Part shown: piece by piece, positions 1-42,198 of the stretch
Numbering within the stretch: position 1 is the stretch's first letter
How the letters are laid out: every line of letters begins with the position of its first letter
DNA from: a virus
Strand: one strand, 5' to 3'
Virus record (IMG/VR): IMGVR_UViG_3300045988_036440
Location: 1 to 42,198 of that record
Length of the DNA stretch: 42,198 bases
Translations under genes and position numbers: made by a program
The notes under the pieces: generated by a model
What the model saw: the letters and a program-made list of their open reading frames with translations, nothing else
Told to the model about the DNA's origin: nothing
Databases searched by the model: none

Positions 1-79
1 AGAAAAAAGCGCCGCCGTCCAAAGGGCAGCGGCAGCGTGTACAAGCTGAAAGGGGTCCGGGCAAGGCCCTATGTAGCCG
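1..79. repeat. Terminal direct repeat, identical to 42120-42198. Interpreted as the assembly overlap of a circular sequence.
   Basis: The same 79-nt string, agaaaaaagcgccgccgtcc...ggccctatgtagccg, was read at both ends. Confidence 0.95.
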
Positions 80-1035
80 TGACCGGGAAAAAGGAAGTGC
101 TGGGCACATACGGAACGCCCGGAGAAGCCGTCCAGGCGCTTGACGCATACAATGCCCAGAACACCCCGGCAGAGCGCCTGAAGTGTACTTTTGCGGATGC
201 CTACGAGAAATGGCGGGCACAGCCGAAGTTTTCAAGTCTCAGCCGGGACATGATAAATGGATACGAGCTGGCTTTCAAAAAATCCGCTCCGCTGTACAGC
301 CGACAAATGCGAGACCTGAAAGCGGAGGACTATCAGCAGATCATAGACCAGATGGTTGCAGACGGTCTCTCCCGCAGCTCGTGTGAGAAGCAGCGCACCC
401 TTTTCAGCCAGCTATGTGAATGGGCAATGGCCCAGGACATCATAAACAAGAACTATGCCCAGCTCCTTCACCTTCCTGCCGCGGCCGGAAAGGCGGAGCG
501 CACCCTTACGGCGGACGAGATTGCTCGGATCAGCGCCTACCAGACCGACAAGCGCTTCGGTCAGACAGCGCAGATCGCTATGGTGCTTCTCTATACCGGC
601 ATGCGCATCGATGAGCTGCTTTCCATGCGCTGCGAGAACGTGTACCTGAAAGAGCACTACATGCAGGGCGGTGAAAAAACGGAAGCGGGAAAAAAACGCA
701 TCATCCCCATCCTCGACCCCATTTACAAAATCATCGCCTTCTGGATGATGGACAGCGGGTGCGAGTGGCTGATACCTTCCAAGGCCGGAACAAAGCTGGA
801 CAAGAGAAACGTGGCCACGAAGTTCCGGGCCTTGATGCAGGAGTGTCAGATCGATGGCGTGCACCCGCACACCCTTCGCCACACGGCCAGCAGCAAGATG
901 GTGGAGTGCGGTCTTGAAAAAACTGCCGTGCAGGCTATCCTCGGCCACAAAAATTTTTCCACCACAGCAAACAAGTACGTTTCCCACAACGACCCGGCAT
1001 ACTTGTTACAGGAGATGCAAAAGATGAAATACTGA
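1..1035 (+). CDS. int: Tyrosine recombinase (integrase), C-terminal part. The real start is the ATG at 42024, across the window junction.
   Basis: The frame is open from nt 1 and continuous with 42024..42198. C-terminal motifs HTLRHTASS and ILGHKNFSTTANKYVSH are typical of tyrosine recombinases. Confidence 0.9.
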   Translation, partial: RKKRRRPKGSGSVYKLKGVRARPYVAVTGKKEVLGTYGTPGEAVQALDAYNAQNTPAERLKCTFADAYEKWRAQPKFSSLSRDMINGYELAFKKSAPLYSRQMRDLKAEDYQQIIDQMVADGLSRSSCEKQRTLFSQLCEWAMAQDIINKNYAQLLHLPAAAGKAERTLTADEIARISAYQTDKRFGQTAQIAMVLLYTGMRIDELLSMRCENVYLKEHYMQGGEKTEAGKKRIIPILDPIYKIIAFWMMDSGCEWLIPSKAGTKLDKRNVATKFRALMQECQIDGVHPHTLRHTASSKMVECGLEKTAVQAILGHKNFSTTANKYVSHNDPAYLLQEMQKMKY

Positions 1036-1037
1036 TT

Positions 1038-1059
1038 TTGTTAGCTTGTTTGTTAGCTT
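1038..1059 (+). repeat. Two direct copies of TTGTTAGCTT (1038-1047 and 1050-1059) just after the int stop. Possible arm-type binding sites.
   Basis: Read directly from the sequence. The position between int and attP fits arm-type sites. Confidence 0.4.
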
Positions 1060-1105
1060 ATTCTGAATTTTTACCGCTTTTTGCCGTGTTTTCACAAAAG
1101 AAAAT

Positions 1106-1147
1106 GCCGTTCATGTGATTCAATATCACGAATGAACGGCATTTTTT
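1106..1147 (+). terminator. Rho-independent terminator downstream of int
   Basis: Hairpin GCCGTTCAT..GTGAT-TCAAT-ATCAC..ATGAACGGC followed by ATTTTTT. Confidence 0.7.
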
Positions 1148-1196
1148 GGAGCTGGTGACAGGAGTTGAACCTGCAACCCACTGATTACAAATCAAT
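1147..1196 (-). other. attP core: the 3' half of a tRNA-Thr(UGU) gene (anticodon arm, variable loop, T arm, acceptor 3' strand, CCA). No 5' half is present.
   Basis: The reverse complement reads ATTGA-TTTGTAA-TCAGT GGGTT GCAGG-TTCAACT-CCTGT CACCAGC T CCA. No D arm or 5' acceptor strand follows. Confidence 0.7.
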
Positions 1197-1311
1197 AATA
1201 TTTTTCGTATTTATGCTATTTTTGCAGTAAATGTTGGCTTGTTGTTTGCTTATGGCGCATTCTAAAAGCGATAAATCGTCCGCCTTATATTACAACAAAT
1301 GTTGCAAAAAT

Positions 1312-1650
1312 TCAACGCATGTATGCGGAGCGTTCTTTTGTAACGGCTTCGCACAGGCCAGAAACAAGGTCTTCCGCCATGCTCCACATGTGATGCAGCT
1401 CTACGCCAGCCGCAGAATCCTCGCTGTCAACGCCGGTAAGGATTTTCTGCGCAATGCGGCGGTTTGCGTCAGCGTGCTCCATTTCTTCCCCAGAGAGCTT
1501 ATACCACTCAGAAGAAGCGTAGGGGCAGACAGTTTTATAGTCCATCGCCATGCTTGCGTAGTTCATCGCATCGCTGTATTCTTCGGCCATTTGCTTTGCA
1601 GCATGAACAAGTGTGTCCTTATACCCTGCAAACTTTGCTTCATCCATCAT
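1312..1650 (-). CDS. Hypothetical protein (112 aa), cargo position between the lysis genes and attP
   Basis: ORF with RBS GGGGGAGG upstream of the ATG. TGA stop. Confidence 0.6.
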   Translation of the reverse strand: MMDEAKFAGYKDTLVHAAKQMAEEYSDAMNYASMAMDYKTVCPYASSEWYKLSGEEMEHADANRRIAQKILTGVDSEDSAAGVELHHMWSMAEDLVSGLCEAVTKERSAYMR

Positions 1651-1666
1651 AGCTAGATCCTCCCCC

Positions 1667-1867
1667 TTACAGTTTTTCCACGGCCACAGCCATATTGTTC
1701 ACCACGGCAGCAGTACCGGTCAGCAGGAAGCTCAGGATAGAGCTTTCGCAGCCGCACGCATTGCGCACCAGGAAAGTCAATGCCAGATTGGTCGGTGCAG
1801 CCGCAGCGGCCACAACCTGAGAAGCGGTAGCGCCGATGACAGCCACACCGTCCTTCTGGCCGGTCAA
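1667..1867 (-). CDS. Small hydrophobic Ala/Gly/Cys-rich protein (66 aa from TTG; an alternative GTG start lies at 1846)
   Basis: The ORF overlaps the upstream stop as TTGA. It contains two hydrophobic stretches. The start signal is weak. Confidence 0.35.
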   Translation of the reverse strand: MTGQKDGVAVIGATASQVVAAAAAPTNLALTFLVRNACGCESSILSFLLTGTAAVVNNMAVAVEKL

Positions 1868-2076
1868 GTCCTTGCAGCGCAGGTGGCAGCACTACGCGAG
1901 CCGCCGCCACAGGCAGCACCGAGCCAAAAAGGCTGCGGCAACTCTCCGGCGTTGCGCACCATATTGCCAATGCTGGCAAAATGGTGACGTTTTGTCACCG
2001 TTTCGCCGTCAAGGCGGACTTCATTCGTGAAAACCGCCCATTTTAACGCGTGTTGCAGATATGTAGTGCTTGCCAT
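1864..2076 (-). CDS. Small protein (70 aa) with a Gly/Ala/Cys-rich C-terminus
   Basis: Strong RBS AAGGAGG 5 nt upstream of the ATG. Lies directly after the holin gene. Confidence 0.6.
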   Translation of the reverse strand: MASTTYLQHALKWAVFTNEVRLDGETVTKRHHFASIGNMVRNAGELPQPFWLGAACGGGSRSAATCAART

Positions 2077-2086
2077 GATATCCTCC

Positions 2087-2425
2087 TTACTGCTTTTCCA
2101 GTGCCGCTTTCATACGGTCAAAGAAAAACTGAATCACGGTGCCGATGGTTTCATCGGTGATGGCCCACGAGATAAAACGCCCATACTTGCTTGTAGCCAG
2201 GGCCGCGCGGAGCATCTGAGCCACCCAGGCTTTGCGCTCCGCGCCTTTTTTGGTGCCCTGGATGTCCTTTTCTGCCTGCGTGATGAGCTGGAGCACGGTG
2301 GGCTTGACCGCCGCGCCATAGCCCAGCCGGATGCAGCCCAGTGCGTAGAACGCAAAGCCGCCCAGCATGAGCACGAGGGCCACAGGGGTAGGAAGTGCGG
2401 TCAAAAGGTTACGAATCGCTTCCAT
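2087..2425 (-). CDS. Putative holin, LL-H-like (one N-terminal TM helix, charged C-terminal domain)
   Basis: N-terminal TM segment PTPVALVLMLGGFAFYALGCI. The downstream GTKKGAERKAWVAQML pattern resembles LL-H family holins. Sits in the lysis cassette. Confidence 0.55.
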   Translation of the reverse strand: MEAIRNLLTALPTPVALVLMLGGFAFYALGCIRLGYGAAVKPTVLQLITQAEKDIQGTKKGAERKAWVAQMLRAALATSKYGRFISWAITDETIGTVIQFFFDRMKAALEKQ

Positions 2426-2798
2426 GATTGGTGACTCCTTTCAAAAGATAGTTGTCGATGTCGGTGCGGCTCTTCTGCATCCCTTCGCGGTTGTTGCCGG
2501 ACAGCTGCGCGTCCAAAAGGTTGCGTACCCCGTTGAGGGTCAGACGGCTCACCTCGTCGATTTCTTCAAAGCGGCGCAGGTCGCGAGCGAGGGCTTGCGT
2601 GTGCTGAAGCTGGCCCTGCTCTAAGGTGCCGATGCGCTTGTCCAACTCATCCATACGCTTGTTCTGCGCGTTGTCCGGCTCCTGCGCCTTTTTGATGTAC
2701 TTGTGGATGATTTCCAGCACCTTGTCGATGGTGATGGCCGCAGCGCACAGGCTGCCCAGGACGCCCAGCACCCACAGCAAAGCTTCTTTTTCGGTCAT
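2409..2798 (-). CDS. Membrane-anchored coiled-coil protein of the lysis cassette (accessory holin or antiholin-like; function unknown)
   Basis: N-terminal TM segment LLWVLGVLGSLCAAAITI followed by a coiled coil. ATGA overlap with the endolysin stop. Confidence 0.6.
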   Translation of the reverse strand: MTEKEALLWVLGVLGSLCAAAITIDKVLEIIHKYIKKAQEPDNAQNKRMDELDKRIGTLEQGQLQHTQALARDLRRFEEIDEVSRLTLNGVRNLLDAQLSGNNREGMQKSRTDIDNYLLKGVTNHGSDS

Positions 2799-3598
2799 TT
2801 GCCCTCCCGAAGACGGGTCAGACCCTTCTTTCGGATGATACGAGGGTAGTTGATCTCGGTCACATTGAGGTCAACGTTGCCGGAGATGCCCGGCACGCTG
2901 CCCTTGCTGGTGTGCTGATGGGCATTGTACTTGAAATCCACCTTCGGGGTCTTGCCGGTGTAGTCGGCAAGCCATACGTCATAAGGATGCAGAGCCGCAC
3001 CGCCCACAAAGAGATGTGCCTTTGCAAAGCTGGTGTAGGTGTAGAGCTGGGCATAGAAGCCCAGCTGTTCCACCTCGTGCAGAGCATAGGCGGTCAGGTC
3101 GGTCAAGTCCTGCTTGTCCAGACTGACGAGCTTGTTGTCCTCCACGTCCACAGCCACAGGCAGGGTCAGTTCCTTGCCGCAGACTGCCTGACGCAGCAGG
3201 GAGAGTTCTGCGTTGACCATGTCCTTGTTGGTGGCGTAGGTGTAGTAATATACGCCCACGTCCAGCCCCGCCGCTTTGGCGTTGCGGTAGTTCGCTTCAA
3301 AGGTCGGGTCGATGTACAGGCCGTCTTCCCGCTTGGAGAGCTTGCGGTTGGTGGATACCGTCTTGAGCATGGCCCCCTTGTAGCCCGCCGCTGCCACCTG
3401 TGCCCAGTCGATGGTGCCCTGATACCGGCTCACGTCAATGTACCGGTAAGGCGGTTCGCCTGCCCACCCGGTCACGGTGTCCACAGTGGGCACGTCCGGT
3501 GCAGGAGCAGGTTCTTCCTTGTCGGCGCTGTCACCGGCAGCGTGGGAGAGCGCCGAGAAGATATCCCGCAGGAAGTCAAGCATCACTTTCCACCTCAT
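2795..3598 (-). CDS. Endolysin, glycoside hydrolase family 25 muramidase
   Basis: Motifs YIDVSRYQGTIDWAQVAAAGY and DVGVYYYTYA. RBS GGAGGAGGGG upstream. Confidence 0.85.
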   Translation of the reverse strand: MRWKVMLDFLRDIFSALSHAAGDSADKEEPAPAPDVPTVDTVTGWAGEPPYRYIDVSRYQGTIDWAQVAAAGYKGAMLKTVSTNRKLSKREDGLYIDPTFEANYRNAKAAGLDVGVYYYTYATNKDMVNAELSLLRQAVCGKELTLPVAVDVEDNKLVSLDKQDLTDLTAYALHEVEQLGFYAQLYTYTSFAKAHLFVGGAALHPYDVWLADYTGKTPKVDFKYNAHQHTSKGSVPGISGNVDLNVTEINYPRIIRKKGLTRLREGK

Positions 3599-3719
3599 AA
3601 AACCCCTCCTCCGTCAGCTTTGCCAGCACAGCATCCTTGTACCGGTCAGGCACGTTGTCGATGGTAAAAGCGCCGTCAAAGCGGTGCAGCTTAATTTGGG
3701 TCACATAGAACAAAACCAT
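3576..3719 (-). CDS. Small conserved phage protein (47 aa), CD1375/XkdX-like, preceding the endolysin
   Basis: RBS AAGGAGG. The TIDNVPDRYKDAVLAKL pattern is typical of small proteins found between tail fibre and lysis genes in Firmicute phages. Confidence 0.55.
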   Translation of the reverse strand: MVLFYVTQIKLHRFDGAFTIDNVPDRYKDAVLAKLTEEGFYEVESDA

Positions 3720-3729
3720 AACATCCTCC

Positions 3730-4104
3730 TTATTGTGCGGCCAGCAGGTCGAGCATAGCCGCTTCCAGAGCGGCAAGGCGCTCTTCTGCGGTGGGCAGCT
3801 GTGCCTTTTCCTCTGCTTCCTTGCGGGCCTTTTCCTGTGCGGCCAGCTCTTCGGCGGTGTACAGGATGTACCGCTGCACCTCCACCTCTTCGTCATAGGC
3901 TTCCTGAGCCGGAACAGCTTTGACATCCACGACTTTCTTTATGTCTTTGCCGCCGTTTTGGTATTCACGGATGGTCTCATAGTGGCTGACCTCTTCCACA
4001 CCTGCCACGGCATCGTGGTGGATGGTCTGGGTCTCGGGCTTGAGGTAGCCTTTCGTCAGGTCGGGGGCTTCGATGGGGTTTCCGTTGCTGTCGATAATTT
4101 TCAT
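3730..4104 (-). CDS. Conserved tail-fibre-associated protein (XkdW-position), 124 aa
   Basis: Clean ORF directly downstream of the fibre genes. C-terminal coiled coil EERLAALEAAMLDLL. Confidence 0.6.
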   Translation of the reverse strand: MKIIDSNGNPIEAPDLTKGYLKPETQTIHHDAVAGVEEVSHYETIREYQNGGKDIKKVVDVKAVPAQEAYDEEVEVQRYILYTAEELAAQEKARKEAEEKAQLPTAEERLAALEAAMLDLLAAQ

Positions 4105-4115
4105 AAGGTCTCCTT

Positions 4116-4595
4116 TCAGGCGACACGCCGCCAGATGTACGCGGAGTAGTAGGGGTTGAGGATGTCCATGGGCTTCGGATCAACGTAGGATTTACGTGCA
4201 ATAAAGCCCATTGCATCTGCCGCGTTGTTTCCGGTGTTATAAGCAACATGAGCACGGCCAGCAATGCTCTCTGACACACCAGACCCTCCGTATAGAATTT
4301 GTCCATAAGTCGGTGTACTGATGGAATGTTCGTGTAAGGCAACTTCGTTTTCTGCCTGCGTATGCTTCGCACTACCACCCGTACTCCCTGCCGGGTATCT
4401 ATCGGAAGCGCCCATGATAAATTTGCCCTCAATTCGTTCCCACGTTCCGCCGTAAAGCTCGGCAGGGCTGGTTGCGTTTTCGCTGATGTACAGACTGCCC
4501 ACGGGGTGGTCTCGCTCGACTACCGCCGCAAGGACTTGCTGATAGATAGCATAGGCATCAGGGCCAATGCCGTTTTTGAGTTCTCCTAGTGCCAT
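4116..4595 (-). CDS. Short tail fibre / receptor-binding protein with a collar-type C-terminal domain (159 aa)
   Basis: RBS AAAGGAG. Motifs HPVGSLYIS, GGTWERIEGKFIMGAS, HEH and the C-terminal PYYSAYIWRRVA. Confidence 0.7.
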   Translation of the reverse strand: MALGELKNGIGPDAYAIYQQVLAAVVERDHPVGSLYISENATSPAELYGGTWERIEGKFIMGASDRYPAGSTGGSAKHTQAENEVALHEHSISTPTYGQILYGGSGVSESIAGRAHVAYNTGNNAADAMGFIARKSYVDPKPMDILNPYYSAYIWRRVA

Positions 4596-4610
4596 TGTTT
4601 CTCCTTTCAG

Positions 4611-5489
4611 TTATGCCACTCTGCGCCAGGTGTACACGGAGTAGTAGGGAGGTAATATATTAAGCGGTGTTCCATCACCTAGCAGGTATGTTTTTCCTGT
4701 ATGCGAAAAATTACCGCTTCCATCGCTGTGTTCGTGTGTGATTGATACAACGTCAAAGGCGTTTCCTTCAGAACCTTTCGTGATTAACGTTTCCAGGCCT
4801 ATGCTCTCATTGGGGAGGTTTGTTTTAGCTATAGTTTTCGTCGCGCTACCGCCCGTACTCCCTGCCGGGTAGGTATCACTTGCGCCCATGATAAATCTGC
4901 CCTCGATGCGCTCCCATGTGCCGCCGCCAAATGTCACAGCCGGGTTTTCCGGGCTGATGGTCTGATAAATACTGCCTACGGGATGTGCCGCAAGCAGGAA
5001 GTTGGAATAGATGGAGCCGTCACCATAGAACTGACCGCCATACTTGATGGGATACCACCGGGCGGAAATTCCCGCAGTCGGAATGTTGTGTGCACGGATA
5101 CGGATAGCTCCGGCTCGAGTTTCGGGGTTTACAAGCATAGCTTTACCGGCTACGTCTGCGCTTGCAGGGTCGATGCTGACAGATACCACAGTCGTGGACG
5201 TAACGTCTGCTGTAATGTCAATGTAATGCGGGTACTCTGCAATTTCTGTGTCTGTCTGCCACCCCGTAATCGGAATAAAAAGATCATGCGGATCGACGGA
5301 GTCTGCTTTGCCCTCATTCAGCGCCGTTGCCGCCTTCTGTGCGTTGTTGACCTGTTTCATCAGGTAATTGTACCCGTGCTGGTCGTCCAGGCCAGCTTCT
5401 GCGCCGGTCGGGGCGATGATCTGGCCGGATGTCCAATTTTCCGGGAGATCAGCGGGAAGAGGAATGTTTTTCAGGATATCATCCGCCAT
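4611..5489 (-). CDS. Tail fibre / receptor-binding protein (292 aa), with a C-terminal domain paralogous to 4116..4595
   Basis: Start chosen at MADDILK (ATG 5489), which has RBS AAGGAGGG. The C-terminus carries HPVGSIYQT, GGTWERIEGRFIMGAS, HEH and PYYSVYTWRRVA. Confidence 0.7.
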   Translation of the reverse strand: MADDILKNIPLPADLPENWTSGQIIAPTGAEAGLDDQHGYNYLMKQVNNAQKAATALNEGKADSVDPHDLFIPITGWQTDTEIAEYPHYIDITADVTSTTVVSVSIDPASADVAGKAMLVNPETRAGAIRIRAHNIPTAGISARWYPIKYGGQFYGDGSIYSNFLLAAHPVGSIYQTISPENPAVTFGGGTWERIEGRFIMGASDTYPAGSTGGSATKTIAKTNLPNESIGLETLITKGSEGNAFDVVSITHEHSDGSGNFSHTGKTYLLGDGTPLNILPPYYSVYTWRRVA

Positions 5490-6840
5490 AAAGCAATGTT
5501 CCCTCCTTGAAGATAATGGTGTGTTTGAACTTTGTTCTGGTCTTGGTTTCGATGCTAACATCGTCCTGTGTGAGGGCGGTTCCGAACGCATCTTGCGCGG
5601 AGATGGCAGAGACTTTTGTGATCTTTTCCGATGGCAGAAGCTCATACTGCAGCGTGACTGCCGCACCGGAAAGGCTCTTTGCGAGGTTCGGAACGGTATA
5701 ATCGCCGTTCAGCTGCACCATGTTGATGTGATCTGCCAGGTACGAGGCAAGGCTTGCCAGGAACAGCTGGGTCACAGATGCGGAAGCGGGCGCGGCGGCC
5801 GTCACCGGGACAAAATAATTTTGTCCCGGTGACGCAAAGGCATCCTTGCCCAAAATCCAGCTGCCAAGAAGATAGTGATACCGGCTTCCGTTTGCCAGCA
5901 CGGTGTCCGCGCCCTCCAGAATGGAGAGATTTACGTCCACGTCCGTTTTTTCGTTAATGCCGAAATAGCAGTCCGATGCGTACAGCGTTTCTCCCGCATC
6001 GTTCAGGAGCTCATAGTGGTTGACGGTCGAATTACCTGCCTCCGGTTCAATGGATGCTTCCAGCTTCAGGTTCTCGCCCGCGATCATCAACGTTTCAGAA
6101 CCCACCTGCAGTGTCGCAGATGCAATGACGCTTTTCAGCGGTTTCACGGTCGCTGCGCGGTTGAGCCGTGCCGTCGTGGCAAGCTCTGCCGCCTTGTGGG
6201 CCACGTCCAGAAGAAGCGTCCGCGTCAGTGTCGGCGATGCAGCGGCCTTTGCGGTCGTCCATCCTCCGAGTTCGGCAAACGGCTTTTTTCCAAGGGCCCA
6301 GCCGCCCAGACGATACTGATAATCGTATTTCTGCACATCGACCTGCTCTGTGATCAGGATCCCGGTCTTGAGGTACGGCATACTGATAAATACGATGTGA
6401 GCGGGCTTGATCTGGTTGATCAGGTGCGTCACCTCGTCGTAGTACGACTGGTTCTTTGCGCTCGTCGCAAGCCTCAGCTCGTAGAGCGGGTATGTGATGG
6501 AGCACGTCCATTCACCAGCGCCAATTAGTTCATCCAGCTTCTGATGCAGAAACCCCAGTGTGTAGGGCGGGCGGGTCGCAATGCGGGTCATTACACGCTG
6601 CCTGCGAAACTCCAGAGATTCCTTTTCCGGGACAGCCACGATGTGAAACACCTTTTCCCACTGTGCAACGGAATCCTCGTCCATGGTCTGGAAAAAGAAG
6701 TTGTTTTGAACCCCTTCCACGGAACCGGCCAGCAAACCAAACTCCGCTTTTTCAGCAGTGCAGATCTGCTGATAGTCCTGCACTTCCCGGTAGATGGGCG
6801 GCAGCAGCGGCAGCAGGTCGTGCGAAAGATCAAGCTTCAT
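5479..6840 (-). CDS. Baseplate/tail protein, XkdU (DUF2313/gpI-like) N-terminal domain with a long fibre-like extension
   Basis: The N-terminus LLPLLPPIYREVQDYQQI...FFFQTMDEDSVAQWEKVF resembles the XkdU/YmfQ family. Follows the baseplate J gene. Confidence 0.65.
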   Translation of the reverse strand: MKLDLSHDLLPLLPPIYREVQDYQQICTAEKAEFGLLAGSVEGVQNNFFFQTMDEDSVAQWEKVFHIVAVPEKESLEFRRQRVMTRIATRPPYTLGFLHQKLDELIGAGEWTCSITYPLYELRLATSAKNQSYYDEVTHLINQIKPAHIVFISMPYLKTGILITEQVDVQKYDYQYRLGGWALGKKPFAELGGWTTAKAAASPTLTRTLLLDVAHKAAELATTARLNRAATVKPLKSVIASATLQVGSETLMIAGENLKLEASIEPEAGNSTVNHYELLNDAGETLYASDCYFGINEKTDVDVNLSILEGADTVLANGSRYHYLLGSWILGKDAFASPGQNYFVPVTAAAPASASVTQLFLASLASYLADHINMVQLNGDYTVPNLAKSLSGAAVTLQYELLPSEKITKVSAISAQDAFGTALTQDDVSIETKTRTKFKHTIIFKEGTLLYGG

Positions 6841-7948
6841 GCAGCGTCACCGTCCCAACCACAGGAACCTGCTGCTGTTCGCCGGTCTCTGCCAAAATCA
6901 AATCGTCCGCTGCTCCGTTCAGCTGGACGTTTATCACGTTTACCACGCCCTCTGCCGTGATGATGGCCGCAGATACGCGGGCCGTGTAGACGTTGGCGCT
7001 GTATTCAATGCCGGTCTTGCTGATATTGGTCGCCCAGCTTTTCCGTACATTGAGCAGATATGCCTCCAACGCCTCCCGTACCGCGGTGCGAACTGTATCC
7101 AGAGAGTAGCTGGGCAGGAGCGTCACCGATGCGGTGACCGAAACTTCCAGCTTCTCCGGGGCCGTGATCGTTACCTTTGCACCGATGGGCGCAAGACCGA
7201 GCCCCTGCCCGGAGTTCGGCACCGGGTCGATGGCGTTCTGAATGGTCTGCACAAGGTCGGTGGATGCAGGCAGCCAGTCCGCACCCAGAACGGAGCAGAG
7301 CACCGTGCCGCCGCCTCTCCATGTCGGGTACACCTGCACAGCGCCCACACCGTCCAGCTTTTTGATCTCCTCCACGTACTGCGCCACATTGCCGCCAAAG
7401 GAGCGACTGTTCAGCGATGACTCGATGCGGGCGCGGAATTCGTCATCGGTCTCGGTCTCGTCTCCGGGTGTCAGGATATCCGAGATCCGGGCAGAGGTCA
7501 GGCCCTGAATGGTGTCGATGGGTAGGATAGGGCCGGTGTAGTCGTTGCCGATGGTGCCGGGTGTTTCGGCCAGAAGGCGGTAGGTGTGCCCGGAACCCAT
7601 AGCGGACAGCGCAATAAAGTTGATACTGTCCGCGCCGTTGATGGTAGAGAACCGGCTGCCCAGCGGGACAGCCACATTGAACTCGCCTTTTCGCACCGCC
7701 GCCGTGGCCTGCTTGCGGGTAACGCTGGCGATGGGTGCCAGCAGATCCAGTGCTCTGCCGGTGGCTGTCTGAAAAAACGCCTGCCGCTGCACCATGTTCA
7801 GGGAAAGAAAGAACCCCTCAAAGACATAGGCGGCGGGAGAAAGAGCCGTTGGGATGGGGCTTGTGTCCCGCTTGTCGTAGTCGTCCGGGATCTGAGACAG
7901 CATATAGTCCAGAATAGCCCGGTACTGTGCGGTAGAAAAATCGATCAT
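6830..7948 (-). CDS. Baseplate J-like protein (XkdT-like)
   Basis: Start at MIDFSTAQY (ATG 7948, RBS GGAGGTG, ATGA overlap with the upstream gene). Size and position match XkdT/gp47-like proteins. Confidence 0.7.
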   Translation of the reverse strand: MIDFSTAQYRAILDYMLSQIPDDYDKRDTSPIPTALSPAAYVFEGFFLSLNMVQRQAFFQTATGRALDLLAPIASVTRKQATAAVRKGEFNVAVPLGSRFSTINGADSINFIALSAMGSGHTYRLLAETPGTIGNDYTGPILPIDTIQGLTSARISDILTPGDETETDDEFRARIESSLNSRSFGGNVAQYVEEIKKLDGVGAVQVYPTWRGGGTVLCSVLGADWLPASTDLVQTIQNAIDPVPNSGQGLGLAPIGAKVTITAPEKLEVSVTASVTLLPSYSLDTVRTAVREALEAYLLNVRKSWATNISKTGIEYSANVYTARVSAAIITAEGVVNVINVQLNGAADDLILAETGEQQQVPVVGTVTLHEA

Positions 7949-8361
7949 GCTGCGGTATTCACCTCCGTGCTTGCCTGCATTTCGCCGTAGATCGTGGAGA
8001 CGGTAAAGGATGCTGTCATGGCCTGTCCCTGCACCGTGTAAGAAAAGTCCTTCACGCCGGTTACCCGGTCGTCCACGGTCAGGGCCTCTTCCAGGCGGCG
8101 TTGCAGTTCGGCAGCCACATAGCCCGGGGCTTGCCCCAGCAGCCCCTCCCACTCCATGCCGCTGTAAGAGCGGAAGATCTGCCAGCGATAACGTTCCACG
8201 TTCAGAATGATGGTCACGGCCTGTTTTACGGCCTCATACCCATCACATTCCCCGGTGATGCGGCCAGATGTCTGGTCAATGAACCAGGTTCTGGACGGCT
8301 GAGAAACGTACTCCACGCCGCCGGAAAGGTCGATGGACGGTCCTGTAGGAAGCGTAGCCAT
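7945..8361 (-). CDS. Baseplate wedge protein, XkdS/DUF2634 (gp25-like)
   Basis: 138 aa. Its position between the XkdR-like and XkdT-like genes, and the ...FIDQTSGRI...AVKQAV pattern. Confidence 0.6.
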   Translation of the reverse strand: MATLPTGPSIDLSGGVEYVSQPSRTWFIDQTSGRITGECDGYEAVKQAVTIILNVERYRWQIFRSYSGMEWEGLLGQAPGYVAAELQRRLEEALTVDDRVTGVKDFSYTVQGQAMTASFTVSTIYGEMQASTEVNTAA

Positions 8362-8870
8362 TACGAATCACCTCCGTATACTCGGGAAAGAACAATAAAC
8401 TTCTGGCCGCTCTGAACGCGGAGGAGCAGCACTTTGTCCCCGGCTTTCAGGGCCGGGTTCAGGATGATGTAGTTCTTATCCTTGCTCAAAGGCAGCGCAG
8501 CGCCGTTTTCCCAGCCCACAAAATTTTCTGCCTGCACTTTTGCATCAAATCCATCCGGCAGGGCCGACCACTCCGTGAAGTAGGGCGGAGCCGTGAACGC
8601 GTCCTCGCTGGGGCCGGACGGCGTTGCGTGCTTGTGCAGCAGGATCTTGATCTCGTGCCGGTGGCGCAGGATGGGAATTTTCTTTTCAATGACAGGCTCT
8701 GCCAGATAGAGCACAGCCTGCTTCAGCGGGGCCATTGCTTCGCTGATCTGGATCTCCAGCTCATCATCATCCGGTGGGGCTTTTGTCACTGTGCCGATCT
8801 GCAGGTCTGTGGGCTGCCCGGCATCGTTGGTCTGCCGGTAGATCTCCTGCAATACTGCCAGTAAATCCAC
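8361..8870 (-). CDS. Baseplate spike/plug protein, XkdR/DUF2577-like
   Basis: 169 aa. Synteny with the PBSX xkdQ-R-S-T-U block. Confidence 0.55.
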   Translation of the reverse strand: MDLLAVLQEIYRQTNDAGQPTDLQIGTVTKAPPDDDELEIQISEAMAPLKQAVLYLAEPVIEKKIPILRHRHEIKILLHKHATPSGPSEDAFTAPPYFTEWSALPDGFDAKVQAENFVGWENGAALPLSKDKNYIILNPALKAGDKVLLLRVQSGQKFIVLSRVYGGDS

Positions 8871-8882
8871 TCTTCTCCCTCC

Positions 8883-9851
8883 TTACAGTGCTTTTGCTTC
8901 CAGTTCCATGGTGTGCTCGTCATTTTTGAAGGTGTGTTCCGCCTTTTCCAGCATGACATACCGTTTGAACGGTTCGCCGTCCAGATCGGACAAGTTCACC
9001 AGGATCAGCGCCCCCGCCCGCAGGCCCGGCACGCCCAGAGAAGAGAACTTGAGCTGCTGCAATACCCGGTTGTAATACTCCAGGCTCACTTTCGCCTGCT
9101 CCTTTACCTGAGCATCGTTGGCGGCCTCGTCCACGGTCTGGTACAGCTGCAAAAGGCCCCACTTCCCGATATGTTCCGAATCCTTCATCACAAATACATC
9201 CGCCTTTCCCGTCTTCTGATTGGGCCGGGCCAGCTTGATGCTGTTGTAGGTCTGGGTGTCGATGGAGGAATCGAAGGTGTAATTCGTCATCAGGCTGTAA
9301 TCACCGATGACGATATCGGTTTTCAGGTCGTTGGCCTCCTTGAGAGCCAGCCCGTCGCCGGAATCGTAGAACACATAGACCTTGCCGGTGTTGAGCAGGG
9401 TCTTTTGCAAGGCGGTGTTGATGATGTCGATGCAGCTTTTGTCCTGCATGATGAGGGAGGGCAGCTTATAGCCGGTGTCAGCCAGCTCGCCCACGTCCAG
9501 CTCAAAGTCCTCCGCGATCTGCTTGATGATGTCCCCGGCGCTCTGGCCGTAGAAGGAGTAGCTGGCGTTGGCCTTGAGATACCGGATGCGGTCATAGCAG
9601 ACCACGTCCACAGGCCCCCAGCGGTCAAAGCCACGGGTGAACACCCAGCCGTAAAACTGAAGCTGACCATCCACGGAAAAGCGGATCACGTCTCCCTCTT
9701 CCAGCTTGGATTCCGGGGTGCGAAGATAGGTAAAGGTCAGCTTGCCCGGCTGACCGGTGCGCTGGGTAGACCAGACCACCTGCGTGGTGCTGTTCGTCAG
9801 GTTCAGGGTGTTTCCGGTGGCTTTCTGAGCGGCCAAAAGCTCATAGGTCAT
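8883..9851 (-). CDS. Tail hub / late-control-D-like protein (XkdQ-like)
   Basis: Start at MTYELLAAQ (ATG 9851, RBS GGAGGTGGAAGG, ATGA overlap). 322 aa, in syntenic position. Confidence 0.65.
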   Translation of the reverse strand: MTYELLAAQKATGNTLNLTNSTTQVVWSTQRTGQPGKLTFTYLRTPESKLEEGDVIRFSVDGQLQFYGWVFTRGFDRWGPVDVVCYDRIRYLKANASYSFYGQSAGDIIKQIAEDFELDVGELADTGYKLPSLIMQDKSCIDIINTALQKTLLNTGKVYVFYDSGDGLALKEANDLKTDIVIGDYSLMTNYTFDSSIDTQTYNSIKLARPNQKTGKADVFVMKDSEHIGKWGLLQLYQTVDEAANDAQVKEQAKVSLEYYNRVLQQLKFSSLGVPGLRAGALILVNLSDLDGEPFKRYVMLEKAEHTFKNDEHTMELEAKAL

Positions 9852-10675
9852 CCTTCCACCTCCTGCAGGCTGTTCTCCGGCATCCAACCCAGCACAGTGC
9901 CGCCGGTGTCTGCCACGCAGACGGGGCATGGCCGGGAGCGGTCGATGATGCGCCGCACCACAACGATCTGGCCATGGATGCTGGTCAGAACTTCCTCCCC
10001 GCTGCCGGTACCGTAGACTTTCCCGGTGGCTTTCCGTCTGGCCCCCACAACGAGCTTGTCTGAGGGGGTGCTTCTGGTTGGGGTCAGAGAGAGCTTTACA
10101 GAGCCTGCGGCATCCACCGCAGTGTTTACCGCCGTAGCTGCTGAAACAGCCCGTGCGGCCACGCTGGCCACGTCAGAGACGATGCTGGCCGGGGAAAAGG
10201 TTCCGGTCTGGCCAGCGCCCCGCACAACAGCCCTCTGCGGGGAGTAATCCTTGTACTCTGTCAGGCTCAGGTCAAAATAGAAATCTCCCGTCTCCGCGCC
10301 GCGCTCCTCTGCCTTGAAACTGGTAACGAGACACCGAAAGCCCAGGCTCGGCCCCAGGAACGGTACGCCGTTCTCATAGAACCGGACGGGCGTGTAGACG
10401 ATGGGGGACTTTTTCTTCATGGCGGTGGTGAAGAACGCCATATAAACCGCCGGGGGCAGATGAATGCCGGTCTGGCCCGGCAGCCGCCGCCCGGGCAGCA
10501 GGCCCGAAATGGACACGGTGCGCAGGTTCGGCGTGCGGGGCTGCATGATGGGGCCAAGGCCCAACACGTTATAAGTTCCGTTGTCGGCAGAAAGGGTCTC
10601 CGGCAGCTTTTCCGGGTTGATGGGCAGAGCGATCACCGTTGCGCCGCTGGAAAAGTAAAGTTTGTACAGGGACAT
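9848..10675 (-). CDS. Tail/baseplate protein in the XkdP position (275 aa)
   Basis: ORF directly after the tape measure gene and coupled to the next gene. Function inferred from synteny only. Confidence 0.5.
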   Translation of the reverse strand: MSLYKLYFSSGATVIALPINPEKLPETLSADNGTYNVLGLGPIMQPRTPNLRTVSISGLLPGRRLPGQTGIHLPPAVYMAFFTTAMKKKSPIVYTPVRFYENGVPFLGPSLGFRCLVTSFKAEERGAETGDFYFDLSLTEYKDYSPQRAVVRGAGQTGTFSPASIVSDVASVAARAVSAATAVNTAVDAAGSVKLSLTPTRSTPSDKLVVGARRKATGKVYGTGSGEEVLTSIHGQIVVVRRIIDRSRPCPVCVADTGGTVLGWMPENSLQEVEG

Positions 10676-10685
10676 CTCTTTCTCC

Positions 10686-12692
10686 TTACTGCACGGTGAC
10701 GGTGCTGCCTGCGTTCATCATATCCAACAGAAGGTCCCGCAGGTTGTCTGCCAGATCTCGGGCATCCTTTTCGGTGTTGCCGGTGTTCTGCCCCTGCACA
10801 GTGATCATGGGGGTCTGGCTTGTCAGGTTGACATTGTTGACGTACTTGCGCTCTGCCACATCCACCAGCATCTTGATCTGCTCATCGGACAGGTCAACGG
10901 TTTTGGCGATCTTGCCGGTGTTCTTGTCGATGTTGCCCAGCAACTCATTGGCGCTTGTAGCTTGCGGAATTTCCAAATTTCCCGTTCCTGTGCTTCCAAA
11001 CATGCTGGAAGCACCCAGATTTGATCCCCACTTATATCCGCTTGCATAAGCGGAATCGAGGTCTTTTGCTGTCCACGGTTTGACGACTTCCTTATAGTCG
11101 TTCGTCCAAACTTCCCACTTGCGGGCGTTTTGAAACTGTGAAATTGTGTTATCCGCACGGGTCACCCAATCAACATCAACGCCCGGCAGAAGGTTCACCA
11201 CGCCTTGTGCGGCCTGAAGAATTCCCTTCAATGCGTTCATCACATTGATACACAGGTCATAGAACGCAATCTTAATCGTTGCAATCGGGTTGTTGAACAC
11301 ATTCGCCAGAAAGTTAGCGACTGCCGCAAATGCATTTTGCATTGGAAGCAGAACGGAGTTAAAAATAAACGCTCCAGCTTCTGCCAAGGAACCGGCGACT
11401 ATTCCCGCCGCTGCCCTTGCGCTTCCAGCATATCGAACGAATGCGCTTGCAAGGCCCAAAATAACAGGAGCAAGAAGTGCAGCAATTCCAAGCGGAACCG
11501 CAAATGCGGCAAGTGTTGCAATTTTACTTGCATTTGCCGCAATTGTAACAACGCCAAGTGCCGCTGCAAAAGCCAGCGCCGCCGGGGCGATGCTTTCCAT
11601 GTTATTGGCCACCCAGTTGATGGCCGTCAGCAGCGGTTCAAGCGCCCGGACGGCGGTATTGCTTGCCACCGTCCAGACCTGCGCCCAGGTCATGGGGGTC
11701 TTTTCAAACTCCGCGTTCGTGTCCTTGGCCGCCGCAAACAGTGCGTTTTTCACAATGTCGGCAGTGATCTGTCCCTGAGAGCCCATCTCGCGCAGTTCGC
11801 CCACGCTGACTTGCATATAGTCTGCAATGGACTTTGCCAGAGCCGGGGCCTGCTCCATCACGCTGTTCAGCTCATCGCCGCGCAGCACGCCGGATGCAAG
11901 TCCCTGTTCCAGCTGGAGGATCGCGGCCTGCGCAGACGAACCGGACGCACCGGAAAGGGCCAGCTGCTTGTTCAGCTGCTCTGCGAACTGCACGATCTCT
12001 TTGGAGCTGTTGAACGCATCACCGGCCATTGTGCCAAGCTGGGAGACCAGCCCCATGGTATCGGTAAAACTGCCCCGGGAACGCTGGGCCGACTGGTAGA
12101 TCATCGTTTCCAGCTCCTGCGTGGTCTGCAGGCCGTCGTTCATTCGGTCAAGCCGGGCACGCATGGAGACCAGACTGTCAGACAGGTCAACGGCCTTTTT
12201 CAGGCCCTGAATGCTGACATAGGACGTGGCCAGCCGGAGAACCGAAGATGTCAGGGAGTTGGTGACGCTTTGCGCCATATTTTCCTGCTCCTGCAGCCGC
12301 TTTGTAGCTGCTGCAGCCTCATCTTTGGCCGATGCCGCCACACTGGCAGCGTTTTCAGCTGCTTTCATGGATTGGGTCAGGGTCTGCTGCTGCGCTTCCA
12401 GCCCTCGAATGGTTGCGCCTAATTTCTCGGTCTGGGTGTCCAACTTTTTGAACGCTTCCGTGTTCTGCTGCCCAGCGGCTACCATTTCTTCCTGCTGTGC
12501 CACATACGATTCAAACTTTGCATTCGCAGAGATCAGCTGCCGAGAAACGCTGTTCAGAACAGACTGATAGTTCCGGGCTGCGGTCTGTGCCGCTGTGGTA
12601 GAGCTTGATGCTCTCTGTGCGGCCTGAATGTATGCGCCAAAGGAAGAGGAAAACTGATCCTGAAGGACAAGCGTTTCCTGAATTTTAGCCAT
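10686..12692 (-). CDS. Tail tape measure protein (668 aa)
   Basis: Long Ala/Gln-rich helical N-terminus. Core motif AAILQLEQGLASGVLRGDELNSVMEQAPALAKSIADYM. Hydrophobic middle segment. Position after the chaperone gene. Confidence 0.9.
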   Translation of the reverse strand: MAKIQETLVLQDQFSSSFGAYIQAAQRASSSTTAAQTAARNYQSVLNSVSRQLISANAKFESYVAQQEEMVAAGQQNTEAFKKLDTQTEKLGATIRGLEAQQQTLTQSMKAAENAASVAASAKDEAAAATKRLQEQENMAQSVTNSLTSSVLRLATSYVSIQGLKKAVDLSDSLVSMRARLDRMNDGLQTTQELETMIYQSAQRSRGSFTDTMGLVSQLGTMAGDAFNSSKEIVQFAEQLNKQLALSGASGSSAQAAILQLEQGLASGVLRGDELNSVMEQAPALAKSIADYMQVSVGELREMGSQGQITADIVKNALFAAAKDTNAEFEKTPMTWAQVWTVASNTAVRALEPLLTAINWVANNMESIAPAALAFAAALGVVTIAANASKIATLAAFAVPLGIAALLAPVILGLASAFVRYAGSARAAAGIVAGSLAEAGAFIFNSVLLPMQNAFAAVANFLANVFNNPIATIKIAFYDLCINVMNALKGILQAAQGVVNLLPGVDVDWVTRADNTISQFQNARKWEVWTNDYKEVVKPWTAKDLDSAYASGYKWGSNLGASSMFGSTGTGNLEIPQATSANELLGNIDKNTGKIAKTVDLSDEQIKMLVDVAERKYVNNVNLTSQTPMITVQGQNTGNTEKDARDLADNLRDLLLDMMNAGSTVTVQ

Positions 12693-13283
12693 TTCGTCCC
12701 GCCTCCTTCATTCGCTGGGTCTCCTCTCTGCGCTTCTCCATGGAGCGCAAAGCAAATGCCCTTACCAGCGCCTTTTCACGCGCCGGCAGGGCATCGTACT
12801 TGCCGGGGGACCAGCTGAGGTTATCGAAGCAGTAGTATGCCACCAGCACGTCGATATCCCAACTGCCCCCGGAAATCAGTTTTTTGCCTCTTCGTCCAGG
12901 CTCTTGTCAAAGCCGGAGAGCTTGCTCACGGCATCGATCAGGCGGCCAAACTCACCGGCCAGAAGCATCTTGCCGGGAACCTGAACCGGGTCTTTGGTGC
13001 CGTATTTCTCACACAGCTCCGCGCTGCGGAAATCAGGGAAAACAGTAGCTTCCACGATGGTGCGGGCACTCAGCTCGTTGGCATCAATGGAATCCTGCCA
13101 CTGGCCGTCCACCTTTTTCTGCCGGGTGGCTGCCTTGATGATGGCGGCGTTCTCCTCCTGGGTCAGGGAGCGGATCTTAAAGGGGACAGGCTTGCCGTCC
13201 TCACCCAGAAAGCGCTTGGAGATGATGACTTCCTTTTCCTCGGTGGTGACGGTGGGGTTCAGAAATGCAGAAAGTGCGCTCAT
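12685..13283 (-). CDS. Predicted -1 frameshift fusion product of the tail assembly chaperone (G/GT analogue)
   Basis: After A_AAA_AAC, the -1 frame stays open for 64 codons (LISGGSWDIDVLVAYYCFDN...KEAGRNG). It stops at 12685-12687, overlapping the tape measure ATG. Confidence 0.6.
12876..13283 (-). CDS. Tail assembly chaperone, XkdN-like (135 aa, zero-frame product)
   Basis: Position between the tube and tape measure genes. Ends ...EEAKN on the slippery run A AAA AAC. Confidence 0.75.
   Translation of the reverse strand: MSALSAFLNPTVTTEEKEVIISKRFLGEDGKPVPFKIRSLTQEENAAIIKAATRQKKVDGQWQDSIDANELSARTIVEATVFPDFRSAELCEKYGTKDPVQVPGKMLLAGEFGRLIDAVSKLSGFDKSLDEEAKN
12879..12885 (-). promoter_or_regulatory. 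Slippery heptamer A_AAA_AAC for a programmed -1 ribosomal frameshift
   Basis: The plus strand reads GTTTTTT immediately 5' of the TGA complement at 12876-12878. Confidence 0.6.
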
Positions 13284-13301
13284 AAAAAATACCTCCTAAA
13301 A

Positions 13302-13787
13302 TCAGTTGCTGCCCAGATTGGCAGGGTCGTTGAATGCTTCCAGACGCTTGACGCTGGTATAGCTGAAATTGAAATCGTAGTTCAGCATGGCCTCCTCGTC
13401 GTCCAGAATGGACAGCGGGATATCGCCGGTCAGCACGCAGCCGTAGTAGCCCATCACCTGCGCGCCCACACTGGACGTGGGGTCCTGGTTGGTGATGGTG
13501 ATGTCAAACATGTCCTGCACGCCGTTTTCGATATAGTTCAGCACCATATCGGTGAACAGGTTGGAGCCGTTGGAGCCGAAATAGACGTTGCCGGTGCCGG
13601 TCTGAGTGACACCGTTTGCCTTTTTCTGCACCTTTCGGGTTCCGATGGTCTTCATGTCCGAAGTCTGAATGCCCGCGATGGTCTTGATGTTCCGCATACC
13701 TGCGGCTTCCAGAATGCGGCCGTTCCGGGTGATGGTGATCTTGCCCTCCGCACCGTTCAGGGTGTCCTGAGCCATTAAATAACTCAT
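13302..13787 (-). CDS. Tail tube protein (XkdM-like)
   Basis: 161 aa, directly downstream of the sheath gene. The N-terminus AQDTLNGAEGKITIT resembles XkdM-type tube proteins. Confidence 0.75.
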   Translation of the reverse strand: MSYLMAQDTLNGAEGKITITRNGRILEAAGMRNIKTIAGIQTSDMKTIGTRKVQKKANGVTQTGTGNVYFGSNGSNLFTDMVLNYIENGVQDMFDITITNQDPTSSVGAQVMGYYGCVLTGDIPLSILDDEEAMLNYDFNFSYTSVKRLEAFNDPANLGSN

Positions 13788-13799
13788 CTTTGTTCCTCC

Positions 13800-15143
13800 T
13801 TACGCCACATCCAGAGTGATATAGATCTTGTTGGTGCTGCCCACGGCCTCGATGGCCAGAGTGATGAGCACAGCATCCTTTGCCTCGCCCGCTTCCACAA
13901 TGACATCGGTCTCGCCGTCAAAGTTCTGGATGCCGCCGGATGCCTGGATCTGATCCAGATACTTGACGATGGCGCTCTTGTACTGTCGGCGGCCGTCCTC
14001 GGTGTTGTCCACAATGCCAACATAGCTCTGGGCGAACTGCTTGTACAGATCGTTGGCAATGGTGTTGCACAGCCGCATGGTGCGGTTGTAGCGGTACACC
14101 TCGCCGATCTCGCTGGTATAGGTGACCAGAGAGTTGATGTCATACTCCACCCGGACGGTGCCGTCATCGGCGTTGAACACAAACTTGCCCGCGTTGATGG
14201 CATCCACATACTGGTTGTGGGTCATCTTGGGGGAAACGTCCACCGCGTTGGGAACGGCGGCATTCGTCAGGTCGTTGGCGTAGGTCGCGCCGGAAAGCGC
14301 ACCGCCGACCCACCAGACGGCTTCCTTCGGGGTCAGGGTAGTGCCATCGTTCATTACCAGACCGCTGCACACGTTGACGATAAAGCGGGTGTCAGGGTTG
14401 GTGGCATTGGCTTCTACCAGCTGAGAGAAGCGGCCCACTTCGGTGTTCACGCGCTTGATAAAGGTCTCCATCGCGGTCTTTACGGTGGCATCCTCGCCGT
14501 CGTACAGCATGGAATCGAAGTTGTAGGGCTCGATGTTCGTCAGGTAGGTGCTGTATGCGGCAGAGTTCACCTCGCCGTCCTTGCCGCCGGAAAGCTGGGT
14601 GCCGACATTTGCGGCCAGAGTGCCCGTGCCGCTGAAATCCACCCAGTCATTGCCGGTCAGGTCTGCAACGGTCTTGCCAGTCTGCTGATCCTTCACCACA
14701 CCGTCAACGACCGTGGAGACCTGGAAACTGCCCGCAGGTTCCGTCAGTGCAGTGACGATCACAACGATGTCATTGCCTCGGGATCCGGGAAATTTTGCGG
14801 TAGCCGTCAGCGGGGCGATAGCGCCGGTGGCCTTTGCGCTGTCCGCAGCGGCCGGGCGGTAAAGCAGCAGCTTGGTGGGTGCTGCGGTGCGGTTGGATCC
14901 GCTGAAGATCATGGATGCAAATCGATTGTGTGCGTCTGTGATGTCGTAACCGGTATAAGGGGTCAGGTCATCTCCGGCGGCGATCTCCATCACCTTGCCA
15001 ACGGGACCCCAGCTCATGGGTTCGCAGATCGTGACCTTGCCGCGGTCGCCAACGGTCAGATTCTGCTGGTTCTTGGAGCGAAATTTGAAGTAAATGCCGG
15101 GCCGCACCTTGTTCTGTACAGTCCAGGTTCCGCCTGCTGCCAT
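13800..15143 (-). CDS. Contractile tail sheath protein (XkdK-like)
   Basis: 447 aa. The N-terminus GTWTVQNKVRPGIYFKF is typical of sheath proteins. Synteny supports the call. Confidence 0.85.
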   Translation of the reverse strand: MAAGGTWTVQNKVRPGIYFKFRSKNQQNLTVGDRGKVTICEPMSWGPVGKVMEIAAGDDLTPYTGYDITDAHNRFASMIFSGSNRTAAPTKLLLYRPAAADSAKATGAIAPLTATAKFPGSRGNDIVVIVTALTEPAGSFQVSTVVDGVVKDQQTGKTVADLTGNDWVDFSGTGTLAANVGTQLSGGKDGEVNSAAYSTYLTNIEPYNFDSMLYDGEDATVKTAMETFIKRVNTEVGRFSQLVEANATNPDTRFIVNVCSGLVMNDGTTLTPKEAVWWVGGALSGATYANDLTNAAVPNAVDVSPKMTHNQYVDAINAGKFVFNADDGTVRVEYDINSLVTYTSEIGEVYRYNRTMRLCNTIANDLYKQFAQSYVGIVDNTEDGRRQYKSAIVKYLDQIQASGGIQNFDGETDVIVEAGEAKDAVLITLAIEAVGSTNKIYITLDVA

Positions 15144-15149
15144 AGGGTG

Positions 15150-15305
15150 TCACTCCTTCCAAAATTCTTTCACAGCGGCCTCAGCCTCTGCGAGGGTGTA
15201 AAACGGTTTGTGTAAAACAACAGCCAGAAAATCCGGCTGATACCCCGCAAAACGCGGGTCTTTCAGCAGCACTTCCCGGCTGTATTGGGTGTTATCCTGT
15301 TTCAT
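15150..15305 (-). CDS. Small protein (51 aa) between the tail-completion and sheath genes
   Basis: ATGA overlap with the upstream stop. Translated by hand as MKQDNTQYSREVLLKDPRF...VKEFWKE. Below the ORF-track length cutoff. Confidence 0.5.
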   Translation of the reverse strand: MKQDNTQYSREVLLKDPRFAGYQPDFLAVVLHKPFYTLAEAEAAVKEFWKE

Positions 15306-15751
15306 TGGTCTACCTTCTGGTTTACGGTCTGGGTCTGCATCTTCACTGCGTCCACGGGCTTTTCCACAAAAACACGCAGCTCAAATTTATAATGCAGGCC
15401 GTCATCGTCGATATCCGCGCTGCGCTCGTAGGCGTGCAGGAGCTTTTCCGCTTCTGTTCCATCGGAATAAGGAAATGTTTCCATGCAGAAATCGAGCGCC
15501 TCAGCGGCTTGGTTGTACTGCTGGCGCAGGTCTGTGAGGTTATAGTCCAGCAGATAGGTCAGGTCGAGCCGGATGGTGCGCAGCCAGCGCCCGCCGGGGT
15601 AAGGCTTGATGTCACTGCCCCGCTGCTGGATAAAAATGCAGGGCGGCTCTACGCCTTGCTGTGCAGGGTCTTCCAACATCTGCACGCCGGGCAGGAAGGG
15701 AGCCAGATACTCCGCCAGAGACCGGGCCAGCGTTGTGATGGTAAAGTTCAT
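15302..15751 (-). CDS. Tail-completion / terminator-like protein (XkdJ position)
   Basis: 149 aa, coupled on both sides. Function assigned by synteny only. Confidence 0.5.
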   Translation of the reverse strand: MNFTITTLARSLAEYLAPFLPGVQMLEDPAQQGVEPPCIFIQQRGSDIKPYPGGRWLRTIRLDLTYLLDYNLTDLRQQYNQAAEALDFCMETFPYSDGTEAEKLLHAYERSADIDDDGLHYKFELRVFVEKPVDAVKMQTQTVNQKVDQ

Positions 15752-16248
15752 TTCAGCATCTCTCCCAGCTTGTTCACGGCTTTTTCTGTCTCCACCTTCA
15801 CGGTGTGCTTATAGGCTTCAATGCCAGCGTCTGACATGTGCAGGCCCTCAACATAGGTCGTTTTCGTGCCCACCATCATGCCGCCGGGCTTGCTCATATC
15901 GATCTGCAAGAGACCGCTAGATGGCTCGACTGTAAGGTGCGGCACAAAGTGCTTGTCCATCCGGTGGCCGTCGTTGACGTAGGAGGCATAATTTGCATTA
16001 TTACTCAGGTTCGTCACAAGTTCCCCGCCCAGAAGTCCATAAGGCTCTGTTCGGCTGTCAGTCGCCCAGCGCTGCTTCAGCTCCCCGGTGCGGGTATTGG
16101 TGCCGCTCAGGCTGTCCGCTGTGGGCGGGGTCTTATCCTGCGCCGCTTCCACAGCCCGGAGGGTGGCATTGCGGGCAACGTCTGCAAGCATTTCGGGAAA
16201 AGCGGCCTGCGCCGCTTCCAGCTTCTTGATGTACTCCTGCAGGTTCAT
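15748..16248 (-). CDS. HK97 gp10-family tail-completion protein
   Basis: The motif NNANYASYVNDGH is typical of the HK97 gp10 family. 166 aa. Confidence 0.7.
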   Translation of the reverse strand: MNLQEYIKKLEAAQAAFPEMLADVARNATLRAVEAAQDKTPPTADSLSGTNTRTGELKQRWATDSRTEPYGLLGGELVTNLSNNANYASYVNDGHRMDKHFVPHLTVEPSSGLLQIDMSKPGGMMVGTKTTYVEGLHMSDAGIEAYKHTVKVETEKAVNKLGEMLK

Positions 16249-16628
16249 TTCACACGCTCCTGACTGAGAAGCGTGATCTCCTGATGGGCCAGCCCGGGCA
16301 GCACTGCCCCGAAGGGCTCATAGTACAGGTCAGGGTCCCCGGCAAAATACCGGGTCTCCTGCAGCGCGTATCCCAGCCGCGCCCCTCTGTGGATCACCAG
16401 CTCATCACCGGGCTTGATATCCACATCGATATCGCAGGCCAGCTTGTCCGTTTTCTGGACATTGGCTGCTGTCTGGGTCATCGTCGGGGCCTTGTCCTGG
16501 CTGCGGTACACCCGGCACGGAACACCGGATCGGACGACCTTCCGTTCCTTGCGGGTCAGATTTCCGTCCTTCACGGTTTCCGTGCGCCTGATCTCCATCA
16601 GGTCGGTATACCAGTTACTCCAGTTCAT
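16245..16628 (-). CDS. Head closure / head-tail adaptor protein
   Basis: 127 aa. Assigned by synteny between the DUF4054-like and gp10-like genes. Confidence 0.5.
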   Translation of the reverse strand: MNWSNWYTDLMEIRRTETVKDGNLTRKERKVVRSGVPCRVYRSQDKAPTMTQTAANVQKTDKLACDIDVDIKPGDELVIHRGARLGYALQETRYFAGDPDLYYEPFGAVLPGLAHQEITLLSQERVK

Positions 16629-16637
16629 GGGTGCACC

Positions 16638-17126
16638 TCACATCACAAAAGTTCCGGCCGCACCGATAAAGCGGGCACGGTTTGCCAGCATCTGACCGTA
16701 GGTGGTGGCGTTCAGGTCGCCCCAATCCTCTGTTCCTGCGGTCAGGGCGCTGGTGTCGTAGGTCACGGAGCTGTCACCCAGCGTAGCAGACTTCACCACA
16801 CCCACCAGAGCGCCGGACGCTGCCGCCTGCGCCGGGGTGGCGGTGCTCTCCGCATAGGTGCGCAGCTGCAAAGTGACGTAGTGGGCCACATAAAGCCCCA
16901 CGGCATAATGCCAGCTGTCCAGCCATTTATCAGGCTGAATGCTGACGTTTGCCATTTTCACGATCTCTTCCAGCATCGCATCCGGCAGGTGGCAATTGCC
17001 GTCCGCGTCACAGAACTGCGGGTATTCCGCCTTGAACTGCTCTGCTGTGTAATTGCCCACACTCTGCCCCAGATTTGCGGCCTGCGCAAGAATGCCCTGA
17101 AACTGCGGTTTCATCGTCCAGCACAT
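16638..17126 (-). CDS. Head-tail connector protein, DUF4054-like
   Basis: RBS GAGGAGG 6 nt upstream of the ATG. The pattern DKWLDSWHYAVGLYVAHYVTL resembles DUF4054 phage proteins. Confidence 0.55.
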   Translation of the reverse strand: MCWTMKPQFQGILAQAANLGQSVGNYTAEQFKAEYPQFCDADGNCHLPDAMLEEIVKMANVSIQPDKWLDSWHYAVGLYVAHYVTLQLRTYAESTATPAQAAASGALVGVVKSATLGDSSVTYDTSALTAGTEDWGDLNATTYGQMLANRARFIGAAGTFVM

Positions 17127-17137
17127 GGGCAGCCTCC

Positions 17138-17431
17138 TCAGTCTTCCTGCGGTTCGGAAGGCTTGTCCCAGTCCGCAGTCTTTTTCTTGCGGACGGGCTT
17201 GTCCCAGTCCGCAGTCTTTTTCTTGCGGACGGGCTTGTCTGCGGCATCCTGTACGGCCTTGTCACTGCGGTTCGTGGGCACGATGTCACCATCGGCCACC
17301 AGCGCCTTGAAATAAGCCGTCTCTGCCGCCCAGTCCGGCACTTCGACCAGCTGCTCCCGATGGAGCGGGAAGGTCTGAGAGCCGTCTGCGCTGGGCAGGA
17401 TGATGTTTGCTTTGGAAAGCACAAAAGCCAT
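17138..17431 (-). CDS. Small head-associated protein (97 aa) with a duplicated Lys-rich C-terminal 12-mer
   Basis: Start at MAFVLSK (RBS GGAGGTGG). The C-terminus carries DKPVRKKKTADW twice. Confidence 0.65.
   Translation of the reverse strand: MAFVLSKANIILPSADGSQTFPLHREQLVEVPDWAAETAYFKALVADGDIVPTNRSDKAVQDAADKPVRKKKTADWDKPVRKKKTADWDKPSEPQED
17162..17233. repeat. Perfect 36-bp tandem duplication (2 copies plus a 6-nt partial third), in frame
   Basis: The unit CTTGTCCCAGTCCGCAGTCTTTTTCTTGCGGACGGG was read twice in succession. Confidence 0.9.
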
Positions 17432-17447
17432 TTCTGCCACCTCCTGA

Positions 17448-18491
17448 TCAGATGCCGTCCACGTACAGCATGGAGGTCTGATACATGAGCTGCACCTCGG
17501 ATGCGTTTGCCATATAGGCGGTGTCGTAGCAGACATTGGTGACGTTGGGGGCGCTCATCACGCGGGACAGGGGCACCAGCTCGTCCGCCTTGACAAAGCG
17601 GCGGTTGTTGACGTACACCACCATGCGGTCACCGCCGGAAGCACCAGCGCCCTTGACCCAGCGGGTGGGAACGATCTCCAGATCCACGCCGTGGTTTGCG
17701 GCCACGTTGTGCTTTTTCAGGAAGTCGTAGATGGTCTCAGTGCCCAGGTCACTCACCATGGTGGTGGTGATGTAGCTGTACTGCTCATAGGGGATCAGGA
17801 TGTGGTTGGGAATGCCTGCCTCGTCGTACTCGTTGGCAGCCCACACGGCAGTGATGGCGTTGTTGATGTCCGTCAAAATCTGCTTGGGGGTCTTGTCCGC
17901 CCACTTGGCAGAGGAACCGGTGCCAGAAGTTGCGGCAGTGGTCTTGGTGACATCGGGGTTGTTGACCAGGCCGGTGGTGGCATACTCATCAAAGCCCACG
18001 TAGGTGTTCTGATCCATGTGCTTGTCATAAGCCAGCCGGATGCCGTCCTGCAGCATCTGGTCAAGGCTGCGGCCGATGAAGTTTGCGCGCTGCATATCCA
18101 CGAACATCACGCGCAGAGCGGCGGCAAAGACATGGGCTTTGAATGCACCCTTGCTCACGCTGGCCTGCACCACAGGGATGCCGTTGGAACCGCCGCCGTT
18201 GACGGCAGAAGCGCCGGAGCCGCCCGCCATGCCGTAGGCCACGGACATGGCGGAGACGTAATCGACCCAGCCGCCGCCTACCTCGATGGGGATATCACGG
18301 GGATAGGTGACGCTGGTGAGGGGCTTGCGGATCAGCGGGTCACGCTTTTCCAGCTCGCTGGTGAGGAACGCATTGCCGCTCTGGATAGCAGCCGCGTCCA
18401 TGGTGGGAGTGCCGCCGGGCAGCGCAGCACCGGCGTTGTTTACGGTGAAAGTACCGGCATTGGTGGTGCCGACGTTCTGGAAGTTTGCCAT
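17448..18491 (-). CDS. Major capsid protein (DUF2184-type, HK97 fold inferred)
   Basis: 347 aa. The pattern FLTSELEKRDPLIRKPLTSVTYPRDIPIEVGGGW resembles DUF2184 capsid proteins. Position after the scaffold and decoration genes. Confidence 0.8.
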   Translation of the reverse strand: MANFQNVGTTNAGTFTVNNAGAALPGGTPTMDAAAIQSGNAFLTSELEKRDPLIRKPLTSVTYPRDIPIEVGGGWVDYVSAMSVAYGMAGGSGASAVNGGGSNGIPVVQASVSKGAFKAHVFAAALRVMFVDMQRANFIGRSLDQMLQDGIRLAYDKHMDQNTYVGFDEYATTGLVNNPDVTKTTAATSGTGSSAKWADKTPKQILTDINNAITAVWAANEYDEAGIPNHILIPYEQYSYITTTMVSDLGTETIYDFLKKHNVAANHGVDLEIVPTRWVKGAGASGGDRMVVYVNNRRFVKADELVPLSRVMSAPNVTNVCYDTAYMANASEVQLMYQTSMLYVDGI

Positions 18492-18507
18492 AGTCTAAGC
18501 CCTCCTA

Positions 18508-19032
18508 TCAGGCGTTTGCACGGGTGAGGATGACCAGCTCGGCCACGCCGTTGGCATCAGCCGCGCCGCCCCACTGGCAGTTGGTGAGTTTGACGGAGTT
18601 TCCGGCGGTCTTGTCGTCCACTTCCGCCTCAAAGCCGCCGACCAGTGCGGTGGCATAGTCAGCGGTTTTGGCAATGCGGACGTAAACGTCACCGCCCAGA
18701 GCCGGGGTCCCGCGCTGGCACAGCACGTTGATGCTGCCGCGCTGAAACACGCTGCAGGCCTCGCCGGGGGCGTATTTGCCGCCGTTCTGGTCAGGATAGA
18801 CCAGGGCACTCTTGACCTCGCTGCCTGCAATGCCTGCGAACTGTGCAGCGGTAGTGCCTGCGCCGCCCATCACGATGACCTTGCCGCTGTCATACTTCAG
18901 GGCAGTGCCAAAGGGAATGTTTTCGGTGCCGCCAACGGGGCGGGTGTTGACGATCATATCCGGCTGACGGGCATAAGTGCCAGCAAAGCCGTGGGGCATG
19001 GTCTTGCCGATAATCTGAGTGTTCAGGGACAT
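18508..19032 (-). CDS. Head decoration / minor capsid protein (DUF2190-like position)
   Basis: 174 aa, between the DUF2213-like gene and the capsid gene. Confidence 0.45.
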   Translation of the reverse strand: MSLNTQIIGKTMPHGFAGTYARQPDMIVNTRPVGGTENIPFGTALKYDSGKVIVMGGAGTTAAQFAGIAGSEVKSALVYPDQNGGKYAPGEACSVFQRGSINVLCQRGTPALGGDVYVRIAKTADYATALVGGFEAEVDDKTAGNSVKLTNCQWGGAADANGVAELVILTRANA

Positions 19033-19035
19033 GGT

Positions 19036-20235
19036 TTAGTCCTCCTTCTTCATGTGGGGATTGCGGTCGTTGTAAGCGGACTGGGAAGCCTGGCACAACT
19101 GCTCATACCGGTTCTTACCGGATGCGCTGGCGGCAGCGGCGGCGCTGTCCTGCGCAGCCTTTGCGATGGCATCCACGGAGCTGGTGCCCTTGACCTGCTC
19201 GATCAGGGCCTTGGACAGGGCATCACGGGTGGCCTTGTCCTGGACGCTGTTGATGATGGGGCGCATGGCCTTCAGCAGATCCAGGCCGCTGTCATTGGCG
19301 GCAGGCTTTGCGCACTCGTCCTCGGAAGGAACAGTGGTGGAACCGCTTTCGTCCTTGCCCTCTTCCTTCTTGTCAGGCTTTTCGCCGGACATTTCAGCGA
19401 TCACCTTGTCCAGGTCTTCCGGCTCTTTGTCCTCTGCCTTTTTGGTGTTGGCAGCGATCAGCTGATCCAGCTTGCCGGAAAGGTTGTTCAGTGCGTCCAG
19501 AACAGCAGTGTTCTGGGTGTCAGCGGGTACTGCATCCCCAGCGGGTACTGCATCCTGCGCCGGAACGGCGGGTGCTGCATCCAGCGCTGCGGCAGCGGTC
19601 TCCACCATACTGTCAAGCTCTTCGGGGGCCGCGTTCTTTGCCGCCAGACCGAACAGAGACAGCAAACTCTTGCTCTTGCTCATGTGTTTTACCTTGCCTT
19701 TCTCCGCCGGAAGTTCGGCGGCACTGTCTTTAATTGCGACATCACGGCCAGCGCGCCCACGGGGCACGATGGCGATGTGATTTCCTCTGATATGGGTCTG
19801 CCGGTATCCTGCACCGTCTGCCTCGTACTGGCAGTAATAGCCGCAGGACACATCCCGCATGGCCCCGTTCTTGACCTCGGAGATCAGTGTGGGGTCTTTC
19901 AGGTACAGGTCAGCCACCAGATAATCACCCACTCGGCGCACATTCTCTGCGTGGCCTTTGGAGTAGGCGGCCTGATTTTCCTGCACGATCATCTCCGAGG
20001 GATGGGTATTGGTGACATCTTTGCCCTCAAAGCTGGCAATTGCAGCCGGGTCAAACACGTCCTCGGCGCTTCGTGTCACCTGAAGAACACGCTCCGGCAT
20101 CCCGTCCAGCCCGATTTCCCGGGCCAGATAGTTCTGCGTGCCGGTACGGGCGATTTTGACATCGTGGCAAATTAAAAAGCCCTCCGGCGTTTCCGTCATG
20201 TGAGGGCTCAGTTTGCTTCCATAGTACGCAATCAA
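19036..20235 (-). CDS. Prohead scaffold/protease-like protein (DUF2213-like)
   Basis: The N-terminus TETPEGFLICHDVKIARTGTQNY resembles DUF2213. The C-terminal half is acidic and low-complexity, like a scaffold. Confidence 0.6.
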   Translation of the reverse strand: MIAYYGSKLSPHMTETPEGFLICHDVKIARTGTQNYLAREIGLDGMPERVLQVTRSAEDVFDPAAIASFEGKDVTNTHPSEMIVQENQAAYSKGHAENVRRVGDYLVADLYLKDPTLISEVKNGAMRDVSCGYYCQYEADGAGYRQTHIRGNHIAIVPRGRAGRDVAIKDSAAELPAEKGKVKHMSKSKSLLSLFGLAAKNAAPEELDSMVETAAAALDAAPAVPAQDAVPAGDAVPADTQNTAVLDALNNLSGKLDQLIAANTKKAEDKEPEDLDKVIAEMSGEKPDKKEEGKDESGSTTVPSEDECAKPAANDSGLDLLKAMRPIINSVQDKATRDALSKALIEQVKGTSSVDAIAKAAQDSAAAAASASGKNRYEQLCQASQSAYNDRNPHMKKED

Positions 20236-21386
20236 TCGGCATCACCTCCGCTTCTGTATGCGTTCATCCATTTGTGATATTTTTCGTCGTCTGCCAGCTT
20301 GTGCCGCTGGAAGGTCTCAAAGGTCTTGGGCACCTTGTCTCCCAGAGCCGTGCGGTAATTTTCCCACTGGCGGTAATCCCGCAGCCACTTGGAGCGTCCC
20401 TGCTGCTTTTTGCGGTAGGCTTCGATCTGTGCCTTGGTGCGCGGGTCCCGGCTGTAGGGATTTGTTGTGGGGTCAGAAAAGTGCCTGATCCGTTCCAGTT
20501 CTTTCTCCGTCCGCCCGGCGGGTGTCCATGGACGAAGGGCGTGCAAGCAGTTCGGGTGGATGTTCAACCAGCTGTTGGTCAGGTCATTTGGCCCGGCGGG
20601 GTCTACTTTGCCGAACGCATCCGAAAGAGGAGGGAAGTGCGGGTCTTTACCGCTCTTGCTGTATACCCGTCCCTCATACGGAGCGCAGAGGGCACAGGTT
20701 GTGCCGTGGGAGCTGATCTGATACAAGTCCTGCCCCTCGTCCTGCGTCACCACAGACAGGATTTCGGCCTGCCGAGACGTGGTGCGGGAGACCATCGTTG
20801 CATAGGTATGCAGGCTCCAATTGCGGCCCGCCTTGTCTGTGAACGCCGTCACGCCCTCCCGGCGCAGAGCATCCACAAAGGCGGGAACGCTCTGGTTCAC
20901 GCCCCTTCCCACAGCCTGCTGTGCCGCCACCTGCTCCAGACCGATACGCCGGTATACGTCCGGCTCAGTCCGGCCCAGAAGGGCGCTTTGCAGAGCGGAA
21001 AGCACCGTCAGGTTTCCGTCCACCAGCTGGCCCATGAGGTTCATCGTGAGCTTCTGCACGATATCCGTCTGGGTGCTGGTAAGGCTCTGGGCGTTGGTGT
21101 AGCCGCGCAGGTGCTTTTCCACGGTCTCGCCGGGAATCGCCCGGGCCTCCGGGTGATGGACATAAAACTGCGCCTCGACCATGCGGGGCACATACTCCCA
21201 TTCATCCGTTTCCAGCTTTCGGAGAATTTCCTGCACCCGTTCCAGTGCGGCCACGGCGTGATAGTCCACAAGCCCCCGACTGCGCAGGCGGCCGATCTCG
21301 TTGATGATATCGGTCTCAGCCTTGAGATAAATCCGGATCAGGCGTTGCAGCTCCCGATCAGGGGATGCACGTGCAAGGGTCGGCAT
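20232..21386 (-). CDS. Minor head morphogenesis protein, SPP1 gp7 / Mu F family
   Basis: C-terminal TTCALCAPYEGRVY...IHPNCLHALRPW pattern. Located after the portal gene. Confidence 0.75.
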   Translation of the reverse strand: MPTLARASPDRELQRLIRIYLKAETDIINEIGRLRSRGLVDYHAVAALERVQEILRKLETDEWEYVPRMVEAQFYVHHPEARAIPGETVEKHLRGYTNAQSLTSTQTDIVQKLTMNLMGQLVDGNLTVLSALQSALLGRTEPDVYRRIGLEQVAAQQAVGRGVNQSVPAFVDALRREGVTAFTDKAGRNWSLHTYATMVSRTTSRQAEILSVVTQDEGQDLYQISSHGTTCALCAPYEGRVYSKSGKDPHFPPLSDAFGKVDPAGPNDLTNSWLNIHPNCLHALRPWTPAGRTEKELERIRHFSDPTTNPYSRDPRTKAQIEAYRKKQQGRSKWLRDYRQWENYRTALGDKVPKTFETFQRHKLADDEKYHKWMNAYRSGGDAD

Positions 21387-21389
21387 GTA

Positions 21390-22814
21390 TTATTCGCCCT
21401 CCTCGGTGTCTTCCTGCGTCTTTTCTGTCATCAGCCCTGCCAGCGGGTCACGCAGGGCGGTCACGTCCTGATAGGTCTGGCCCTGCTTTGCGGCGATCAG
21501 TTCGTCGGTCAGGGAGCCGAACAGGCCGGTCTCGTCCTCTAGTTTCTTGAGCTCGCGCATTGCCACATCTGCATCCAGAAGCCCTGCCTGAAACGCCGCA
21601 ATGATGACATCGGTCTTTTCCTTGGCGATCGTCGCCGTCTCGCTTGCGGTGGGTGTCCACAGCGGCGGGAACGTTACATCAAGGTCGATCTGCTCAATTC
21701 CTGCGCTGCGGGCCACTACAGGAAGCAGCTTGTCCAGAATGGGCCGCAGTTTGCTTTCCCTCAATGTGTCCACGTAGTCATAGTAATTTTTCAGGTCGCT
21801 TTCGCCGGTGGCGTTCATGCCCGCCGGGGAACGGCCAAAAAGCTTGGTCATGGGGTAGTGGGAGGCACCGCACAGGTTCAGGCACATGCTCTCGTACACG
21901 TCAGACAGGCCTGCAAAGGTGTACTGGGTGTTGCTGATCTTGTTTCCCTGCTCCACCAGCTGCATCCCGAAACTGGAGCGCAGGACCTTCTGGGCCTGCA
22001 TGGTGTTCCAGAAACGACGCTGCACATCCGGGCTGGACATGGAGAGCAGCTGCTCCAGCCCCTTTACCTCCATCGTGTTGACGTTCGCCTGGAAGGTCAA
22101 CGCAGCCATGTTGGCGCTTACGTTGTCGTGAGCCACCACGTCATTATAGAGCGCTTCCACCTCGGACTCGCCCCAGTAAAGCTCCGCCTGCCGTTCCAGA
22201 TCGGGAAGATCCCGGCCCACAAACCGCACAAGGCGGGAGTGATGGACACGGGCGGCAGTGTGCCCGGCGGCATCGTTGATGCTGTAATACTCCGGGACCA
22301 GCTCTCCGCCCTCAAAGGTCAGGCCTGCATCCGGGCTGATACCCTGCCAGCGGTCGAGGATGTACAATCCACGGAAGCTGCCGGGAAGAATAGCCTCTGC
22401 ATCCAGCGGGCGGGAAAGGTCCTCCTGCCCGTCAATGAGGATAAGCCCGGCGGCACCGCCATACAGGCGGCCCCATTTTAGGCCAGTGCTCACACGGTCA
22501 CGGAGCCGGGTGGAACGCTCCACAGTCTGGATCGCCTTTCCTTGCTCTGGTGTGGTGCTCTTGAGGTCGTACCACTCTCGCAGCATATCGTCCACGAGCA
22601 AGCCCACAACGTTCTGCACCACCCAGTTGCTGCGGTACAAGCTGTTCAGCAGGGCGTAATTGTCCGTCATCCGGGTCAGCGGGTATTCCGTTGCTTCCAG
22701 CGGGCTTTGGGAGCCGTACCCCAGCGAGAACAGCGGGTTGGAAAATGCGTCCAGCGTGGCCGTCATCGGTTTCTCTGTGCCCCCGGCGGGGCGGCTTTTG
22801 TTACGTCTGGACAC
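21390..22814 (-). CDS. Portal protein (DUF1073-type)
   Basis: Start proposed at GTG 22814 (RBS GGAGG, 7-nt spacer; overlaps the terL end). An alternative ATG lies at 22766. The long 22946 start in the track is rejected. Confidence 0.8.
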   Translation of the reverse strand: MSRRNKSRPAGGTEKPMTATLDAFSNPLFSLGYGSQSPLEATEYPLTRMTDNYALLNSLYRSNWVVQNVVGLLVDDMLREWYDLKSTTPEQGKAIQTVERSTRLRDRVSTGLKWGRLYGGAAGLILIDGQEDLSRPLDAEAILPGSFRGLYILDRWQGISPDAGLTFEGGELVPEYYSINDAAGHTAARVHHSRLVRFVGRDLPDLERQAELYWGESEVEALYNDVVAHDNVSANMAALTFQANVNTMEVKGLEQLLSMSSPDVQRRFWNTMQAQKVLRSSFGMQLVEQGNKISNTQYTFAGLSDVYESMCLNLCGASHYPMTKLFGRSPAGMNATGESDLKNYYDYVDTLRESKLRPILDKLLPVVARSAGIEQIDLDVTFPPLWTPTASETATIAKEKTDVIIAAFQAGLLDADVAMRELKKLEDETGLFGSLTDELIAAKQGQTYQDVTALRDPLAGLMTEKTQEDTEEGE

Positions 22815-24036
22815 GTTCAAACCTCCAATCAGGCAGTGAGTTGATATAGTAGCGCAGGGCATCCGGGCCGTGGTCCTGCTGTTTGATGGGCTTTTCCACG
22901 CCCATGAGGGCGGCTTTATCATCCCACCGGTATGTGCCGAGTTCATCCAGCAGCCCTTCGCAGTCGGTGGAGATCAGCAGATCGCGGTGGGAAAGGAGCG
23001 TGCTGCACTTGCGGATGCCGTTCAGTACGTCGTTGTTTCCTTCCATCACATAAACGCCGCGCTGTCGCAAGGCTGTGATAAAGGACGCTGCCGCCGGGTC
23101 AACGATGGCGGCGCAGGGGTCTTTCCCCATAAACTCCATGAAGGCATCGGCATACTCTTCATCTGTTTTCTGCCTGTGCTCCTGGCGGCTGTCCCACCGG
23201 TATTCCCGATGTACCCGGACTTTCTCGCCGTCATCGTATACATCGAGGTAGACGGTCGGGTTGGTGGTTCCGTAGTCGCATGTAATGGTACGGGTGGAAA
23301 GGCTCTTGAATCCCACCGGTGCGTCCTGCGGGCGGTATGTGTTGGCGGTGGTGTCCATCATATCGTAGATCAGGCCCTCGGCCATCACCCAGCGGCCCAG
23401 AATGTAGCGTTCATAGAACACGCCGCTGTACATGCTGCGGTAGCGTTCCCGGGTGCGCTCATCCAGTGACGGGTTATCGTCCATCAGGAAGTGCAGATGC
23501 AGCGCCCGGTGCTTTTTGGCCTGTAAGATCCACTCCTTGCGAAACCAGTGCTCGGGGTTTTCCGGGTTGCAATTGAACCAGGACTTGGCACCGGTGACAG
23601 AGCATCGGGCCAACGCCTGCTCCACAAAGCTGCGGGGCATGAGCGCCACCTCGTCCAGAAGCACCCCGGCCAGCGTGATGCCCTGAATGAGCATGTAAGA
23701 ACTTTCGTCCTTACCGCCGAACAGGTACACCATGTTCACCTTGCTGCCGCGCTGCACCGTGAGAACGTGGCCGCTGCGGTTGTAGGTGATCTGGAACTGC
23801 TGCTGCAAGTACCGGACAGACAAAAGCGGCTGAACAATGTTGCGTTCCACCGCGCCCACGCTCTTGCCGCAAAAGGCGAAAGAGCAGTGGTTGAATTCTG
23901 CCATCATCCAGAGCACGAAGGACAGGGACATGATGGAGGTCTTGCCGGAACGTACTGCGCCGTCGCAGATCAGGGCATCGTAGTCGCTTTCATACGGGAA
24001 GGTCAGGATCTGTTTTTGCTTCGGAGAGAAGCTCAT
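22801..24036 (-). CDS. terL: Terminase large subunit (PBSX-type)
   Basis: Walker A motif CDGAVRSGKTS. 411 aa, located after the small subunit. Confidence 0.9.
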   Translation of the reverse strand: MSFSPKQKQILTFPYESDYDALICDGAVRSGKTSIMSLSFVLWMMAEFNHCSFAFCGKSVGAVERNIVQPLLSVRYLQQQFQITYNRSGHVLTVQRGSKVNMVYLFGGKDESSYMLIQGITLAGVLLDEVALMPRSFVEQALARCSVTGAKSWFNCNPENPEHWFRKEWILQAKKHRALHLHFLMDDNPSLDERTRERYRSMYSGVFYERYILGRWVMAEGLIYDMMDTTANTYRPQDAPVGFKSLSTRTITCDYGTTNPTVYLDVYDDGEKVRVHREYRWDSRQEHRQKTDEEYADAFMEFMGKDPCAAIVDPAAASFITALRQRGVYVMEGNNDVLNGIRKCSTLLSHRDLLISTDCEGLLDELGTYRWDDKAALMGVEKPIKQQDHGPDALRYYINSLPDWRFERVQT

Positions 24037-24500
24037 TTCTTAAACTCCTCCTTCAAGCTCTTGGTGATGGGGTCGTCCTCAACGGTCTGCATAGCTTCAC
24101 TCTCAACCGGCTTGTCCTTCCATCCGAAGTTTACCTGCAAGCTGAATCTTGCGCCGTTTGTGCCGTCCCGATCGAACAGCCGTTCTTCGGCGTATTTCTC
24201 GCACCGTAGTTTCGCGCGCGTTATCGTGTCAGAAAACTCGGGCTTGCCTTGATAGTCGATTAAAGATTGCCGAGACTTAAAACCCAACGCCAAAGCTAGA
24301 CCGGTGACAGTTTCTGGACGTTCGTCGATTTTTATCACGTTTCCGTATTTGTCCAAAACAGGCTTTCCGGTTTCGTCTTCTAGGACGCTCCCTTCACAGC
24401 TTTTGAAGAACTCTTCGATTTTTTTCTCAAGTTCTTCTTTGCTCTCAAAGACGGGCGGTCTGCCTATTCTTTTTTTTTTGCTGTAGGCCACCGCCACCAC
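24033..24500 (-). CDS. terS: Terminase small subunit
   Basis: The pattern RPETVTGLALALGFKSRQSLIDY is typical of the TerS HTH region. The most likely start is GTG 24491, which lies 8 nt after AGGAAGG. Confidence 0.75.
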   Translation of the reverse strand: MVAVAYSKKKRIGRPPVFESKEELEKKIEEFFKSCEGSVLEDETGKPVLDKYGNVIKIDERPETVTGLALALGFKSRQSLIDYQGKPEFSDTITRAKLRCEKYAEERLFDRDGTNGARFSLQVNFGWKDKPVESEAMQTVEDDPITKSLKEEFKK

Positions 24501-24515
24501 CTTCCTAAATCAGGG

Positions 24516-24549
24516 TATAATAAAACCCCGCCCCAGTGTGGGGCAGGGT
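24516..24549 (-). terminator. Rho-independent terminator after the antirepressor gene, upstream of terS
   Basis: Minus-sense hairpin ACCCTGCCCC-ACACT-GGGGCGGGGT followed by TTTTATTAT. Confidence 0.6.
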
Positions 24550-24563
24550 CGAGTTAATTTGTC

Positions 24564-25337
24564 TTACTGCTTCTTAAGATAGTAATTGATAAGATAAATC
24601 TGGCCTTTCCCGGTGACTTTGGTCGTCTTATCAATAGTTGTGTGTCCATCAGAGTGTACTCGGGTAGATTCGCGCACCTTAAACAGCCCCAGCTCCATAG
24701 CCTTTTGTGTAGGCATATTGAAATCCGAACGCTTGCGGTCTTTCACAAGGAACCCGTCAGCTCTGAGCTGTTCGTACAAGCGATTCTGCCCGGTTTCAAT
24801 GCCGTTCTGCTTGAGCAACTTTGCCAGTTCACTAACCAAAATGCACCGGTCACTCACACTTACGGCATCTGCAAACAGACCTTTGGGCGCAAGCTTTGCG
24901 TTCTCTTCGCTGAGTGCCTTGTTCTTATCCTGCTCGGTCTTGAGCTGCTGGCAGAGTTGAATCATGGTATCAGGGTTGAGGATAGCCGCCTGCAACGTCT
25001 CCGGTGTCATGTATGCGCCGTGCTTGCGGATACTGGGCAGAACATCGGAAGTGACCCAGTCGGTGAACTTTTCCGCACTGGGCAGCTTGGAACCGAACAC
25101 CAGACGGTAAAGGTCGGATTCAGGGATGAAAATTGCATCCTGTGTTCTGCCGAGGGAATCCGTGATGGGGTAACGTTTCGTTAGGTCACCCTTGCAGTGG
25201 TCGTTGAGTGCCTTGCTCGGGTTGCTGTATCCAAGTGCCTTGGCGATGTCTGCGCCGCAAAACAAAACCGTACCGTCATTGTCCATCGTGCGAACGGTGC
25301 CAAAATCGGGGTTGTTGAAAATCTGAATGTTGCTCAT
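24564..25337 (-). CDS. Antirepressor, BRO-N domain plus KilAC domain
   Basis: N-terminal FGTVRTMDNDGTVLFCGADIAKALGY (BRO-N). C-terminal half resembles KilAC (LVSELAKLLKQNGIETGQNRLYEQLR). Confidence 0.8.
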   Translation of the reverse strand: MSNIQIFNNPDFGTVRTMDNDGTVLFCGADIAKALGYSNPSKALNDHCKGDLTKRYPITDSLGRTQDAIFIPESDLYRLVFGSKLPSAEKFTDWVTSDVLPSIRKHGAYMTPETLQAAILNPDTMIQLCQQLKTEQDKNKALSEENAKLAPKGLFADAVSVSDRCILVSELAKLLKQNGIETGQNRLYEQLRADGFLVKDRKRSDFNMPTQKAMELGLFKVRESTRVHSDGHTTIDKTTKVTGKGQIYLINYYLKKQ

Positions 25338-25495
25338 TTTACTTTCTCCTTTTTGCTAAAGGCCATGCCATCAGCATAAGCCTGATTCACAAGTCGGCAA
25401 ATTTCATCGATGAGCCCCTTCAGACTATCATTGAGATCCGATTCTTCCATGTGCGATGAACGAAGGAAGAATTCTTTGGTAACAGGATAGTTCAT
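25334..25495 (-). CDS. Small hypothetical protein (53 aa)
   Basis: Start at MNYPVTKEFF, with GAGG 8 nt upstream. ATGA-type coupling to the antirepressor gene. Confidence 0.5.
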   Translation of the reverse strand: MNYPVTKEFFLRSSHMEESDLNDSLKGLIDEICRLVNQAYADGMAFSKKEKVK

Positions 25496-25517
25496 TGTAA
25501 AAACCTCACATTTCATC

Positions 25518-25546
25518 TTGACAAATCGCTTATAAAAAAATAAAAT
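25518..25546 (+). promoter_or_regulatory. Sigma-70-type promoter: TTGACA, 17-nt spacer, TAAAAT
   Basis: Read directly. It points rightward, antisense to the leftward operon. Confidence 0.5.
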
Positions 25547-25552
25547 GGAGGT

Positions 25553-25622
25553 GCAAGGGGCTTTCGTGATGGTTTGCTTCTGGCGTTTAGCGGTTCAGCG
25601 TTCCAGCGCTGGCCGCTTTTTT
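25553..25622 (+). ncRNA. Putative antisense small RNA of about 70 nt, running from the 25518 promoter to the 25590-25622 terminator
   Basis: The promoter is followed by hairpin GCGG-TT-CAGCG-TTCCA-CGCTG-G-CCGC and a TTTTTT run. No credible ORF lies inside. Confidence 0.3.
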
Positions 25623-25685
25623 ATATTTCTCGAAACGTGCCAACTGCTCGGCTCTGGTGAGCTTTGCAAACTCCTTGCTAGTCAC
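25587..25685 (-). CDS. Possible very small protein (32 aa, GTG start)
   Basis: RBS GGGAGGTG with a 7-nt spacer. Hand translation: VTSKEFAKLTRAEQLARFEKYKKAASAGTLNR. Confidence 0.3.
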   Translation of the reverse strand: MTSKEFAKLTRAEQLARFEKYKKAASAGTLNR

Positions 25686-25743
25686 GGAGCATCACCTCCC
25701 GGTATTTGCTCCCTTGCACCTCTGACCTCCTTCCAATGCATCT

Positions 25744-25772
25744 ATTATACTACGATTTGCGTAATTCGTCAA
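25744..25772 (-). promoter_or_regulatory. Leftward near-consensus promoter: TTGACG, 17-nt spacer, TATAAT
   Basis: Minus-sense CGTATTGACGAATTACGCAAATCGTAGTATAATAGATG. Confidence 0.6.
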
Positions 25773-25816
25773 TACGTTTTTCGTAATTTCTACAAATATT
25801 TTTTACGCTTTGCGTA

Positions 25817-25845
25817 TTGACTATTAACGGATGGCGTAGTATTAT
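25817..25845 (+). promoter_or_regulatory. Rightward promoter: TTGACT, 17-nt spacer, TATTAT, for the HTH gene
   Basis: Plus-sense CGTATTGACTATTAACGGATGGCGTAGTATTATAGATG. It matches the leftward promoter at about 30 of 39 positions, forming an inverted duplication. Confidence 0.6.
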
Positions 25846-25870
25846 AGATGTAGGAAAAGAGGTGCTAGAA

Positions 25871-26152
25871 ATGTCGATAAGCTATCACTTAAAGGCCTTG
25901 CTCGCAGACGCAAACATGACCCAAAAGGAACTCGCAGAAGCTACTGGGATTAGACCGCCTACCATATCAGCAATCTGTCTTGGCACTATCAAGCAGTTTC
26001 CCGTTGGGGCGCTTGACAAAATTTGTGAAGTGCTTCATTGCCAACCCGGCGATATACTGGAATATATCCCGGACGACCCGAACAAGCCTGAATCCGATGA
26101 AGAAACGGACGCTTTGCGTGCCGCACTTCTCAATCAGATCAAAGGTTTGTAA
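25871..26152 (+). CDS. XRE-family helix-turn-helix regulator (93 aa), on the opposite strand to its neighbours
   Basis: The HTH pattern MTQKELAEATGIRPPTISAICLG and RBS GAAAAGAGGTG. The TTG 25817 start in the ORF track is rejected. Confidence 0.8.
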   Translation: MSISYHLKALLADANMTQKELAEATGIRPPTISAICLGTIKQFPVGALDKICEVLHCQPGDILEYIPDDPNKPESDEETDALRAALLNQIKGL

Positions 26153-26158
26153 TTCAAA

Positions 26159-26184
26159 GCCCTGCCGCTTGGCGGGGCTTTTTT
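26159..26184 (+). terminator. Rho-independent terminator after the HTH gene
   Basis: 8-bp stem GCCCTGCC/GGCGGGGC with loop GCTT, followed by TTTTTT. Confidence 0.75.
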
Positions 26185-26193
26185 GCATAGAAT

Positions 26194-26329
26194 AGCCGTC
26201 AGCCGGATTTGAACCAGCACCCACGGAATGGATGTGCGCAGTGGTTGGCTGTGCAGTGATGTTCCCGTGGTGTCACCAGCGTTGTCCCGCCTTAAATGGG
26301 CGGCGCTCTCCCAGTTGAGCTATGACGGC
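26194..26329 (-). ncRNA. Aberrant 136-nt tRNA-like RNA. It has a Lys(UUU)-type anticodon loop with A33 and a 68-nt insertion at the variable-loop position.
   Basis: Acceptor GCCGTCA/TGACGGC. D arm GCTC-AACTGGGA-GAGC. Anticodon arm CCGCC-CATTTAA-GGCGG. T arm GCTGG-TTCAAAT-CCGGC. The insertion forms the helix CCACGGGA/TTCCGTGG, capped by a 34-nt C/A-rich loop. Confidence 0.55.
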
Positions 26330-26451
26330 ATATAAGCAGCAACGCCGTAATCTGTTTTTACCGGACAGTAAGACGTTGCCGCTGCATCCGGAACTTTCGC
26401 GGCCAGATGCCCCGCTATACTTTACACAGCCGCCCCCGGTCATGCAAAGTC

Positions 26452-26527
26452 TGGCACTCCAGGCAGGGCTCGAACCTGCAACCTACGGTTTTGGAGACCG
26501 CTGCTCTACCACTTGAGCTGCCGGAGT
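26452..26527 (-). tRNA. tRNA-Trp (anticodon CCA), with CCA encoded
   Basis: Acceptor ACTCCGG/CTGGAGT. D arm GCTC-AAGTGGTA-GAGC. Anticodon arm GCGGT-CTCCAAA-ACCGT. T arm GCAGG-TTCGAGC-CCTGC. Discriminator G, then CCA. Confidence 0.85.
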
Positions 26528-26533
26528 ATAAAA

Positions 26534-26602
26534 AGCCGCCCTTGGAATCGAACCAGCCGTGCCTACACACACGCACCGCGCTCCACATTGCGCTCAGGCG
26601 GC
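26534..26602 (-). ncRNA. Degenerate 69-nt tRNA-like element
   Basis: Acceptor GCCGCCT/GGGCGGC (7 bp, including one G-U pair). D arm GCGC-AATGTGGA-GCGC. Anticodon arm of only 4 bp with an oversize loop containing (GT)n. T loop TTCGATT on a 3-bp stem. Confidence 0.45.
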
Positions 26603-26610
26603 CATATAGC

Positions 26611-26645
26611 AAATAAAAACAGCCCACGGTTCGCCGCCGGGGCTG
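26611..26645 (-). terminator. Rho-independent terminator inside the RNA island
   Basis: Minus-sense CAGCCC..(13 nt)..GGGCTG followed by TTTTTATTT. Confidence 0.55.
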
Positions 26646-26824
26646 CTTGAGTTGACGCACATCCTGCGGGGCATGCTGGCCCGCTCGGATTTCCGGTGCT
26701 GCTGTTCACGGGCGGAGGTTTCAGGGCGTGGGCAAGATTTCAGGAATCCCACACCCACCCGCACACCGGTGGTGAATCACTCCATGCGTCAGACATGCCG
26801 CGTTACAGACTTTGCGGCGTTCGG
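26646..26824 (-). ncRNA. GC-rich, structured, non-coding stretch between tRNA-like element 4 and the terminator
   Basis: No credible ORF. Contains a 9-bp helix GGGTGTGGG/CCCACGCCC and the near-palindrome CACCACCGGTGTG. Confidence 0.25.
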
Positions 26825-26891
26825 TGCGATGTCGCGGAGTCGAACCGCGTCCCATCTCCCGGGTCGGTGGGGCACCCAAGTGTTACATCGC
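26825..26891 (-). ncRNA. Minimal 67-nt tRNA-like element with an intact acceptor/T-arm half and a collapsed D/anticodon half
   Basis: Acceptor GCGATGT/ACATCGC. T arm CGCGG-TTCGACT-CCGCG. Only 35 nt lie between them, with no canonical anticodon loop. The 3' end reads A-CC. Confidence 0.45.
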
Positions 26892-27096
26892 ATAGAAGCA
26901 GCCCGCAAAGCACGGTGTCAAAGCGAAAAAGCGTTAAGCGGCATGAACGAAAGGAGAATCCGTACGGGGCCGCGCTTTGGAAGCTGCTGAGAAGCGGCGC
27001 ACCGCTTTGCGCGGTTCCGCTTGTAATCATTTTACCACACTTCGATTCACATGTGTTTCACAACGATTCAAATAAAGCGTAGAAATCAAAGCGCTT

Positions 27097-27588
27097 TCAA
27101 TGGTCGTTTTGTACATCTTCCCAGATTTCTGCCAAAGCATCAAGCCCCTCGTGGATGTAGGTGGAGACCGAATTGTCTCTGGACAAGCCCACGTCCACCG
27201 CAATCTTCTTTTGGGGCTTCAGGTCGATATACCAGCCGCAGATGCACTTTGCTTGCTTTTCAGACCGAGCAGACCCGCTCAGGCAGTAGGCCCGCCGGGC
27301 AGCTTCGATGCGCAGTTCACAGAGATCAAGCTCCATCTGCTTGAGGTTCCGCTCTTCTGTGTCGATTCTCTCCACGGCAAAGCCCACCTTGTCACCGGCT
27401 CCACCGCCCATCGGCATCCCGCTCATGCTCTGGGTGCACTTTTCTGCAGTATCTCGGATGCGCTGGATCTTCTGCTTCTGGGCCTCGACCTGCTCCGCCA
27501 GGTCTCTGCACCGCTGGAACCACGCTTTGACGGTACGGTAGTCCGGAAGTTCCGGCTTGTTCGTGTCAGGTGTCCGGGTTTGGATCAT
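27097..27588 (-). CDS. Late-gene transcriptional regulator, RinA/ArpU-like (sigma-70 region-4-type HTH)
   Basis: Start at MIQTRTPD (RBS GGAGG, 7-nt spacer). The C-terminus KKIAVDVGLSRDNSVSTYIHEGLDAL is HTH-like. Located upstream of the packaging genes. Confidence 0.5.
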   Translation of the reverse strand: MIQTRTPDTNKPELPDYRTVKAWFQRCRDLAEQVEAQKQKIQRIRDTAEKCTQSMSGMPMGGGAGDKVGFAVERIDTEERNLKQMELDLCELRIEAARRAYCLSGSARSEKQAKCICGWYIDLKPQKKIAVDVGLSRDNSVSTYIHEGLDALAEIWEDVQNDH

Positions 27589-28166
27589 GTATCTGCCTCC
27601 ATTTCTTCGATTTCGTCGCCCCACGCATCCCAACCAGGAACACGTTGACGGGCAAAAAGTTCTATTCTAGGGACATCTCCCAGCAATTCAACGATTCTGT
27701 GTCTTGTTTCGTCCGGCTTTACGCTGTGTGCCTGTATCGGCGATTCGATCACCTGATGCACAGAATGGCTCTTGATCTGGTCGGCGGCTTTGAATCCGGG
27801 CTTCACGCCCAGCAGGCAAATTTCGACGTTTGCCCTTGTGTACGCCCCCATTCCCCAAAAATTCGTGTTCCTCTTGCGGTTTTTCTTGATCCAAGCAAAA
27901 GCACAGGTCTTGTACTCAAATCCCCACGCCCGCATAACTCGCAGAGCGTCGGCAATTTGTGGGAATGTGGCCCACATGAAGCACGCAGCGCCTTCCTTCG
28001 CAAGTTGGTTGACAGGTAACGCACAGAGCTCATCCGTTGTCATAGTGTGGTAATGCTGCTCTGCATTTCCCCGACTTTTTGGCCCTGTTCCATGCTGGCG
28101 ATAGCTCCACGGTGGGTCTGCATATATGACGGAGTACTTTTTGTTTGGAAAGTCCATATCATCCAT
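27585..28166 (-). CDS. MT-A70-family N6-adenine DNA methyltransferase
   Basis: Catalytic motif IYADPPWSY. Start at MDDMDFPNKK (ATG 28166). Confidence 0.85.
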   Translation of the reverse strand: MDDMDFPNKKYSVIYADPPWSYRQHGTGPKSRGNAEQHYHTMTTDELCALPVNQLAKEGAACFMWATFPQIADALRVMRAWGFEYKTCAFAWIKKNRKRNTNFWGMGAYTRANVEICLLGVKPGFKAADQIKSHSVHQVIESPIQAHSVKPDETRHRIVELLGDVPRIELFARQRVPGWDAWGDEIEEMEADT

Positions 28167-28530
28167 CCATTTCCTCGATCCAGATTTCTGCTCTGGGGTT
28201 TTTCTTGTCGTAATCCACCCGGCTTCCATCGTGGGCGGCCACGATCTGGCTGTTATCGTCCGCCAGCACCTTGGCCTTCACCAGAATGTCGCAGGTCGCC
28301 TCTATGAGATTTGCAAGGTCAACCTTGCGCCGGGTGGCCATGTAGTACACGCACCGCACGTTCACGCGGGCTGTGATGGGGTTGTAAGGCCGCTTGATCT
28401 GCCACAGGCACTTTTCCTGATACTGCATGAATGCCTCGCTGGGGGCCACAATGCGGCGGTTTGCGTGGGCCTTGAGGATGCGGGCGGAGTTTTTCTTTGT
28501 GCGGGGGTCACCGTAAAGGGTTAATTTCAT
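28159..28530 (-). CDS. rusA: RusA-family Holliday junction resolvase
   Basis: Start at MKLTLYGDP (RBS GGAGGAC). The pattern VDLANLIEATCDILVKAKVLADDNSQIV matches the RusA family. Confidence 0.8.
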   Translation of the reverse strand: MKLTLYGDPRTKKNSARILKAHANRRIVAPSEAFMQYQEKCLWQIKRPYNPITARVNVRCVYYMATRRKVDLANLIEATCDILVKAKVLADDNSQIVAAHDGSRVDYDKKNPRAEIWIEEMDG

Positions 28531-29063
28531 CTGCCGTCCTCCACATAGCACCAGCTTTGCGGCGGCCGCTCAATCCTTACAGGCTCGTAACCGAATTTTG
28601 TCGCCCGCAGCCTTGTGAAATCGCTCAACGGCCGCGGGCGGTCGTAAATTTTCAGGTCGGAAATGTTCCAGCCATACAAGTCTTTCAAATCCGCATAACT
28701 CATCCCGGACTTCCATCCGGCATAGTCTTTGACTTGCGGTACTGTGAGACAGCTTCCAGAAATTGCAGACTCGATATCTTCTTTGACGACACAGTATTCA
28801 GGGCCAATGCGTCGGATGTCATCGCAAATGAACTCTCCAATGATACGTCCCAACCTTTTTGGATATTTCCAGAGGTTCCATTCGTCCACATTCCGGGCAA
28901 GGGAATCTGTAAAAAACTTATCGCTTCCCGTCATGGTGCAGTAGATGTACACCTTGAACGGTGTCCCATGCGCAGGGCAGGACTTGCGGATTTCAACGGT
29001 CTTTTCGCCGTCAAGAATTTTCTTGCACCATTCGGGCCGAATGCTCATCAATACAGCTTTCAT
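28527..29063 (-). CDS. ASCH (PUA-like) domain protein
   Basis: The N-terminus MKAVLMSIRPEWCKKILDGEKTVEIRK is typical of ASCH domains. Confidence 0.7.
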   Translation of the reverse strand: MKAVLMSIRPEWCKKILDGEKTVEIRKSCPAHGTPFKVYIYCTMTGSDKFFTDSLARNVDEWNLWKYPKRLGRIIGEFICDDIRRIGPEYCVVKEDIESAISGSCLTVPQVKDYAGWKSGMSYADLKDLYGWNISDLKIYDRPRPLSDFTRLRATKFGYEPVRIERPPQSWCYVEDGR

Positions 29064-30220
29064 GCTTTTCCTCCAATCAAATCATCAATGCACATCTGGG
29101 TGGCCTGTTCCGGCACATCTTCCCAGCCGATGCCGATGTAGTCAAGCACACGGCCCCAGCCGTACCAGTTTCCGTTTTTGTCCCGGCAGACGTGTTTCAT
29201 CCAGAACTCCCACTCTTTGGGATTGGTCTCTCGCAAAATGTCGAACCGGTGTGGTCTTCCTTCAACGTGGATGCCAAACCCGCACATTGTGCAGCCGGTG
29301 CGCTGTGCCTTTGTGGTGTACAGATTTCCGTCCTTGTCCCGTGCGATCTCGCCGTATTCGGCCGGAATAGGCACATTCAGATCAAGTGCAAGCTGTAAAA
29401 CGTCCTGTCGATCAAAGATAGCAAATGGGGCGCTGCGGGTGGTTGTCTTTCCGAAATAGTTGCAGCCGTGCATCTTCAGGCTCTTTTCACGCCGCCCGCC
29501 CTCGCTTGCCATAAGGCCCATGTATGGCACACTGTTGTGGTCCCGTGCCCAGTCGTTGCAGGGCTTTTCCTTGAGGTAGTAGCAGCAGCGATCAGATACC
29601 TTAAACGGTGCAGCTTGGTATCCGAGTGCCGCTCCCTCCGCATCTGCGCCGCCAAACAAGTCAAGCCATTTCTGCGGAAGCTTCATCCGGCTGTTTTTCT
29701 GCCATCCGCCATATTCTCCGGTCTCGCCGGTGATGATTGCGTGCCGCACGGTGGCGTTCTGTTCGGTCGGGTTTTGCAGCAGCATGATCTTACCGGCTTT
29801 TTCTTTGCTGATTACTGGCCAGCCAAATTCCTGCAAAACCTGAACTTTGCTTTTCAGAGGCTTCAGGAACACAAAAGACGGCGCTTCACCCTCACCCATC
29901 CAGTTCTTGTATTCGGTTTCCATCTCTGCTGCCATCTGTTTATGCACCTGCTGCACGCCCTTTCCTTCCAGAGAGGAGCAGGACACACATGTAACTGGCA
30001 GCCCGATGTGCTCCAGAAAGTAATGCAGCGTGATGGAATCCAGACCTCCCACGGACAGGTGCACGCCCTTGTCGTGTTCTTTTGCCCAGTAATAGAACGC
30101 CTCGGCCATCTCCTGCGCGTGTTCCACCTTGCGCTTGTACTCCCACTTTTGCATCGTCTGAAAGCGCTCGATGTTCGCCAAAGAGCCGTTTTCAGCCATA
30201 ATTTCTTGTACTGTTCTCAT
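29060..30220 (-). CDS. PAPS reductase / PP-loop ATPase family protein (IbrA/DndC-like)
   Basis: PP-loop motif HLSVGGLDS. C-terminal Cys cluster CTMCGFG. 386 aa. Confidence 0.75.
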   Translation of the reverse strand: MRTVQEIMAENGSLANIERFQTMQKWEYKRKVEHAQEMAEAFYYWAKEHDKGVHLSVGGLDSITLHYFLEHIGLPVTCVSCSSLEGKGVQQVHKQMAAEMETEYKNWMGEGEAPSFVFLKPLKSKVQVLQEFGWPVISKEKAGKIMLLQNPTEQNATVRHAIITGETGEYGGWQKNSRMKLPQKWLDLFGGADAEGAALGYQAAPFKVSDRCCYYLKEKPCNDWARDHNSVPYMGLMASEGGRREKSLKMHGCNYFGKTTTRSAPFAIFDRQDVLQLALDLNVPIPAEYGEIARDKDGNLYTTKAQRTGCTMCGFGIHVEGRPHRFDILRETNPKEWEFWMKHVCRDKNGNWYGWGRVLDYIGIGWEDVPEQATQMCIDDLIGGKA

Positions 30221-30223
30221 TTT

Positions 30224-30918
30224 TTACCCCCACTGTTCAGACATGGCTTTTGCAATGCCTGGTGCAGTTTTACTTCTGGCTTTGGCCCGGCCTTCTTGGC
30301 CTTGGGTCGTACCGCGAATGCCCTCGCACCATCCAATTTTCTTGTGCTTTTTTCCGTTTGAGATGTATACAGGCTCTGGCGGAGGTAAGCTGTTTTTTCG
30401 TTTCAGAGGCGGAAGGTTTTTCAGCCACAGGCAAGTGCGCTTTGTGTGATAGTTTTCAACGTCATCTTCGTTTTCGGCGAAGTAGTACGGATGAATGATC
30501 TGGTCTGCTTTTCTGTATACCGTGTTCATTATGCCTACAGGGTTCTCAACTGCAATTTTTGGAACGTCTGCCAATGCAAACCGCATAAAGAAAACTGCTG
30601 CCTTTACGCGCTCAGCCCATCTGGAAACAACTTTTTCAGCCGGTGTGACTCGCAAGCTGTACGACCTTGTCGCTGCATTGGACAAATAAGTGCAGGGCGG
30701 GTGTGCAATGAGCAAATCCCACTTGCCAACGTCATGCGTTATGCCGTCCATCGTCACGATTTGCCCCCCTCCAGAGCCTTGAGCGCATCTCCAAGAATAT
30801 GCCACTCAGGGTGTCCTCCGGACGGCTCCTGAATGTCACAGGAATAAGCTTCGTGCCCACGAGCCCGGAACGCTTTACATACTTCCTGCGATTCCTCACA
30901 GGCAATTAACACTTTCAT
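30224..30918 (-). pseudogene. DNA cytosine-5 methyltransferase split by a frameshift in a G6 tract (C6 on the plus strand at 30764-30769)
   Basis: The N-terminal part (ATG 30918, MKVLIACEESQ...) stops at 30754. The +1-shifted frame continues with IAHPPCTYLS (motif IV), AVENPVG (motif VI) and the C-terminal TAPGIAKAMSEQWG. A seventh G would restore one 231-aa frame. Confidence 0.7.
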
Positions 30919-31340
30919 TCGCTTCTCTCCTTTGATGGTTTCTGTGGGTACTGCCACTCCACCACATGGTGGATGGTGCCGCCATAGTCAGGGTTCAACC
31001 AGCCATCAAAGCCGTAGCAGTCCTTCATGTAGACACCGACCTTGTAGCCCTCCTCTTCCGTGTACAAGAGAAGCTGTTCGCTCACGTCGCACTCAATAGT
31101 GCCCTCGTATTTATTCTCGTCCACCTCGTGGTGTAGCAGCGGGATCTCACTGGCCGGGTGCCATTTCAGGCAGGTGCATGCAGGGTGTGCGGTAGGTACC
31201 AAATTGACGAGTTTTAACACGTGCTTCAGCGTGGTTGCCACAATGTATGTCGAGGCTGCTTCACATTTCTCAGCCTCAATAATCCATTTTTCAAGATGCC
31301 GAATTACATCCTCCGCATAGATCAGTCTTTTTTCAGCCAT
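30915..31340 (-). CDS. Hypothetical protein (141 aa), DUF551-like C-terminal region
   Basis: Start at MAEKRLIYAED (RBS AAGGAGG). Confidence 0.6.
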   Translation of the reverse strand: MAEKRLIYAEDVIRHLEKWIIEAEKCEAASTYIVATTLKHVLKLVNLVPTAHPACTCLKWHPASEIPLLHHEVDENKYEGTIECDVSEQLLLYTEEEGYKVGVYMKDCYGFDGWLNPDYGGTIHHVVEWQYPQKPSKERSE

Positions 31341-31833
31341 TTTGATCAACCTCCTTCGGAGGCAAGGGCATCCAGCCCACAACCGGCTTATCTATCGGGC
31401 ATTCTAGTGCATCATCCGGGGTAAAGTGGCGGTATTCCCACCAGCCTTTCTGGAGTCTATACAAGTCATCTTCTTCGTCATAAATGCCGTAATCATCGAC
31501 ATCTTCCCACTGCCAGAGGCTTTCGTACTGAGAAACAGTTCCGTCCTCATAAAAGGCCGTTGTGATGCAGTATCCTTTCCCGCAGTCAACCAGCACCAGC
31601 ACTTCGGTTTCAACCTTCGGCGGGTCGGTTTCCGGGTCTCTCCATACGGGCTGCAGGTTTTCCGGGTCAATGGCGGGAAGGCTTTCGAGATCCGTCAGCT
31701 CACCTGCAACATCTTCGCAGAACAGGGTGTCAGCATCTTTTCCTTTCGCTTCTTCCTCTGCAAGATCTTTTTTCAAGATGTTTTCCAGCTCGCCAACATC
31801 AGCCAGCCGGACAATCTTCTTTTTCTCAGCCAT
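31333..31833 (-). CDS. Hypothetical acidic protein (166 aa), DUF551-like
   Basis: The pattern PVWRDPETDPPKVETEVLVLV resembles DUF551. Confidence 0.6.
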   Translation of the reverse strand: MAEKKKIVRLADVGELENILKKDLAEEEAKGKDADTLFCEDVAGELTDLESLPAIDPENLQPVWRDPETDPPKVETEVLVLVDCGKGYCITTAFYEDGTVSQYESLWQWEDVDDYGIYDEEDDLYRLQKGWWEYRHFTPDDALECPIDKPVVGWMPLPPKEVDQNG

Positions 31834-32000
31834 GTGTCAAAACCTCCGTTCTCTTGACATGGATGTCCCGGTACTCCGGGTAGTGGTCGCCCGCCATCTG
31901 GCAGGCGTGAAATTCTGCGGCCTGCTAGCTGCTTGCGGTCAGGCGGTAGGTCAGGGCCGCGTCTCCTACCGGGCCGCTGCACAGCACAACAACATGATAT

Positions 32001-32801
32001 TTAGGCACTCTTTGCCTCTCCTTTCTTGCGCAAAGGCCTGCGATTTGCAGCGTTTTTGAGGAAATCGGGGGCTTTTGCTGCATCTTCTGGGGGCCGCGTG
32101 ACCAGTTTGTCGCGCCCCGCCCCGATGGGGTTCGTCTTGCGGTACTCTTCCACAGACGTGCAGCCCTGCCGGGCGGCTTCCGCCAGTGCCTTGCGGACAT
32201 AGGCCCAGCTGTGGCCGCCCAGATCCTCGCACTTGCGGATGATCTCTGTCACAAGGTCAGCACCCAGGCGCTCAACGTAAACGGGCAGCTCTTTCCTGCC
32301 TGTTTCGCTCAGCTTTCCGATACGGTCCCGGAACTCTTCAAAAACAATGGTCGTCGTCAAGTCGTCTCGCGCATCCGCGCGCGTGTCGGAGTCTACGATA
32401 GTAGACGACGACTGTACTTTGTACTTTGTACTTTGACCTTTGTACTTTGGTGTGCAAATGGTTTCTGCCGGTTTCTCCGGAAAACCATTTGGTTTTTCTC
32501 GGTTTTCTGCAATAACCATTTGGTTTTTCTCGGTTTTCTTGGGTCTGCCGCCTTTACTGCCGGATTCTCTATGAGCCAAAACGGAACGTTGATACGTTTT
32601 AATATTCTCGTCCATGAACGGTCGAAGTGATTCAAAAGCCATCTGTTCCAGAGGCTCCAGTCCATCCGGTTCCTCTCCGTGCTCCACATACCGCCGCATC
32701 TTGGTGATGGTATTTTTGTACTGCTCAGGTGGAAGAATATCCAAAATCACAAATTTGTCGAATGGAATCATCAACGCTTTCGGCCTGATTTCATCGTCCA
32801 C
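32001..32801 (-). CDS. Replisome organiser / DnaD-domain replication initiation protein
   Basis: The C-terminus GADLVTEIIRKCEDLGGHSWAYVRKALAEAARQG is DnaD-like. Iterons are embedded in the linker region. Confidence 0.7.
   Translation of the reverse strand: MDDEIRPKALMIPFDKFVILDILPPEQYKNTITKMRRYVEHGEEPDGLEPLEQMAFESLRPFMDENIKTYQRSVLAHRESGSKGGRPKKTEKNQMVIAENREKPNGFPEKPAETICTPKYKGQSTKYKVQSSSTIVDSDTRADARDDLTTTIVFEEFRDRIGKLSETGRKELPVYVERLGADLVTEIIRKCEDLGGHSWAYVRKALAEAARQGCTSVEEYRKTNPIGAGRDKLVTRPPEDAAKAPDFLKNAANRRPLRKKGEAKSA
32414..32448. repeat. Five tandem 7-mers: GTACTTT three times, GACCTTT once, GTACTTT once
   Basis: Read directly. Lies inside the replisome organiser gene. Confidence 0.85.
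32483..32539. repeat. Two perfect 26-bp direct repeats, AACCATTTGGTTTTTCTCGGTTTTCT (32483-32508 and 32514-32539)
   Basis: Read directly. The copies start 31 bp apart. Confidence 0.9.
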
Positions 32802-32853
32802 GGTGCACCTCCTTCCTTACACGCCCGTATAGCCAGATAGCACAGCTGGGAGG

Positions 32854-33333
32854 TCAGAACGGGAGATCGCCGTCGTCTGTGATCTCTGCGAAATCATCCA
32901 CGGAACCCTGCGAGAAGTTCTGTGCCGCCTGCGGGGCGCTGTGAGAGGCTTTTGCTTCGGAAGTGTAACTTTCCGTCTGCTGGTCGAAATCGCGCACAGT
33001 GGGCTTGTCTGCCGCCTTTGAGCCGCAAAAGCTGACGTTGTTTGCAAGAACCTCCACTTTCGTGCGGTTGCTGCCCTGCTTGTCCTGATACGAGCGGGTC
33101 TGGATACTGCCGTCAATGGCGATCATGCTGCCCTTCTGGAAGTACTTGCAGATAAACTCTGCCGTCTGCCGCCAGGCAACGATATCGATGAAATCGGCCT
33201 TGCGCTCCTCGCCCTTCGTGGTGTATGTACGGTCAACCGCAATGCTGAAGCTGCACACGCTGGTGCCGTTCTGGGTGGTCTTCAGCTCCGGGGTATGGGT
33301 CAGGCGGCCATTCAATGCTACGACGTTAAGCAT
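32854..33333 (-). CDS. ssb: Single-stranded DNA-binding protein
   Basis: OB-fold N-terminus MLNVVALNGRLTHTPELKTTQNGTSVCSFSIAV and acidic tail DDGDLPF. Confidence 0.9.
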   Translation of the reverse strand: MLNVVALNGRLTHTPELKTTQNGTSVCSFSIAVDRTYTTKGEERKADFIDIVAWRQTAEFICKYFQKGSMIAIDGSIQTRSYQDKQGSNRTKVEVLANNVSFCGSKAADKPTVRDFDQQTESYTSEAKASHSAPQAAQNFSQGSVDDFAEITDDGDLPF

Positions 33334-33967
33334 GCGTCAATCCTCCATCTTCTTTCGGCTGCTTTTTGGCACATTCCATGCACAGGATACGCCCGTATTT
33401 TTTCTTGCTCCGGTCAGCCGCCTGCTGAGCAGTGACCTTTTCGCCCTTGTAAGTGAACCCTTCCACGGGCTTCCCGCAGCTGGCGCAGGTGGGCTTTGCC
33501 GGGGACGGTGCTGTGGGCCTGCCGTACTTGGTCGTATCTTTCTCCCAGTAAACATCCGCGCCAATGCCCAGGGCCTTGCAGGCCACGCTCTGCGCGTCCG
33601 TGTAGGCCTTTTTATAGGCTTCGTCATCCGTGCGCTTGCCGTCTTTTTCTGTGGAGATCAGCATCGAGCCGCCCACGCCGGGAATCGGGGCGCTCCATTC
33701 GTTCTTTTCCCCGCTCTCACCGAGCTGCCGAATATAAAGATTGGTGCAGCAGTGCACCATGATCTCTCCGTTTACCCCGGGCTTTTCCTAAAAGAGGGGC
33801 GGATCGAACCGCCAGCCAATGCCAGCGGGACCGAAAAGCTCTGTCAGCTTCTTGACTCTCCACATGGGATTGATGTCCGTCATCCCCTTCAGGCGGCCGC
33901 CGCCGATTGCCTTCCGCGCTTCCTTGGGCACGCCACGGGCGCTTTCATAAATGGTCATTTTGTCCAT
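33326..33967 (-). CDS. Rad52/Sak-type single-strand annealing protein, interrupted by one in-frame TAG (33788-33790), with a C-terminal zinc ribbon
   Basis: ORFs 33788..33967 and 33326..33760 share one frame, separated by TAG plus 9 sense codons. Conserved blocks GGRLKGMTDINPMWRVKKLTELFGPAGIGW and YTDAQSVACKALGIGADVYW lie on either side of the TAG. Confidence 0.6.
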
Positions 33968-34376
33968 GTTTGTACTCCACTTCTTTGCATCCGTGCTCCC
34001 GGCACATACTCTCCAGTTCAGCGTAAGAGCTGTTGTATGCTGTCTCTGCACCGTATGCCAGGTCCTTGATCAATCCGAAGCAGTCCGACTGTGACAGCAC
34101 GATCTCCACCGCATAGACTGCGCGGCCCAATGCTCTGGCCGCTTCCTGGCAGATGTGCACATAATCAGCCTGATCCTCGCCAGTGTATTCCCTGTCCGGG
34201 TGAAGTCTCATATACGACTGCCCACCGGCAACTGCCTTCTGAACCGTGCCGCAGCACCGGGATGCATCGCCCAGCTTTGCCAGAGCGTCCAGAATCAGCG
34301 CCAGCTTCCATTCCGGAATATTGGACGAATAGTTCAGGCAGATTTCTTTTTTTTCATCACACTGCATAAGGATCAC
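33945..34376 (-). CDS. Hypothetical protein (143 aa)
   Basis: ORF in the operon. Its end overlaps the annealase start. Confidence 0.5.
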   Translation of the reverse strand: MILMQCDEKKEICLNYSSNIPEWKLALILDALAKLGDASRCCGTVQKAVAGGQSYMRLHPDREYTGEDQADYVHICQEAARALGRAVYAVEIVLSQSDCFGLIKDLAYGAETAYNSSYAELESMCREHGCKEVEYKHGQNDHL

Positions 34377-34537
34377 CTCATAGATACCTGCTGCCCGGAA
34401 TCGTCCATGACAAGGTACGTGAGCGCCGGGTCAGCCTTTTTGAGCTGATCCGCATACTGTTCCGCATCCTGCACACACCGGAAAGGGATCTCGTTCAGAA
34501 AGACCATATCCGCCCCATAGATCTGAACCGTGCTCAT
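34373..34537 (-). CDS. Small hypothetical protein (54 aa)
   Basis: Start at MSTVQIYGADM (RBS GGGAGGTGG). Confidence 0.5.
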   Translation of the reverse strand: MSTVQIYGADMVFLNEIPFRCVQDAEQYADQLKKADPALTYLVMDDSGQQVSMR

Positions 34538-34692
34538 TTGCGCCACCTCCCGTTTTTCCATGCCCGCCAGACCAGAAAGACCACGACCAGAACGTTGAAT
34601 CCGATCCATAAGGTCAGCCCACGGGCCACCGCCTTTGCCGCCGGGGTGGAAAGTGCTTCCACGGCCCGGAACAGCAGCTCTGTTTTACTCAC
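34534..34692 (-). CDS. Small membrane protein (52 aa, GTG start, one TM helix)
   Basis: RBS AAAGGAG with an 8-nt spacer. Hand translation: VSKTELLFRAVEALSTPAAKAVARGLTLWIGFNVLVVVFLVWRAWKNGRWRK. ATGA overlap with the next gene. Confidence 0.5.
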   Translation of the reverse strand: MSKTELLFRAVEALSTPAAKAVARGLTLWIGFNVLVVVFLVWRAWKNGRWRK

Positions 34693-34719
34693 TGTAAAAT
34701 CTCCTTTCGTTCAAAAATA

Positions 34720-35334
34720 CTTTGCTTTGCCTTTGCTACGCGGAGCATCCCTTCTCCATGCTTTGCCTTTGCTACGCGCGTCTCCGCCTCTACTTGCGTT
34801 TCTTTGCCTTTGCTCTTCAGCGCGAATCTGCTCTACGCCGTTGCGCATCTCTTCGTATCTATGCCTTAGCGAATCGTCGCTCATCCATGCCTTTGCTTTT
34901 CTTTGCGCATCCATGCCTTTGCATTGCCAAGGTCAGCCTGGCTTATCTATGCCTTTGCGATGCATAGCAGAGCGGCGCGTATCTGCTCTACGCCCTTGCG
35001 ATGCCTTGCCGCCCACACCACGCCCAGCCTTGCCTTCGCTTTTCGACACGAGGCCCTGCATTGCCTTTGCTTTGCTTATCGAGGCAAGTCTGATCCAAGC
35101 GATCTACGCCTATCTACGCCGTTGCGCTGCGCTTTCCAGCTGAGCCTTGCCTTTGCCCCGCGCTACACTGCAGTGACTACTGTGCCCCTGCTGAGCAAAC
35201 TTGTCAGCACAATGCCGTTGCCGAGTTATGCGCACATATCCGCGCCTTCGCAAAGCTGTTACAGGCTATCCAGCGCCTTTGCAAATCATATCATTGCCGT
35301 AGCAGATCAAATCCTATCCATGCAATGCCGTTGC
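34720..35334 (+). repeat. Non-coding array of 14 exact, same-orientation copies of GCC[T/G/C]TTGC plus several variants. Extended consensus ATCYAYGCCKTTGC.
   Basis: Exact copies start at 34729, 34765, 34806, 34837, 34889, 34915, 34951, 34992, 35063, 35118, 35149, 35214, 35275 and 35327. Only low-complexity shadow ORFs cross the region. Confidence 0.85.
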
Positions 35335-35964
35335 TCAGTCGATGATGTCAAAGGTGAAGCGGCCCTTGCCGCTGTTTCTCCACTGGCCGATGCCGCGCAG
35401 AACGCCGTAGTCCAGCCACTCCAGAACCGCGTTCTCGAGCGATTCGTCCATGAGAAGGATCTCAAACTCGCAGGTGCTGCCTGCCGGGATCTCCTCGGAG
35501 TTGGCCAGGCTCACACGCTCACCCTGGGCCGTCTGGGCACGCAGGGGGCGCTGGCAGTCGCCGATCTTGCCGTTGACCTTGATGGGGATCATGCGGGGCT
35601 GCGGGAAGATCAGGCCGTCGATGACCTTCTTGTAGGCGGAGATCTTGCCGCTCTCGTTGACGGCCCGCTTCTTGCCTGTTTCTGTCTTGCCGCCCACGCG
35701 GGCCAGCATACCGCAGGAATCCTTAAAGAATCCCTTGATCTGGTAATCATACAGAACCGGCTCTCCGTTCTCGTTGCGAGGGAACACGGTCATGCCCTTG
35801 TCTGCCACGGCATCCGCGCCCAGAGCGGCCACCTCGTCCTCGATCGTGGCAGCATCCGGGCTCTTGCTGGCAATGAAATCCCGGGCAACGTTCTGGTTGG
35901 AGGGCCAAGTGCCCAGCACCGGCTCCAGGAATGTGATCTTGACTTTCAGAATTTTGGTTTTCAT
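35335..35964 (-). CDS. Conserved-looking protein of unknown function (209 aa) with a glycine-rich C-terminus GIGQWRNSGKGRFTF
   Basis: Start at MKTKILKVKITF (RBS AGGAG, 8-nt spacer). Directly upstream, in the transcription direction, of the repeat array. Confidence 0.65.
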   Translation of the reverse strand: MKTKILKVKITFLEPVLGTWPSNQNVARDFIASKSPDAATIEDEVAALGADAVADKGMTVFPRNENGEPVLYDYQIKGFFKDSCGMLARVGGKTETGKKRAVNESGKISAYKKVIDGLIFPQPRMIPIKVNGKIGDCQRPLRAQTAQGERVSLANSEEIPAGSTCEFEILLMDESLENAVLEWLDYGVLRGIGQWRNSGKGRFTFDIID

Positions 35965-36008
35965 GCTGATTTCTCCTATATCTTGTGGTTCATGTAATCC
36001 AAGACGCA

Positions 36009-36212
36009 TTATCTTGCGTACAGCAGGTTTCCCCGAGCGTCCCGCACCTGGATCATCTCGTAATGCCGGATGTTCTCGTCTGCCCAGTGCTGGGCCTTAA
36101 CGCTGGCGGGCTCCCCGGGGTATTCGTCCGGCGTGAGCGGGTCTGTAAACTGCCTGACATCGCAGCCCCGAGGGTTCTTACGGTAGGCGTAAGCATATAC
36201 AATCAAACTCAT
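36009..36212 (-). CDS. Hypothetical protein (67 aa)
   Basis: ORF coupled within the operon. Confidence 0.5.
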   Translation of the reverse strand: MSLIVYAYAYRKNPRGCDVRQFTDPLTPDEYPGEPASVKAQHWADENIRHYEMIQVRDARGNLLYAR

Positions 36213-36496
36213 GCGCCCCTCCGGTTCTGTCGGTAGTCCGGCTCCTCGGTGCGGGCGTGGGTGCGGTCAACGCGGCCATAGCGGCGGGCGTTCTGCTCAC
36301 GATCCCGGGCGGCAAAGCCCAGCCGCAGGAACATCACCGCTGCCAGCACCAGGCACAGGGCCGTGGCAAACTGGCCGTCGGAGATGGTGCTGCCCGTCTG
36401 TGCACTGCCCTCGATGCCCATGCCGTACAGCAGACTTGCGGCACCGCTGGCAGCGGCCAGCCAGTACCATACTCTTGATTTAACCTTCATCGTCAT
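36209..36496 (-). CDS. Small membrane protein (95 aa, two predicted TM helices)
   Basis: Hydrophobic segments VWYWLAAASGAASLLYGMGI and FATALCLVLAAVMFLRLGF. Confidence 0.55.
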   Translation of the reverse strand: MTMKVKSRVWYWLAAASGAASLLYGMGIEGSAQTGSTISDGQFATALCLVLAAVMFLRLGFAARDREQNARRYGRVDRTHARTEEPDYRQNRRGA

Positions 36497-36689
36497 CCTC
36501 CTTGTTCAGCTCACGAACAGTGCGGTAGAGAAGCGCGGACACCCATGCCATCTGCTTCTCGATGCTGTGCGGAAAAAGGCCTTCCAAAATCTGTGCGATT
36601 GCGCACACCAGAAGATGCAGCACGCCGCTTGAATCGCCTTCAACCTCGATGGTCGATTCCTCACTGTTGATGTAAAGTTTTGCCTTCAT
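36480..36689 (-). CDS. Hypothetical protein (69 aa)
   Basis: ORF coupled within the operon. Confidence 0.5.
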   Translation of the reverse strand: MKAKLYINSEESTIEVEGDSSGVLHLLVCAIAQILEGLFPHSIEKQMAWVSALLYRTVRELNKEDDDEG

Positions 36690-36940
36690 TCTTCCATTTC
36701 CTCCTTATAGTTCTCATACGGGCGGACGATCTTGCGTCCGTGCCGGTGCATATAATCGATAAAACCGTCGATGTATATCGTTGCTTGCCGCCGTTTGGTA
36801 TCTTCCCGGGGGACTACCCACCCGTCATACTCGCCGTGTGCAACATTATTCCAGAACTTGCTCGGGCTCATCGGAACGAGGTTTGCCCGGAACATCTCGC
36901 AGCACTCTGCAACGCCTTTCATTGTGATCCTTTCGCTCAT
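36686..36940 (-). CDS. Hypothetical protein (84 aa), possibly a small DNA-binding protein (Xis/MerR-like)
   Basis: Weak resemblance only: ITMKGVAECCEMF... Confidence 0.35.
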   Translation of the reverse strand: MSERITMKGVAECCEMFRANLVPMSPSKFWNNVAHGEYDGWVVPREDTKRRQATIYIDGFIDYMHRHGRKIVRPYENYKEEMEE

Positions 36941-36974
36941 GCCGCTGTCTCCTTCCTTTCAAAACAAATTGGTT

Positions 36975-37190
36975 TTAGTAAACCATGATTTCTTCTGCCA
37001 ATTTGCGGTTGTAGCCACAAAATACGGTATTGCCCGTGGTCTCGTTGCGCAGGGTGTAGCCCTCTCTGCTTTTCATAAAGCAGTACTTGTACTCATGCCC
37101 GCTTTGGCTTTTCTCGGTGTAGCAGAACGGCTTGTAACAGTCTGCCTGTGCAAGCGCCTTGCGAAAGCCGGTCTTTGTCATTTTGCACAC
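36975..37190 (-). CDS. Hypothetical protein (71 aa)
   Basis: ORF in the early operon. Confidence 0.5.
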   Translation of the reverse strand: MCKMTKTGFRKALAQADCYKPFCYTEKSQSGHEYKYCFMKSREGYTLRNETTGNTVFCGYNRKLAEEIMVY

Positions 37191-37203
37191 CCCATCTCCT
37201 TCC

Positions 37204-37902
37204 TTAGAACATGCTGGTCTGGCCGTTGGACTGCCGGATCAGCATCACGGTGTTGGTGCTGGGCTTCCAGCGCTGGATGTACTCCACTGCCTCGTCAAAG
37301 CGCTTGCGGGGAATGTTGTTTCTGCTGCTGACCCGGAACCACATCTGAATGTCCTTGTTGATCTCGCAGTAAACCATGCCCCGTACATGGGAATCGCCGT
37401 AGGCCGGGGCGTTCTTGCCGCCCAGAGCTTCCACAACAACGTGGTTCACGGCATTCTTGAGGGAAAGCTGCTGGTCATAGTCCACGACCATGTTGTTTTC
37501 CAGCGCCGTGATCCGCTGCTCCTGCCTCTGGGTGCGGTCGTCCAGCAGGAACAGCGCCTGCAGCTCCTTGCTGAGCTTGGGCATCTGCGGAGTGGCCAGC
37601 TGCTTCTCCATTGCGTTGAACGCGGCAATGTACTTCAGCTTCCACTCCAGCGCCGCCTTGCCGGTAAAGCCCATCACCAGCAGGCTGAAACCGTCCCGGT
37701 TCATCAGGTAGGTGCGCTGGGGTCTGCCGTAGCTGTCCGGCGTTTCGGTCTCAAAAAACATCTCCCCAAAATTGGGGACATCTTTTTTGATTGTGTCAAT
37801 GTCACGAATCACATGATCGTGGCGCTTTTCGAAGTTCTCAGCGATCTGGCGGCTGGATGCAACCGGCTCGCCGTTCTGGGTAGATAAGATAATGTCTGTC
37901 AT
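37204..37902 (-). CDS. Rha-family phage regulatory protein with an ORF6C-type C-terminal domain
   Basis: The N-terminus VASSRQIAENFEKRHDHVIRDID...YLMNRDGFSLLVMGFTGKAALEWKLKYIAAF matches the Rha family. Confidence 0.8.
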   Translation of the reverse strand: MTDIILSTQNGEPVASSRQIAENFEKRHDHVIRDIDTIKKDVPNFGEMFFETETPDSYGRPQRTYLMNRDGFSLLVMGFTGKAALEWKLKYIAAFNAMEKQLATPQMPKLSKELQALFLLDDRTQRQEQRITALENNMVVDYDQQLSLKNAVNHVVVEALGGKNAPAYGDSHVRGMVYCEINKDIQMWFRVSSRNNIPRKRFDEAVEYIQRWKPSTNTVMLIRQSNGQTSMF

Positions 37903-38102
37903 GCTTTCTTTCCTTCCTGCTGCTCTTCCAGCAGCTTGTCAACCGTGCAGCCATACAGGGCTGCGATTTTGGGCAGCATCGAAACGCGAGGATTGTTTGC
38001 GCCGGTCTCCCAAAAGGAGATTGCCGACTGGTCAACGCCAAGCGCGGCCGCTGCCTGTTTTTGCGTAAGTCCTGCTTTTTCCCGCAGTTCCGCGAAACGC
38101 AT
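37899..38102 (-). CDS. Cro-like XRE HTH regulator (67 aa)
   Basis: Start at MRFAELREKAGLTQKQAAAALGV (RBS AGAGGTG). The longer 38144 start in the track is rejected. Confidence 0.75.
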   Translation of the reverse strand: MRFAELREKAGLTQKQAAAALGVDQSAISFWETGANNPRVSMLPKIAALYGCTVDKLLEEQQEGKKA

Positions 38103-38137
38103 TCTTTCACCTCTTTCTACAATATTAGTTTTTCTCA

Positions 38138-38166
38138 TTGACAAGCGAAAGAAAGCAAGCTATAAT
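38138..38166 (+). promoter_or_regulatory. Perfect consensus promoter: TTGACA, 17-nt spacer, TATAAT, pointing rightward toward the CI-like gene
   Basis: TTGACA at 38138-38143 and TATAAT at 38161-38166. Confidence 0.7.
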
Positions 38167-38235
38167 AAAGGTGTCAAACAAATATTTTAGCGGGTTTCTT
38201 ATTAGTTTTGTATTAGTTTCGCTCATCACGATATT

Positions 38236-38264
38236 AGTATATATCATTGTTATTAGTTTGTAAA
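38236..38264 (-). promoter_or_regulatory. Leftward promoter: TTTACA, 17-nt spacer, TATACT, pointing toward the Cro-like gene
   Basis: Minus-sense TTTACAAACTAATAACAATGATATATACT. It is flanked or overlapped by ATTAGT(T/A)T repeats. Confidence 0.5.
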
Positions 38265-38326
38265 GCCCAAAATATTAGTTTTGTTAGTTTTCGTCGTTAT
38301 GCACAGAAACAAAAGGGGGCTTTTGT

Positions 38327-38650
38327 ATGTTTTGGAACAACTTTGAAGCTCTATGTGCTGAAAAGGGTATTTCCTACAATGCAGCAGCCGCCGATGTTGG
38401 TGTAAAATCGTCTGGAACTGTGACCGGTTGGAAAAACGGAGCAAAACCAAGAGGACCTGTATTAAAAAGGTTGGCCGATTACTTCGACGTTACTGTCGAG
38501 GAGCTCACCGGCGAAAACGAGCAAAAAGAAAAGCCCAGCACCGCCGGAGAGATAGATTTGAGTGGTCTATCTCCCGATGATGCCGAGCTTGTAAAGCTTC
38601 TATTGAAAGCGCCAGAAGCAAAGAAGAATGCGATCCGGGCGCTGCTGTGA
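38327..38650 (+). CDS. CI-like XRE HTH repressor (107 aa)
   Basis: HTH pattern FEALCAEKGISYNAAAADVGVKSSGTVTGWKNG. RBS AAAAGGGGG. Confidence 0.75.
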   Translation: MFWNNFEALCAEKGISYNAAAADVGVKSSGTVTGWKNGAKPRGPVLKRLADYFDVTVEELTGENEQKEKPSTAGEIDLSGLSPDDAELVKLLLKAPEAKKNAIRALL

Positions 38651-38651
38651 T

Positions 38652-38756
38652 TTAGCTGTTTAAAATATCGAGGACTTTCTGACGAAATGCAGGGTCACTC
38701 TTTAGCTTTTCGATGATCTTTTTGATTTCGTCCGGGCTGAACTGTGATTCCTGCAT
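38652..38756 (-). CDS. Very small protein (34 aa), convergent with the repressor gene
   Basis: Strong RBS AAAGGAGGAAAACAAA before the ATG. Hand translation: MQESQFSPDEIKKIIEKLKSDPAFRQKVLDILNS. Confidence 0.45.
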   Translation of the reverse strand: MQESQFSPDEIKKIIEKLKSDPAFRQKVLDILNS

Positions 38757-38782
38757 TTTGTTTTCCTCCTTTAGAAATATAG

Positions 38783-39505
38783 ATGTACGAGGTGTTAGAA
38801 TTGAAATTCAAGCACAAGGGATGTGCCATTGCGAGCGGGTTTGTTTCTCTTTTATTGTTATCACAAGTGCAATTTCATAAAGAAGATTCCCCGTTCAGTA
38901 TCATCTGGTCATCTCTTATTGTCTTTCTGGTATTTTTTTCTTTGTCCTATCTGTTCAGTCGCCTTCTGGTCTTGTTGTTCAGAAAGAAACGCAGCAAACT
39001 ATTGAAGCGGTCTGAGGTGGACTATGACATGTCAGAAACCAATAAGTCCCAAGCAGATGCCATATATACACTCAAAGACGCGCCTGTTCTTTGGAAAAGC
39101 AGTGTATCCGCATTAAAGAATGCCTTAACGCCAGAAGATTTCTTTCGGCTGTATGATGATCTCGTAGATTACGCAAAAGAAATATTGGCGGCGGAATCTG
39201 TCTGGCTTTCTTTCAATGATTCTTCAATTATTTCTAAAGAAAGCAGAGAAAACATTGCTGACGTTGCAAACGGAAATTGTTTTGAAGATGAATTAACTGC
39301 GTTTATTGAACAGTCTTATAAATTGGCAAAAGCTAAAATCGAAGTGAAAGAGACTGCTTCAGATAAAAGGAACGCCGCAAGAGCGTGGCATACCAGTTTT
39401 GACCCTTACTTGTCCAGAATGCCAGAAAAAGAGATTCATCTTCTCCATGAAAAGTACGGCGAACTTATCATGCTTGCTGATACATCAAATCTTTGTTCTC
39501 TGTGA
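38783..39505 (+). CDS. Membrane protein with two N-terminal TM helices and a cytoplasmic domain of about 160 aa. First gene of the AT-rich moron.
   Basis: TM segments CAIASGFVSLLLLSQV and FSIIWSSLIVFLVFFSLSYLFSRLLVLLF, followed by RKKRSK. The likely start is TTG 38801, after GAGGTG. Confidence 0.65.
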   Translation: MYEVLELKFKHKGCAIASGFVSLLLLSQVQFHKEDSPFSIIWSSLIVFLVFFSLSYLFSRLLVLLFRKKRSKLLKRSEVDYDMSETNKSQADAIYTLKDAPVLWKSSVSALKNALTPEDFFRLYDDLVDYAKEILAAESVWLSFNDSSIISKESRENIADVANGNCFEDELTAFIEQSYKLAKAKIEVKETASDKRNAARAWHTSFDPYLSRMPEKEIHLLHEKYGELIMLADTSNLCSL

Positions 39506-39512
39506 GGTTAAA

Positions 39513-40859
39513 ATGTCATTATTTGGAATAAAAGAAAAACAAGAACTTGAGGCCCTTCGTTCCGAGAATCAGAGCGTTACAGAAAAGAACGCTGCGCTTG
39601 AACAAGAACTGGAAGAGCTCAAAAAACAGAACGGCGCTCTTTCTGCAACAGTGGATTCTTTCCCTAAAAACCTTCCTTCATATAATGATATTCAGGAAGA
39701 AATCAAGAAAAGGACCGCTTATCTTGCTGGGTTAAAAGCTACGATTTCAGATACAGAAGATAAGCTAAAAGCGGCAAAACAAAGTCTTATCGAAGTCTCC
39801 GATGCCGTTCAGCTTCAGGATTTTGGCCTGTATACTCCGCACTACAATCTAATGCGTGCGGATGAGTACAAGGCTAAAATGATGGAGATCAGAGCCTTGC
39901 AGAAGGATATGGTTCGCAATGGCTCTGCCGTCACCGGCTCCCAGACCTGGACGGTCAACGGAAACGCTTCTAAGGGCAAAAAGATGGTGGCCGACATGCA
40001 GAAGCTGCTTCTGCGGGCGTTCAACGCTGAATGTGATGACGTAATCGAGCACGTCAAATACAACAACGTGGAAACCGCAGAAAAGCGCATCACATCCTCT
40101 CAGGAGGCAATCACAAAGCTGGGCACGATCATGGGGGTCTCCATTGTCCCTTCCTACTACCGACTGAAGCTGGAAGAACTTTATCTCGCTTTTGAGTACG
40201 CCCAGAAAAAGCAGGAAGAAAAAGAAGAGCAGCGGGAAGCCAGAGCCCAGATGCGGGAAGAGGCCAAGCTCGCAAGAGAAATCGAAGAGGCTCGGAAAAA
40301 GCTCGAAAAAGAGCAGCAGCACTATAATAATGCTCTTGCAAAGGTAAACGCCCAGCTGGATGCCGCTTCTGAAGAGGATCGAGCCGCCATCGAAGAAAAG
40401 AAGAGCATCATCGAGAGCCAGCTCCAGAAGATCGACAAGGAGTTCGCAGACGTGGATTACCGTCAGGCAAATCAGCGTGCCGGATATGTATACATCATTT
40501 CGAACATCGGAGCATTCGGAGAGAATGTGTACAAAATCGGAATGACACGGCGGCTTGACCCTCAGGATCGAGTGGACGAGCTGGGAGACGCTTCTGTTCC
40601 GTTCAATTTCGATGTTCACGCAATGATCTTCTCTGACGATGCGCCGAAACTGGAAGCCGCCCTGCACAACGCATTTGCGGACAGGAAGCTGAACTTCGTC
40701 AACCAGCGGCGGGAGTTCTTTAATGTAACGCTTGAAGAAATCAAAAAAGTTGTGAAAGAAAACTTTGACAAATCCGTTGAGTTCGTCGAACTTGCCCCCG
40801 CACAGCAATACCGTGAATCCATTCTGCTTCGGAAGAAAGTGCAACAGCAAGATAGCTAA
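39513..40859 (+). CDS. DUF4041-like plus T5orf172/MUG113 (GIY-YIG superfamily) domain protein, 448 aa. Candidate defence nuclease.
   Basis: Start at MSLFGIKEK (GAGG 5 nt upstream, overlapping the upstream stop). Long coiled coils. C-terminus GYVYIISNIGAFGENVYKIGMTRRLDPQDRVDELGDASVPFNFDVHAMIF...REFF. Confidence 0.7.
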   Translation: MSLFGIKEKQELEALRSENQSVTEKNAALEQELEELKKQNGALSATVDSFPKNLPSYNDIQEEIKKRTAYLAGLKATISDTEDKLKAAKQSLIEVSDAVQLQDFGLYTPHYNLMRADEYKAKMMEIRALQKDMVRNGSAVTGSQTWTVNGNASKGKKMVADMQKLLLRAFNAECDDVIEHVKYNNVETAEKRITSSQEAITKLGTIMGVSIVPSYYRLKLEELYLAFEYAQKKQEEKEEQREARAQMREEAKLAREIEEARKKLEKEQQHYNNALAKVNAQLDAASEEDRAAIEEKKSIIESQLQKIDKEFADVDYRQANQRAGYVYIISNIGAFGENVYKIGMTRRLDPQDRVDELGDASVPFNFDVHAMIFSDDAPKLEAALHNAFADRKLNFVNQRREFFNVTLEEIKKVVKENFDKSVEFVELAPAQQYRESILLRKKVQQQDS

Positions 40860-40892
40860 TTTCCTACCACAAATGCATTATACATCTTTCAG

Positions 40893-40917
40893 TTGTAATA
40901 TTCAACAGATATTACAA
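40893..40917. terminator. AT-rich perfect 9-bp inverted repeat TTGTAATAT-TCAACAG-ATATTACAA between convergent genes. Possibly a bidirectional terminator.
   Basis: Read directly. Followed by AATAAATTCGATTTTT. Confidence 0.4.
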
Positions 40918-40951
40918 AATAAATTCGATTTTTCTGAAAATAGTTAGATTT

Positions 40952-41161
40952 TCACTTGAAGTCATCCAGCCGCTGCATCTTCTGCAGCAGCTCCCCGGCA
41001 AGCTCCCCGCCGGGGCAGTTGGCGGCATCCAGCAAGCGCCGGACGCTTTCCGCCTTGCGGACCGCATAGAAGCGGGCCCGGGTCTGACACTCGGGCGGCA
41101 TATCCTCATAGCACGCCAGGGCGGCGCGGATGTGGGTGCAAAAGCTCTGCATCTTGTCCAT
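40952..41161 (-). CDS. Hypothetical helical protein (69 aa)
   Basis: RBS GGGAGGAATG upstream. Coupled to the 36-aa ORF. Confidence 0.55.
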   Translation of the reverse strand: MDKMQSFCTHIRAALACYEDMPPECQTRARFYAVRKAESVRRLLDAANCPGGELAGELLQKMQRLDDFK

Positions 41162-41164
41162 AAA

Positions 41165-41275
41165 TCATTCCTCCCAGGGCTTCGGAGTGGGCCGCGTGCC
41201 GGTGAGCACGCTGGCGGGCATTCCGTCAATGATGGTCATATCGGGGTCCATGGTGATCGTCTGACTGTTTTTCAT
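41165..41275 (-). CDS. Very small protein (36 aa)
   Basis: RBS GGAGGAAAATGAA before the ATG. Hand translation: MKNSQTITMDPDMTIIDGMPASVLTGTRPTPKPWEE. Confidence 0.4.
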   Translation of the reverse strand: MKNSQTITMDPDMTIIDGMPASVLTGTRPTPKPWEE

Positions 41276-41432
41276 TTCATTTTCCTCCTGTTTTTGGTAA
41301 TATTTACATCTTATGTACCAGATTCTACCATGCGCCAGAGGAAAATGAAATTGGTGTAATTTTTGTCGAATGGCGCAGAGTTTTTCTGCGCCATTTTTCT
41401 TTTATAACACGCTGCGTTTAGGGGTGATAAGT

Positions 41433-42020
41433 ATGAGTTATTTTACCGCTGCTCAAATCGGGAAAGCACTTTCAAAAGCGCGGGTATCCGCCGGGCTAAG
41501 TCAAAGAGAGATTGCGATCCGTCTCCAGAAGGGAGAGCGGACGGTGCAAAGCTGGGAAAAAGGAGACACAAGCCCAGACAGTGACGAGATCATGGATTGG
41601 TGCGCAGCCTGCGGAGTGTCCCCCATCACGGTGTTTATGGAAGTTATGCACCCGGATCTGTACGCAGTGCCAGACGGGCAGAAGGATGACGCGGCCATAG
41701 ACAAGGAGCTTCACACGCTGGTGCAGGCACTTCCACCGCTCTCCCGGCGGCTTCTGCTGTTCGTGCTCAAGGGCCGACACGGGAGCAGCCCGCCTGCAGT
41801 TATCTCTGAAATAGCCGCAAACCTCCACTGCCCTCTCAACAACCGGGTCAGCGTGTGCGGCACCATCATCGATCAGTACAGCTTTGCCCAGATCAGAGGG
41901 CTTGACCCGTGCCCGGACGAGCCGCATCCCCCGATGGAGGATTTGAAGATCAATTACAAGTCGGGGCGCGCAGCGTCAGAGAACGGCGCTTTGGGCTATA
42001 TAGGGCGCAGAAAGGAGTAG
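41433..42020 (+). CDS. XRE-family HTH regulator with a C-terminal domain of about 130 aa, immediately upstream of int
   Basis: Start at MSYFTAAQIGKALSKARVSAGLSQREIAIRL (RBS AGGGGTG). The stop is TAG at 42018-42020. Confidence 0.7.
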   Translation: MSYFTAAQIGKALSKARVSAGLSQREIAIRLQKGERTVQSWEKGDTSPDSDEIMDWCAACGVSPITVFMEVMHPDLYAVPDGQKDDAAIDKELHTLVQALPPLSRRLLLFVLKGRHGSSPPAVISEIAANLHCPLNNRVSVCGTIIDQYSFAQIRGLDPCPDEPHPPMEDLKINYKSGRAASENGALGYIGRRKE

Positions 42021-42023
42021 TGC

Positions 42024-42198
42024 ATGAAATGTGTCAGATGTCACGTAAACATCCCGGACAAGGCTTTATTTTGCCCGTGGTGCGGAAAGCAGCAGGATGC
42101 AACGTCAGCTCCCGTGCATAGAAAAAAGCGCCGCCGTCCAAAGGGCAGCGGCAGCGTGTACAAGCTGAAAGGGGTCCGGGCAAGGCCCTATGTAGCCG
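42024..42198 (+). CDS. int: Integrase N-terminus with a zinc-ribbon motif. Continues at nt 80 of the window through the 79-nt overlap.
   Basis: RBS AAAGGAG at 42011-42017. ATG at 42024. Translation MKCVRCHVNIPDKALFCPWCGKQQ... runs open to the window end and is in frame with 1..1035. Confidence 0.85.
   Translation, partial: MKCVRCHVNIPDKALFCPWCGKQQDATSAPVHRKKRRRPKGSGSVYKLKGVRARPYVA
42120..42198. repeat. Copy of the terminal direct repeat (equals nt 1-79)
   Basis: Identical string at both ends. Confidence 0.95.

What the first reader, a model, noticed from the sequence alone, without database searches (positions are those of the whole stretch)
26194..26891. An RNA island holds one canonical tRNA-Trp and three aberrant tRNA-like elements, one with a 68-nt insertion
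Four minus-strand elements have tRNA acceptor and T-arm architecture, but only one is canonical: tRNA-Trp(CCA), 26452-26527.
- Element 26194-26329 has perfect acceptor, D, anticodon and T stems. Its anticodon loop is CAUUUAA (UUU, Lys type), with A in place of the universal U33. A 68-nt insertion where the variable loop should be folds into an 8-bp helix that presents a 34-nt C/A-rich loop with internal direct repeats (CACTGC, ACATC).
- Elements 26534-26602 and 26825-26891 are only 67-69 nt long. They keep 7-bp acceptor stems and T loops but lack a normal anticodon arm. One has a (GT)n-expanded loop. The other has only 35 nt for the D and anticodon regions combined.
- Between them lie about 180 nt of GC-rich structured RNA and an internal terminator. 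An extended -10 (TGgTAAAAT, about 27029-27037) lies upstream.

Possible roles are all inference: nuclease-resistant or decoy tRNAs against host anticodon nucleases (PrrC/RloC, PARIS-type or VapC-like effectors, which act around positions 32-38); tRNA-like processing punctuation that releases a non-coding RNA; or simply decaying tRNA genes.
Basis: partly seen in the sequence, partly recalled or inferred. Interest (0 to 1): 0.8.

Follow-up and report, generated by a model that had tools for sequence, protein, structure and literature searches.

The report
Phage tRNA mimics with knotted arm
Next to one normal tRNA, this gut phage carries three conserved tRNA-shaped RNAs that cannot be ordinary tRNAs; one belongs to a widespread family I could not find described, with a folded 65-nt extra domain and an anticodon loop that breaks a near-universal tRNA rule, and it may act as a decoy against bacterial tRNA-cutting defences.

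Summary
On the minus strand of 26194-26891 lie one canonical tRNA-Trp and three non-canonical tRNA-like genes. None is a decaying pseudogene: all three are conserved in related gut-phage contigs, with compensatory base changes.

The 136-nt element (26194-26329) belongs to a family found in more than 240 viral and human-gut metagenome contigs. No annotation or paper describing it turned up. Its "insertion" is not an open C/A-rich loop. It is a folded domain: a one-pair mini-hairpin with an anticodon-loop-like 7-nt loop (L1), an 8-bp helix (P1) and an inner hairpin (P2) whose loop (L2) pairs with L1. Covariation supports this (UGGU:ACCA, UGGC:GCCA, UGAU:AUCA, GAC:GUC).

Across the family the tRNA frame and this domain stay constant while the anticodon arm is swapped. 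There are Lys-, Asn- and Ser-like loops with A33 or C33, 6-nt Ala-like loops, canonical Ile/Thr/Arg-like loops, and long hairpins with no anticodon. Some phages carry both the Lys-like element and a canonical tRNA-Lys.

The best reading, which is inference, is a set of non-decoding tRNA mimics expressed from the late promoter, probably baits for host factors that target tRNA. RNA-RNA assembly through kissing loops is the main rival. Function is untested.

The parts
27029..27037 (-). Extended -10-like TGgTAAAAT with no -35, just downstream of the late sigma-like regulator gene (27097-27633) and of short direct repeats. Presumed late, activator-dependent promoter of the RNA operon.
   Evidence: Sequence. 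The consensus scan does not call it. The same layout (repeats plus extended -10 after the regulator gene) is seen in L003 and L169. The regulator is phrog_36 / Sigma70_r4-like.
26892..27022 (-). Structured leader ending in GCUGCUUCUAU, the motif that precedes the tRNA-like 5' ends.
   Evidence: Partly conserved against L001. MFE fold -50.5 kcal/mol.
26825..26891 (-). mt1: 67-nt tRNA-like RNA. It has a 7-bp acceptor stem, a 5-bp T arm with loop UUCGACU, a short D-like hairpin, and a central 6-bp arm with a 9-nt loop GA-CCCGGG-A (palindrome). It is followed by CC-G, a near-CCA.
   Evidence: 31 distinct homologues. Compensatory changes occur in the acceptor stem (GCGAUGU/ACAUCGC vs GCGAUAC/GUAUCGC), the T stem (CGCGG/CCGCG, GGCGG/CCGCC, UGUGG/CCACA) and the central stem (CCCACC/GAUGGG vs CCUGUC/GACAGG). 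The alternative loop carries another palindrome, CUCAUGAG. No Rfam or ARAGORN call.
26667..26812 (-). GC-rich spacer RNA, variable between lineages.
   Evidence: Aligned only in relatives more than 92% identical and replaced in the others.
26611..26646 (-). Terminator-like hairpin plus U-run directly upstream of mt2.
   Evidence: dG -18.7 kcal/mol. Conserved in more than 70 loci. Not called by the simple scan because of its loop size.
26534..26602 (-). mt2: 69-nt tRNA-like RNA. It has a 7-bp acceptor stem, a D arm (GCGC/GCGC, loop with GG), a 5-bp anticodon-like stem with hexaloop GUGUAG, no variable loop, and a T arm with only 3 Watson-Crick pairs plus conserved mismatches.
   Evidence: 54 distinct homologues. 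97.7% of cells paired against 29-54% when slid, and 4 pairs changed on both sides (0 of 500 shuffles). Weak tRNA-Sec-like hit only (18.9 bits, E=1.1). R1 score 22 bits.
26452..26527 (-). Canonical tRNA-Trp(CCA) with encoded CCA.
   Evidence: ARAGORN; Rfam 59.3 bits.
26380..26417 (-). Conserved spacer hairpin (UAGCGGGGCAUCUGGCCGCGAAAGUUCCGGAUGCAGCG) between tRNA-Trp and the long element.
   Evidence: About 90-100% column conservation over 71 distinct sequences. Also present downstream of the L169-type element.
26194..26329 (-). LI element: 136-nt tRNA-like RNA with a full tRNA frame (acceptor, D, anticodon and T arms) and a roughly 65-nt structured variable-arm domain.
   Evidence: Rfam tRNA 44.6 bits. 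Own covariance model R1 gives 163 bits, against 46 bits or less for ordinary tRNAs. 93.5-94.1% of cells paired against 30-45% when slid, and 29-32 of 41 pairs changed on both sides.
26292..26298 (-). Anticodon loop CAUUUAA: Lys(UUU)-like, with A in place of U33.
   Evidence: Sequence. No U33, C33 or G33 variant was found on the same 5' half. A33 recurs in CAUUUAA, AAUUUAA, UAUUUAA, CAUUUGA, GAGUUAA and UAGUUAA on different frames.
26272..26280 (-). L1 mini-hairpin G-[CUGGUGA]-C: one closing pair and a 7-nt loop shaped like an anticodon loop (Y U G R N G A).
   Evidence: The closing pair covaries (GC:27/AU:24; AU:34/GC:9).
26221..26270 (-). P1 helix (26263-26270 with 26221-26228) enclosing the P2 hairpin (26249-26255 with 26235-26241). 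The P2 loop L2, CCAACCA (26242-26248), pairs with L1: U52-A88, G53-C87, G54-C86, U55-A85 in RNA numbering.
   Evidence: 7 of 8 P1 pairs and 7 of 7 P2 pairs change on both sides. The L1:L2 pairs were not part of the model structure and read GC:35/AU:14 and UA:36/CG:10, and GC:23/AU:16 and UA:21/CG:17. The complementary triplet lies in a predicted hairpin loop in 63 of 71 domain classes.
26156..26186 (.). Hairpin between the RNA operon and the convergent plus-strand HTH genes. It is a good terminator for the plus strand (T6 run) and a weak one for the minus strand.
   Evidence: Sequence. Weak isrJ-type terminator matches on both strands.

Best explanation
The region is an operon of tRNA-shaped RNAs. 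It sits immediately downstream of the phage's late sigma-like regulator gene and upstream of the packaging genes.

Shown:
- The 136-nt element belongs to a large family in gut phages that carries no annotation. The family keeps a complete tRNA frame. In place of the variable loop it has a self-contained domain of about 65 nt: mini-hairpin L1, helix P1, and hairpin P2 with loop L2. L1 and L2 are kept complementary through evolution.
- Across the family the frame and this domain are constant. The anticodon arm is exchanged and is usually defective for decoding: A33 or C33, 6-nt loops, 8-bp stems, or a triloop.
- mt1 and mt2 are two further conserved tRNA-like RNAs with normal acceptor and T-arm halves and non-tRNA lower halves.

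Inferred:
- The RNAs are cut out of the late transcript by the host tRNA-processing enzymes (RNase P at the 5' end, RNase Z or exonucleases plus the CCA-adding enzyme at the 3' end) and accumulate as stable L-shaped molecules.
- They do not decode.
- The long element offers a look-alike anticodon loop (here Lys UUU with U33 changed to A) to a host factor that recognises anticodon loops. The most plausible target is a tRNA-cleaving defence nuclease of the PrrC/RloC/PARIS/VapC kind. The element would bind it without being productively cleaved.
- The extra domain would keep the mimic out of translation, stabilise it, or both.
For: Family and structure:
- Searches recover more than 240 contigs, mostly human gut.
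- Searches give 93.5-94.1% of cells paired against 30-45% when slid. The covariation score is 0.47-0.59 against 0.18-0.19 in shuffles (0 of 500). The pseudoknot pairs covary although they were not in the model.

Not a faithful decoder:
- The same frame carries UUU, GUU, GCU and UGC loops. The UGC type has C3-G70, so it lacks the AlaRS identity pair G3-U70 (established knowledge).
- Position 73 varies among A, U, G and C.
- Several lineages lack G18-G19 in the D loop.
- Some members have 8-bp anticodon stems or an AAG triloop.

The anticodon loop is under selection:
- It is invariant in about 100 type-A genomes whose acceptor and T stems have diverged.
- A33 is present in all six Lys- and Asn-like loop variants, on at least four unrelated frames.

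Distinct from a decoding tRNA-Lys:
- L047, L022 and L199 carry both the Lys-like element and a canonical tRNA-Lys(UUU).
- L169 and L183 carry a non-decoding family member followed by a canonical tRNA-Lys(UUU).

Precedent:
- Phage tRNA-Lys variants neutralise PARIS and PrrC through changes in the anticodon stem-loop (PMC10802454, PMC11555353).

Late expression:
- The element sits directly after the sigma-like regulator and before HNH/terS/terL in lineages A-G.
Against: - No tRNA-targeting nuclease of the unknown host was identified, and no expression, processing, charging or cleavage data exist.
- A decoy does not obviously need a conserved 65-nt pseudoknotted domain.
- Some members (L175, L223, L236, L237, L227, L243) have canonical-looking Ile, Thr or Arg loops with U33, so 'defective loop' is not universal.
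- Several anticodon loops contain 4-8-nt palindromes (UUAA, UGCA, AGCU, GUAC, UUUUAAAA), and mt1 carries a 6-8-nt palindrome. These point to RNA-RNA pairing rather than protein baiting.
- The first two database scans fixed the anticodon-loop sequence, which inflates its apparent invariance. This was only partly corrected.
Confidence: 0.4

Rival explanations
1. RNA-RNA assembly. The tRNA-like RNAs are building blocks of a higher-order RNA or RNP particle. The tRNA frame would mainly provide processing and stability. The particle would act late, for example in packaging or sequestration, like the phage-associated ROOL and GOLLD cages.
For: - Covariation cannot tell intra- from intermolecular L1:L2 pairing.
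- The mt1 loops are palindromes in both sequence variants: GA-CCCGGG-A and G-CUCAUGAG-A.
- Several anticodon loops of the family contain palindromes, including UUUUAAAA in L231 and L242.
- The genes lie directly upstream of HNH/terS/terL/portal and behind the late promoter.
- ROOL and GOLLD are phage RNAs near tRNA islands, and kissing loops first predicted there as tertiary contacts proved to be intermolecular (PMC12286853).
Against: - P1 (8 bp) and P2 (7 bp) are of matching length, joined by 6-7-nt linkers. That geometry suits an intramolecular fold-back.
- A 4-bp kiss is weak for assembly on its own.
- It does not explain the recurrence of A33 in Lys- and Asn-like loops.
- No Rfam match to pRNA, ROOL or GOLLD.
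Confidence: 0.2
2. Nuclease-resistant but translationally active tRNA-Lys. The 136-nt RNA is charged with lysine and decodes AAA/AAG. A33 and the bulky variable arm merely prevent cleavage by host anticodon nucleases.
For: - All tRNA stems and tertiary nucleotides are present in the window copy (U8, A14, G18-G19, T loop), with a UUU anticodon followed by A37-A38.
- In L169 and L183 a canonical tRNA-Lys occupies the same genomic slot.
- Known precedent: T5 tRNA-Lys against PARIS (PMC10802454).
Against: - U33 is near-universal and needed for the U-turn (established knowledge).
- Some phages carry both this element and a canonical tRNA-Lys.
- The same frame carries anticodons whose synthetases need different acceptor identities.
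- The discriminator base is not conserved.
- Relatives have non-decoding anticodon arms.
Confidence: 0.15
3. Cis-acting elements of the late transcript. The tRNA-like folds serve as RNase P/Z punctuation that defines and stabilises the ends of the late mRNA or releases the spacer RNAs. Alternatively they modify RNA polymerase to read through the terminators that follow them.
For: - They always lie between the late promoter and the first late genes.
- Hairpin-plus-U-run elements precede or follow each unit.
- In L169 the last tRNA abuts the HNH gene's ribosome-binding site.
Against: - Any ordinary tRNA would punctuate.
- This does not explain the conserved pseudoknotted domain, the swapped anticodon loops or A33.
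- In the window the island is separated from terS by a convergent gene pair and a terminator.
- The spacer RNA that would be 'released' is the least conserved part.
Confidence: 0.1
4. Degenerating tRNA genes, or a tRNA gene interrupted by a selfish insertion or intron with no function of its own.
For: - ARAGORN fails on three of the four elements.
- The number of GU repeats varies in mt2.
- One relative (L068) has an internal deletion of P2.
Against: - Strong purifying selection and compensatory evolution in every helix, including a pseudoknot.
- The inserted domain keeps its length (about 67 nt) and architecture in lineages whose domain sequences cannot be aligned.
- No ribozyme or intron family matches.
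- No bacterial mechanism is known for splicing in the variable loop (established knowledge).
Confidence: 0.03

Closest known systems
Phage tRNAs that evade tRNA-targeting defences (T5 tRNA-Lys vs PARIS; tRNA-Lys vs PrrC; tRNA-Tyr vs retron-Eco7 PtuAB)
   Same: Phage-encoded, tRNA-shaped, with altered anticodon stem-loops. Lys(UUU) is the recurrent theme. Some relatives of this phage also carry a canonical tRNA-Lys(UUU) (PMC10802454, PMC11555353, PMC10264068).
   Different: The known cases are ordinary-sized, decoding tRNAs that replace the cleaved host tRNA. Here U33 is replaced, a 65-nt structured domain is added, and the frame is shared by loops of different amino-acid types, so decoding is unlikely.
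Class II tRNAs (Leu, Ser, Tyr, Sec) and allo-tRNAs with long variable arms
   Same: The extra arm emerges between the anticodon and T arms. Rfam's tRNA model accommodates it as an insertion.
   Different: Known variable arms are simple hairpins of at most about 25 nt that start at positions 45-46. Here there are about 65 nt, with a mini-hairpin, two helices and a loop-loop pseudoknot. The acceptor/T split is 7/5, not 8/4 or 9/3 (PMC5389517).
phi29 pRNA, and the ROOL and GOLLD phage RNAs
   Same: Phage-encoded structured RNAs with covarying complementary loops. ROOL and GOLLD lie near tRNA islands and rise late in infection (PMC12286853). The genes here lie next to the packaging genes.
   Different: No sequence or model match. 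These RNAs are much smaller than ROOL or GOLLD and built on a tRNA frame. The phage uses a terS/terL terminase. Oligomerisation is not shown.
tmRNA and bacterial Y RNA (YrlA): tRNA-like domains fused to other modules
   Same: A tRNA-like acceptor and T-arm half joined to pseudoknotted, non-tRNA structure.
   Different: ARAGORN finds no tmRNA and there is no tag reading frame or G3-U70 pair. YrlA has permuted topology (its ends lie in the Ro-binding stem) and does not match (PMC4201824).
T4 species I and II stable RNAs, and gammaherpesvirus MHV68 tRNA-miRNA hybrids (recalled from memory, not tested here)
   Same: Viral stable RNAs encoded in or next to tRNA clusters, matured by tRNA-processing enzymes, tRNA-like but not used in decoding.
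   Different: No sequence relationship is known. No equivalent of the L1/P1/P2/L2 domain or of the swapped anticodon loops has been described for them.

Membership tests
Canonical tRNA (Rfam RF00005) | Cloverleaf with 7-bp acceptor, 4-bp D, 5-bp anticodon and 5-bp T stems, plus a T loop | tested here: met
   The 136-nt element scores 44.6 bits (gathering threshold 29) and all four stems covary. mt1 and mt2 do not reach the threshold.
Canonical tRNA (Rfam RF00005) | 7-nt anticodon loop with U33 | tested here: not met
   The loop is CAUUUAA with A33. No U33 variant was found on this frame.
Canonical tRNA (Rfam RF00005) | Variable region of 4-5 nt (class I) or a simple hairpin of up to about 25 nt (class II) | tested here: not met
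   About 65 extra nt forming L1, P1, P2 and an L1:L2 pseudoknot. ARAGORN does not call it.
Canonical tRNA (Rfam RF00005) | Aminoacylation and use on the ribosome, with identity elements consistent with the anticodon | tested here: inconclusive
   Charging cannot be tested with these tools. Indirectly, position 73 varies among A, U, G and C, and the same acceptor stem carries UUU, GUU, GCU and UGC loops.
tmRNA | tRNA-like domain without an anticodon arm, a G3-U70 pair, and a tag reading frame between pseudoknots | tested here: not met
   ARAGORN finds none in the window. The acceptor has C3-G70, an anticodon arm is present, and there is no stop-terminated tag frame in the insertion (by inspection).
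allo-tRNA / tRNA-Sec | 12-13-bp acceptor-plus-T branch split 8/4, 9/3 or 8/5 | tested here: not met
   The 136-nt element is 7/5. mt2 is 7/3 with conserved mismatches and gives only a weak tRNA-Sec hit (18.9 bits against a gathering score of 47).
Small self-cleaving ribozymes or group I intron in a tRNA | Match to a hammerhead, twister, pistol, hatchet or group I model, with a conserved catalytic core | tested here: not met
   No such Rfam hit even at E<=10. The CUGAUGA-like L1 varies at positions essential in hammerheads (UUGGUGA, UUGACGA).
phi29-type pRNA / ROOL / GOLLD | Match to the family model | tested here: not met
   No hits in the window or in six related loci.
phi29-type pRNA / ROOL / GOLLD | Intermolecular loop-loop pairing giving a defined oligomer | not testable with these tools
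   Complementary covarying loops exist, but intra- versus intermolecular pairing cannot be decided from sequence.
Phage anti-defence tRNA (PARIS/PrrC escape type) | Rescues infection when the host tRNA is cleaved and is itself resistant to the nuclease | not testable with these tools
   There is only contextual support: the Lys-like loop with A33, and co-occurrence with canonical tRNA-Lys.

The most novel reading that the evidence does not exclude
Gut phages encode a class of modular tRNA mimic that I could not find described. It has a constant tRNA frame plus a pseudoknotted variable-arm domain, on which exchangeable anticodon-loop 'baits' are displayed (Lys-, Asn-, Ser- or Ala-like, made non-functional by A33, C33 or a 6-nt loop). 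These would neutralise anticodon-directed immune nucleases late in infection. Two further minimal tRNA-like RNAs would accompany it as companion decoys or assembly partners.
Probability: 0.35. Interest if true: 0.9.

Novelty: new variant of a known kind. Interest (0 to 1): 0.8.

Why it matters
tRNA cleavage is emerging as a major arm of bacterial immunity (PrrC, RloC, PARIS, retron and Septu PtuAB, OLD, Schlafen, Cas13, Cas12a3). The known phage answer is to bring replacement tRNAs. A family of non-decoding tRNA mimics with swappable anticodon loops would be a second, RNA-based counter-strategy. The loop repertoire (Lys, Asn, Ser, Ala, Ile, Thr, Arg) would then report which tRNAs are attacked in hosts from the human gut, probably Oscillospiraceae or Faecalibacterium, that are hard to culture.

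Whatever the function, the finding adds a well-supported structured RNA domain. It also shows that tRNA finders silently miss conserved phage RNA genes: ARAGORN calls one of four here. The frame tolerates a 65-nt insert, which is of interest for tRNA-scaffold engineering.

Tried and rejected
- **Suppressor tRNA or recoding.** A shifted reading of the loop as UUA or CUA was considered. It was rejected because the structural genes are intact in the standard code and the loop geometry does not fit.
- **L1 as the true anticodon.** The L1 loop is YUGRNGA (GGU, GAU, GAC or GGC). It was rejected because it has a single closing pair and its triplet is paired to L2.
- **Pairing of the 5' segment with UCACUG in the insertion loop.** Rejected because there is no covariation in types B and C.
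- **Hammerhead core in CUGAUGA-type L1.** Rejected because essential positions vary and there is no Rfam hit.
- **tmRNA or two-piece tmRNA spanning mt1 to mt2.** Rejected because each element closes its own acceptor stem and ARAGORN finds nothing.
- **attP or tRNA-gene fragment.** Rejected because the tRNA-like units are complete and far from the integrase (37-1035).
- **A specific protein partner.** I looked next to distant family members and found only HNH endonucleases, DNA methyltransferases and unknowns.
- **A phage-borne tRNA nuclease needing self-immunity.** The only defence gene found is PD-Lambda-1, which has no known link to tRNA.
- **Host identification.** The single genome-collection scan gave one probably mis-binned MAG contig. 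The phage isolate database holds only two unannotated fragments.
- **Simple promoter/terminator scan.** It found nothing in the region.
- **Literature.** Searches found no description of this family.
- **Formal pair count for mt1.** Not done, because MAFFT misaligned the window's acceptor strand. The compensatory changes for mt1 were read by eye.
Full report
**Context**

The window is a nearly complete temperate, contractile-tailed phage genome. It carries an integrase (37-1035, +), tape measure protein, tail sheath, portal (21390-22946), terL, terS (24033-24500), an anti-repressor and HTH insert, and a repressor-like gene. The finding lies between a late sigma-like regulator (27097-27633, phrog_36; its homologues carry Sigma70_r4) and the packaging genes. 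A short stretch nearby (25500-25775) is about 79% identical to Faecalibacterium phages. The closest relatives are human faecal and gut contigs.

**Check of the observation**

ARAGORN calls only tRNA-Trp(CCA) at 26452-26527. Rfam calls that tRNA (59.3 bits). Above its gathering threshold it also calls 26194-26329 as a tRNA, with all of its extra length placed in the variable region (44.6 bits). At permissive thresholds 26534-26602 gives only a weak tRNA-Sec-like hit (18.9 bits, E=1.1), and 26825-26891 gives nothing. The coordinates, the anticodon loop CAUUUAA with A33, the acceptor and T arms of the two short elements, the extended -10-like TGgTAAAAT (27029-27037) and the hairpin plus U-run (26611-26646, -18.7 kcal/mol) are all in the sequence. 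The simple promoter/terminator scan reports nothing, so those two signals rest on inspection only.

**Conservation**

An unannotated faecal phage fragment (MT839005) aligns across the island. The 136-nt element is nearly identical there, while the flanks have diverged.

Further scans avoided or varied the anticodon loop. They added 29, 38 and 19 viral contigs and 59 metagenome contigs, though the 29 include contigs already retrieved and some chance matches.

In these relatives the block 26195-26666 (terminator hairpin, mt2, tRNA-Trp, a spacer hairpin and the long element) is conserved at 77-87% in more than 70 loci. The mt1 region is conserved at about 72%. The GC-rich 26667-26812 stretch aligns only in relatives more than 92% identical. 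The long element also occurs alone, without tRNA-Trp, mt1 or mt2, in other phage lineages (L003, L011, L019, L028). It is therefore the core unit.

**Structure of the long element**

The inserted segment comes in at least seven sequence types that cannot be aligned with one another. Most are nevertheless 67-68 nt long. All share the following parts:
- a 5' motif (A/U)CAAC-R-[Y U G R N G A]-Y-AC, in which R and Y covary (G-C to A-U);
- helix P1 of 6-8 bp;
- an inner hairpin P2 with a 7-9-nt loop.

The triplet G-R-N of the first loop (L1) always has its Watson-Crick complement in the P2 loop (L2), usually extended by a U-A pair:
- UGGU with ACCA (the window's type);
- UGGC with GCCA;
- UGAU with AUCA;
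- (U)GAC with GUC(A).

The complement lies in a predicted hairpin loop in 63 of 71 distinct domain classes. Most exceptions are G-U wobbles or misfolds.

On a MAFFT alignment of 92 distinct sequences, 94.1% of cells pair, against 33-45% when the partners are slid. I built a covariance model without the pseudoknot (R1). It scores family members at 56-167 bits and ordinary tRNAs at 46 bits or less. On alignments made with this model, 29 of 41 pairs (51 sequences) and 32 of 41 pairs (46 distinct sequences, including very distant frames) change on both sides. The covariation scores are 0.47 and 0.59, against 0.19 and 0.18 in shuffles (0 of 500). The two variable L1:L2 pairs, which the model did not know about, read GC:35/AU:14 and UA:36/CG:10, and then GC:23/AU:16 and UA:21/CG:17.

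The '34-nt C/A-rich loop' is not open: it is a folded hairpin docked on, or paired with, L1. Whether that pairing is within one molecule or between molecules cannot be told from sequence. P1 and P2 have matching lengths, which suits a fold-back.

**The anticodon arm is the variable module**

On near-identical frames and extra domains the loop reads:
- CAUUUAA (majority), AAUUUAA, or GAGUUAA (about 18 contigs);
- UCGCUAA;
- a one-nucleotide-shorter UUUUGCA or UGUUGCA.

On unrelated frames from lower-GC phages it reads UAUUUAA, CAUUUGA, UAGUUAA, AAGCUAA, CUGAUAA, AUGGUAG, UUUCUAA or UUUUAAAA. One lineage has an 8-bp stem with CUGRUAC, or a long stem with an AAG triloop.

Every Lys-like and Asn-like loop has A33: six variants on at least four frames. 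One Ser-like loop has A33 and the other C33. A search for U33, C33 or G33 on the window's frame found only unrelated ordinary tRNAs. The UGC type keeps C3-G70 and so lacks the alanine identity pair. The discriminator base varies among all four nucleotides. Several lineages have D loops without G18-G19. These features argue against faithful decoding.

L047, L022 and L199 carry both the Lys-like element and a canonical tRNA-Lys(UUU). In L169 and L183 a non-decoding family member is followed by a canonical tRNA-Lys. The two kinds of RNA are therefore not redundant, and lysine tRNA seems to matter to these phages.

**The two short elements**

mt2 (26534-26602) has 54 distinct homologues. 97.7% of cells pair, against 29-54% when slid, and four pairs change on both sides. 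Its T stem has only 2-3 Watson-Crick pairs, with conserved purine or C-A mismatches.

mt1 (26825-26891) has 31 distinct homologues, with compensatory changes in the acceptor, T and central stems (read by eye). Its central loop is a palindrome flanked by purines in both sequence variants (GA-CCCGGG-A and G-CUCAUGAG-A). That is the layout of a dimerisation loop. mt1 ends in A-CC-G, and some relatives encode the full ACCA.

Neither element looks like a decaying gene.

**Expression context**

In the window, L003, L169 and L183 the regulator gene is followed by short direct repeats and an extended -10 without a -35. Then come a leader, the tRNA-like genes (each preceded by a hairpin and a GCUGCUU(A/C)UAU-type leader), and HNH/terS/terL. 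This is the layout of an activator-dependent late promoter, but no expression data exist.

**Interpretation**

What is shown is a widespread family of tRNA-shaped phage RNAs for which I found no description. It has a conserved pseudoknotted variable-arm domain and an exchangeable, usually non-canonical anticodon arm, and it sits together with two other conserved minimal tRNA-like RNAs.

What I infer (confidence about 0.4) is that these are non-decoding mimics matured by the tRNA-processing machinery. The anticodon loop would act as a bait for a host factor that reads anticodon loops, most plausibly a tRNA-cleaving defence nuclease. The precedents are T5 tRNA-Lys against PARIS and tRNA-Lys against PrrC (PMC10802454, PMC11555353, PMC10264068). 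The extra domain would exclude the mimic from translation or stabilise it.

The main rival (about 0.2) is RNA-RNA assembly through the L1:L2 and palindromic loops, by analogy with pRNA and with ROOL and GOLLD. Those are phage RNAs near tRNA islands in which kissing loops found by covariation turned out to be intermolecular (PMC12286853). A nuclease-resistant but active tRNA-Lys (about 0.15), cis-acting punctuation or antitermination (about 0.1), and decay or a selfish insertion (about 0.03) follow.

**Novelty**

No Rfam family other than tRNA matches. No annotated phage isolate carries the element. One species-representative genome contig carries it. Six literature searches found no description. 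I class it as a new variant of a known kind (viral tRNA-like non-coding RNA), with a new structural module.

Noticed in passing
window 39399-40859 (+), with the HTH gene at 38327-38650 (+): A low-GC insert (about 42% GC against 55-60% elsewhere) encodes a PD-Lambda-1 anti-phage defence protein (PADLOC E=3e-161; Pfam DUF4041 + T5orf172), so this temperate phage carries a defence gene. No link to tRNA is known.
   Followed up: partly
window 26380-26417 (-): A spacer hairpin with a GAAA-type loop (UAGCGGGGCAUCUGGCCGCGAAAGUUCCGGAUGCAGCG) is about as conserved as the tRNA-like genes. It recurs downstream of a different family member in L169 and L183. Its function is unknown (processing site?).
   Followed up: partly
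window 26825-26891 (-), loop at about 26856-26864; relatives L010, L001: The central loop of mt1 is a purine-flanked palindrome in both sequence variants (CCCGGG; CUCAUGAG), like a retroviral dimerisation loop. This suggests mt1 homodimerises.
   Followed up: partly
window 26892-26902, 26603-26610, 26330-26343 (-): Each tRNA-like gene is preceded by a hairpin and a similar U-rich leader (GCUGCUUCUAU, GCUAUAU, GCUGCUUAUAU). This could be a shared processing signal or a trace of duplication.
   Followed up: no
L047:1868-2434 (-), L022, L199: Downstream of the Lys-like element some relatives have gained a cassette of terminator, a roughly 75-aa ORF, terminator and canonical tRNA-Lys(UUU). The junction is exactly at the tRNA 3' end, and the same 3' flank (CATTCGATATTTTGACCG) follows either gene. 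This suggests recombination at tRNA 3' ends.
   Followed up: partly
L261:1310-1524 (-): A second, 215-nt weak match to model R1 (46 bits) on the same contig as a family member. It may be a relative with a much larger variable-arm domain.
   Followed up: no
window 27040-27100 (-); L169:4020-4100; L003:9060-9150: Short direct repeats lie between the regulator gene's stop codon and the extended -10 (GCGCTTTGATTT and ACGCTTTATTTGA in the window; GTCCGATTT repeats in L169; GCACTGTTTT repeats in L003). They differ by lineage and are probably the activator's binding sites.
   Followed up: no
L202 (CAVEID010000025.1, labelled Oxalobacter sp. MAG): The only hit in the species-representative genome collection is a 24-kb MAG contig carrying the element plus tRNA-Gly and tRNA-Trp. 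It is probably a phage contig binned with the wrong genome, so it gives no reliable host.
   Followed up: no
window 25500-25775: About 79% nucleotide identity to a hypothetical-protein gene of Faecalibacterium phages FP_Taranis and Pioen. This is the only host clue in the window.
   Followed up: no

What the first reader, a model, noticed from the sequence alone, without database searches (positions are those of the whole stretch)
34720..35334. A 0.6-kb non-coding array holds 14 same-strand copies of GCC[T/G/C]TTGC inside the early operon
No credible ORF exists on either strand; only low-complexity shadow ORFs with repeats such as ALPLLR or MPL. The octamer occurs 14 times in one orientation, at 34729, 34765, 34806, 34837, 34889, 34915, 34951, 34992, 35063, 35118, 35149, 35214, 35275 and 35327. 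Additional one-mismatch copies are present.

Chance expectation is about 0.03 copies in 600 bp. Many copies extend to ATC(T/C)A(T/C)GCC(T/G)TTGC. Spacings cluster at 26, 31, 36 and 41 bp, in steps of about half a helical turn. Some stretches form degenerate 26-bp tandem units.

This is far more sites than a typical operator or ori. Candidates are a second origin or iteron field, a centromere-like (parS-type) or nucleoprotein-filament loading site, a titration sponge for a host or phage DNA-binding protein, or a repeat-containing RNA processed from the operon transcript.
Basis: seen in the sequence. Interest (0 to 1): 0.75.

Follow-up and report, generated by a model that had tools for sequence, protein, structure and literature searches.

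The report
Phage VIPR guide-RNA repeat array
The 0.6-kb "non-coding array" is most likely the guide-RNA array of a VIPR system, a recently described phage-borne relative of CRISPR in which a small Cas7-like protein (encoded by the gene next door) coats an RNA made of 5-nucleotide repeats; this is a real but already described kind of element, here in a variant form in a human-gut Faecalibacterium phage.

Summary
All 14 GCCBTTGC copies sit at the stated coordinates on one strand, plus 5 one-mismatch copies.

The octamer is only the visible part of a finer pattern. On the transcribed (minus) strand the region is a run of pentamers, G-(C/A)-N-N-N. The G is 94% conserved and three positions are hypervariable. 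A one-base slip occurs at each GCAAAGGC, so units measure 5n+1 nt (26, 31, 36, 41).

The adjacent gene 35335-35964(-) has no Pfam or PHROG hit. It is nevertheless a minimal Cas7-like RAMP:
- AF2 model pLDDT 91.
- Foldseek top hits are type VII and type III Cas7.
- hhalign to the characterised SUSP1 Vipr gives E 2e-5 to 4e-5 over the full length.

Gene and array stayed linked and co-oriented in about 130 related loci (47-100% protein identity). The array lies upstream or downstream of the gene. Its units are hypervariable even between phages with identical proteins.

This matches VIPR systems (bioRxiv 10.64898/2026.04.26.720920 and .720927). Differences from the studied type II are:
- a single conserved G instead of GGY;
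- short "staggered" units with no 3' tail;
- no accessory gene.

Targets and the pairing code could not be determined. The ori, parS and DNA-sponge readings are not supported; the processed-RNA reading is.

The parts
35335..35964 (-). vipr gene. It encodes a 209-aa minimal Cas7-like RAMP with an RRM core, helical bundle (about residues 24-54), beta-hairpin thumb (135-159) and G-loop GIGQWRNSGKGRF (191-203). An AGGAGA RBS lies 8 nt upstream of the ATG at 35964.
   Evidence: No Pfam, PHROG or PADLOC hit. Profile A1 hits type VII Cas7 in the PDB at E 7.7e-6 and Csm4 G-loops. AF2 pLDDT 90.9. Foldseek top hits are type VII Cas7 (E 2e-9), then Csm3, Cmr4 and Csf2. hhalign to SUSP1 Vipr: E 2e-5. Family-to-family hhalign: E 4.4e-5. 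It is the best hit in the whole SUSP1 ORF set.
34720..35334 (-). vrRNA array, about 20 head-to-tail units on the transcribed strand. Each unit reads [G] GCRNN (GMNNN)n GCAAA, giving lengths of 5n+1 nt. It starts directly after the vipr stop codon and ends 27 nt before the GTG of the next ORF.
   Evidence: The predicted RNA is unstructured (z = +1.28). No Rfam match even at E<=1. No promoter or terminator consensus inside it on the minus strand.
35152..35334 (-). Gene-proximal part of the array. Units are more degenerate (31, 21, 31, 30, 30, 35 nt) and are largely shared between phages with near-identical Vipr.
   Evidence: Viterbi parse. Unit-ID comparison of 17 arrays.
34720..35151 (-). Distal part of the array. 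Units are mostly regular (31, 55, 31, 40, 41, 36, 26, 26, 26, 31, 41, 36 nt) and differ between otherwise near-identical phages.
   Evidence: Across all loci, 449 distinct units were found, 349 of them in a single locus.
34954..34994 (-). Example of one fully regular 41-nt unit: G GCGTA GAGCA GATAC GCGCC GCTCT GCTAT GCATC GCAAA.
   Evidence: It was used for the exact target scans.
34534..34692 (-). Next ORF of the early operon (52 aa, GTG start, AAAGGAG RBS immediately after the array). It shows the array is embedded in the operon transcript.
38236..38264 (-). Sigma-70-like promoter (TTTACA-17-TATACT) at the head of the minus-strand early operon. It diverges from a + strand promoter (38138-38166) that faces the CI-like HTH repressor gene at 38327-38650(+). 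It is the presumed source of the transcript carrying vipr and the array.
   Evidence: This is a consensus match only.

Best explanation
The array (34720-35334) and the gene 35335-35964, both on the minus strand, form a VIPR (Viral Interference Programmable Repeat) system of a temperate Faecalibacterium phage.

Proposed mechanism:
1. The early operon transcript carries vipr followed by the array.
2. The array RNA is a chain of pentanucleotide repeats. One Vipr protomer binds each pentamer, anchoring on the conserved G (and the following C/A) through the G-loop Trp/Arg and the thumb Arg. This forms a helical RAMP filament that displays the hypervariable bases.
3. The +1 slip at each GCAAAG|GC core marks the junction between consecutive short guide units, as in a 'staggered' array.
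4. By analogy with the characterised SUSP1 and P. fulva systems, the displayed bases read a gapped sequence in double-stranded DNA of a competing phage or prophage and silence its transcription.

Shown here: the RAMP fold, remote homology to SUSP1 Vipr, the pentamer architecture, conserved linkage and co-orientation, and hypervariability.

Inferred by analogy only: transcription and processing into separate vrRNAs, filament formation, DNA targeting, and the identity of targets.
For: Protein:
- RAMP fold with G-loop and thumb.
- Full-length profile match to SUSP1 Vipr. I identified that protein as NC_028808 agp039. Nine of the ten residues cited in the companion structure paper (10.64898/2026.04.26.720927) match its numbering; the exception is position 175, cited as T175, which reads V. 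Its flanks carry YNNGG arrays.
- The G2-contacting residues are kept (SUSP1 W178/R179 = our W195/R196). An R-P motif in the thumb region (R139-P140) resembles SUSP1 R138-P139 by eye, although hhalign did not align the two. The G1-contacting residues are replaced (H17->T19, D177->Q194). This fits an array in which only one G per pentamer is conserved.

Array:
- 5-nt periodicity, z = 8.7.
- Pentamer profile G 94% / M 89% / N N N.
- Units of 5n+1 nt, matching the paper's 'staggered arrays' with 1-nt overlaps and its alternative YNNNG/NNNNG consensus.

Linkage:
- The array is present and sense-oriented next to the gene in about 130 loci. In the closer relatives there are 5-20 sense against 0-1 antisense cores.
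- In relatives of 47-71% identity the array lies downstream, or upstream in at least 6 loci.
- Hosts include Oscillospiraceae, Olsenella and Dehalococcoidia MAGs.

Variability: 99 distinct inter-core segments occur among 17 phages with at least 99% identical Vipr.

Context: phage early operon, with no CRISPR-type array in the window and no cas gene among the flanking genes scanned (27-42 kb).
Against: - Homology to SUSP1 Vipr is remote (hhalign probability 69-77%). By fold alone the protein is as close to CRISPR Cas7.
- The canonical GGY motif is absent.
- Units have only 4-8 pentamers (in one case 11), against 9-16 in the studied vrRNAs. No structured 3' tail or ribozyme was found. A single unit would therefore carry little specificity under the published NN code.
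- No conserved accessory (vap) gene.
- No target was found under any tested code.
- No expression data exist for this locus.
- I could not check whether this clade is in the paper's set of 667 systems, because its supplementary tables are not held.
Confidence: 0.87

Rival explanations
1. The RAMP and array RNA form a ribonucleoprotein that is not a DNA-targeting guide. It could be a decoy that mimics Cas7-crRNA filaments and sequesters host type III or type I CRISPR subunits, or another host RNA-binding factor. On this view the short units and single-G code reflect scaffolding rather than programmable recognition.
For: Units are short. No targets were found under any tested code. RNA-based anti-CRISPRs that mimic repeats exist in phages (PMC10651486, listed). 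The gene-proximal units are conserved rather than variable.
Against: A scaffold or decoy would not need three hypervariable positions per pentamer, nor cassette-like turnover of units between phages with identical proteins. The homologous SUSP1 system has been shown experimentally to be a programmable DNA-binding guide system (10.64898/2026.04.26.720920). The core bears no resemblance to a CRISPR repeat.
Confidence: 0.07
2. The array is a DNA-level protein-binding field (iterons of a second origin, a parS-like centromere, or a titration sponge).
For: There are many same-strand copies of a short motif. Spacings can be read as multiples of half a helical turn. The array lies just upstream of the recombination and replication module.
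Against: - Orientation relative to vipr is invariant whether the array is 5' or 3' of it.
- The period is exactly 5 nt with discrete +1 slips, not 10.5/2.
- There are no inverted repeats.
- The sequence between cores is hypervariable.
- The only conserved partner is a RAMP; flanking genes, including replication modules, differ among relatives.
- A more ordinary iteron-like repeat cluster lies inside the DnaD-like gene at 32413-32538.
Confidence: 0.03
3. The locus is a degenerate or miniature CRISPR-Cas remnant: a solo Cas7 with a decayed CRISPR array.
For: The closest solved structures are type VII and type III Cas7. A 71%-identical viral protein is already labelled 'Cas system-associated RAMP superfamily protein' in BFVD.
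Against: There are no 24-48-nt repeats and no CRISPR-type array in the window, and no other cas gene among the flanking genes scanned (27-42 kb). The 'spacers' themselves carry the 5-nt G period, which CRISPR spacers do not. The family is very large and consistently solo in phages.
Confidence: 0.03

Closest known systems
VIPR systems (Vipr RAMP + vrRNA), type II of Escherichia phage SUSP1 and the P. fulva prophage; bioRxiv 10.64898/2026.04.26.720920 and 10.64898/2026.04.26.720927
   Same: - A phage-encoded protein of about 20 kDa with a single RRM, G-loop, thumb and helical bundle.
- Flanking sense-strand arrays of pentanucleotide repeats with conserved G and hypervariable positions.
- No cas genes among the flanking genes scanned.
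- Hypervariable arrays between close relatives.
- The G-loop W-R dipeptide is conserved, and an R-P motif in the thumb region resembles the SUSP1 thumb R138-P139.
   Different: - The pentamer is G-M-N-N-N (one conserved G, three free positions) instead of G-G-Y-N-N.
- The residues that read the first G in SUSP1 (H17, D177) are T and Q here.
- Units have mostly 4-8 pentamers joined head to tail by a +1 slip at GCAAAG|GC, instead of 9-16 repeats plus a pseudoknotted 3' tail.
- There is no vap gene.
- The host is a Gram-positive gut anaerobe.
- Targets are unknown.
'Staggered' vrRNA arrays and alternative repeat consensus (YNNNG, NNNNG) mentioned for other VIPR types in the same preprint (fig. 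S17, S18; methods)
   Same: Units abut with a one-nucleotide offset. The repeat consensus is reduced to a single G followed by a mostly-C base.
   Different: I could read only the legends and methods, so identity with a specific VIPR type (I-VII) could not be established.
Class 1 CRISPR Cas7 backbone filaments (type III Csm3/Cmr4, type VII Cas7)
   Same: The same fold (Foldseek TM about 0.55, probability 1.0). In VIPR as published, one protomer binds each RNA segment and a thumb flips out bases periodically.
   Different: - The period is 5 nt with sequence-specific recognition of the flipped G, against 6 nt without sequence requirement.
- There is no Cas5, Cas6, Cas10 or Cas11, no CRISPR repeats and no adaptation genes.
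- The guide information is non-contiguous.
TIGR-Tas (tandem interspaced guide RNA arrays with Nop-domain Tas proteins)
   Same: It is phage-borne, with compact arrays of short tandem guide units next to a single small effector gene.
   Different: The effector here is a RAMP, not a Nop-domain protein. The units have a pentamer substructure rather than two spacers between conserved edges. This comparison rests on my recollection of the TIGR-Tas description and was not tested here.

Membership tests
VIPR system | The effector is a minimal RAMP: a single RRM core with a glycine-rich loop and thumb (plus a helical bundle), about 20 kDa | tested here: met
   AF2 model pLDDT 90.9 shows a beta-hairpin at 135-159, helices at 24-54 and a C-terminal G-loop. 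Foldseek gives probability 1.0 to type VII/III Cas7. The profile hits Cas7 and the Csm4 G-loop.
VIPR system | Sequence homology to an experimentally characterised Vipr (SUSP1) | tested here: met
   SUSP1 agp039 was identified as Vipr by residue numbering. It is the top hit of our profile among all SUSP1 ORFs (E 0.0078). hhalign gives E 2e-5 with 77% probability over 174 columns. Family-to-family hhalign gives E 4.4e-5 with 69% probability over 177 columns. The homology is remote but full-length.
VIPR system | Conservation of the vrRNA-contacting residues described for SUSP1 (H17, D177 for G1; R138, W178 for G2; R179 and others for Y3) | tested here: inconclusive
   W178/R179 correspond to W195/R196, which are (near-)invariant in our family. 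An R-P motif (R139-P140, R139 invariant) resembles SUSP1 R138-P139 by eye only; hhalign did not align the two. H17 aligns with T19 and D177 with Q194. The G2 contacts are kept and the G1 contacts replaced. This rests on an alignment, not on a structure of the complex.
VIPR system | Tandem pentanucleotide repeats with a conserved G motif alternating with hypervariable bases, flanking vipr on the sense strand | tested here: met
   Lag-5 autocorrelation z = 8.7. Pentamer profile: G 94%, C/A 89%, then three positions with IC <= 0.07 bit. Sense orientation holds in about 130 loci.
VIPR system | Canonical GGY/NN (YNNGG) repeat consensus | tested here: not met
   The position before the conserved G is unconstrained (A .29, C .21, G .25, T .24). 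The base after it is C/A rather than C/T. This fits the 'related consensus' classes YNNNG/NNNNG that the preprint allows, so it argues against type II-like membership, not against VIPR.
VIPR system | vrRNA of 9-16 repeats capped by a conserved structured 3' tail (type II architecture) | tested here: not met
   Units have mostly 4-8 pentamers. The only conserved element is the roughly 9-nt GCAAAGGCR junction. The fold is not more stable than shuffles (z +1.28). No Rfam ribozyme or other family matches. This is compatible with the 'staggered array' architecture of fig. S18.
VIPR system | Non-CRISPR, mostly viral or proviral context | tested here: met
   The locus lies in the early operon of a temperate phage: Rha, SSB, a DnaD-like gene, a CI-like repressor and a tRNA. 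No cas genes were found among the flanking genes scanned and no CRISPR-type repeats in the window. Relatives come from IMG/VR contigs and prophages in gut MAGs.
VIPR system | Adjacent accessory gene (vap) | tested here: not met
   Clustering the ORFs flanking vipr in 49 diverse loci found no conserved neighbour. The preprint also reports stand-alone vipr genes, so this is not disqualifying.
VIPR system | The array is transcribed, processed into vrRNAs and bound by Vipr | not testable with these tools
   No RNA-seq or biochemistry is available. Only indirect support exists: operon position, co-orientation, and no internal terminator.
VIPR system | The variable bases specify gapped DNA targets (1-nt skip rule) in competing mobile elements | tested here: inconclusive
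   NN or NNN read-outs with skips 0-3 were searched against 1.67 Mb of related phage DNA. They gave no excess over shuffled guides. Exact IMG/VR scans for one 41-nt unit (NNN, skip 0 and skip 1) gave 0 hits. The local database is too small, and NN patterns are too short, for a real test.
CRISPR-Cas (class 1) | CRISPR array of 24-48-nt repeats with unconstrained spacers, plus further cas genes (Cas5, Cas6, large subunit) | tested here: not met
   and the periodic G inside the 'spacers'.
Iteron origin / parS centromere | Double-stranded DNA sites for an initiator or ParB, independent of transcription direction, usually with an adjacent cognate gene or AT-rich unwinding element | tested here: not met
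   Strict co-orientation with a RAMP gene at either side. GC of 0.54-0.55 with no AT-rich element. No inverted repeats. No Rep or ParB gene adjoins the array; the DnaD-like replication gene lies about 1.9 kb away across several other ORFs.
TIGR-Tas | Nop-domain Tas effector | tested here: not met
   The effector has a RAMP fold. There is no Nop Pfam hit and no Nop structures among the top Foldseek hits.

The most novel reading that the evidence does not exclude
This very abundant gut-phage clade may use a different VIPR code from the one published. Each protomer would anchor on a single G (the G1-reading residues are lost) and display three free nucleotides rather than two. Guide units would be only 4-8 pentamers long and chained by +1 register slips. 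Specificity would then come either from a triplet-based pairing rule or from several short units acting together along one filament or one target. Either way, the published GGY/NN 1-nt-skip rule would not transfer directly.
Probability: 0.3. Interest if true: 0.7.

Novelty: new member of a known kind. Interest (0 to 1): 0.5.

Why it matters
VIPR was described only in 2026 preprints, and the experiments cover two proteobacterial systems. This locus shows the same kind of system inside a temperate phage of Faecalibacterium, a dominant human-gut commensal.

The protein family is large and unannotated. It has more than 7,700 clusters at 90% identity and 1,711 at 50%, with no Pfam or PHROG model.

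Arrays differ between phages that are otherwise nearly identical. This implies fast-moving phage-versus-phage conflict in the gut.

The variant repeat (one G, three free bases) comes with matching substitutions in the G-loop and in the first beta-strand of the RRM core. That offers a natural experiment on how the protein sets the RNA code, which is relevant for engineering these very small programmable DNA binders.

For annotation, such 'non-coding gaps' next to a 200-aa hypothetical protein can now be labelled.

Tried and rejected
- Rfam at gathering thresholds on the whole window, and at E<=1 on the array: only tRNAs, nothing in the array.
- Coding potential: only broken low-complexity ORFs.
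- CsrA-type GGA sponge: the GGA is not conserved (sequence inspection).
- TIGR-Tas: dropped once the protein proved to be a RAMP.
- Direct tblastn of the protein against GenBank phages: it did not reach SUSP1. Profile methods were needed.
- The genome-contig scan with the alignment failed for lack of a conserved block. It was redone with the single protein.
- Target prediction:
  - NN (two framings) and NNN read-outs with skips 0-3 against all fetched loci plus the window showed no excess over shuffled guides. The only perfect matches were 12-nt chance hits.
  - Two exact IMG/VR scans gave no hit.
- Differences between near-identical units by pentamer phase: not informative about which positions pair.
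- Apparent depletion of stop triplets in the variable NNN: it disappeared as a specific signal against a first-order Markov expectation, since ATT and AGT are more depleted and TTT is enriched. There is therefore no evidence for a codon-like triplet code.
- Search for a conserved accessory gene: none found.

Full report
**1. The observation**

The window holds 26 copies against 9.5 +/- 3.0 in dinucleotide-preserving shuffles. Five further one-mismatch copies lie inside the array on the same strand. The longer form ATCYAYGCCKTTGC occurs 4 times exactly and twice with one mismatch, against 0.13 expected. All six frames contain only short broken ORFs.

**2. Anatomy**

Nearly all genes of the window are on the minus strand. 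The region lies in the early operon of a temperate phage. In order along the minus strand:
- a CI-like HTH repressor at 38327-38650(+), divergent from a promoter-like site at 38264-38236(-);
- Rha/ORF6C at 37204-37902(-);
- several small ORFs;
- a 209-aa ORF at 35335-35964(-);
- the array;
- three small ORFs;
- an ERF-like gene, SSB, a DnaD-like replication gene and methyltransferases.

Read on the transcribed strand, the octamer is GCAAVGGC. It is only the most visible part of a finer pattern:
- Autocorrelation shows a strong 5-nt period (lag 5, z = 8.7; lag 10, z = 6.3) and peaks at 26, 31, 36 and 41.
- A position profile around the cores shows G at -10, -5, 0, then 5/6, then 11, 16, 21, 26, 31. 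That is G every 5 nt with a single +1 slip inside each core.
- Pooling 449 distinct units from related arrays gives the pentamer G (94%), C/A (89%), N, N, N. The last three positions carry at most 0.07 bit.
- A Viterbi parse of the window array gives about 20 units of the form [G] GCRNN (GMNNN)n GCAAA. The gene-proximal third is degenerate. The rest is mostly regular, with lengths 31, 55, 31, 40, 41, 36, 26, 26, 26, 31, 41, 36.

The RNA is predicted to be no more structured than shuffles (z = +1.28). It matches no Rfam family even at E<=1. It contains no promoter or terminator consensus on the minus strand.

**3. The neighbouring gene**

The 209-aa protein has no Pfam, PHROG or PADLOC hit. It nevertheless belongs to a very large unannotated family: 7,759 clusters at 90% identity scored at E <= 0.001 among 8,000 candidates, and 1,711 representatives at 50% identity.

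Evidence that it is a RAMP:
- A profile of 57 diverse members (A1) has invariant G78, K81, R139, S156, G191, R196 and G201, and a C-terminal motif GxGQWRNxGxGRF.
- The profile matches the type VII CRISPR Cas7 in the PDB (E 7.7e-6) and the G-loops of Csm4.
- The AlphaFold model is confident (pLDDT 90.9, pTM 0.85).
- Its best structural matches are type VII Cas7 (E 2e-9, TM 0.55-0.58), then type III Csm3/Cmr4 and type IV Csf2.
- In BFVD a 71%-identical viral protein is already labelled 'Cas system-associated RAMP superfamily protein'.

**4. Linkage**

- In the 84 closer-relative loci that could be parsed (L004-L087, 77-100% protein identity), the 900 nt downstream of the gene carry 5-20 sense-strand cores and 0-1 antisense cores.
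- In relatives of 47-71% identity from MAGs labelled Oscillospiraceae, Lachnospiraceae, Olsenella and even Dehalococcoidia, a 5-nt-periodic array is again next to the gene. It lies downstream, or upstream in L088, L090, L104, L122, L128 and L130, and is always sense-oriented.
- Across 116 distinct arrays, 720 of 1105 core spacings are 1 mod 5 and 184 are 2 mod 5, the latter being two units with a missed core.
- The units are hypervariable: 349 of 449 occur in a single locus.
- Among 17 phages whose protein is at least 99% identical there are 99 distinct inter-core segments, 68 of them singletons. The gene-proximal units are shared and the distal ones turn over.
- No other gene is conserved next to the pair.

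**5. Identification**

A full-text search found two 2026 preprints from one laboratory: 10.64898/2026.04.26.720920 and 10.64898/2026.04.26.720927. They describe VIPR systems as follows:
- A phage-encoded minimal RAMP of about 20 kDa (Vipr) sits next to intergenic arrays that encode vrRNAs.
- The vrRNAs are made of tandem pentanucleotide repeats. YNNGG is typical, and NNNGG, YNNNG and NNNNG variants occur.
- One protomer binds each repeat, forming a helical filament.
- The conserved bases are flipped out and held by the G-loop and thumb.
- The variable bases pair with double-stranded DNA, skipping every third target base, and silence transcription of competing phages.
- Seven types are described. 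They include 'staggered arrays' whose vrRNAs abut with a 1-nt overlap, and stand-alone vipr genes.

I tested membership directly.
- In Escherichia phage SUSP1 (NC_028808) the 195-aa ORF agp039 sits between two long intergenic regions full of YNNGG repeats.
- It has H17, K33, E71, M72, R138, C173, D177, W178 and R179 at the positions cited in the structure paper, nine of the ten cited residues. The exception is position 175, cited as T175, which reads V. I therefore take agp039 to be the SUSP1 Vipr.
- Our family profile ranks it first among all SUSP1 ORFs.
- hhalign aligns it over its full length at E 2e-5.
- A profile of its own family (A2) aligns at E 4.4e-5.

The alignment pairs SUSP1 G-V-G-D177-W178-R179 with our G-I-G-Q194-W195-R196, and SUSP1 H17 with our T19. 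So the residues that hold the second G (Trp stacking) and Arg179, a Y3-pocket contact, are kept. An R-P motif in the thumb region (R139-P140, with R139 invariant in our family) resembles SUSP1 R138-P139, but hhalign did not align the two, so that equivalence is by eye. The two residues that read the first G are replaced. This agrees with the array, where the position before the conserved G is free.

**6. Mechanism and its limits**

Most likely the early transcript carries vipr and the array. Vipr protomers polymerise on the pentamers, anchored on each G. The GCAAAG|GC junctions delimit short guide units. The exposed bases direct the filament to DNA of a competitor.

Only the architecture, homology, linkage and variability are shown here. 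The rest is inferred by analogy.

Two things do not fit the published type II picture and remain unexplained:
- The units are short, with 3-6 fully variable pentamers. Under the NN code that is only 6-12 specified bases.
- Three positions per pentamer are free rather than two.

I looked for targets with NN and NNN read-outs and skips 0-3. The search space was 1.67 Mb of related phage DNA, including the window. There was no excess over shuffled guides. Two exact scans of IMG/VR for one 41-nt unit found nothing. These tests have little power, so the targets and the code of this clade are open. A suggestive depletion of stop triplets in the variable positions was not specific once dinucleotide effects were modelled.

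**7. Rivals**

- DNA-level readings (origin, centromere, DNA sponge). These are contradicted by the invariant orientation relative to a gene that can lie on either side, the exact 5-nt register with +1 slips, the lack of inverted repeats, and the RNA-binding nature of the only conserved partner. A more ordinary iteron-like repeat cluster sits inside the DnaD-like gene.
- A CRISPR remnant. This is contradicted by the absence of CRISPR repeats in the window and of other cas genes among those scanned, and by the periodic G inside the 'spacers'.
- A non-guide RNP, such as a decoy. Sequence alone cannot exclude this, but it does not explain the hypervariable positions.

**8. Verdict**

This is a real, conserved, functional-looking element. 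It is best filed as a new member of the recently described VIPR kind, carrying a variant repeat code and a staggered short-unit architecture. Among its interpretations only the processed-RNA option survives.

Noticed in passing
window 39399-40859 (+), within the low-GC stretch 38.1-39.9 kb: The 486-aa protein matches the PD-Lambda-1 anti-phage defence protein (PADLOC E 3e-161; Pfam DUF4041 + T5orf172). It lies just beyond the CI-like repressor gene (38327-38650), separated from it by an unannotated 240-aa ORF (38783-39505), and part of it falls in a region about 15 points lower in GC than the rest of the phage. It is a likely prophage-carried defence moron.
   Followed up: partly
window 33326-33760 (-) and 33788-34051 (-): Two consecutive ORFs match the N- and C-terminal parts of the same PHROG (phrog_7838 'exonuclease', ERF-like recombination protein). 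The gene appears to be split by a frameshift or stop: a pseudogene, an assembly error or recoding.
   Followed up: no
window 26194-26329 (-): Rfam calls a 136-nt tRNA (44.6 bits) that default ARAGORN misses. With introns allowed, ARAGORN reads tRNA-Val(tac) with a 49-nt insertion in the anticodon loop. It lies next to an ordinary tRNA-Trp at 26452-26527.
   Followed up: partly
window 32413-32538, inside the DnaD-like replication gene 32001-32801 (-): Tandem repeats are present (a 7-mer x5.3 and a 31-mer x2.3). This is a more conventional candidate for the phage's replication-origin iterons than the array under study.
   Followed up: no
proteins P0141 (458 aa) and P0159 (432 aa) from the representative search: These double-length homologues have two matched stretches each. 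They look like tandem Vipr-Vipr fusions, reminiscent of fused Cas7 repeats in type III-E.
   Followed up: no
loci L030, L036, L037, L040, L042, L071; and L088, L090, L104, L122, L128, L130: In six close relatives the array starts about 560-580 nt downstream of the gene, suggesting an insertion between gene and array. In six more distant relatives the array lies upstream of the gene instead of downstream.
   Followed up: partly
window 35362-35369: A core-like octamer (GCAAGGGC on the minus strand) lies inside the vipr coding sequence, where it encodes the G-K-G of the glycine-rich loop, 35 nt before the first array core. It is probably a coincidence, but it means the array motif and the G-loop codons resemble each other.
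   Followed up: no
loci L008-L023 compared with window 34720-35334: Among 17 phages with at least 99% identical Vipr, the gene-proximal units are shared while the distal units are mostly unique. This polarity is reminiscent of CRISPR arrays, although no acquisition machinery is evident.
   Followed up: partly
BFVD entry A0A8S5R426 (Siphoviridae sp. ctcMb1): A 71%-identical viral protein already carries the name 'Cas system-associated RAMP superfamily protein'. At least one annotation pipeline had therefore recognised the RAMP relationship before VIPR was described.
   Followed up: no

Follow-up and report, generated by a model that had tools for sequence, protein, structure and literature searches.

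The SNIPE/PD-lambda-1 defence nuclease is membrane-located, its DUF4041 domain binds both DNA and the tape-measure protein of siphoviruses, and it cuts DNA during injection (PMC9519451; PMC13190303). Discrimination between self and non-self is by location, with cutting only where phages inject their DNA, and the E. coli protein from which the transmembrane (TM) helix has been removed is described in the SNIPE literature as toxic, with cleavage of host DNA. There is no TM helix in 34% of SNIPE homologues, and the N-terminal region of the family is hypervariable and serves as an adaptor (Saxton et al. 2026, PMC13190303). Some of the helix-less homologues carry N-terminal DivIVA-like, PH or DUF4428 modules, and other routes to the membrane have been proposed for them (PMC13190303). 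In these, targeting module and nuclease are on one polypeptide chain. A layout in which a membrane part is coupled to a cytoplasmic DNA-targeting effector acting at genome entry is seen in Kiwa (the membrane protein KwaA with the DNA-binding effector KwaB) and in Zorya, but neither has sequence or fold kinship with the gene pair considered here and the comparison is one of analogy only.

The window, that is the whole stretch of 42,198 nucleotides that was analysed (IMG/VR record IMGVR_UViG_3300045988_036440), represents a circular ~42-kb temperate phage of the human gut that has a contractile tail and probably infects a member of the Clostridia; relatives of the nuclease described below occur in Faecalibacterium, Oscillospiraceae, Lachnospiraceae and other Clostridia. 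Two adjacent genes on the plus strand are at issue, gene 1 (38801..39505), specifying a membrane protein of 234 aa, and gene 2 (39513..40859), specifying a SNIPE/PD-lambda-1 homologue of 448 aa. While SNIPE as published is a single-gene system, here a coupled gene for a protein with two TM helices stands upstream of a SNIPE gene whose own product has none. No description of a two-gene SNIPE was found in the accessible literature, in keeping with the suggestion, made in a preliminary description of the locus from its letters, that this would be an undescribed two-component variant. The pair comprises a known defence nuclease and a plausible candidate for a membrane partner not described before.

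That gene 2 belongs to SNIPE/PD-lambda-1 is clear. Its product matches the PADLOC PD-Lambda-1 profile (PDLC03976) over its full length (E=1.4e-160, aa 9-446 on profile positions 44-479 of 491) and phrog_1847 with E=1.2e-155, while Pfam places DUF4041 (PF13250) at aa 164-219 (E=9.3e-25, with the whole profile covered) and T5orf172/MUG113 at aa 324-416 (E=2.2e-19 and 1.4e-20, respectively). The preliminary description had recognised a DUF4041/T5orf172 defence protein and mentioned a membrane-anchored single-gene version of it; the first holds, and the second is SNIPE/PD-lambda-1 itself. In the AlphaFold2 (AF2) model an N-terminal helical hairpin (aa 6-103) is followed by DUF4041, a long helix and a GIY-YIG-type T5orf172 nuclease. 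From DUF4041 onward this order is that of SNIPE, with which gene 2 also has in common the catalytic Glu, the hypervariable N-terminus and, as with many homologues, being phage-encoded. Identity to E. coli phage PD-lambda-1 is 46%; this reference agrees with the residue numbering of the SNIPE paper at 9 of 9 positions, and E381 of gene 2, invariant in 26 relatives, aligns with the catalytic Glu E414 of E. coli SNIPE. A sequence search of solved structures gave no match for gene 2 relatives.

No TM helix is discernible in gene 2: its maximum KD19 (19-residue Kyte-Doolittle) value is 0.79, with no segment above 1.5, versus 3.37 for the TM-bearing E. coli PD-lambda-1 and 2.6 for gp42 of the C. difficile phage CDMH1. 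This is not itself evidence of a split, since about a third of SNIPE homologues are already known to be without one. An amphipathic membrane-binding helix at the MSLFG N-terminus was considered and set aside, the first 18 residues having no marked amphipathic character (hydrophobic moment 0.04-0.29). Gene 2 resembles the SNIPEs with DivIVA-like, PH or DUF4428 modules in having a variable N-terminus and no TM helix, but its N-terminus is a plain helical hairpin, and here the candidate targeting module is the product of a separate gene. Might a DUF4041 protein lacking the TM helix of the characterised E. coli protein be decayed, or never have served defence, with the cassette having no current function? 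The very strong purifying selection on the core (omega 0.01-0.05), the invariance of the catalytic Glu and nuclease motifs, the full-length profile match and the thousands of intact relatives disfavour such a reading, and we regard it as very improbable.

Gene 1 probably starts at the TTG at 38801, which has GAGGTG 6 nt upstream and is at the position equivalent to that where the gene calls of relatives mostly start; the ATG at 38783, which would give 240 aa, has no preceding ribosome binding site (RBS). Its product is composed of a two-helix TM hairpin, a disordered acidic linker and an all-helical C-terminal domain of ~150 aa, so that the two TM helices and soluble domain without a recognised family noted at the outset are borne out. 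The AF2 model has the hairpin helices at H6-27 and H31-66, and a pLDDT above 90 in the C-terminal domain, which is probably cytoplasmic. A dN/dS of 0.1-0.4 shows gene 1 to be genuine and subject to purifying selection. It has no match in Pfam, PHROG or PADLOC; apart from PD-Lambda-1, no PADLOC match was strong. Foldseek comparison with the PDB gave a best E-value of 0.09, the matches (14-3-3 and designed proteins, for instance) being dismissed as helical-repeat noise, and comparison with BFVD yielded uncharacterised gut-phage proteins only (E=6e-4 to 2e-2). No enzymatic or known sensor domain is evident in the model, and membership of a known defence or superinfection-exclusion family was rejected as neither sequence nor fold gives a match. 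Relatives are absent from 50,697 deposited phage genomes and from 185,579 species-representative genomes.

Among the relatives some shorter gene 1 entries (147-217 aa) seem to lack the TM hairpin, but these are artefacts, of a miscalled TTG start in one locus (L186) and of a contig end in another (L201), and a further short entry (L200) is due to one poly-A frameshift. All types of partner have a basic N-terminal tail, followed by two hydrophobic segments and a basic patch or linker, a pattern consistent with a topology in which both the N- and C-termini are inside.

The setting is that of a lysogeny module. Annotation with Pfam and PHROG, with a scan for promoters and terminators, places the cassette there on the same strand as the repressor, as the preliminary description had it. 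Upstream is a gene for a repressor-like protein of the HTH (Cro/C1) type (38327..38650, plus strand, 107 aa; Pfam HTH_3, E=6.7e-7), which also matches PHROG transcriptional regulator/repressor families. It is preceded by a sigma-70 promoter of perfect consensus, TTGACA-17-TATAAT (38138..38166, plus strand, 12 of 12 hexamer matches), and the terminator scan revealed no plus-strand terminator-like site between that promoter and gene 1. A lysogenic transcript comprising the repressor, gene 1 and gene 2 probably starts there. On the minus strand at the left edge is the 34-aa ORF noticed earlier (38652..38756); it has an AGGAGG RBS, is also called as a gene in L001-L006, L174 and L186, and 30 of its 34 residues are identical in the L174 counterpart.

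Base composition was initially taken to mark the whole segment as AT-rich. For gene 1, at 39.6% GC in a window of 55.2%, this is so, its value being near the minimum for windows of 723 bp along the contig (38.6%, at 38651; mean 55.1%, sd 4.9), and the 38651-40950 cassette overall has 43.8% (2300-bp windows: mean 55.3%, sd 3.9). Gene 2, however, is only mildly low (48.0%, and 49.9% in its final two thirds), so the AT-rich signal is due in the main to gene 1 together with the switch region (38050-38350). The 9-bp inverted repeat at 40893..40917, in the convergent intergenic region past gene 2, is present as reported, but that it closes the cassette has no demonstrable support. As a terminator it was rejected: it is AT-only, does not feature among the sites from the terminator scan, and folding of the region is no better than that of shuffled sequence (z=-0.65).

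How closely are the two genes tied? Their junction, ctgTGAGGttaaaATG, has the gene 1 stop TGA at 39503-39505, GAGG at 39504-39507 and the gene 2 ATG at 39513, so that in the coupling segment (39503..39515, plus strand, TGAGGTTAAAATG) the gene 1 stop lies partly within the gene 2 RBS and the two reading frames are 7 nt apart. These are the positions from which translational coupling had been proposed, and the junction is identical in 13 of 13 metagenome loci. The 7-nt gap also occurs in L001-L017, and a near-identical junction, TGAGGTAAAAAATG, is found in a different prophage (L167). Where gene 1 proper occurs, SNIPE is 7 nt downstream in every case (31 of 31 loci). There are in addition two divergent types of partner, ~22-30% identical to gene 1. 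One, P0243 (~30% identical over the C-terminal domain, with two TM segments), belongs to a different backbone; there it precedes a 461-aa SNIPE by 8 nt, with a LexA-type repressor on one side and the integrase on the other. The other is represented in L173-L175 by proteins of 192-195 aa with two TM segments, whose matches to the gene 1 profile are weak (E=1.5e-6 and 1e-4) and whose genes either overlap SNIPE by 1 nt or lie 2 nt from it. The co-occurrence of the pair on which the proposal turned is thus seen for gene 1 itself and for the P0243 and L173/L174 types alike. In total the family comprises 36 loci, three partner subtypes and at least two backbones, with gaps of -1 to 8 nt and a stop that overlaps, or lies directly against, the SNIPE RBS or start codon. 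The sole exception, P0242, has the same C-terminal domain with no SNIPE within 150 bp downstream, where its contig ends.

Beyond these the family is sparse. Searching 1.84 billion representative proteins by phmmer for the C-terminal domain gave 8 matches, with only P0106, P0242 and P0243 likely to be true homologues, and no fusion of the domain to SNIPE among them; a wider profile search added only P0248, of the same lineage, and scans of viral contigs with P0243 and with the L173 partner gave no matches. As the partner-bearing SNIPEs all belong to one clade (at least 71% identical to gene 2), the linkage may have arisen only once and be due in part to descent.

Small membrane proteins of the lactococcal Sie2009 type are encoded between repressor and integrase in Gram-positive temperate phages and act at DNA injection. 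Gene 1 is of similar size class and in a similar slot, which invites the reading that it is an independent membrane moron, perhaps for superinfection exclusion, that merely has its slot and transcript in common with a TM-less SNIPE able to act by itself. The distribution of SNIPE relatives provides much that would fit. In many prophages, that of CDMH1 included, the repressor-integrase slot holds SNIPE alone, and of 73 related SNIPE clusters 52 have neither a TM helix nor a membrane neighbour. Put in terms of the 64 TM-less clusters, five have a partner of the gene 1 family, seven another TM protein within 40 nt, and 52 none, so a general rule that a TM-less SNIPE goes with an upstream membrane protein was discarded; upstream of the partnerless ones, often directly, are mostly LexA-like repressors or ImmA-like peptidases. 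Gene 1 is missing from sister phages with the same backbone, both L170-L172 and L018-L021, in the latter with a SNIPE core 98-100% identical. Unrelated membrane proteins are also seen upstream of SNIPE, for instance one with two TM segments, HIRAN and a zinc ribbon in L124, as expected of a moron hot spot, and P0242 has the C-terminal domain with no SNIPE adjacent. As far as the sequences go, the partnerless TM-less majority, the sister phages without gene 1 and the missing fusion count against an obligate split system. They also temper the original proposal of a membrane anchor on a separate, coupled protein, of which the conserved pairing in divergent forms stands and the anchor role is putative.

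Against independence there is, besides the constancy of the pairing and a spacing that never exceeds 8 nt, the fact that gene 1 resembles no PHROG or PADLOC family, including any Sie-type ones in those libraries, and is strictly nuclease-linked, which is not a known feature of Sie proteins. There is also the manner in which it recombines. A replaceable segment of gene 1 comprising the TM hairpin and linker (38813..39055, plus strand), delimited by blastn breakpoints and protein alignment, has at least two allele types that are mutually unalignable at the DNA level (dN ~0.7, dS saturated). The variable N-terminal coiled-coil module of SNIPE (aa 1-95; 39513..39797, plus strand) is exchanged together with gene 1: in L019 and L020, which lack gene 1, aa 1-95 are 34% identical to those of gene 2 while aa 96-448 are 98-100% identical, and dS is saturated in the module but 0.08-0.3 in the core. 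L019 is a mosaic. From these alignments gene 1 and SNIPE aa 1 to ~95 recombine as one block of deep divergence, attached to a nuclease core that hardly varies, mirroring the hypervariable N-terminal adaptor region of published SNIPE. The match between type of C-terminal domain and type of coiled coil is imperfect (L002 versus L001) and is expected anyway for adjacent DNA. Nevertheless, gene 1 being exchanged as a block with the SNIPE N-terminus, and not alone, is not what an independent moron would lead one to expect, and we consider independence unlikely, albeit the most serious of the alternatives.

By analogy with a sensor-effector pair such as KwaA/KwaB, or with toxin-antitoxin logic, gene 1 could instead be a regulator or immunity factor: it would restrain a cytoplasmic, potentially self-toxic SNIPE without TM helix, to be released or activated once phage entry is signalled at the membrane. 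The toxicity of E. coli SNIPE without its helix would make such restraint understandable, an upstream, translationally coupled position is typical of antitoxin and immunity genes, a membrane hairpin joined to a conserved, probably cytoplasmic domain could suit the task, and Kiwa and Zorya have been described as systems of membrane sensor and effector. Yet an almost identical nuclease core is tolerated in phages that have no gene 1, and the gene 1 model is without an enzymatic or known sensor domain; we think this role improbable.

The reading preferred here, with a SNIPE defence module expressed in the lysogen and gene 1 as its proposed separate membrane adaptor, we hold to be about evenly balanced between right and wrong. 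The cassette would be expressed together with the repressor, and the gene 1 hairpin would lie in the membrane with, by the positive-inside rule, both its ends cytoplasmic. The conserved helical C-terminal domain of gene 1 may bind the variable coiled coil at the SNIPE N-terminus and so keep the nuclease membrane-bound, at a distance from the host chromosome and near the sites of phage DNA entry; the rationale for tethering is that the E. coli protein minus its TM helix is toxic through cleavage of host DNA. Speaking for this reading too, sister SNIPEs with a core ~70% identical (L032-L035) have a two-TM N-terminus fused to the nuclease itself. Exchange of hairpin and coiled coil by recombination could then retune the entry routes or phages covered. 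A little more tentative is the extension that gene 1 and its relatives are exchangeable adaptors docking on the coiled coil of TM-less SNIPEs, making for a reprogrammable split SNIPE, in which hairpin, docking domain and coiled coil would be swapped to redirect one conserved core to different phage entry routes.

Were the partner confirmed, specificity modules would be swappable between phages independently of the nuclease, and this in abundant phages of human-gut Clostridia, where few defence mechanisms have been tested. Even an independent gene 1 would be a new family of prophage membrane proteins strictly linked to a defence gene. Should the split model be true, it would offer one concrete explanation of how SNIPE homologues without a TM helix get to the membrane: for the positioning of the helix-less third of the family a conserved, separate membrane partner would be, for one clade, an answer that can be put to the test.

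The downstream gene of the pair (gene 2, 39513..40859, plus strand, 448 aa) is, by homology, a SNIPE: its match to the PADLOC PD-Lambda-1 profile (E=1.4e-160) and its Pfam domains, DUF4041, T5orf172 and MUG113, bear out the preliminary description of a DUF4041/T5orf172 defence protein. The 2026 characterisation of PD-lambda-1, under the name SNIPE, described a membrane-bound nuclease which cuts phage DNA during injection and comprises an N-terminal transmembrane (TM) helix, a DUF4041 part binding DNA and tape measure, and a GIY-YIG nuclease; without the helix it is toxic, via cleavage of host DNA, and the absence of a helix from 34% of homologues was ascribed to other N-terminal targeting domains in the same protein (Saxton et al. 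2026, PMC13190303). A gene that carries the PD-lambda-1 annotation in an E. coli phage agrees with that paper at 9/9 named residue positions; its E414 aligns with E381 of gene 2, which is invariant (n=26 relatives). E. coli PD-lambda-1 and gp42 of the C. difficile phage CDMH1 each have a hydrophobic segment, whereas a hydropathy scan of gene 2 detected none, and the gene 2 structure predicted with AF2 (mean pLDDT 67.8), with an N-terminal helical hairpin, DUF4041 region, ~100-residue helix and C-terminal alpha/beta domain, corresponds to the published layout minus the TM helix. The motif at gene 2 residues 1-8, MSLFG.KE (39513-39536), is nearly invariant among TM-less SNIPE relatives and the coiled coil of ~90 residues after it hypervariable; this N-terminus is by computation not strongly amphipathic, and the motif could be conserved as a docking peptide, as a translation signal or as a recombination boundary.

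The most probable start of gene 1 (38801..39505, plus strand, 234 aa) is TTG 38801, which has GAGGTG 6 nt upstream and to which the start of most gene calls among its relatives is equivalent, and not, as had been proposed, ATG 38783, which is without a ribosome-binding site (RBS). On present sequence evidence it is a genuine gene and represents a new family: searches of Pfam, PHROGs and PADLOC and of 50,697 deposited phage genomes gave no match, its AF2 model has no significant fold match in the PDB, Foldseek against BFVD returned uncharacterised gut-phage proteins only, and its ~120 protein clusters are all from gut metagenomes and all unannotated. In the model a TM hairpin (H6-27 and H31-66) is followed by a disordered linker and then by a C-domain that is helical throughout (pLDDT >90); dN/dS is 0.1-0.4 in both parts. 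Basic residues on both sides of the hairpin argue for an N-in/C-in topology, which would place the C-domain in the cytoplasm. At one related locus (L200, ~1000-1025) the poly-A run in the linker is A6 instead of A7, either a sequencing error or slippage, which puts the TM part out of frame and yields the 147-aa entry P0116; the other short gene 1 entries, considered as genuine alleles, proved to be artefacts, caused by the TTG start or by the ends of contigs.

What kind of phage houses the pair? The last 79 nt of the window (42120-42198) repeat the first (1-79), and it is thus a circularly closed phage genome of ~42.1 kb, with the integrase gene (zinc-ribbon N-terminus plus integrase domain) crossing the circle junction (42024-42198 plus 1-1035). 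Portal, terminase and major head protein genes were found together with those for tail sheath (13800-15143), baseplate wedge (6830-8152) and tape measure (10686-12692), these three on the minus strand, so that the phage is contractile-tailed; it is also, by its gene content, temperate. Myoviruses are reported to be unaffected by SNIPE, and so the resident phage may not be susceptible to the SNIPE that it carries. Elsewhere on the minus strand are a tRNA-Trp gene (anticodon CCA, 26452-26527) and a PAPS-reductase-like gene (29060-30220; phrog_424, E=1.4e-27) of a family classed by PHROGs as moron or auxiliary metabolic.

The lysogeny module encodes, on the minus strand, a Cro-like HTH protein and an anti-repressor of the Rha type. 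Facing right towards an HTH repressor-like gene (38327-38650, plus strand, 107 aa) is a perfect sigma-70 consensus promoter (38138-38166, plus strand, 12/12 matches), and a promoter-like site (38264-38236, minus strand, 10/12 matches) faces the Cro-like gene; the opposed sites look like the genetic switch of the phage, and no stretch of the window is more AT-rich than this putative switch region (GC 35%). Rightward from the sigma-70 promoter come the repressor-like gene, a 34-aa ORF on the opposite strand (38652-38756, strong AGGAGG RBS), gene 1 and gene 2, then two short ORFs on the minus strand, an HTH gene of 195/216 aa and the integrase. Since the terminator scan found no terminator-like site between repressor and gene 1, co-transcription of repressor, gene 1 and gene 2 in the lysogen is likely. 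The 34-aa ORF, conserved across all lineage loci and also at related locus L174 (30/34 residues identical there), would run antisense to any such read-through transcript. All the features earlier described here (two ORFs, AT-rich cassette, junction, inverted repeat, 34-aa ORF) were recovered, the coupling junction exactly as claimed; the two corrections concern the gene 1 start, treated above, and the inverted repeat. Gene 1 is indeed AT-rich (39.6% GC against 55.2% overall, near the contig minimum), gene 2 only mildly so (48.0%). The 9-bp inverted repeat said to close the cassette (40893-40917) is present but AT-only, not terminator-like and folds no better than shuffled sequence.

A common slot and transcript are features of the main rival interpretation, a rather unlikely one in our estimation, in which gene 1 acts independently, as a membrane moron of the Sie-like kind. 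The strictness of the linkage favours instead an anchor/adaptor function for gene 1. The gap from gene 1 proper to the SNIPE gene downstream of it is 7 nt at 31/31 loci (L001-L017, L186 and 13 metagenome loci), the junction being identical among 13/13 of the metagenome loci. A distant relative, P0243 (~30% identity over the C-domain, two TM segments), belongs to another prophage backbone; there it stands between a LexA-type repressor and integrase, and a 461-aa SNIPE begins 8 nt past it at a junction of the same design, TGAGGTAAAAAATG. At further loci (L173-L175) the upstream proteins are 192-195 aa long, with two hydrophobic segments and with a helical domain that is shorter; they score weakly against the gene 1 profile (E=1.5e-6 and 1e-4), and they adjoin SNIPE with a 1-nt overlap or 2-nt gap. 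Members retrieved with a broader family profile all lay directly upstream of SNIPE, with one orphan excepted: P0242 (L169 1010-2593; 527 aa, a gene 1-like C-domain joined to DUF4236 and TM segments), after a CI-like repressor in another prophage lysogeny module, on a short contig that stops 150 bp past the gene, with no SNIPE start in those 150 bp. A phmmer search of 1.84 billion representative proteins with the gene 1 C-domain found no gene 1-SNIPE fusion.

Divergence within the pair is very uneven. Among gene 1 alleles the hairpin and linker (38813-39055) are the sole unalignable segment, the remainder being ~95% identical; between lineage members dS of the C-domain reaches 1.45, the SNIPE N-terminus (aa 8-95) is saturated between types, and the SNIPE core (aa 96-448) has a dN/dS of 0.01-0.05 and dS of 0.08-0.3. 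Two loci, L019 and L020, have the window backbone and no gene 1, and their SNIPEs are 98-100% identical to the window's from residue 96 on and 34% over residues 1-95; evidently the nuclease core is tolerated without gene 1 when joined to a different N-terminus. The L019 gene is a mosaic, its first ~270 nt showing 96-100% identity to another locus, L170, and ~55% to the window, its last ~560 nt 67-80% to L170 and 96-99% to the window. From this mosaic and the deep divergence beside a conserved core, gene 1 plus the SNIPE N-terminal coiled coil behaves as an exchangeable cassette, paralleling the hypervariable N-terminal adaptor of single-gene SNIPE (Saxton et al. 2026, PMC13190303). Where gene 1 is absent in these sister phages (L019 3518-3937, L170 3450-3912), the slot is occupied by a plus-strand ORF of 66/67 aa and two small ones, of 49 and 41 aa, on the minus strand, all without a Pfam match.

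A separate anchor is, as the distribution indicates, clade-specific and not general. When SNIPE relatives from Clostridia genomes and gut phages were grouped at 90% identity, 52 of the 73 clusters were TM-less with no membrane neighbour, often directly after a LexA-like repressor or ImmA-like gene; nine had their own N-terminal TM helix, five a gene 1-family partner upstream, and seven another TM protein within 40 nt upstream, for example the 2-TM HIRAN plus zinc-ribbon protein of L124. Partner-bearing SNIPEs all fall in one clade (>=71% identity to gene 2), and the pairing may for that reason stem from a single origin. In two Oscillospiraceae prophage-like loci (L124 3228-3884, L126 2989-3855) a membrane protein lies 16-17 nt upstream of a TM-less 420-aa SNIPE; the two have an N-terminal TM region and C-terminal zinc ribbon in common, the middle of the L124 protein being HIRAN (DNA-end-binding), and could represent a second type of membrane partner, unrelated to gene 1.

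The best-supported reading, held at about even confidence, is of a SNIPE variant whose anchor/adaptor role falls to a separate membrane protein: the gene 1 hairpin would supply it for a TM-less SNIPE. In its favour are the complementary architectures, the linkage, strict and tightly coupled across deep divergence, the way gene 1 and the SNIPE N-terminus are exchanged together, and sister SNIPEs (L032-L035, core identity ~70%) with a fused 2-TM N-terminus. That gene 1 is a regulator or immunity factor seems improbable. Gene 2 alone is an already known type of protein; the accessible literature appears to describe neither the gene 1 family nor any pairing of it with a TM-less SNIPE, and the finding offers a directly testable hypothesis for how TM-less SNIPEs are positioned.
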